Made by a program: the position numbers and the translations under genes. Under the pieces are notes generated by a model. That model made no database searches and had not been told where the DNA came from. It was given only the letters and a program-made list of their open reading frames with translations. Of a DNA stretch of 12,308 nucleotides, positions 1-12,308 are shown piece after piece. Origin of the DNA: Rotaria sp. (taxonomy: Eukaryota); the NCBI GenBank assembly GCA_905250055.1, contig CAJNOF010000061.1, forward strand, positions 326,484-338,791, in the 5' to 3' direction. The first letter of the stretch is position 1. Every line of letters begins with the position of its first letter.

Positions 1-1650
1 TATGCGGATTCTTACTTTAATCAAAGGAACTCTTTTTCGCACAATTAAATCTACAGCGAATACTTTTTTGAAGTAATTCAGCAGATCAAAAGATAAATGG
101 AAGCTCCAAACGGACTAAATGTCTTTCACGCGTACTATGAAACAATAAAAAATACAAATTCATGAGAATATAAATAATTATGGGAACCAGTCCCAAAAAA
201 AAGATTAATCTACTTTGAGCATTTACAGCTGTTTTCGTTGGAAAATATGATCATAAACATTTCTTACTATCTTTTACGAAGAAGAAAATGACTTATATAA
301 CCGTTTCAGAGACTATTTAATGTGAATAACGCTTGGAAACGCTGACTAGACGTAAAAACAGCAAGAAAAGTGATGATCACGTTTGTTCTTGCCGATTGTC
401 ACCGTTTCCTAACAGAACGGGTGATTATGGCAGTTTAAACGGCATTTTCAGCGGTTCACTTCTTCCTGGGAATACCTTGATAAAGACAAATCGAGGGAAC
501 CCAACTTTGATGAGCATGTTAAAAGGATAATAGATCACAGTAAATTTTCACGAAATTCGACTATTGACTCAGTTCCTTCTTCCTTGACCGAATCAGTAGG
601 ATTCTAGCGAAAGTACTCAGAAAGTGAGGTAGAATTGAGTAAAACTTGAAAATATACCAAGAATATCCTTTTCTGAATGCATCCGTTCAGACTTCATCTC
701 GTGAAATACTATTGTCGGATCCTTCATAACATTCTATTTCTAGAATAATGACGTTATTTTCCAACTGTATAAAATTTCTCGTTTGTACTAAGGGTGCCAT
801 AGTACCCTCAGCCACATAAACAGTCACTTATACCACACTTCTTTCACAAATATACCAGAAAACCAATATTTGTTTAATTTTAGGTGAAAATTATCAGTTA
901 TAGACTTTTTCTTATTTTCTATATTTTACGGTTTTTGGATCTGTCTGATTGTGTTTGTGCATTTTTTAAGTTTGTCTGTCATGTGAGATTGGATTTTGTT
1001 TGTTGTTATCTAAAGCCGAGCTTGTTAATGGTTTGAATGGCTCAGTTACCGATATTTTTTTCATTATGGTCTTACTTTTACCGTTTTTTTTAGTCAATAT
1101 TACTTTTGTGATAGTGTTGGCACTGCGCAAAAATTTCTGTCACTCAGCTTGCTGTGTTTGGCTTGTGCAATGATACGTTATCAAATTGAAATCAACAGTA
1201 TGAGAAAAATATATCGTCTTCTATATTGAAGGAGAAAGATACTCAGGTGACTTCATAAATTCGAGAAGAGTAAAAAGAAAAAGGGAATTTTCCATATAAA
1301 TGCTTTAGCACACAAACAGAGCAGACCAAACGTATGCAGAATAACGAATCAATAATCCACTTCAGGAAGAACGCGGATGTGAGTGTGGGAATAGATTTTA
1401 ACAGAATAGTGATATCCACACGTACGTCACATCTCATATTTGTGTTCTGTAATTATTATTATTAACGCGAAGGAATACTTAAAAAGACCACGTGTTGTGC
1501 AATAACAACATCGGCGGTCGTAAGAACGACAAATACAGATTCTTTTCTCTCTTTTTTTTATAGAGGCAATCTTGCACAATGTTTTGTAAAAACGTATTTC
1601 ATAGTTTCCTATGTAATACCTCTTTCATATTCTTGCTTTTTCCACATTTT

Positions 1651-1656
1651 TATAAG
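1651..1656 (+). promoter_or_regulatory. Candidate TATA box (TATAAG) about 50 bp upstream of the MVP start codon
   Basis: TATAAG lies in tttttataagtagg, 49 bp 5' of the ATG at 1705. This is positional inference only. Confidence 0.3.
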
Positions 1657-1704
1657 TAGGCATTGTTTTTCACATAGTCATTTACATTGTTATTAACCAA
1701 CGAT

Positions 1705-1901
1705 ATGCATTCATCAACTACAACTGCAACGACATCAAATAAAGGAGGTTCAAGTCCATTATATCGTATACCACCTTATTATTATATACATGTTTTGGAT
1801 CAAAATACAAATGTAACACGACTTGAAGTTGGTCCAAAAACATTTATTAAACAAGACAATGAAACAGTGACAGTTGGACCAGAAAAAATGATAACAGTAC
1901 C
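1705..1901 (+). CDS. MVP: Major vault protein, exon 1 (M..ITVP, phase-2 end)
   Basis: ATG at 1705; translation [52 protein letters not shown] matches the MVP N-terminus ([32 protein letters not shown]). Donor is cc|GTACGT at 1902. Confidence 0.88.
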
Positions 1902-1963
1902 GTACGTATATTATTCTAGAAGAAAAACATAAAAAATAAATAATTATTCTAAATTATGTTTAG

Positions 1964-2132
1964 ACCACGTCATTATTGTGTTGTTGAATCGCCTGTCGTA
2001 CGTAATGAAGCAGGAGTAGTTCAATTTGATGGAAATGGTCAGGCTAAACTTGTTCATGCTGACTTGGATGTTCGTCTTGCACAGCCTGATCAAGCACCAT
2101 TTCCACTTTATCCCGGAGAAATTCTTCGTCAA
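1964..2132 (+). CDS. MVP: Major vault protein, exon 2
   Basis: Acceptor is tgtttAG|a at 1962-1963. Completing the Pro codon gives [11 protein letters not shown]...[22 protein letters not shown], matching MVP PPRHYC...[21 protein letters not shown]. Donor is caa|GTATAA at 2133. Confidence 0.88.
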
Positions 2133-2202
2133 GTATAAAAATCAATATATTTTTTGTTCTGTACTGTTATGTTTTCAATATTTTATTGTTTTCTTTTTTC
2201 AG

Positions 2203-2511
2203 CCAGTTACTCCTCTAAAAGTTGTACCAGCTAATTCAGCCTTACGTTTGAAAGCTATACTTGATTTTGATGATGAGACAACAAAAGAAAAACGTCATGC
2301 TGGTGATGAATGGTTATTTGAAGGACCAGCTACATATATTCCACGAAAAGAAGTTAGTGTAGAAGAACAAATTCGTGCAACTGTTATTGGTCCGAATCAA
2401 GCTATTCGATTATGTGCAAAAAAAGAAATCATTGATCGAACAGGTCAACAACGTGTTACTGGTGAAGAATGGTTAATTAAAAAAAATGGTGCTTATTTAC
2501 CACTTGCATAT
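2203..2511 (+). CDS. MVP: Major vault protein, exon 3
   Basis: Acceptor is ttttttcAG at 2201-2202. [50 protein letters not shown] matches MVP repeat domains. Donor is tat|GTAAAT at 2512. Confidence 0.88.
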
Positions 2512-2573
2512 GTAAATGAAATTCTTTTTTCATCAAAGTTTTATTTTATTAATTAAATATTTCATTGTTCTAG

Positions 2574-2840
2574 GAAACCGTTCTTGCTGTTGAAAATGCT
2601 CATGTTTTAACAGATAAAAAAGCTCTTCATCTTCGTGCTCTAAAAACTTTTACAGATGATTTTGGTAAACAACGTATGAATGGTGAAGAATGGCTAATAA
2701 CTCTTAAGGATACTGAAACACATATTCTTAGTGTTTATGAACAATTAGTTGCTGTTGTTGATGTAATAACACTTAATTCACGTCAATATTGTGTTATTCT
2801 TGATCCAGTTGCTGATGGAAAACCACAATTGGGAAAAAAG
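2574..2840 (+). CDS. MVP: Major vault protein, exon 4
   Basis: Acceptor is gttctAG at 2572-2573. [46 protein letters not shown] matches MVP ([42 protein letters not shown]). Donor is aag|GTTTGT at 2841. Confidence 0.87.
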
Positions 2841-2862
2841 GTTTGTCATGATAGTTTTATTT

Positions 2863-3431
2863 TGTGAAACACAATCTAACAGGAATGTTGAAGTATATGG
2901 GTAGAAATTTGAACTTCTACTCCGCCCGCACAGACATGACGAATATCATAGCAATAATTCATTGCAGATAGAGATGTAAGCCGATGCATTTCGACTCAAC
3001 AATTTTCTTAATTTTGAGAGATTCTGAAATGAAAAAAGAAAAAAAAGGATAGTAGAGAACTTATTGGCAAGTAACCAGACAGTAACATTTTCGAAAACTG
3101 ATTTGAGACGTCAAAAATTTTCAAAAAAATCAAACATCTATTTTTGTGGCACGGTGACGTGACTCAATTGTTAGAGCATTGGCTCAGTCGATCAATTTGC
3201 ACCTGTAATCACAGATTTGACAGTTACGTTAGAAACGGCTCATCACAGAACATGATAGACATTATTCATATATGACCAAAGACTGTTTATCAATAACCTC
3301 TGGTTACAATATATGAACCATTTCCTTAGTACGCTTCTGGAAAAGGATGATGAAGAAATGCATGTACCCAAAATAGATAGAATAAAATAACTTTCATGTG
3401 ATTATTAATAGCAATGGCATCGTGTTTCACA
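2863..3431. mobile_element. 569-bp MITE-like non-autonomous element inside MVP intron 4, with terminal inverted repeats TGTGAAACAC(A/G)AT
   Basis: Left end tgtgaaacacaatc at 2863 and right end atcgtgtttcaca at 3419-3431 are inverted copies. No coding capacity is seen. Intron 4 is 652 bp versus 56-72 bp for the other six MVP introns. A related truncated copy lies at 5880-6060. Confidence 0.65.
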
Positions 3432-3492
3432 TTTTAATCCTGTAGGACTTAAGCTAACAATGTTTTTTTATTTGAATTTATTTCTTGTTTAG

Positions 3493-3677
3493 AAACTTAT
3501 TGTTGGTGAAAAATCATTTTTTCTTCAACCAGGTGAAAAACTCGAAAATGGTATTCAAGATGTTTTCATCTTGGGTGAAGATGAAGGTGTTATTCTTAGA
3601 TGTATTGAAGCATTTCATGATGAACAAGCTGGTACTAATAGAAATCCTGGTGATCGATGGATGATTCGTGGTCCAAC
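3493..3677 (+). CDS. MVP: Major vault protein, exon 5
   Basis: Acceptor is tgtttAG at 3491-3492. [41 protein letters not shown] matches [38 protein letters not shown]. Donor is ac|GTAGGA at 3678. Confidence 0.85.
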
Positions 3678-3744
3678 GTAGGAGCTTGATTTGTGTTTTG
3701 TTTTTGTTTTTGAAAATTAAAAAATCTTAATCTTTTATTTTTAG

Positions 3745-4711
3745 TGAATATATTCCTCCAACACAAGTTGCAGTTGTGACACGTCGAAAAGCAATACCTT
3801 TAGATGAAAATGAAGGTATTTATGTTCGTGATATAAAAACAGGTCGTGTACGAGCTGTTATTGGTGAAACTTATATGTTAACACATGATGAAGAACTTTG
3901 GCAAAAGGAATTACCTAAACAAGTTGAAAATTTACTTACACGTGATCCATTAGCTGAACGAAATATGCTAACTCGTAATCAAGCATCGGATAGACCTCAA
4001 CAACACGCAGCTACTACTATACAAGCAGCAAGTACACTATCAAGTACAACTGCACGTGATAATTCAAAATTAGTTACTTATCGTGTACCACATAATGCTG
4101 CTGTACAAATTTATGATTATAAATCTAAAAAAGCACGTATTATTTTTGGTCCAGAACTTGTCATGCTTGGTCCAGATGAACAATTTACATTACTTTCATT
4201 AAGTGGTGGCAAACCAAAAAAACCTAATCAAATTCAAGCACTTTGTTTACTTCTTGGTCCTGATTTTTTTACTGATGTTATCGTTATTGAAACAGCTGAT
4301 CATGCCCGTCTATCACTTCAACTTTCATATAGTAAATTGATGAATTATAATTTATTTAATATTCTTTATTTTACTTATTTAGATTGGCATTTCGAAGTGA
4401 AGGATATGAAGGATGAAAAAGAAACAGAAAAACTTTTTTCAGTTCCTGATTTTGTTGGTGATGCAGCTAAAGCAATTGCATCACGTATTCGTGGTGCTGT
4501 TGCTGGAACTCAATTTGATGATTTTCATAAGAATTCAGCACAAATTATTCGTGCGTCAGTATTTGGTCTTGATGCAAATCAACATATAAGAGATCAATTT
4601 GTTTTTCCACAAAATAATCTCGTTATTACATCAATTGATATTCAAAGTGTTGAACCAGTTGATCAACGAACACGTGACGCACTTCAGAAAAGTGTTCAAT
4701 TAGCTATTGAA
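3745..4711 (+). CDS. MVP: Major vault protein, exon 6 (shoulder/cap-helix region)
   Basis: Acceptor is ttttAG at 3743-3744. [152 protein letters not shown] is near-identical in motif order to vertebrate MVP. Donor is gaa|GTATGA at 4712. Confidence 0.9.
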
Positions 4712-4767
4712 GTATGAATAAATTAATTGATTTATTAGATCATAAATATATATAATAAATTCTTTAG

Positions 4768-5008
4768 ATAACAACAAATTCACAAGAGGCTGCAGCTAAA
4801 CATGAAGCTTCACGTCGTGAACAAGAAGCTAAAGGTTTATTAGAACGTCAGCGTATTAAAGATGAAGCCGAAGCTGAAGAAGTTCGAAAACAACTTCTTC
4901 TATTGCAAGCTGAATCAGCTATTGTTGAAATAACAGGTCAAGCTAAAGCTGAAGCACAAAGTCGTGCTGAATCTGCTCGAATTGAAGGAGAAGCCGGTGT
5001 TGAACAAG
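4768..5008 (+). CDS. MVP: Major vault protein, exon 7
   Basis: Acceptor is tctttAG at 4766-4767. [38 protein letters not shown] matches [52 protein letters not shown]. Donor is caag|GTACAA at 5009. Confidence 0.87.
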
Positions 5009-5080
5009 GTACAAAAAAAAACATTATAATACATATAGTAAATATTTAAATAATGAATTTTTTTTTCTTCTTTTCTATAG

Positions 5081-5481
5081 CTACTCTTAAAGCCAAAGCC
5101 GCACAAATTGAATCTGAATCTGAATTATTACGTCTAAAACTAGCACGTGAAGCTGAAATAAAATTTTTACGAGAAAAAAACGAATTAGAAATTAGTAAAA
5201 AAGCTGAAATCTCAAGAATTGAAACAGAAAAATTTAAGTCACAAGTTGAATCCATTGGTGCATCAACAATACAAGCCATTGCCACTTCTAGTTCAGATAC
5301 ACAAGTTAAACTTTTACAAGCACTTGGTCTTCAATCAATGTTAGTTACTGATGGTCATACGCCAATTAATCTTATGGGATTTGGGCAAGCTCTTTTAGGT
5401 GATTTTGCTGGTAGTCCAATTAAAAAAAGACGATTATCAACTGGTGTTTCGAATAAATTTAATGTCGAAGAAACTGAGTAG
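5081..5481 (+). CDS. MVP: Major vault protein, exon 8 (C-terminal coiled coil; stop TAG 5479-5481)
   Basis: Acceptor is ttttctatAG at 5079-5080. ATLKAKAAQIESESELLR..KFKSQVESIGASTIQAIA..TQVKLLQALGLQSMLVTDGHTPINL matches MVP [61 protein letters not shown]. Confidence 0.87.
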
Positions 5482-5578
5482 ATCAGACATGTGAAAATGT
5501 CATCGTCTTTAATTCATGTGTATTGAAGTTATTTTCTATACACTCGGTTTGATTTTTTTTTAATATTTATGTAAGAAT

Positions 5579-5584
5579 AATAAA
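5579..5584 (+). terminator. Candidate polyadenylation signal AATAAA for MVP
   Basis: aataataaattgaac lies about 100 bp downstream of the MVP stop codon in an AT-rich 3' flank. Confidence 0.35.
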
Positions 5585-5879
5585 TTGAACGAAAAAATTT
5601 ATATTAATTGAATTTTTCTGTTCGAAGCTAGACTTTGATTACTATAGAACAAACATTCAATTCGATAGAATTATTTTGTAGCAGATAAACATAAGTCAAG
5701 GGTGTGAACTACAGACTTCATTAGATTTCATAGGTACATATGAGTAAGATAATTTCGGTCTCGCAAGAACCGAAGTAAAAAACGACTGGCTCCGTTCACA
5801 TGTATTCGTAGGATTTCAAGCCCGAAGTCTTCGTTATTTTCCCTGCGTCTTGAGTATTATACTCATCTTTTGTTTCTTT

Positions 5880-6060
5880 TTTTATTGTGAAACACGATCT
5901 ATAAAGAAGTGTTGAAGTATATAGGTTAGAAATATTTAGATGGATGTAAAAGAAGAGAAGACCCTCCTTCGCCCTTCCCCCCACCACAGACCATGAGACA
6001 CTATATATCAATAATGGCTCGTTGCAATGTACTGACTACTTTCTTATTTTACTTCTGGAG
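5880..6060. repeat. Truncated second copy of the intron-4 element's 5' region (TGTGAAACACGATCTA...GTTGAAGTATATAGGTTAGAAAT...)
   Basis: About 100-180 bp align with 2863-3040: ttattgtgaaacacgatctataaagaagtgttgaagtatataggttagaaat versus ttttgtgaaacacaatctaacaggaatgttgaagtatatgggtagaaat. Further patches also match (cacagac..atga..atatca..ttgca). No matching right terminus was found nearby. Confidence 0.6.
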
Positions 6061-6819
6061 GATTAAAGTAAAAAAACGGATGGAGAAGTTCGTCTCAAGA
6101 TACATGAAAATACAACGATCATCGTGTAAATAGCTATGATAACTACATTGTATTTCAGATTTCAATGCCGTAGAGATTACTTTAGTAGCTTTTCTAGTGG
6201 TTTCGATGTTGGTCTATTATTGAATCGACGACTAGCTCCTTTTTCGGGCTTATCTCTTTTGAATTATGTTCTGATGCATCTCACTGATACGTTCATTCTC
6301 TTAAAACTATAGAATATTCCACTATAATCTTTAATTTCGGTTGGAACAACTTTTTTTCTCGTAGTTGTCAATATGTTTATAGAAGAATTTTTTCAGGAGT
6401 TGGCTAATTCGAATTCGAATATAAATGAAGAGCCTGTTGCTTGCTATCGATTCGAGAATAAATGCTAAAGTAGAAATCGAAACGTTTATGTACAATAGAT
6501 ATAGATAGGAGTAAATTGAGCTTTTATTCTCTTGCATTTATAATTTATATATAGGGGTGAATTGCAAAATTATTGTACCGTTATATTCTTATATGTAAAA
6601 GTTCAATATCTCGAGTTCTTCTCAGTCAATCTCTATGATTTTTTCAGGTTAGATTTCTCTAAGAAGTCCTCACTACCACACAAAAAAATCACAAATTTCA
6701 TCTTGAACTAATCTAGAGATATTGGATGCGTAACGTATAATAGATCGATTTTTACTGTCGCCTATAAGGAAAAAGTCATATAACCGATTGGTTCCTTCTT
6801 AATTGAACTTCAGAATTTT

Positions 6820-6862
6820 GCGGGCGTGGGTGTGGATGGGTGTGGATGGGGTGTGGGTGTGA
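6820..6862 (+). repeat. Degenerate telomeric-type repeat tract, G-rich on + strand (GGGTGT/TGTGGG-like with GGATGG variants)
   Basis: gcgggcgtgggtgtggatgggtgtggatggggtgtgggtgtga. Confidence 0.75.
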
Positions 6863-6885
6863 GACTTCTCCGGATGTCGGTACTC

Positions 6886-6960
6886 ACCCGCACATCCACG
6901 CCTACACCCACCCACATCCACACCCACCCACACATCCCACACCCGGCCACACCCACACCC
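6886..6960 (-). repeat. Degenerate telomeric-type repeat tract, C-rich on + strand (ACACCC-like); head-to-head with 6820-6862
   Basis: acccgcacatccacgcctacacccacccacatccacacccacccacacatcccacacccggccacacccacaccc. The reverse complement is a (GGGTGT)n-like tract that includes gtggatgtgggtgggtgt. Confidence 0.78.
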
Positions 6961-7285
6961 AAAATCAAACTCATAATGTTTTCGTTGTTTTCTTTCGTTC
7001 TCACCCAAAAGAAAAAAAGTAAAGTATCCAACGCATTGGCACTCAAATAATTCAATAGATGAAAAACAAACGAAAATTGGACAGAATAACAATGCAATTG
7101 CTAATGTTATTGGCAACCATATAATTAACTGCAACTAGGTAAAGTTTGTCTTAAGTGTCAACGAAACAAAAAAAACACATCCACATTTAATGTCGTAGAA
7201 AAATTTAAAAAAAGAAAGCCAACATCGAATTTATTTAGAAAAAACGAACTTTATTAAAATAGCAATTCACTGCGCAGTATACTCT

Positions 7286-7351
7286 CACTAATCGACGATC
7301 TTGTCCTATTCTTTCCAGGTTCTTGTTTTTCTTTACTTTCAGACAAGATTC
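7286..7351 (+). repeat. Left terminal inverted repeat of the 7286-8713 element
   Basis: See the element call. It begins CACTA. Confidence 0.75.
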
Positions 7352-7665
7352 CTGTATTCAGGCAAGATTCTTTTCGACAGGAAAGTAAAAAGAATCTTGT
7401 CTGAATTTCAAGATGACAAGAATCTCGTCTGATTAATCAGAAATAAAAGAATCAGGCAAGAATTATAAGATATTCAAGATATATTTAACGTTCAGACAAG
7501 ATTCTTGTTAAAAGAAAAGATAAAGAATCTTGTCTGAAGTTCAAGATCAAAAGAATCTTGTCTGAAAATTATGACAAAACAGAAACTGGAAAGAAATATA
7601 AGATATTTTAAATTTCTTAGTATTCAGACAAGATTCTTATGATAGAAAAGAAAAAGATTCTTGCC
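7338..7665. repeat. Left subterminal array: at least 9 copies of CAGACAAGATTCTT and its complement, several paired as hairpin-forming inverted repeats, interleaved with TTCAAGAT spacer motifs
   Basis: Examples: ttcagacaagattcttgttaaaagaaaagataaagaatcttgtctgaa at 7490-7537 (15-bp stem); aagaatcttgtctgaa at 7390; aagaatcttgtctgaaaa at 7549; cagacaagattctta at 7624. Confidence 0.8.
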
Positions 7666-8439
7666 AGCTTTTCAAGATCAACAGCACGTGATGTCGTCTT
7701 TGTATGATCAAATATATAAAGGCAATGTCTGAATGTTATTTATTCATTATTTCAATTGGATGTATAGAAAAAGTTTCCATTCGATATCGAGAAAACAGTG
7801 GAATATATGATATCTTTTTTTCCATTGTTTTCAGAAAACTTACACTTATTAAACACATTTCGATATTTTACCAATCCACATCTTTCTATTTTATTTTTTT
7901 TAGATTTTCTTTCATTATCCACAAAAGTGTTTTTTTAATGGACGAAGAAAATATTGATTCCATCAAAAAATTATTGTTTGATAATGTTCTTGGTAGTATA
8001 GGTAATATCTATATGCACTTTATATCTTTTTGATTAAAATACTATCTTTTTTAGTCATCACCACATACAGATAAACAACGTCGATGGCGTGCTAAGAAAA
8101 AAGATCAACATCATCGTACTCAATTATCTCTACATCATTTACTAATTGAACAAATTGTAAATAACTTATTTTAATCGAGCTAGCTCAACACACAACGATG
8201 ATGAAGTTTGAAAAAATAAGTATTTTTTTTGATAATTAAAATTTTGTTTTTTTTTGTATTAAAAACTGACACTGCTTTAACAACATGTGAAATTAAAAGT
8301 ATTTTTTTGTTTTTTTTTACATTTGTTGTACATAGTGTGCAAAGCTTATAATAAAACGATATGAAAAAAGAGTAATAATAACCTACAAAAGGCTTTTTAA
8401 TGTGACCAGAATTAGGCACGAAACACAAGAAATAAGAAA

Positions 8440-8661
8440 CAGACAAGAATTTAAGAAAAAAAGAATCAGGCAAGTACATCAAGAAAAATAAGAATCAGAC
8501 AAGAATTCAAGAAAAGCAAGAATACAAGAATCTTGTCTGGAGAAGAACTTCTTGCCTCACCAGCCAAGATTCGGTCTACACGAATCTTGTCAGAAAGGCA
8601 AGATCAGTTTTTTCAGGCAAGAATCTTGTATAGAAAGAATAGAAAAAGAATCTTGTCTGAA
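8440..8661. repeat. Right subterminal array of the same motif family (AAGAATCTTGTCTG, CAGGCAAGAATCTTG, AGAATCAGACAAGAATT variants)
   Basis: aagaatcttgtctgg at 8526; caggcaagaatcttgta at 8614; aagaatcttgtctgaaaacc at 8648; cagacaagaatttaag at 8440. Confidence 0.75.
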
Positions 8662-8713
8662 AACCAAGAAAAACAAGAACCTGGAAAGAATAGGGCAAGA
8701 TCGTCGATTGGTG
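8648..8713 (-). repeat. Right terminal inverted repeat of the 7286-8713 element
   Basis: Reverse complement matches 7286-7351 with 4-5 mismatches. Confidence 0.75.
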
Positions 8714-8748
8714 CTATTATGGATTAAACAACAGAGTTTTCGTTTAAA

Positions 8749-10104
8749 ATGAATCAACAACGACGGCGACAAATGGCTGAAAATTACTTAGTGATTTGGG
8801 TCGACGGCAATATCAATATGGCAAACGAACATTGCCAAAACACACTCACACAATTGTGCGGTGTTGTTAATGAAGTCAATCAATGCACCACCGCCGAAAA
8901 ATGTATTGAGACGCTTCAAGAAAATAGTGAGAAGACATCATTTGTTATCTCCTCTGGTGCACTTGGCCAACATCTCGTACCAGAAATTCATGGCATGCCA
9001 AAATTAGATGGCATTTATATCTTCTGTGGCAACAAACAACGCCATCAAGAATGGGCCAAAAATTGGTCAAAAATTAAAGGCGTTCATACATCCATTAAAT
9101 ACATCTGTGAAAAACTGGCAGTGGCTATTAAACAATGTGATCAAGATCAGGTAACTGTTAGTATTATTGACATCAATGAAGGAGATGCTAGCGAAAATCT
9201 CAATCAGCTAGAACCATCCTTCATGCATACACAAATATTCAAAGAAATTCTCCTTGATATGGATCATGGCCGACAAGCCATCAAAGATTTGGTCAAGTTC
9301 TGTCAAGAAAAATATCAAGGCAATCGTAAAGAACTCAAATTTATTCAAGAATTTGAACGTACCTATCAATCAACATTGGTGATATGGTGGTATACACGCC
9401 AATGTTTTACAAACAAAATGCTTAATCGAACATTATGAACGCTCGATAATGACATTATTATCCGAATGGGTTTTTATTTATGTGATGTCCATCGGCAAAT
9501 TAAAGATTTACACAGCAAGCAAATCAATGAATACCATGGTAAGACATTTCTACTTTATCGGGGGCAAGGATTATTGACGGCAGACTTCGAAAAAATCACG
9601 AAAAACAAAGGTGGACTTATCTCGTTTAATAATTTGTTATCCACCAGTAAAAATCACGATGTATCCCTCGGGTTCGCCAAGGACGCCTTAGAAGCAACAG
9701 ATAAGGTCGGTGTTCTTTTTCGAATGACCATCGACCCCACCGAGTCTTCGACTCCATTCGCTTCCATTCGAGAGCTGAGTGATTTCGCACAAGAAGATGA
9801 AATTCTCGTCTCTATGCATACAGTTTTTCGAATTGGTGACGTTCGAGAAATTGACAAGAAAAGTCCACTTTATGAAGCGCACCTTAAACTTACAGTAGAT
9901 GATGATCAACAACTCCGTCGATTAACCGATCGTATACGAGAAGAAACATTAGGTAGTGCTGGACGGTATCGAATGGGTCAATTGCTGCTCAAAATAGGTC
10001 TATTCGCCAAGGCCGAAGAATTATATACCGCATTACTAAAACAGGCATCGGATGACAGTCATAAAGCATTTATCTATCGTCAGCTTGTGGCCTGTGGGGG
10101 GTGA
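8749..10104 (+). pseudogene. Intronless gene for an N-terminal ~230-aa unknown domain fused to an R-S-E-clade ADP-ribosyltransferase domain and the first helix of a TPR region; interrupted by one in-frame TGA (9436-9438) and 3'-truncated at a telomeric-repeat junction
   Basis: ORFs 8749-9438 and 9466-10104 are in the same frame, separated only by the TGA at 9436-9438 (...KMLNRTL*TLDNDIIIRMGF...). ART motifs: FLLYRGQG (Arg codon 9559-9561), LLSTSKN (S-T-S 9640-9648), AQEDEILVSMH (E-x-E 9793-9801), with spacing typical of cholera-toxin-like/C3-like ARTs. The C-terminal ...AEELYTALLKQ..KAFIYRQL is TPR-like and stops at LVACGG immediately before the telomeric repeats. Confidence 0.8.
9436..9438 (+). 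other. In-frame TGA stop inside the ART gene; reading frame and conserved sequence continue on both sides (likely CGA(Arg) to TGA)
   Basis: tta TGA acg ctc gat aat gac att att atc cga atg ggt. The downstream frame continues into the ART catalytic domain without a frame shift. Confidence 0.8.
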
Positions 10105-10210
10105 GTGAAGAAAATATTGACAGTCACATCCTAATTTTATACAAAAACATTGATAAGATTCACAGTTTTGTTATCAATCGAATATTAAAAAAAAATTTAT
10201 TAGACAGTAT

Positions 10211-10318
10211 AGGGTGTGGGTGTGGGTGTGGATGTGGGTGGGTGTGGGTGTGGGTGTGGGTGTGGGTGTGGGCGTGGGTCTGGGTCTGGGTCTGGGGTGT
10301 AGGTGCGGGCGTGAGTGT
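10211..10318 (+). repeat. Telomeric-type (GGGTGT)n tract, G-rich on + strand, about 108 bp with variant units (GGATGT, GGGTCT, GTAGGTGCGGGCGTGAGTG tail)
   Basis: agggtgtgggtgtgggtgtggatgtgggtgggtgtgggtgtgggtgtgggtgtgggtgtgggcgtgggtctgggtctgggtctggggtgtaggtgcgggcgtgagtgtga. The hexamer TGTGGG is the repeat reported for bdelloid rotifer telomeres. Confidence 0.85.
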
Positions 10319-10335
10319 GAAACAAGATGATAGTA

Positions 10336-10360
10336 CACCCACACCCACGCCCACACTCAC
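10336..10360 (-). repeat. Short C-rich telomeric-type tract (ACCCAC...) opposing the 10211-10318 G-tract
   Basis: acccacacccacgcccacactcac. Further short G-rich (10398-10414 gggtgtgagtgtggggt) and C-rich (10441-10450 acccacactc) remnants follow. Confidence 0.7.
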
Positions 10361-10999
10361 AATTTATCATTGGATCTTGTTGATCAAGTTGAATAATGGG
10401 TGTGAGTGTGGGGTATAGTCTTGTGCTCACTGACTCACATACCCACACTCTTAAGGACTTTAGGAGTGCATAAAAAAAAACTATCTGAGTTTTCCGGAAG
10501 CTCAAATAATGCATCACTTCCAGATCTTATATGTCCCTGTAGAAACTATCACGAATGATAATCGAAATGTCTAAGAGAAACATAGATAAACGCATAATTT
10601 TCTCGGCACAGATGAGCAGTTTTAAGCTTCGTGGAGAAGCTCTTTCGTCGTTAGTTATGCATCGATATTCTCATCCTCTAATGATTCCTATTTGGTTTGA
10701 TCTATAAAAACCATTCTCTTCGTTTTTATCCGATGTTCTTCAGGTAGTCACAAACTATCAGAAGGATCTGTAAATATACGAAAAGAAAACATGTGATCGT
10801 TATTGCTTAAAATTGTGGTCCTAGATTATGAGAGCGAAATGACCGGTTTTTTTGTGTGTTTACACGCGTTTTCAGCCCTGATAATTGCTTGATATATATC
10901 ATGCACAATTTGTGCAGTTGTTGCCATTCACGTGTTGACATCTATGCATTAGTTTCAAAATGAACATGATCGAATCCATTAGTGATCTTGGTTTCTTTT

Positions 11000-11009
11000 A
11001 TTTATTTCG
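11000..11009 (-). terminator. Candidate polyadenylation signal (AATAAA on - strand) for the E2 gene
   Basis: The + strand ttttatttattt reads aaataaataaaa on the - strand, about 185 nt downstream of the E2 stop codon. Confidence 0.25.
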
Positions 11010-11189
11010 AAAGATAAAATAGTTTCATCTATGAAGAGAATTTTCAACTACAAAACAGAATTCTTGTTTATAGAAGACGAAAAAATAGAGAAGGTTTATA
11101 TTTGAAAGATAGATATCAGGAGGAAAAAAGCTTTTGTACGTAACAAAGCTATTTTCTGTCCAGAAAGAAAAAAAAATATCGGATTATTT

Positions 11190-11278
11190 TTATGATCGAG
11201 GTAATCCATTCTTCTGGATCATTGCTGTCGCCTTTCGTTCATATTCAGCTCGGTTTTGTATAAATTCTTTAGCGATGT
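11190..11278 (-). CDS. Ubiquitin-conjugating enzyme E2, exon 3 (C-terminal helices; stop TAA 11192-11190)
   Basis: Acceptor is ttgttatAG at 11280-11279 on the - strand. DIAKEFIQNRAEYERKATAMIQKNGLPRS* aligns with E2 C-termini ([27 protein letters not shown]; RAD6-type NKREYEKRVSAIVEQ). The total CDS is 531 nt, about 176 aa. Confidence 0.7.
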
Positions 11279-11330
11279 CTATAACAAAGTAAACAGCAAA
11301 AGAGGCAATAGGCTACTATTCAGAACAAAC

Positions 11331-11459
11331 CGGCATTCACTGGACCATCTTCAGGTTTAGGATTATCAAGAGCGTCGACAATAATCTGAAGAACTTCTAT
11401 CAAAGTTGTTTGATTGTTCCACGTTCCAGTAAGAGTCAGACGATTATCACATAATCGAT
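11331..11459 (-). CDS. Ubiquitin-conjugating enzyme E2, exon 2 (catalytic Cys): NRLCDNRLTLTGTWNNQTTLIEVLQIIVDALDNPKPEDGPVNA
   Basis: Acceptor is ttgtgtAG at 11461-11460 on the - strand. HPNVNEK|NRLCDNRL matches HPNINSNGSICLDIL including the active-site Cys. W and ...LL.DPNP.DP are conserved (DNPKPEDGP). Donor is g|GTTTGT at 11330. Confidence 0.72.
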
Positions 11460-11547
11460 CTACACAATAGAAAAATAAATATAAAACTGATGATATCATT
11501 AGCAACCTTCATTTATTTGCTATTTCTCAACAATAAATTTTGCTTAC

Positions 11548-11860
11548 TTTTTTCGTTAACATTTGGATGATAGATTGGTGTCACTATGACCACTTCAGGT
11601 GGTTTCATTGGATATTCTGGTGGTAGATGAATTTCAATTCGAAGAGCATGATTTTTATAGATATTCGATGTTAGTTCTAATCGTCCAATGATAACATTTT
11701 GAGCATAATCCTTGGGCAATTCATCTTGCGAATAGTCGAATGAAGAACTTTCATAAGTAAACTTGCCTTTTTTTAGTTTATTATTTTCACCCAATAATTT
11801 GACATCAGTCAATTCTCTCCAAAGTTTCTTATTTAACGGACTCGGAGCAGCTCCTGCCAT
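11548..11860 (-). CDS. Ubiquitin-conjugating enzyme E2 (UBC fold), exon 1: MAGAAPSPLNKKLWRELT...HLPPEYPMKPPEVVIVTPIYHPNVNEK
   Basis: ATG at 11860-11858. LPPEYPMKPPEVVIVTPIYHPNV aligns with the canonical E2 core FPxDYPFKPPKVxFxTxIYHPNI. Donor is AAAA|GTAAGC at 11547-11542 on the - strand (phase 1). Confidence 0.75.
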
Positions 11861-12308
11861 AGAAGGAATAAAAATAATACAATCTGAAAAGAATACAATA
11901 CAAATAACGTCTCTGTACATTTGTTAGATTTAAAGAGAGAATTTCATGATGATTGATTGTATTTTTGGAAATTTCTGCATGTGTGTATGGGCTTTTTGTT
12001 CTATGAAAGAAATGAAAAAAGGTAACTCTTTATGATTAATGTACATGTATTTGAAAATTTGCAAACAATCTTTGCATCACACTTTCAAATGGCCCCTCTT
12101 CAGTTGATGATTTGTTTTTTTTCGTTTCTTCTTGCTATTTAAGTCTCTGATTTTTTGAAAAAAATATTCATTCGGAATACTTAAAAGTTGATACTCTTCA
12201 CTGAAAAAAAATGGTACGATACAGAACCAAAAAAGATATTTTGAACGAAAAAAAGGTTTCGTACATAGTACGGAATCTAAAAAGGTTTCGAATTCGTTGC
12301 AATTCTCT

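Follow-up and report, generated by a model that had tools for sequence, protein, structure and literature searches.

Convergent telomere-type repeat units around an ART-TPR pseudogene fragment in Rotaria sp. Silwood-1

Genes and features of the locus

The window analyzed here is the whole stretch of 12,308 nucleotides of Rotaria sp. Silwood-1 DNA (GCA_905250055.1 CAJNOF010000061.1:326484-338791). Its repeat units are flanked by two core genes, neither of which lies within 100 kb of a contig end (assemblies L001 and L003). The left one encodes the major vault protein (MVP), annotated as a 904/911-aa protein in L001/L003. The right one encodes a ubiquitin-conjugating enzyme (E2); its splice reconstruction gives 176 aa and matches exactly a Rotaria sp. 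Silwood1 protein. The features are listed below, with the strand where one applies.

1373–1435: doubtful degenerate convergent unit, gcggatgtgagtgtggg / 24 nt / atccacacgtacgtcacatc, between BLTP1 and MVP
1687–5481, plus: MVP gene, several exons, core left-flank gene (Pfam Vault, Vault_3, Vault_4, MVP_shoulder)
6819–6863, plus: G-arm of the left unit, telomeric G-strand toward the junction
6864–6881: spacer of the left unit, acttctccggatgtcggt, unique
6882–6963, minus: C-arm of the left unit, G-strand on the minus strand toward the junction
6964–7286, plus: native upstream region of the ART-TPR copy, contiguous with the ATG in the short haplotype L003
7287–8713: non-autonomous TIR element of 1.43 kb, an insertion polymorphism, with internal repeats of about 28 bp (arrays inside found by Tandem Repeats Finder, TRF)
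8749–10086, plus: ART-TPR family pseudogene fragment, codons 1–446 of about 720–790, in-frame TGA at 9436–9438
10088–10108, plus: short telomere-like G-strand stretch, gtggcctgtggggggtgagtg, 21 nt, exactly at the gene truncation point
10109–10210: AT-rich sequence of about 100 bp that separates the short G stretch from the right G-arm
10211–10319, plus: G-arm of the right unit, identical in L001
10320–10333: spacer of the right unit, aaacaagatgatag, homologous to agacaagatgacag in the short haplotype L003
10334–10361, minus: C-arm of the right unit, 28 nt in the window and 97 nt in L003
10362–10395, plus: beginning of the block in the right flank that is conserved with R. sordida, here the tail of a B-box zinc-finger pseudogene region
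10396–10450: small old convergent unit, 17–18 nt G / 21 nt / 13–16 nt C
11190–11860, minus: E2 gene, 3 exons, core right-flank gene (Pfam UQ_con)

By its homologies, the enclosed gene is a fragmentary pseudogene, and no functional member, of the large bdelloid ART-TPR (ADP-ribosyltransferase and tetratricopeptide repeat) family, with the 3′ half missing. Homology to full-length members covers only residues 1–446 of 722–787 and includes the in-frame TGA, and the Pfam ART/ADPrib_exo_Tox matches are weak. The preliminary description had taken this gene as foreign-looking, a view that does not hold: the family has 1588 homologs, the top match (83%) comes from the same species, and family-typical upstream sequence is kept. 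Nucleotide homology to the paralog L017 extends over 8722–10087, and the region 6964–7286 presents weak homology to the upstream of that paralog (77% over 56 nt). Family homology stops at 10086/10087, where the telomere-like 21-mer follows; this short stretch was missed in the first reading. For the AT-rich sequence at 10109–10210, no match outside its own locus was found among the fetched loci. The TIR element, whose inverted repeats lie at 7279–7351 and 8648–8720 (73 nt, 89% complementary), is missing from L003 with a clean junction.

Structure of the repeat units

Units composed of a G-tract, a spacer and a C-tract are located at 6819–6963 and 10211–10361, with a smaller one at 10396–10450 and possibly another at 1373–1435, both of them also missed in the first reading. 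As read from the sequence, the order is G, spacer of 18–23 nt, C, cassette, G, spacer of 14–17 nt, C. TRF reported period-6 arrays at 6822–6861 (GGGTGT), 6891–6961 (CACACC), 10212–10319 (GGGTGT, 18.2 copies) and 10335–10361 (ACACCC), in agreement within 1–5 nt with the telomeric-type tracts described earlier, which are therefore real. With at most one mismatch, TGTGGGTGTGGG occurs 18 times against 0.01 expected, a number reached by 0 of 200 shuffles. The repeat corresponds, as the preliminary description had proposed, to TGTGGG, the bdelloid telomere unit known from A. vaga and other rotifers (PMC7943196, PMC8494291) and presumably also the chromosome-end repeat of Rotaria sp. Silwood-1.

Folded as single-stranded DNA, the two large units form hairpins of −44.5 kcal/mol (z −5.45) and −29.9 kcal/mol (z −4.94) relative to shuffles, and the small unit has a z of −3.34. 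The unit at 1373–1435 is uncertain, because its hairpin is no better than shuffles (z −1.37). Matches to microRNA precursors (Rfam MIR9776, mir-466 and others) reached at best 34 bits against thresholds of 61–100 and were rejected as generic hairpin matches.

The arms within a unit are unequal and do not mirror each other (127 vs 94, 109 vs 28 and 45 vs 82 nt), which indicates independent synthesis and not fold-back copying. The left G-arm, identical in L003, has 127 nt in L001, so its length is polymorphic; the left C-arm is not a mirror copy of it and carries 12 extra nt in L001. Among the fetched loci, the left spacer acttctccggatgtcggt was found at its own locus only.

Occurrence and orientation in Rotaria

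The Rotaria DNA sampled amounts to about 130 kb from a few loci of two species, and almost all telomere-like tracts in it are halves of convergent G-then-C pairs. For tracts less than 80 bp apart, the order was GC in 30 cases and CG, GG and CC in 2 cases each, the non-GC cases resulting from arms that are split or from the space between neighboring units. No independent divergent pair was found in these 130 kb, and most of the apparent single tracts are degenerate convergent pairs. The same detector applied to unrelated metagenome contigs with (TGTGGG)4 returned mostly GG (182) and CC (189), with 24 GC and 6 CG, and is thus not biased toward GC. With alleles removed, about 14 clear independent units were counted, plus degenerate ones, spaced every few kb in the intergenic Rotaria DNA sampled; one 20-kb R. 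magnacalcarata locus and the MVP loci of non-Rotaria bdelloids contained essentially none. Arm lengths across units range from 12 to 127 nt, the spacers, of 4–40 nt, are unrelated in sequence, and no target-site duplications (TSDs) were visible by inspection. At other ART-TPR paralogs (L017; R. sordida L013) a convergent unit is also located 360–500 bp upstream of the ATG.

Since the units are convergent, every interval between two of them looks capped, with a C-tract at its left and a G-tract at its right. The earlier reading of the segment as a cassette capped on both sides is therefore upheld for its topology, which at both boundaries is the head-to-head one expected of joined telomere-extended ends, and genes are truncated there; it does not hold for a special doubly capped fragment, as convergent units are dispersed and recurrent.

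Junction-proximal arm ends have some variant strings in common (GTGTAGGTGCGGG..GTGAGT), and GTGAG/GGTGA was found near the junction in 13/34 arms, against 7/34 at the flank end. Variant strings had been reported from the two cassette-proximal tracts as a sign of common origin; they are present in both, but they are not private to them and, as they recur in unrelated units of two species, do not point to a common origin of the two tracts. Indeed, GTGGATGTGGGTGGGTGT recurs in R. sordida, in an independent unit (L015:207), TGTGGATGTGGG in at least six other units, and a search for other copies of the variant tail located GTGTAGGTGCGGG at L013:2854-2869. These common variants may point to synthesis on some template different from the canonical one of telomerase, which counts against the scar model proposed below.

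Comparison between haplotypes and with R. sordida

The tracts and the overall architecture recur in L001 and L003, two further assemblies of the species, which rules out an assembly artefact. In L003, the short haplotype, the gene is cut: the ART ORF runs directly into the G-arm after codon 29. The right flank of L003 keeps 240 bp more, reading METRTESNLCSICNK... At the arm boundaries, then, one haplotype has 240 bp more of the flank and the other 1.25 kb more of the gene, and the C-arm meets the right flank at two different points, 240 bp apart. R. sordida confirms the longer right flank as ancestral; the right C-arm of the window stands in place of ancestral flank kept by L003 and R. sordida.

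Homology with R. sordida covers 10362–12198 of the window at about 87%, and the right flank is common only up to the edge of the C-arm. The small unit at 10396–10450 is present in all R. sordida copies, evolving like its own flanks, and therefore predates the split from this species. At the equivalent position beside the E2 block, and in the same orientation, R. sordida carries another ART-TPR paralog, which shares about 38% aa identity with the window copy. There is no MVP near E2 in R. sordida, the neighbors of the E2 block differ, and synteny breaks off at the large units. The units are stably inherited, being present in three assemblies and, for the small one, older than the R. sordida split. 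As no empty (pre-scar) site was found among the fetched loci for any unit, nor an empty MVP-E2 site, insertion at a break is a step that we infer.

Proposed origin of the units

We propose, as on balance the probable explanation, that the units are scars, formed where two broken ends were each extended with telomere repeats and then joined, the cassette being the interval between neighboring scars. TGTGGG-type repeats would be added to the 3′ strand of each of two broken DNA ends, in the simplest case by telomerase, giving very short neotelomeres, and the extended ends would be joined head-to-head by end joining, with 4–40 nt of filler as the spacer. The G-then-C orientation is explained by this model, because healing of both ends followed by rejoining can give only that. 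The unequal, non-mirrored arms, the loss of sequence at arm boundaries, the unrelated spacers with no visible TSDs and the stable inheritance of the units also speak for it. Later the tracts would act like unstable microsatellites prone to form hairpins, in which repeats are gained and lost and from which more deletions arise. In the presumed order of events, the ART-TPR copy would have lost its 3′ half at a break and acquired the stop codon later, and the window haplotype would have received the TIR transposon. The window would hold three, possibly four, scars in the MVP-E2 intergenic space. The model gives no evident reason for such regular re-fusion of telomerase-extended ends, and this counts against it.

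A broader and rather doubtful extension is that desiccation-tolerant Rotaria routinely mends breaks by adding a few telomeric repeats to both ends and fusing them, the window cassette being one stitched piece. If so, these genomes would carry a dense record of convergent scars marking deletions, gene truncations and rearrangements, and the scars would possibly also mark sites where stray or foreign DNA fragments were stitched in.

Alternatively, a free linear fragment from an ART-TPR locus elsewhere, telomere-capped at both ends, could have been ligated between healed MVP and E2 break ends by two telomere-telomere fusions. The topology of the units fits this capture, synteny is broken somewhere near them, given the absence of MVP near E2 in R. 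sordida, and the ART-TPR copy has its closest relatives (81–87%) in paralogs elsewhere in the genome, its low identity to the E2-adjacent gene of R. sordida indicating no positional ortholog. We nevertheless consider it unlikely, since two convergent units side by side are enough to produce the capped look and such units are common, and the units upstream of L017 and L013 show that the window copy is not special in this respect. Moreover, an ART-TPR gene in the same position and orientation in R. sordida suggests that the family may be resident there and exchanged by recombination, and the empty MVP-E2 site was not found. Instead of telomerase, an endonuclease-deficient Penelope-like element (Athena/Terminon) could have supplied the reverse transcriptase that made the arms: both ends of a break would prime on RNAs ending in (ACACCC)n/(TCACCC)n, leaving two extremely 5′-truncated inverted copies with remnants as the spacer. 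Terminons carry (ACACCC)n or (TCACCC)n at their 3′ ends, downstream of a hammerhead motif, and are attached there to G-rich ends (PMC6431247), endonuclease-deficient Penelope-like elements can prime at double-strand breaks (PMC3846280), and many arms end on the junction side in GGGTGAG(T), the complement of the (C)TCACCC tail start. Against this improbable origin, no hammerhead ribozyme or other Rfam family was detected in 10060–10480 (E<=10), and 128 kb of Rotaria loci contained no Rfam family that reached its gathering score. The spacers have no common sequence, no RT-like domain occurs among the window ORFs listed and scanned, the enclosed ORF being ART-TPR, and the canonical additions are same-orientation repeats, not convergent ones.

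The single polarity of all units, with GGGTGT... at the 5′ end and ...ACACCC at the 3′ end, is what a TIR element would present, and the units are dispersed in intergenic DNA and hairpin-forming; they could thus derive from a DNA transposon or MITE with telomere-like TIRs, as copies that have mostly suffered internal deletions, and the cassette would be ordinary DNA between two insertions. This seems very improbable in view of the lack of visible TSDs and of a common internal sequence, and of arm lengths that vary so widely and are unequal within a unit. In addition, the arms abut truncated coding sequence, and flank loss differs between haplotypes, unlike the products of cut-and-paste transposition. 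Arm lengths that differ between haplotypes, and the many short and degenerate units, could be taken for plain GT-rich microsatellites or palindromic slippage with no link to telomeres, or even for assembly artefacts. We give hardly any weight to this explanation: the repeat is specifically the bdelloid telomere hexamer with a clear 6-nt periodicity (PMC7943196, PMC8494291), strict convergent pairing is not expected from slippage, and the junctions are the same in three independent assemblies, with one junction present in a second species as well.

Comparison with known systems

Neotelomere signatures have been described at deletion breakpoints in A. vaga (PMC13564844), and telomeric stretches that face each other head-to-head where breaks were repaired in vertebrates have been explained by telomerase action on the two sides of the break (PMC8537989). 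The scar model is close to the latter. The TERC-ITS loci of mouse lemur and Xenopus (PMC8537989) also present two short telomeric stretches facing each other at an internal site with no TSDs, and the Rotaria units have the small deletions or filler of break-repair interstitial telomeric sequences (ITSs). However, head-to-head cases are rare in vertebrates (3/41 TERC-ITS loci), where most short ITSs are unidirectional, while the Rotaria sample is almost only convergent. Unlike TERC-ITS loci, the Rotaria units occur every few kb, always have a non-telomeric spacer and coincide with gene truncations.

In fusion-type ITSs, such as human 2q13 (PMC8537989, PMC6410037), head-to-head arrays of G-strand then C-strand are read as telomere-telomere fusion, and this arrangement was found in the window units and in all other units. 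The classical fusion joins whole chromosomes and has subtelomeric flanks; in Rotaria, on the other hand, the flanks are core genes, the arrays have only 12–127 nt, and several lie within 4 kb.

The neotelomeres and Athena/Terminon elements of bdelloids (PMC13564844, PMC6431247, PMC3846280, PMC2861651) share with the units the clade, the repeat unit and the addition of repeats at breakpoints, as well as interstitial telomeric stretches beside TPR-type genes and host genes trapped between repeat-capped pieces. Those structures, however, are terminal or subtelomeric, with repeats in one orientation, with a hammerhead motif and RT between the repeats, whereas the window has no retroelement sequence in the Rfam search and its units are convergent, interstitial and in a gene-rich context.

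Telomere-like repeat units

Tandem Repeats Finder detected period-6 arrays at 6822-6861 (GGGTGT), 6891-6961 (CACACC), 10212-10319 (GGGTGT, 18 copies) and 10335-10361 (ACACCC), and the 12-mer TGTGGGTGTGGG, with one mismatch at most, occurs 18 times in the window against 0.01 expected. TGTGGG is the accepted telomere repeat of bdelloids (PMC7943196, PMC8494291). These arrays and direct reading bear out the arrangement of the preliminary description, that is, a G-rich tract, a spacer and a C-rich tract on either side of an enclosed cassette. Each such set is treated here as one unit, a convergent pair formed by a G-arm, a short spacer and a C-arm on the opposite strand.

Repeat units and related features of the window
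6819-6863, left unit, G-arm (direct reading of the sequence)
6882-6963, left unit, C-arm, separated from the G-arm by the spacer (direct reading)
10211-10319, right unit, G-arm, 3.25 kb after the left C-arm (direct reading)
10334-10361, right unit, C-arm, separated from the G-arm by the spacer (direct reading)
10396-10450, third, small unit, absent from the preliminary description
1373-1435, doubtful unit, absent from the preliminary description
10088-10108, telomere-like stretch of 21 nt, absent from the preliminary description
7287-8713, non-autonomous element of 1.43 kb with terminal inverted repeats (TIRs) of ~73 nt (CACTAATCGACGATCTTG...)

In single-stranded form, both large units (z -5.45 and -4.94) and the small one (z -3.34) fold into hairpins much better than shuffled sequences do; the folding of the unit at 1373 is not far better than that of its shuffles (z -1.37). 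Matches to miRNA-like Rfam families were generic hairpins, far under threshold, and were discarded.

Flanking genes and the enclosed ART-TPR copy

The left flank contains the gene for the major vault protein (MVP), and the right flank, on the minus strand, the gene for a 176-aa ubiquitin-conjugating enzyme (E2). In two other assemblies the locus is >100 kb from either contig end; on the evidence of these assemblies, its setting is therefore interstitial and rich in genes rather than subtelomeric.

The ORF at 8749-9438 (229 aa) matches exactly proteins of Rotaria sp. Silwood1, a bdelloid rotifer. The cassette gene belongs to a very large bdelloid family combining ADP-ribosyltransferase and tetratricopeptide repeats (ART-TPR), with 1588 matches, the best of which is 83% identical and comes from the same species. 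An in-frame TGA occupies a position where its relatives carry Arg, and similarity to full-length paralogs ends at 10086, which corresponds to residue ~446 of 722-787. Contrary to its description as foreign-looking, the gene is a pseudogene of a native bdelloid family, decayed and truncated at the 3' end. The segment 6964-7286, which adjoins the ATG directly in another haplotype (L003, see below), is weakly similar to the upstream region of a paralog.

No introns interrupt the alignment of ART-TPR genes (8749-10086 and the paralogs P0001-P0004) to the genome over >700 codons, whereas the neighbouring core genes MVP and E2 have several short introns. This contrast is compatible with the family being of retroposed or horizontally acquired origin.

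Between 10088 and 10210, the truncation point of the ART gene is followed by the 21-nt telomere-like G stretch, an unassigned AT-rich segment of ~100 bp and then the main G-arm. This G...G order is reminiscent of repeats added one after another to a former end, but no retroelement signature was found for the arrangement.

Other copies of the locus in Rotaria sp. Silwood-1

The same locus in another assembly of the species (L001) has the architecture of the window and is 98.8-99.4% identical to it. Its right unit is identical to that of the window, and its left unit has a G-arm of 127 nt, versus 45 in the window, and a C-arm longer by 12 nt.

The third assembly (L003) presents a short haplotype (7618-8095), in which the left unit is identical to that of the window and the ART ORF has 29 codons, followed directly by a 117-nt G-arm; this stretch is without counterpart between 8836 and 10361 of the window. 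Homology between its junction spacer, agacaagatgacag, and that of the window, aaacaagatgatag, is clear. The right C-arm, of 97 nt, is followed by 240 bp missing from the window, in which a B-box zinc-finger pseudogene (METRTESNLCSICNK...) begins and shows an in-frame stop. Identity to the window is 94% in the ART start region versus 98-99.5% in the flanks. A separate contig, equivalent to 8735-9983 of the window, is scaffolded near this locus via single-N gaps, and the isolate probably carries both the long and the short forms. The window and L003 have the junction in common and differ in the outer boundaries of both arms, from which we infer later deletions, each with one end within a telomeric arm.

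The TIR element contains many internal ~28-bp repeats of AAGAATCTTGTCTGAA type. The window and L001 both have it and L003 cleanly lacks it, so that it represents an insertion polymorphism within the species. N gaps in L001 (13561-13660) and L003 (9997) are located within ~50 bp of the right end of the window (~12262-12308); since both copies break where the window also ends, the sequence just beyond appears to be hard to assemble.

Comparison with Rotaria sordida and other MVP loci

As a synteny test, loci of R. sordida were retrieved via E2. Their homology spans 10362-12198 of the window (~87%), so that its left limit coincides precisely with the C-arm edge. R. sordida continues for ~55 bp into the 240 bp specific to L003; thus, the longer flank is ancestral and was lost from the window haplotype. 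The small unit (10396-10450) is found in all R. sordida copies, evolving like its own flanks, and so predates the split between Silwood-1 and R. sordida.

The place of the cassette is taken in R. sordida by a full-length ART-TPR gene with the same orientation; at only ~38% protein identity this is a different paralog, and two more convergent units are found upstream. No MVP was found near E2 in the R. sordida loci retrieved, and no empty, unit-free site was found for any unit. One R. sordida locus (L014) presents at 9938-12912 a tandemly duplicated module in which an ART-TPR gene is accompanied by the B-box remnant and by the small convergent unit, and its segment 10646-9938 is a second copy of 10362-11072 of the window.

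For MVP, synteny was assessed by a protein search with one MVP exon, whose matches were metagenome-derived fragments only. The neighbours of MVP differ in these contigs (L002, L007-L012), being Sad1_UNC on the upstream side and, downstream, other genes or an MVP copy in inverted orientation; the contigs showed no similarity to the window flanks and gave no empty-site information. In two non-Rotaria bdelloid contigs (L002, 9122-15341; L010, 8987-15143) the second, inverted MVP copy is ~2 kb past the first, a palindromic gene pair that is not present at the Rotaria locus.

Convergent pairs in the sampled Rotaria DNA

In all fetched Rotaria loci, 9-mers with at most one mismatch to the telomere repeat were collected into tracts, and tracts no more than 80 bp apart were paired. 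G-then-C pairs numbered 30, against two each of C-then-G, G-G and C-C, which consist of one arm split in two or of the gap between adjacent units. With alleles and orthologs removed, ~14 independent clear units remain, and most leftover single tracts were, on inspection, degenerate convergent pairs. Applied as a control to 120 unrelated metagenome contigs containing (TGTGGG)4, the detector returned 182 G-G, 189 C-C, 24 G-C and six C-G pairs. Most of these contigs have ~48-50% GC and come from other organisms, and they were used only as detector control; several (L026, L041, L096, L112, L131 and other Ga03079xx contigs) carry dozens of TGTGGG-like tracts in the same orientation and are clearly not bdelloid-like in composition.

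The units of the sampled Rotaria loci measure ~30-235 bp, each with a spacer sequence of its own (4-40 nt), and inspection revealed no target-site duplications (TSDs). Essentially no units occur in the non-Rotaria bdelloid MVP loci and in one 20-kb locus of R. magnacalcarata. At a paralogous ART-TPR locus of Silwood-1 (L017), a unit is situated ~430 bp upstream of the ATG. The idea that a unit ~400 bp upstream of ART-TPR genes belongs to a mobile gene cassette was set aside, since the outer flanks bear no relation to each other and the spacing can result from short intergenic distances.

Because G/spacer/C is its own reverse complement, an interval between two units always has a C-tract at its left and a G-tract at its right. 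Any such interval therefore looks capped, and the doubly capped appearance is no peculiarity of the cassette.

At several arms, the junction-proximal ends have variant strings in common (GTGTAGGTGCGGG...GTGAGT). The right arm of the window ends in ...GGGGTGTAGGTGCGGGCGTGAGTGTG, the left C-arm, as reverse complement, in ...GGGTGTAGGCGTGGATGTGCGGGTGAGT, and an R. sordida arm (L013:2854) has GGGTGTAGGTGCGGGT. Strings of this kind turn up again in unrelated units from two species, and the private common origin proposed for the two cassette-proximal tracts is therefore rejected. Of 34 arms, 13 carry GTGAG or GGTGA no more than 12 nt away from the junction, versus 7 of 34 at the flank end. This excess may be due to chance among a handful of transition-type variants, or may reflect a template beyond the canonical one, either read-through of the telomerase RNA, as at TERC-ITS loci, or a tail of the (TCACCC)n type.

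Origin of the units

We lean towards the units being repair scars, in which the 3' strand of each of two DNA ends would be extended with G-strand telomeric repeats and the extended ends would then be fused by end joining. Extension of two 3' ends followed by joining is the only simple process that gives G-then-C and never C-then-G. The two arms of a unit are unequal in length and are not mirror images, which favours independent synthesis over fold-back copying, an origin rejected on this ground. Coding sequence is cut at arm boundaries, and flank loss differs in extent between haplotypes. The repair reading rests on these observations and on precedents: neotelomere signatures at breakpoints in A. 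vaga (PMC13564844), and a few head-to-head telomeric insertions at vertebrate break-repair sites, explained by telomerase acting on both sides (PMC8537989). Its special case, the capture of a fragment as in the preliminary description, seems unlikely. In its favour, the ART-TPR copy of the cassette and the R. sordida gene are not positional orthologs, and MVP synteny is not seen in that species; R. sordida does, however, carry an ART-TPR gene at this position, and empty sites were not found.

Synthesis of the arms by an Athena/Terminon reverse transcriptase is not supported, since no hammerhead motif was found beside the units at E<=10, nor at gathering score in 128 kb, the spacers hold no element sequence, and the units are not oriented as the canonical mode requires (PMC6431247). 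A miniature transposon (MITE) with telomere-like TIRs would account for paired inverted arms, but is disfavoured by the absence of visible TSDs and of internal sequence common to the units. An artefact is excluded by the presence of units in three assemblies and a second species.

Significance and relation to known systems

Bdelloid rotifers survive massive DNA breakage and have unusually many rearrangements and foreign genes; to our knowledge, sequence-level footprints of end rejoining in them are scarce. If convergent junctions are repair scars, past breaks could be read and dated from them throughout the genome, the part played by telomerase in repair would become directly accessible, desiccating and non-desiccating species could be compared, and one could ask whether scars flank horizontally acquired genes. 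If they are a transposon family or a local oddity, they would be a curiosity of Rotaria intergenic DNA. The specific claim that the cassette is unique, capped and foreign is weakened, and it is the broader convergent-pair pattern that merits a genome-wide test. No description of this pattern was found in the literature searched, with an earlier mention possible in the primary Athena/Terminon work (PNAS 2007, MBE 2017, J Hered 2010).

Among known systems, the units work like the both-sides subtype of break-repair interstitial telomeric sequence (ITS) insertions, which is rare in vertebrates, resemble fusion-type ITSs in miniature, and have the repeat and the neotelomere theme in common with bdelloid chromosome-end biology. 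The Rotaria units differ from all of these in being almost exclusively convergent, in their frequency (several per 10 kb in the sampled loci), in the constant presence of a spacer and in their setting among core genes.

What the first reader, a model, noticed from the sequence alone, without database searches (positions are those of the whole stretch)
7286..8713. TIR element with CACTA-like terminus and hairpin-rich subterminal arrays sits 35 bp upstream of the ART start
The element has ~66-bp near-perfect terminal inverted repeats starting 5'-CAC(T/C)AATCGACGATCTTG. Inside each end is a 200-330-bp array of a 14-bp motif (CAGACAAGATTCTT) in direct and inverted orientation, several forming 15-bp-stem hairpins. 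This organisation is the hallmark of transposase-binding subterminal repeats in CACTA/EnSpm-, hAT- and Mutator-type elements. Flanks (tct|...|cta) show at best a 2-bp CT duplication. The element has no transposase ORF, and its right TIR ends 35 bp before the ART ATG, so the ART gene's promoter, if any, must lie within the element. Array periodicity with TTCAAGAT spacers also resembles a transcription-factor binding array.
Basis: seen in the sequence. Interest (0 to 1): 0.65.

Follow-up and report, generated by a model that had tools for sequence, protein, structure and literature searches.

The report
Non-autonomous CACTA-type transposon in Rotaria
The 1,428-bp stretch is a mobile DNA element without its own transposase, from a transposon family shared by several Rotaria (bdelloid rotifer) species, that is present in one allele and cleanly absent from another just upstream of a broken ADP-ribosyltransferase (ART) gene; it is real but ordinary.

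Summary
Window 7286-8713 has 66-nt terminal inverted repeats (61 of 66 bases match), and each end carries a subterminal array of a 14-16-nt motif in both orientations.

It is a transposon. An allele from another Rotaria sp. 'Silwood-1' individual lacks exactly these 1,428 bp and has one CT where the filled allele has CT on both sides. The target-site duplication (TSD) is therefore 2 bp.

Full-length relatives (84-97% identity) lie at unrelated loci in R. socialis and R. sordida, in a second Silwood-1 locus and in one metagenome contig. A partial copy is in R. magnacalcarata. Their ends read CACTA...TAGTG, and their TSDs are AT, CA, TA and TTA.

CAC...GTG termini, a 2-3-bp TSD and subterminal arrays are the structural signature of the CACTA/Mirage/Chapaev (CMC) group. 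hAT, Mutator, Tc1/mariner and Harbinger fail the TSD test.

No transposase is encoded. The interior holds only a decayed small ORF (dN/dS about 1). No autonomous partner could be searched for, so the superfamily call rests on structure alone.

The neighbouring ART gene is a truncated pseudogene, so the promoter idea has little weight.

Verdict: new member of a known kind, modest interest.

The parts
7284..7285 (.). Left copy of the 2-bp target-site duplication (CT)
   Evidence: The empty allele L002 reads ...TATACT-CT-ATTATT... with a single CT. The filled alleles have CT on both sides.
7286..7351 (+). Left terminal inverted repeat, starting 5'-CACTAATCGACGATCTTG
   Evidence: 66 nt, 92.4% complementary to 8648-8713. 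The terminus is identical or nearly so in all related copies.
7340..7664 (.). Left subterminal array: 9 or more copies of TTCAGACAAGATTCTT in both orientations, partly at a 28-bp period, with hairpin-forming pairs
   Evidence: Folded as single-stranded DNA, z = -8.4. The number of units differs between copies.
7938..8001 (+). Relic small ORF, exon 1 (MDEENIDSIKKLLFDNVLGSI), followed by a GT donor at 8002
   Evidence: It matches predicted small proteins P0135-P0142 and aligns with the other copies.
8055..8156 (+). Relic small ORF, exon 2 (..SSPHTDKQRRWRAKKKDQHHRTQLSLHHLLIEQI). The frame is broken in this copy by a 2-nt deletion at the acceptor. The GTAAAT donor of intron 2 is at 8157, and most of exon 3 is deleted.
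   Evidence: Alignment with the intact copy L014 and with the 3-exon subfamily in L021. dN/dS is 0.84-1.07.
8350..8355 (+). AATAAA polyadenylation-type signal downstream of the relic ORF
   Evidence: Read from the sequence. It is conserved in all aligned copies. Its function is inferred.
8440..8659 (.). Right subterminal array: 7 or more motif copies in both orientations, including 3.4 units of a 28-bp tandem repeat at 8430-8523
   Evidence: Folded as single-stranded DNA, z = -7.0.
8648..8713 (-). Right terminal inverted repeat. Its reverse complement starts CACCAATCGACGATCTTG; related copies in other species have CACTA here.
   Evidence: The same CACCA variant is in the 97%-identical copy L014.
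8714..8715 (.). Right copy of the 2-bp target-site duplication (CT)
   Evidence: Empty-site comparison.
8749..10086 (+). Neighbouring ART gene fragment (not part of the element). It covers the N-terminal and ART domains only, has an in-frame TGA at 9436-9438 and has no TPR exons.
   Evidence: 84% identical to residues 1-445 of the 829-aa paralogue P0123. No hit to the C-terminal half anywhere in the window. Weak Pfam ART and TPR hits.

Best explanation
Window 7286-8713 is one copy of a non-autonomous cut-and-paste DNA transposon family, 1.4-1.7 kb long, found across the bdelloid rotifer genus Rotaria. By structure it belongs to the CACTA/EnSpm-Mirage-Chapaev (CMC) group.

Shown here:
- The element has exact boundaries and a 2-bp TSD.
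- It is present or absent between alleles of one species.
- Related copies are dispersed in several species.
- The termini and subterminal arrays are the best-conserved parts.
- It encodes no transposase.

Inferred mechanism:
- A DDE transposase encoded elsewhere in the genome recognises the CAC(TA) ends.
- It, or a partner protein, also binds the repeated, partly palindromic ACAAGAWTCTTGT-type sites in the 220-330-bp arrays inside each end.
- Binding brings the two ends together. The enzyme cuts the element out and reinserts it at a 2-bp (occasionally 3-bp) staggered cut, and repair of that cut produces the duplication.

The interior is the decayed remnant of a small three-exon gene carried by the family, not a working gene. 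The copy landed 35 bp upstream of the start codon of an ART-TPR gene that is now a truncated pseudogene, in a repeat-rich region marked by telomere-type arrays. Its effect there is probably neutral.
For: Empty site:
- Contig CAJNZB010000173.1 of individual RSIL806 (L002) matches window 218-7285 at 99.5% and then continues directly with window 8714-8835. One CT lies at the junction. The assembly identity comes from PMC7943196.

Copies elsewhere:
- R. socialis has copies at three or more different gene contexts, 98.2-99.3% identical to one another.
- R. sordida has a full copy at 93% identity.
- R. magnacalcarata has a partial copy.
- One metagenome contig has a copy at 97%.
- A second Silwood-1 locus carries a diverged subfamily with the same ends.

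Termini and TSDs:
- The termini are CACTAATCGACG...CGTCGA(C/T)TAGTG.
- The TSDs are CT (proven by the empty site), AT, CA, TA and TTA.

Conservation:
- The first 200 and last 230 bp are 95-98% conserved between species. Interior bins range from 68% to 97%, with the least conserved stretches at element positions 201-250 and 901-1050.

No transposase:
- No ORF exceeds 109 aa and none has a Pfam hit.
- All homologues of the internal ORF are 195 aa or shorter and come only from Rotaria, apart from a few unnamed ENA or JGI sequences.

Literature:
- Animal CACTA elements and CMC miniature inverted-repeat elements (MITEs) share invariant 5'-CAC...GTG-3' ends and a 2-bp TSD (PMC6004678).
- Chapaev has CAC...GTG ends and a 3-4-bp TSD (PMC4079192).
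- The wider CMC-plus-Transib ('CMCT') lineages have CA..TG ends and TSDs of 2-5 bp (PMC12730594).
Against: - No autonomous partner or CMC-type transposase was found, or could be searched for: no nucleotide search of Rotaria genomes was available. The superfamily assignment therefore rests on ends, TSD length and subterminal arrays only.
- Two R. socialis copies (L006, L008) show no clean TSD, and one (L009) fits 3 bp rather than 2.
- The 66-nt TIR is longer than the classic 13-nt En/Spm TIR (own knowledge).
- The empty allele differs from the filled one at about 6% of positions near the junction. The two alleles are therefore old, and precise loss cannot be formally excluded.
- The copy number per genome is unknown.
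Confidence: 0.75

Rival explanations
1. It is a non-autonomous transposon, but of a superfamily other than CMC that also makes very short duplications (for example ISL2EU within the PIF/Harbinger-ISL2EU group, PHIS), or of an undescribed one. The CACTA-like end would then be convergent.
For: No transposase partner was identified. One insertion has a TTA duplication, a Harbinger-type target. TA dinucleotide TSDs occur in PHIS lineages (PMC12730594).
Against: The TSDs CT, AT, CA and TA are not sequence-specific. The CAC...GTG ends are invariant and CACTA is found in most copies. Subterminal arrays in both orientations are the CACTA hallmark. 2-bp TSDs with CAC...GTG ends are documented for animal CACTA elements (PMC6004678).
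Confidence: 0.17
2. It is a hAT-type or Mutator-type non-autonomous element.
For: Subterminal repeats and long TIRs also occur in hAT and Mutator elements (own knowledge).
Against: The 8 bp on either side of the element differ (TATACTCT versus CTATTATG). The empty site shows that only 2 bp are duplicated. Four other insertions likewise have TSDs of 2-3 bp. hAT makes 8-bp and Mutator 9-11-bp duplications (own knowledge).
Confidence: 0.02
3. The family is semi-autonomous. The small internal gene (about 135 aa in the longer subfamily, with a basic region and an acidic tail) would be a working element-encoded DNA-binding factor, analogous to TnpA, that binds the subterminal motifs, while the cutting enzyme comes from elsewhere.
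For: The ORF family occurs in all subfamilies and in four or more Rotaria species. Members only 36-41% identical still share the KQRRWR core. A 33-nt stretch of exon 2 is nearly invariant. The motif is partly palindromic, as expected for a dimeric binder.
Against: dN/dS is 0.84-1.07 over exons 1-2. The frame is broken in the window copy and in all R. socialis copies, the start codon is lost in R. sordida, and one L021 copy has a premature stop. The AlphaFold model is low-confidence (pLDDT 55, pTM 0.19) and shows no compact fold. There is no Pfam match.
Confidence: 0.05
4. It is not mobile. It would be a locus-specific palindromic regulatory structure or a transcription-factor binding array for the ART gene.
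For: Periodic motif arrays lie just upstream of a start codon.
Against: The same 1.4-1.6-kb unit, with the same ends, sits next to unrelated genes (ADH, 7tm, Arf-like, pentapeptide and others) in several species. It is precisely absent from an allele. The ART gene is a pseudogene fragment.
Confidence: 0.01

Closest known systems
Animal CACTA/EnSpm elements and their non-autonomous derivatives (for example ENS1_Cis of Ciona savignyi, and the CMC-NA_1/2 MITEs; PMC6004678)
   Same: Invariant 5'-CAC...GTG-3' ends, a 2-bp target-site duplication, and no transposase in the short derivatives.
   Different: This element is 1.4-1.7 kb, which is not miniature. It has 66-nt TIRs and long subterminal arrays, and it carries a relic small ORF. 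No sequence similarity to those families was tested.
Maize En/Spm and its defective dSpm/I elements, the plant CACTA elements (own knowledge)
   Same: CACTA...TAGTG termini, and arrays of a short motif in direct and inverted orientation within about 200-300 bp of each end, which in En/Spm bind TnpA. Non-autonomous copies are moved in trans.
   Different: En/Spm has 13-bp TIRs and a 3-bp TSD. Here the TIR is 66 nt and the TSD is mostly 2 bp. The motif sequence is unrelated. No TnpA or TnpD homologue was found.
Mirage and Chapaev branches of the CMC group
   Same: CAC...GTG ends. TSD of 2 bp in Mirage (own knowledge) or 3-4 bp in Chapaev (PMC4079192).
   Different: Branch assignment needs the transposase sequence, which is missing. 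The TWA target of Chapaev3 fits only one of the five clear TSDs.

Membership tests
CMC (CACTA/EnSpm-Mirage-Chapaev) superfamily | Termini 5'-CAC(TA)...(TA)GTG-3' | tested here: met
   The window copy has CACTA at the left end and CACCA at the right end (reverse complement). R. socialis, R. sordida and the copy in L021 have CACTA at both ends.
CMC (CACTA/EnSpm-Mirage-Chapaev) superfamily | Short target-site duplication of 2-4 bp | tested here: met
   The empty-site allele shows a 2-bp CT. Other insertions show AT, CA, TA and TTA. Two R. socialis copies have no clean TSD.
CMC (CACTA/EnSpm-Mirage-Chapaev) superfamily | Subterminal arrays of a short motif in direct and inverted orientation (CACTA/En-Spm type) | tested here: met
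   There are 16 core motifs, all confined to 7340-7633 and 8440-8659, on both strands. They are conserved in all copies.
CMC (CACTA/EnSpm-Mirage-Chapaev) superfamily | An autonomous partner with the same ends that encodes a DDE transposase carrying the C(2)C and H(3-4)H signature | not testable with these tools
   No nucleotide search of Rotaria genomes was available. Protein searches seeded with the internal ORF found only proteins of 195 aa or fewer.
Transposable element (any class II TIR family) | Multiple dispersed copies with shared ends, plus presence/absence at a locus | tested here: met
   Copies lie at seven or more independent loci in four Rotaria species and one metagenome contig. 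The empty allele is L002.
hAT superfamily | 8-bp target-site duplication | tested here: not met
   The flanks are TATACTCT and CTATTATG. The empty site shows that only 2 bp are duplicated.
Mutator/MULE (and Foldback) | Target-site duplication of about 9-11 bp | tested here: not met
   The same empty-site evidence applies.
Tc1/mariner | TA target-site duplication | tested here: not met
   The TSDs are CT, AT, CA, TA and TTA, so they are not TA-specific.
PIF/Harbinger | 3-bp TWA target-site duplication | tested here: not met
   Only one insertion (L009, TTA) fits. Four have 2-bp TSDs of varied sequence.
MITE (miniature inverted-repeat element) | Length below about 800 bp with no coding remnant | tested here: not met
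   Copies are 1,417-1,584 bp and carry a relic three-exon ORF.

The most novel reading that the evidence does not exclude
The Rotaria-specific small protein carried by this family (about 135 aa in the longer subfamily: basic KQRRWR-K-K core, helical middle, acidic tail) would be, or recently was, a working element-encoded factor. It would bind the partly palindromic subterminal sites, making these short elements 'half-autonomous' partners of an unidentified transposase.
Probability: 0.05. Interest if true: 0.55.

Novelty: new member of a known kind. Interest (0 to 1): 0.3.

Why it matters
It adds a cleanly defined class II family to the bdelloid repertoire, with exact ends, a TSD and an empty site. 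It also gives direct evidence that a cut-and-paste element has moved recently in putatively ancient-asexual rotifers: the insertion is polymorphic within R. sp. 'Silwood-1', and copies at different R. socialis loci are 98-99% identical. The published insertion-polymorphism analysis for these genomes used LTR retrotransposons (PMC7943196). For the window itself, it means the DNA upstream of the ART fragment is transposon sequence and should not be read as host regulatory DNA.

Tried and rejected
- Exact look-up of six spurious ORFs inside the element, plus two from the neighbouring ART and telomere-repeat region, to find other copies: none is in the protein collection.
- Pfam scan of the internal ORFs and the spliced peptide: no hits.
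- Treating the internal peptide as the ends of a transposase. One single-sequence search and two profile searches over billions of proteins found only relatives of 195 aa or fewer. The one 595-aa 'cluster member' (P0144) is a bacterial ABC transporter, a clustering artefact.
- A 14-nt match between the element (7944-7957) and the ART intron-like region (10107-10120): a chance match in AT-rich DNA.
- Metagenome scan with a 20-nt TIR word: one true copy (L014) and three chance or bacterial hits (L013, L015, L016).
- Search for further empty sites among the fetched loci: none.
- Search for further elements or longer partners in the 210 kb of fetched loci: none.
- Rfam at gathering thresholds over the whole window: no family.
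- The sigma-70 promoter and terminator scan is not meaningful for a eukaryote, and its promoter count was no higher than in shuffles.
- AlphaFold model of the 136-aa ORF: pLDDT 55, pTM 0.19, too poor for a fold search.
- The second ART piece in L002 (9997-11235) is bounded by single-N scaffold joins. I treated it as the other haplotype placed by reference-guided scaffolding, not as a real duplication.

Full report
**Source.** The window is eukaryotic DNA of about 32% G+C with spliced genes. The 229-aa ART ORF at 8749-9438 is recorded exactly in NCBI assemblies of the bdelloid rotifer Rotaria sp. 'Silwood-1'. An example is GCA_905250075.1, contig CAJNOP010000149.1, fetched as L001. The window is 98.8-99.4% identical to L001 over its whole length, so it comes from a sister assembly of the same locus. 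The gene order is as follows.

- Major vault protein gene (1687-5481).
- A head-to-head telomere-type array (6822-6961).
- The element (7286-8713).
- An ART fragment (8749 to about 10086).
- A second head-to-head telomere-type array (10212-10361).
- A ubiquitin-conjugating-enzyme gene on the minus strand.

- The inverted repeat is 66 nt, 7286-7351 against 8648-8713, at 92.4%. Its ungapped score of 51 is far above the shuffle maximum of 18.
- The 14-mer CAGACAAGATTCTT has 13 hits with at most 2 mismatches, all inside 7340-8659, against 0.2 expected.
- The 9-mer core occurs 16 times inside the element and once in the remaining 10.9 kb. The copies fall into a left array (7340-7633, with a weaker copy reaching 7664) and a right array (8440-8659). 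They lie on both strands and are partly periodic at 27-28 bp.
- Inverted neighbours form stems of 16-29 nt. Both arms fold far better than shuffles as single-stranded DNA, with z = -8.4 and -7.0.
- The full site is partly palindromic (ACAAGA-W-TCTTGT), and a related GATCTTGTC lies in the TIR itself.
- No ORF exceeds 109 aa, there are no Pfam hits and no Rfam family.

**It is mobile: the empty site.** L002 comes from GCA_905331535.1, which is individual RSIL806 according to PMC7943196.

- L002 matches window 218-7285 at 99.5%. It then continues directly with window 8714-8835 at 94%, the two alignments overlapping by 2 nt.
- The junction reads ...GCATTATACT-CT-ATTATTGATTAAAC. The filled alleles read ...GCAGTATACT-CT-[CACTAATCG...1,428 bp...CGATTGGTG]-CT-ATTATGGATTAAAC.
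- The element is therefore exactly 7286-8713, with a 2-bp duplication of CT. A single clean CT without a footprint fits a never-occupied site better than an excision product.
- The two alleles differ at about 6% of positions close to the junction, so they are old.
- L002 also carries a separate ART piece (9997-11235) bounded by single-N joins. Those assemblies were scaffolded with RaGOO on a 10x reference. I therefore read this piece as the other, filled haplotype of the same individual.

**It is a family.** I spliced the small internal ORF by eye and searched with it. It hit eight predicted proteins of 50-88 aa in R. sp. Silwood-1, R. socialis, R. magnacalcarata, R. sordida and environmental data. 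Fetching their loci gave the copies below. Percent identities to the window copy are from the global alignment.

| Source | Locus and bounds | Identity to window copy | Flanking duplication |
|---|---|---|---|
| R. socialis | L006 5403-6819; L007 5298-6784; L008 5270-6853; L009-L012 (one locus) | 89.8-90.7% | see next paragraph |
| R. sordida | L019 5704-7247; L020 5705-7220 | 93.2-93.3% | CA / CA in L020 |
| R. magnacalcarata | L017, partial copy, right end at 1289 | not computed | left end missing |
| Metagenome contig Ga0081455_10178271 | L014 79-1534 | 96.9% | AT / AT |
| R. sp. Silwood-1, diverged subfamily | L021 7912-10978 | 80-92% by segment | TA / TA |

- The R. socialis copies lie next to different genes in at least three contexts and are 98.2-99.3% identical to one another. 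The R. sordida copy sits inside an Arf-like gene model.
- The ends are CACTAATCGACG...CGTCGA(C/T)TAGTG, the canonical CACTA...TAGTG. The window copy and L014 share a CACCA variant at the right end.
- Length differences among copies are mostly gains or losses of subterminal repeat units.
- Between species, the first 200 and last 230 bp are 95-98% conserved. Interior bins range from 68% to 97%, with the weakest stretches at element positions 201-250 and 901-1050. This is as expected if the ends are what the transposase needs.

**Target-site duplications.** The clear cases are CT (proven by the empty site), AT, CA and TA. The L009 locus has TTA on both sides, which is either a 3-bp duplication or a mutated 2-bp one. 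L006 has cAG / gAG and L008 has none. L007 shares its right flank with L009 but has a different left flank, which suggests exchange between near-identical copies or a chimeric assembly.

**Superfamily.** CAC...GTG ends with a 2-bp TSD are described for animal CACTA elements and CMC MITEs (PMC6004678). Chapaev has the same ends with a TSD of 3-4 bp (PMC4079192). The wider CMC-plus-Transib ('CMCT') lineages share CA..TG ends and TSDs of 2-5 bp (PMC12730594). Arrays of a short motif in both orientations inside each end are the classic En/Spm architecture (own knowledge).

- hAT (8-bp TSD) and Mutator/Foldback (9-11 bp) fail the TSD test.
- Tc1/mariner (TA) and PIF/Harbinger (TWA) also fail it.
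- The defining transposase could not be examined. No nucleotide search of Rotaria genomes was available, and nothing longer was found in the 210 kb of fetched loci.
- I therefore put 'mobile non-autonomous TIR transposon' at about 0.97 and the CMC assignment at about 0.75.

**The internal ORF.** In the diverged subfamily (L021) the interior is a three-exon gene for a 136-aa protein, P0184. It has an N-terminal helix, a basic KQRRWRDKKKDK core and a D/N-rich acidic tail, and it is followed by AATAAA.

- The window copy is a deletion derivative. Exon 1 is 7938-8001. Exon 2 is 8055-8156 and has a 2-nt deletion at the acceptor relative to L014. The apparent 'VNNLF*' ending is read-through into intron 2, and most of exon 3 is gone.
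- All R. socialis copies share a 1-nt deletion in exon 1. The R. sordida copy has ACG in place of ATG. One L021 copy has an in-frame TGA.
- Nei-Gojobori dN/dS over exons 1-2 is 1.07, 0.84 and 1.00 for the three pairs tested.
- An exhaustive profile search of 1.84 billion representatives, and a second indexed profile search, found only proteins of 195 aa or fewer. Every named hit is from Rotaria, and a few ENA or JGI sequences carry no name. No transposase-sized relative appeared.
- The AlphaFold model is poor: pLDDT 55, pTM 0.19, three helices and a disordered tail.
- I conclude that the ORF is a decaying passenger or remnant, not a functional gene. A TnpA-like role is not strictly excluded.

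**The ART gene and the promoter claim.** The 35-nt spacing is correct.

- The ART reading frame is 84% identical to residues 1-445 of an 829-aa paralogue. It has an in-frame TGA at codon 230 and ends at a GTGAGT donor-like site near 10103.
- It is followed by telomere-type repeats, and no TPR exon is present in the window.
- In the empty allele only 87 nt of the coding sequence remain before the repeats.
- The element inserted into the 5' proximal region of a gene that is now a dead fragment. Whether its right end drives any transcription is untested and of little consequence.

**Verdict.** It is a new, well-delimited member of a known kind (a CACTA-type non-autonomous transposon), with population-level insertion polymorphism in a bdelloid rotifer. 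It is ordinary in mechanism and modest in interest.

Noticed in passing
window 6822-6961 and 10212-10361; L002 7621-7850: Two head-to-head arrays of the bdelloid telomere repeat, (GGGTGT)n followed by (ACACCC)n, bracket the block made of the transposon and the ART fragment. The spacer AACAAGATGATAGT between the opposed arrays is shared, with 1-2 substitutions, by the filled and empty alleles. Yet the ART gene is cut at different points in the two alleles (near 10100 versus 8835). This looks like breakage healed by telomere addition, followed by fusion or deletion.
   Followed up: partly
window 8749-10104: The ART-TPR gene is a pseudogene fragment. It has an in-frame TGA at 9436-9438, its homology to the 829-aa paralogue P0123 stops at residue 445, a GTGAGT donor-like site lies at 10103, and no TPR exons remain in the window.
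   Followed up: yes
L002 7851-8095 (absent from the window at about 10361/10362): The empty allele carries about 245 bp that encode a B-box-type zinc-finger N-terminus (weak Pfam hits). This stretch is deleted in the window allele.
   Followed up: partly
L019 5001-6685 and L020 5001-5710 (R. sordida): A copy of the transposon sits inside an Arf-like GTPase gene model. One annotation (P0147, 227 aa) is a chimera of host exons and the element's relic exons.
   Followed up: partly
L007 versus L009-L012 (R. socialis), element ends at 5298/6784 and 5270/6784: The two loci share the same right flank but have different left flanks. Either ectopic exchange occurred between near-identical copies, or an assembly is chimeric through the repeat. 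L006 and L008 also lack clean target-site duplications.
   Followed up: partly
window 8075-8107 (exon 2 of the relic ORF) and the equivalent stretches in L009, L014, L017, L019 and L021: A 33-nt stretch, AAACAACG(T/A)CGATGGCGTG(C/A)TAAGAAAAAAGAT, is nearly invariant between diverged subfamilies, although the ORF as a whole evolves with dN/dS of about 1. It may be constrained at the DNA level.
   Followed up: no
L021 9426-9496: Inside the diverged copy there is an inverted piece of exon 3 and then a single N, followed by a second partial copy. This is most likely a scaffolding artefact that joined two contigs ending in the repeat.
   Followed up: partly
protein cluster of P0135: A 595-aa bacterial ABC-transporter protein (P0144) is listed in the same 90% cluster as the 56-aa rotifer peptide. 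This is a clustering artefact in the protein collection.
   Followed up: yes
L021 2790-3200 (minus strand) and 18068-18769: A cysteine-rich 136-aa ORF and another ART-type gene lie near the second Silwood-1 copy, so the family again sits next to an ART paralogue.
   Followed up: no

Follow-up and report, generated by a model that had tools for sequence, protein, structure and literature searches.

An ART-TPR pseudogene fragment between head-to-head telomeric repeat units in a Rotaria genome: possible scars of fused neotelomeres

Introduction

Human 2q13 carries an interstitial telomeric sequence of the fusion type. In cancer genomes, 'fusions of neotelomeres' and telomere-spanning arm fusions have been described (PMC11293586). 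The short interstitial telomeric sequences of vertebrates have been attributed to insertion by telomerase during the repair of double-strand breaks (PMC7215372, PMC8537989). For the bdelloid Adineta vaga, telomeric repeats that accompany Athena fragments at deletion breakpoints have been read as neotelomere formation that leaves a scar (PMC13564844), and its interstitial telomeric repeats have been discussed as a possible signature of fusion (PMC8494291). Subtelomeric fosmids from bdelloids contain short telomeric stretches and TPR genes (PMC2861651).

The breaking and capping of chromosomes is already known in outline for bdelloids, and a pseudogene such as the one described here is in itself ordinary, damage of this kind being common in this family and genome. 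We regard as the more interesting result the way in which the pseudogene is bracketed by head-to-head telomeric units, the strict orientation of these units and their coincidence with a break in synteny. The DNA analysed (the window) is a stretch of 12,308 nt from Rotaria sp. (contig CAJNOF010000061.1). An earlier note on it, made from the sequence alone, had described an ADP-ribosyltransferase (ART) gene that was disabled twice, broken and then healed by the addition of telomeric repeats.

Results

Identity of the fragment

What remains at these coordinates is the inactive 5' part, about the first two-thirds (codons 1-446), of a bdelloid ART-TPR gene without introns. The pseudogene body lies on the forward strand at 8749-10087 and comprises the N-terminal region, the ART domain and the first TPR-like unit. 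Translation of 8749-10140 gives a single frame of 451 codons with one internal TGA (9436-9438) and a terminal TGA (10102-10104), which bears out the single frame from 8749 to 10104, broken once, that had been reported from the sequence. The conceptual protein has 1589 relatives (best E value 7.8e-245, 83% amino acid identity over 99% of the query), and its assignment to the ART family stands. The best relatives are proteins of 720-790 amino acids from Rotaria sp. Silwood1 and Silwood2 (80-83% identity), in which the ART domains are followed by many TPRs. A tblastn search of the window with five full-length homologs returned one ungapped alignment of 446 amino acids (8749-10086), which spans the stop. 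Taken alone, the window protein has weak Pfam matches to ART and ADPrib_exo_Tox over residues 279-371, below the gathering thresholds. R271, S298-T299-S300 and E349/E351, the putative catalytic residues, are retained and match the R-S-ExE signature of arginine-specific ARTs (R, STS and ExE in the ART fold). In the alignment with 11 homologs, the columns of R271, S298/T299/S300 and E351 are invariant, with that of E349 nearly so. The genes for three homologs (P0002, P0004 and P0001) are single exons, and the close homologs are intronless. The ART-TPR family is very large in bdelloids (well over a thousand database relatives), and other members are also broken, for example P0011.

Three lesions are present: a nonsense codon at a conserved Arg, the loss of the TPR array beyond 10087 and a transposon upstream of the ATG. 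The TGA at an invariant Arg and the missing TPR array leave the gene dead, as the earlier note had held. Both of the lesions that it counted are real; the third, the transposon 37 nt upstream of the ATG, had been missed.

The in-frame TGA

The TGA replaces codon 230 (9436-9438, forward strand), and the catalytic residues follow it. All 11 aligned homologs have Arg at this position (..LNRALRTLDGD..), encoded by CGA in the intact homolog L001, CGT in the intact homolog L002 and AGA in the closest paralog, L005. Judged from these codons, the TGA is one substitution away, and a C>T change (at a CpG) is its likely, though not certain, source. The CGA-to-TGA transition that had been proposed holds as a one-base change of the conserved Arg codon; the C>T step itself is less sure, as L005 has AGA. 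The same TGA is common to the window, to the independent assembly L011 and to an island in L008. As it recurs in three assemblies, it is not a sequencing error, and this alternative, also offered earlier, is ruled out. NCBI annotates a product of 229 amino acids in both L011 and L008; this product cannot be an enzyme because the catalytic residues lie downstream of the stop. Rfam gave no match to a SECIS-like element at E<=1, in agreement with the earlier reading of the sequence. The dN/dS ratio versus paralogs is about 0.2, and the lineage-specific N/S (1.84) is not different from that of the paralogs. The low dN/dS is accounted for by divergence that built up before inactivation, and we regard a relaxed-constraint signal as uninformative.

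The 3' truncation

DNA identity to three paralogs (84-87%) ends abruptly at 10085-10087. Protein similarity is lost after Leu446, where the window continues from ..IYRQL into VACGG and the homologs go on with QLG.LK..QGQYKEAASYYE. The end of identity at 10087 fits the estimate that it would be lost about 15-20 nt before GGGGGTGAGTG. The break is at the start of the second TPR-like unit. Homologs extend for a further 200-340 residues of TPRs past this position (the C-terminal array of the family has 5-8 TPR units), and about 300 TPR codons are missing from the window. No TPR-coding remnant was detected in any frame of the whole window by tblastn with the five full-length homologs, as expected from the earlier statement that the array is missing. 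The apparently short family members do not have a natural end at this position. P0011 (463 amino acids), considered as a natural short isoform, is a TAA nonsense mutant in which the TPR codons continue in frame, and the remaining short homologs are flagged partial. The sequence GTGAGT at 10101-10106 was considered as a splice donor and rejected, because the homologs have a single exon each and no TPR exons follow. The lack of any TPR remnant in the window removes the splice-donor idea for GG/GTGAGT.

The homology breakpoint is located on TGTGGCCTGTGGGGGGTGAGTG (10086-10107, forward strand), a weakly telomere-like stretch that holds the terminal TGA and, by chance, the GTGAGT. Its telomere-likeness is weak (score 7.5, with five such non-tract sites in the 12.3-kb window), and the chance that one such site falls on the breakpoint is roughly 1-2%. 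The stretch is followed by 104 nt of AT-rich filler (10108-10211), which is identical in L011. Comparison with the window itself, 14 related loci and metagenome contigs gave no similarity to the filler, and it does not match the 3' flanks of homologs. An apparent GAAGAAAATATTGA match to 7948 was at the null level. No match to the exact break junction was found in the metagenome contigs. TRF places (GGGTGT)18 at 10212-10319, so the tract is not continuous from 10095 as had been thought, and the truncation does not coincide with the telomeric junction, since 124 nt lie between the break and the (GGGTGT)n tract.

Telomeric head-to-head units

The ART fragment is bracketed by two units, each made of a G tract, a spacer and a C tract, on the MVP side to the left and on the UBC side to the right. 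In the left unit, the G-strand tract (6822-6863, forward strand) adjoins the 3' flank of the major vault protein (MVP) gene; L008-L010 have it unchanged, and in L011 it is 84 nt longer. The unique spacer (6864-6890) is found in all four homologous assemblies, and the inverted C-strand tract (6891-6961, reverse strand) is the left boundary of the ART fragment. The G-strand tract of the right unit (10212-10319, forward strand), located with TRF and pattern searches, is degenerate toward its 3' end. It is followed by a spacer of 15 nt (10320-10334), with a related spacer in the Short haplotype described below, and by the inverted C-strand tract (10335-10361, reverse strand), just after which homology to R. 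sordida starts at 10362. Next in order are a 36-nt piece, a small older head-to-head unit (10397-10450; G tract 10397-10412, spacer, C-like tract 10436-10450) that is conserved in R. sordida, and the gene for a ubiquitin-conjugating enzyme E2 (UBC-E2).

The repeats have the C strand to the left of the fragment and the G strand to its right, with the G-rich strand running 5' to 3' away from the retained DNA. This polarity is that of free linear DNA capped at both ends. The repeats are not a present chromosome end: a C-strand tract and the UBC-E2 gene lie beyond them, and the locus is set back by more than 50 kb from the ends of its contigs (203-404 kb). What had been taken for a healed end is now seen to be one arm of an internal head-to-head unit.

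The orientation of adjacent tract pairs was counted in 111 kb of non-redundant Rotaria loci. Thirteen pairs are G>C, one is C>G and none has both tracts on the same strand; the sole C>G pair is the 36-nt piece between two units. The intact homologs L001 and L002 each have a G/C unit a few hundred nt upstream, and in L002 a further G tract lies 617 nt beyond the stop codon. Rfam gave sub-threshold miRNA-like matches only, which are explained by the hairpins that head-to-head tracts form; the same search gave no hammerhead ribozyme, and there were no tRNAs. A GTGAG variant as the mark of spacer-proximal tract ends was unconvincing (10/26 versus 6/26), and for an ACAAGA motif shared by the spacers, 628 of 2000 shuffles do as well.

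The 5' flank and the upstream transposon

The ART 5' flank (6962-7285, forward strand) is conserved with paralogs over 7065-7285 (86% to L005), and 6962-7064 is locus-specific. The flank is followed by an element of 1426 nt (7286-8711), which we take, from its terminal motifs, to be a non-autonomous DNA transposon of the CACTA/CMC superfamily. Its termini are CACTAATCGACGATCTTG... and ...CAAGATCGTCGATTGGTG, the TIRs are about 66-73 nt long, and many AAGAATCTTGTCTGAA subterminal repeats occur in both orientations. The target site is TACT[CT]ATTATTG, with a 2-bp CT duplication (7284-7285 and 8712-8713). Empty sites are found in the paralog L005 and in the Short haplotype (L008), and the insertion is polymorphic. 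A 109-aa ORF of the element has no Pfam match, no transposase ORF is present, and there is no second copy among the related loci examined.

Neighbouring genes and haplotypes

The left neighbour is the MVP gene, a multi-exon gene with approximate limits 1706-5481 (forward strand). The right neighbour, the UBC-E2 gene (approximate limits 11190-11860, reverse strand), encodes a protein 99% identical to one of Rotaria sp. Silwood1, and the window is assigned to this rotifer ('Silwood-1'). MVP relatives in the metagenome contigs L003 and L004, in which MVP lies beside an inverted MVP copy, were no help for synteny.

All of the assemblies compared are drafts. The three Silwood1 assemblies L008-L010, with flanks 98-99.5% identical to the window, carry a Short haplotype. 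It has no transposon and only 29 ART codons, with (GGGTGT)n directly abutting ..NEDC (codon 29), a longer C tract and 257 extra nt to the right of the C tract. Short lacks 8836-10211; Long, the form seen in the window, lacks the 257 nt and part of the C tract (27 nt versus about 88-94 nt). The Long structure (446 codons) is found again in L011, which differs from the window at a single nucleotide over 7169-11655. The left flank of L011 is 1.2% diverged and its left tracts are longer, so L011 is an independent confirmation of Long. The left flank of the window is of the L008 type up to at least 7168 and of the Long type from 7235. By this comparison, the window appears to be a haplotype mosaic or recombinant, with the switch within 7169-7234. 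The divergence between Long and Short jumps from about 0% to 6-12% at 7235, inside a 220-nt block common to paralogs, and a second switch falls in the telomeric tract; the jump at 7235 may be a trace of gene conversion or of ectopic recombination involving a paralog. Where Long and Short differ, Short has the residues of the family consensus and those of Long are derived. The Long ART piece of L008 is an island flanked by single 'n' characters and located elsewhere, and its placement is unreliable.

Comparison with R. sordida

R. sordida (L012, allele L014) is 87.7% identical to the window over 10362-12198. The homology ends precisely where the C tract does (10361/10362). The sequence to the left of this point in R. 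sordida is the 3' end of an intact ART-TPR gene, only 38% identical to P0001, the closest homolog of the window; further left are more G/C units and a 7tm gene, and no MVP. The right-hand unit appears from these alignments to coincide with a synteny breakpoint. As R. sordida conserves the unit at 10397-10450, such units are heritable and old.

Discussion

Our data suggest, with somewhat better than even confidence, that the pseudogene fragment is bounded by the scars of fused neotelomeres, that is, of breaks capped by telomerase that were joined later and then modified by deletions to give Long and Short. A piece of DNA with the ART gene would have been capped at both ends, with the C strand to the left and the G strand to the right, and telomerase would be the capping agent at the breaks. 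The right-hand break would have fallen inside the gene and removed the TPRs, and the 104 nt of filler would have been added before or during capping. Each capped end would later have been joined head-to-head to another capped end, one on the MVP side and one on the UBC side, and the joins would have left two internal scars (G tract, short spacer, C tract) as fused neotelomeres. Deletions running into the tracts would then have produced Long (446 codons) and Short (29 codons). The earlier proposal, that the gene was broken and then healed by telomere addition, would still provide the best mechanism for its origin. The repeats are interstitial, and in that respect the proposal has had to change.

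Several observations bear on the fused-neotelomere reading. The head-to-head units would mark joins, since homology to R. sordida does not pass the edge of the tract and the genes beyond it differ. The structure is real and heritable, because L011 matches Long and R. sordida keeps the small unit. The direct contact of codon 29 with (GGGTGT)n in the three Short assemblies and the orientation census (G>C 13, C>G 1) argue for this reading. The reading is also in line with the neotelomere scars and the fusion-like interstitial repeats of A. vaga and with the telomeric stretches beside TPR genes in subtelomeres, and it resembles the neotelomere fusions of cancer genomes. Against it, 124 nt separate the Long tract from the break, and the sequence on the break is weakly telomere-like. 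The unmatched filler, the sharp rise in divergence at 7235 and the mosaic make-up of the window also count against it; further, the junction in Short may be an internal deletion into a pre-existing tract, and that in Long may be too. No empty site or pre-break ancestor of the ART copy was found, and no ancestral unfused state of either flank. A capped free fragment is therefore inseparable from a resident gene cut by two breaks.

The same features can be explained by an internal deletion into an interstitial tract that was already there. A full-length ART-TPR gene would have stood upstream of an older G/C unit, and a deletion ending in this fragile repeat and palindrome region would have removed the TPRs, with insertion of the filler and no healing by telomerase at 10087. 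The intact homolog L002, with its downstream G tract and upstream G/C unit, provides a precedent for the starting arrangement. The differences between Short and Long are as expected for deletions that end inside tracts, and end-joining with templated filler would explain the filler and the weak seed no less well than healing. However, the filler is unmatched by the 3' flank of any homolog, and the breakpoint bears a G-rich, correctly oriented telomere-like stretch. Homology to R. sordida also ends with the tract, and next to it that species has a gene that is a distant paralog; this suggests that the unit joins unrelated segments and is not a scar formed in situ. We consider internal deletion unlikely on this balance. 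Repair from an ectopic template is improbable. In such an event, an originally Short locus would have been broken and repaired from a truncated, telomere-capped ART paralog, copying the transposon, the TGA, the filler and the tract by way of the shared 5' region and the telomeric repeats. The divergence switch at 7235 within the block shared by paralogs, the second switch in the telomeric tract and the distribution of consensus residues in Short and derived residues in Long would all follow. No donor copy was found, however, and the exact 229-aa product is recorded on two contigs only, one with the same arrangement and the other being the scaffold-placed island of L008. Ectopic repair would also account for the polymorphism but not for the original truncation.

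Two further explanations have little to recommend them. The bracketing could be unreal if unrelated contigs had been joined during assembly through the telomeric repeats and the shared ART 5' region. The left flank and centre of the window do follow different haplotypes (switch at 7169-7234), and the L008 ART piece does lie between single 'n' characters in a different place. Against this, the Long structure is found unchanged in the independent assembly L011, whose left flank is consistently different and whose left tracts are longer. Every G tract is linked to its C tract by a unique spacer, the Short structure is the same in three more assemblies, and one unit is conserved between species. 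An assembly artefact is very improbable in the light of these observations. We give almost no credence to a live gene, in which the TGA would be read through or decoded as selenocysteine and GTGAGT at 10101-10106 would be the donor to downstream TPR exons. The terminal TGA does lie within GG/GTGAGT, a good donor consensus, and the dN/dS of about 0.2 versus paralogs would suit a gene under constraint. The close homologs are, however, all single-exon, no TPR coding occurs in any frame of the remaining 2.2 kb or elsewhere in the window, there is no SECIS-like match, and the TGA aligns with an invariant Arg.

If the fused-neotelomere reading is extended to Rotaria as a whole, the G-spacer-C units would be a general, heritable signature of germline breaks: telomerase would have capped both DNA ends, and these would afterwards have been ligated again, either together or with further capped ends. 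Such units would lie at synteny breakpoints and truncations, would persist across species and, being fragile, would undergo haplotype-specific deletions. We hold this wider reading as a tentative one, a little short of even. The locus itself shows at base-pair resolution, in two haplotypes and an outgroup, telomeric repeats inside bdelloid chromosomes beside truncated genes. If the units are fused neotelomeres, they would be countable scars of the cycle of breaking, capping and rejoining that is believed to go with resistance to desiccation and radiation. Earlier breakage could be mapped with them, one could examine whether gene fragments are moved by such joins, and as a sequence mark they would allow genome-wide counts of breakage-and-rejoining events. 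The locus would in that case be a fixed, natural trace of the short-lived neotelomeres that were recently proposed for bdelloid chromosome repair.

Comparison with known systems

With the bdelloid ART-TPR family (NAD:arginine ADP-ribosyltransferase domain, PF01129/PF03496, then TPR_10/TPR_12), the fragment shares the N-terminal region, the R, STS and ExE positions and the lack of introns; it differs in its premature stop, its leader transposon and the absence of a TPR array. The element at 7286-8711 resembles the CACTA/CMC (EnSpm-Mirage-Chapaev) transposons in its 5'-CACTA...GTG-3' ends, long TIRs, subterminal arrays and 2-bp duplication; it differs in having no transposase ORF and no second copy among the loci examined. 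The succession of seed, 104 nt and tract shows the same-strand pattern expected of the Athena/Terminon telomere-associated retroelements; the 104 nt match nothing that they were compared with, no Athena sequence was recognised, and neither a long ORF nor a hammerhead ribozyme is present.

Like the bdelloid neotelomeres, the locus has (TGTGGG)n of the right polarity beside a truncated gene, and the truncation varies between haplotypes. In contrast to those of A. vaga, the repeats here are internal, head-to-head, germline-fixed, in another genus and 124 nt from the break. The vertebrate break-repair insertions are alike in being short internal telomeric runs that are read as scars of break repair. 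Those insertions are unidirectional with both flanks conserved, whereas the runs here are bidirectional and flank homology ends at the unit. The neotelomere fusions of cancer genomes and 2q13 are alike in their facing telomeric arrays, which here too would join segments that were formerly not adjacent. The arrays here are tens of nt long with unique spacers of 4-40 nt, they are numerous (about one per 3-5 kb locally), and they are germline and not somatic.

Haplotypes of the ART locus

The Short haplotype, found in three Rotaria sp. Silwood1 assemblies (L008–L010), retains just 29 codons of the ART gene (11975–12096 in L008, likewise in L009 and L010), equivalent to 8714–8835 of the window, and the ..NEDC of ART directly adjoins (GGGTGT)n. 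The C tract, the inverted copy of the telomeric repeat, is longer in this haplotype than in the window and is followed on its right by 257 additional nucleotides (11500–11757 in L008). This stretch codes, on the minus strand of L008 and thus in window orientation, for the N-terminus of a B-box-like zinc finger with an internal stop (METRTESNLCSICNKSSAAFFCTGCKKYFC*) and is a further gene fragment of the patchwork; R. sordida has only its final ~70 nt in common.

Left of 7169–7234 the window is of the L008 type, with 0 differences across 6500–7234; right of it, the window matches the Long haplotype of L011. The window is therefore either a mosaic created by a haplotype switch or a true recombinant. 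The window differs from L008 at 6 positions in the 51 nt of 7235–7285 and at 7 in the 122 nt of 8714–8835, and the divergence of the flanks between the two haplotypes is lower (~0.4–1.8%). The differing residues follow the family consensus in the Short haplotype and are derived in the Long haplotype. Together, the jump in divergence and the derived residues suggest gene conversion in these blocks or a non-allelic origin.

Between the two blocks lies a non-autonomous, CACTA-like DNA transposon (7286–8711; 1426 nt) with a 2-bp target duplication, CT; the ATG of the ART gene is 37 nt downstream. The element is missing both from the Short haplotype and from the ART paralogs, and the insertion is therefore recent and polymorphic.

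L008 also holds an island of Long-type ART sequence (equivalent to window 8745–9983), located beyond the UBC gene on its far side and bounded by single 'n' characters at 8357 and 9599. It looks like a haplotype-specific contig placed there by the scaffolder. A C-strand telomere-like 11-mer, ACACACTCACA, occurs inside the ART coding sequence at window 8841–8851 and reads ACACACCCACACA in the L008 island; it begins six bases past the cut point of the Short haplotype and is inverted with respect to the G tract that comes next there.

The paralog P0011 of Rotaria sp. Silwood2 (L007, 6380–7500) is annotated as an ART-only protein of 463 aa, but is in fact a nonsense mutant with a TAA stop: the TPR repeats run on in frame past this stop, where they are annotated as a separate gene.

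MVP gene and the window edge

In related metagenome-derived rotifer contigs (L003, 10001–15107; L004, 3932–12409), a second, diverged MVP copy comes after the MVP gene, inverted and convergent with it; the window, unlike these contigs, contains no such inverted copy. Homology of the window to L008 and L009 stops at 12261. An inverted copy of 12199–12308 is located in L009 (2271–2381), ~320 nt further along, and this edge of the window is another rearrangement or repeat boundary.

Head-to-head telomeric units

Units of a G tract, a unique spacer of 4–40 nt and a C tract are common in Rotaria loci, where 13 tract pairs are oriented G>C, 1 is C>G and 0 are on the same strand. They occur in the window (6822–6961, 10212–10361 and 10397–10450), in L011 (16483–16529 and 17134–17183), at the loci of intact ART-TPR homologs (L001, 5517–5571; L002, 2156–2251) and in the R. 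sordida alleles L012 (3307–3366, 9223–9299, 9438–9531 and 14555–14585) and L014 (45–225). Rfam 'miRNA precursor' matches at window 6818–6957 and 10250–10365 are sub-threshold (24–34 bits versus gathering scores of 61–100) and arise only because inverted telomeric tracts can form hairpins. The small unit at window 10397–10450 corresponds to L012 6327–6378 and is common to Silwood1 and R. sordida; its retention in both species shows that head-to-head units can outlast speciation.
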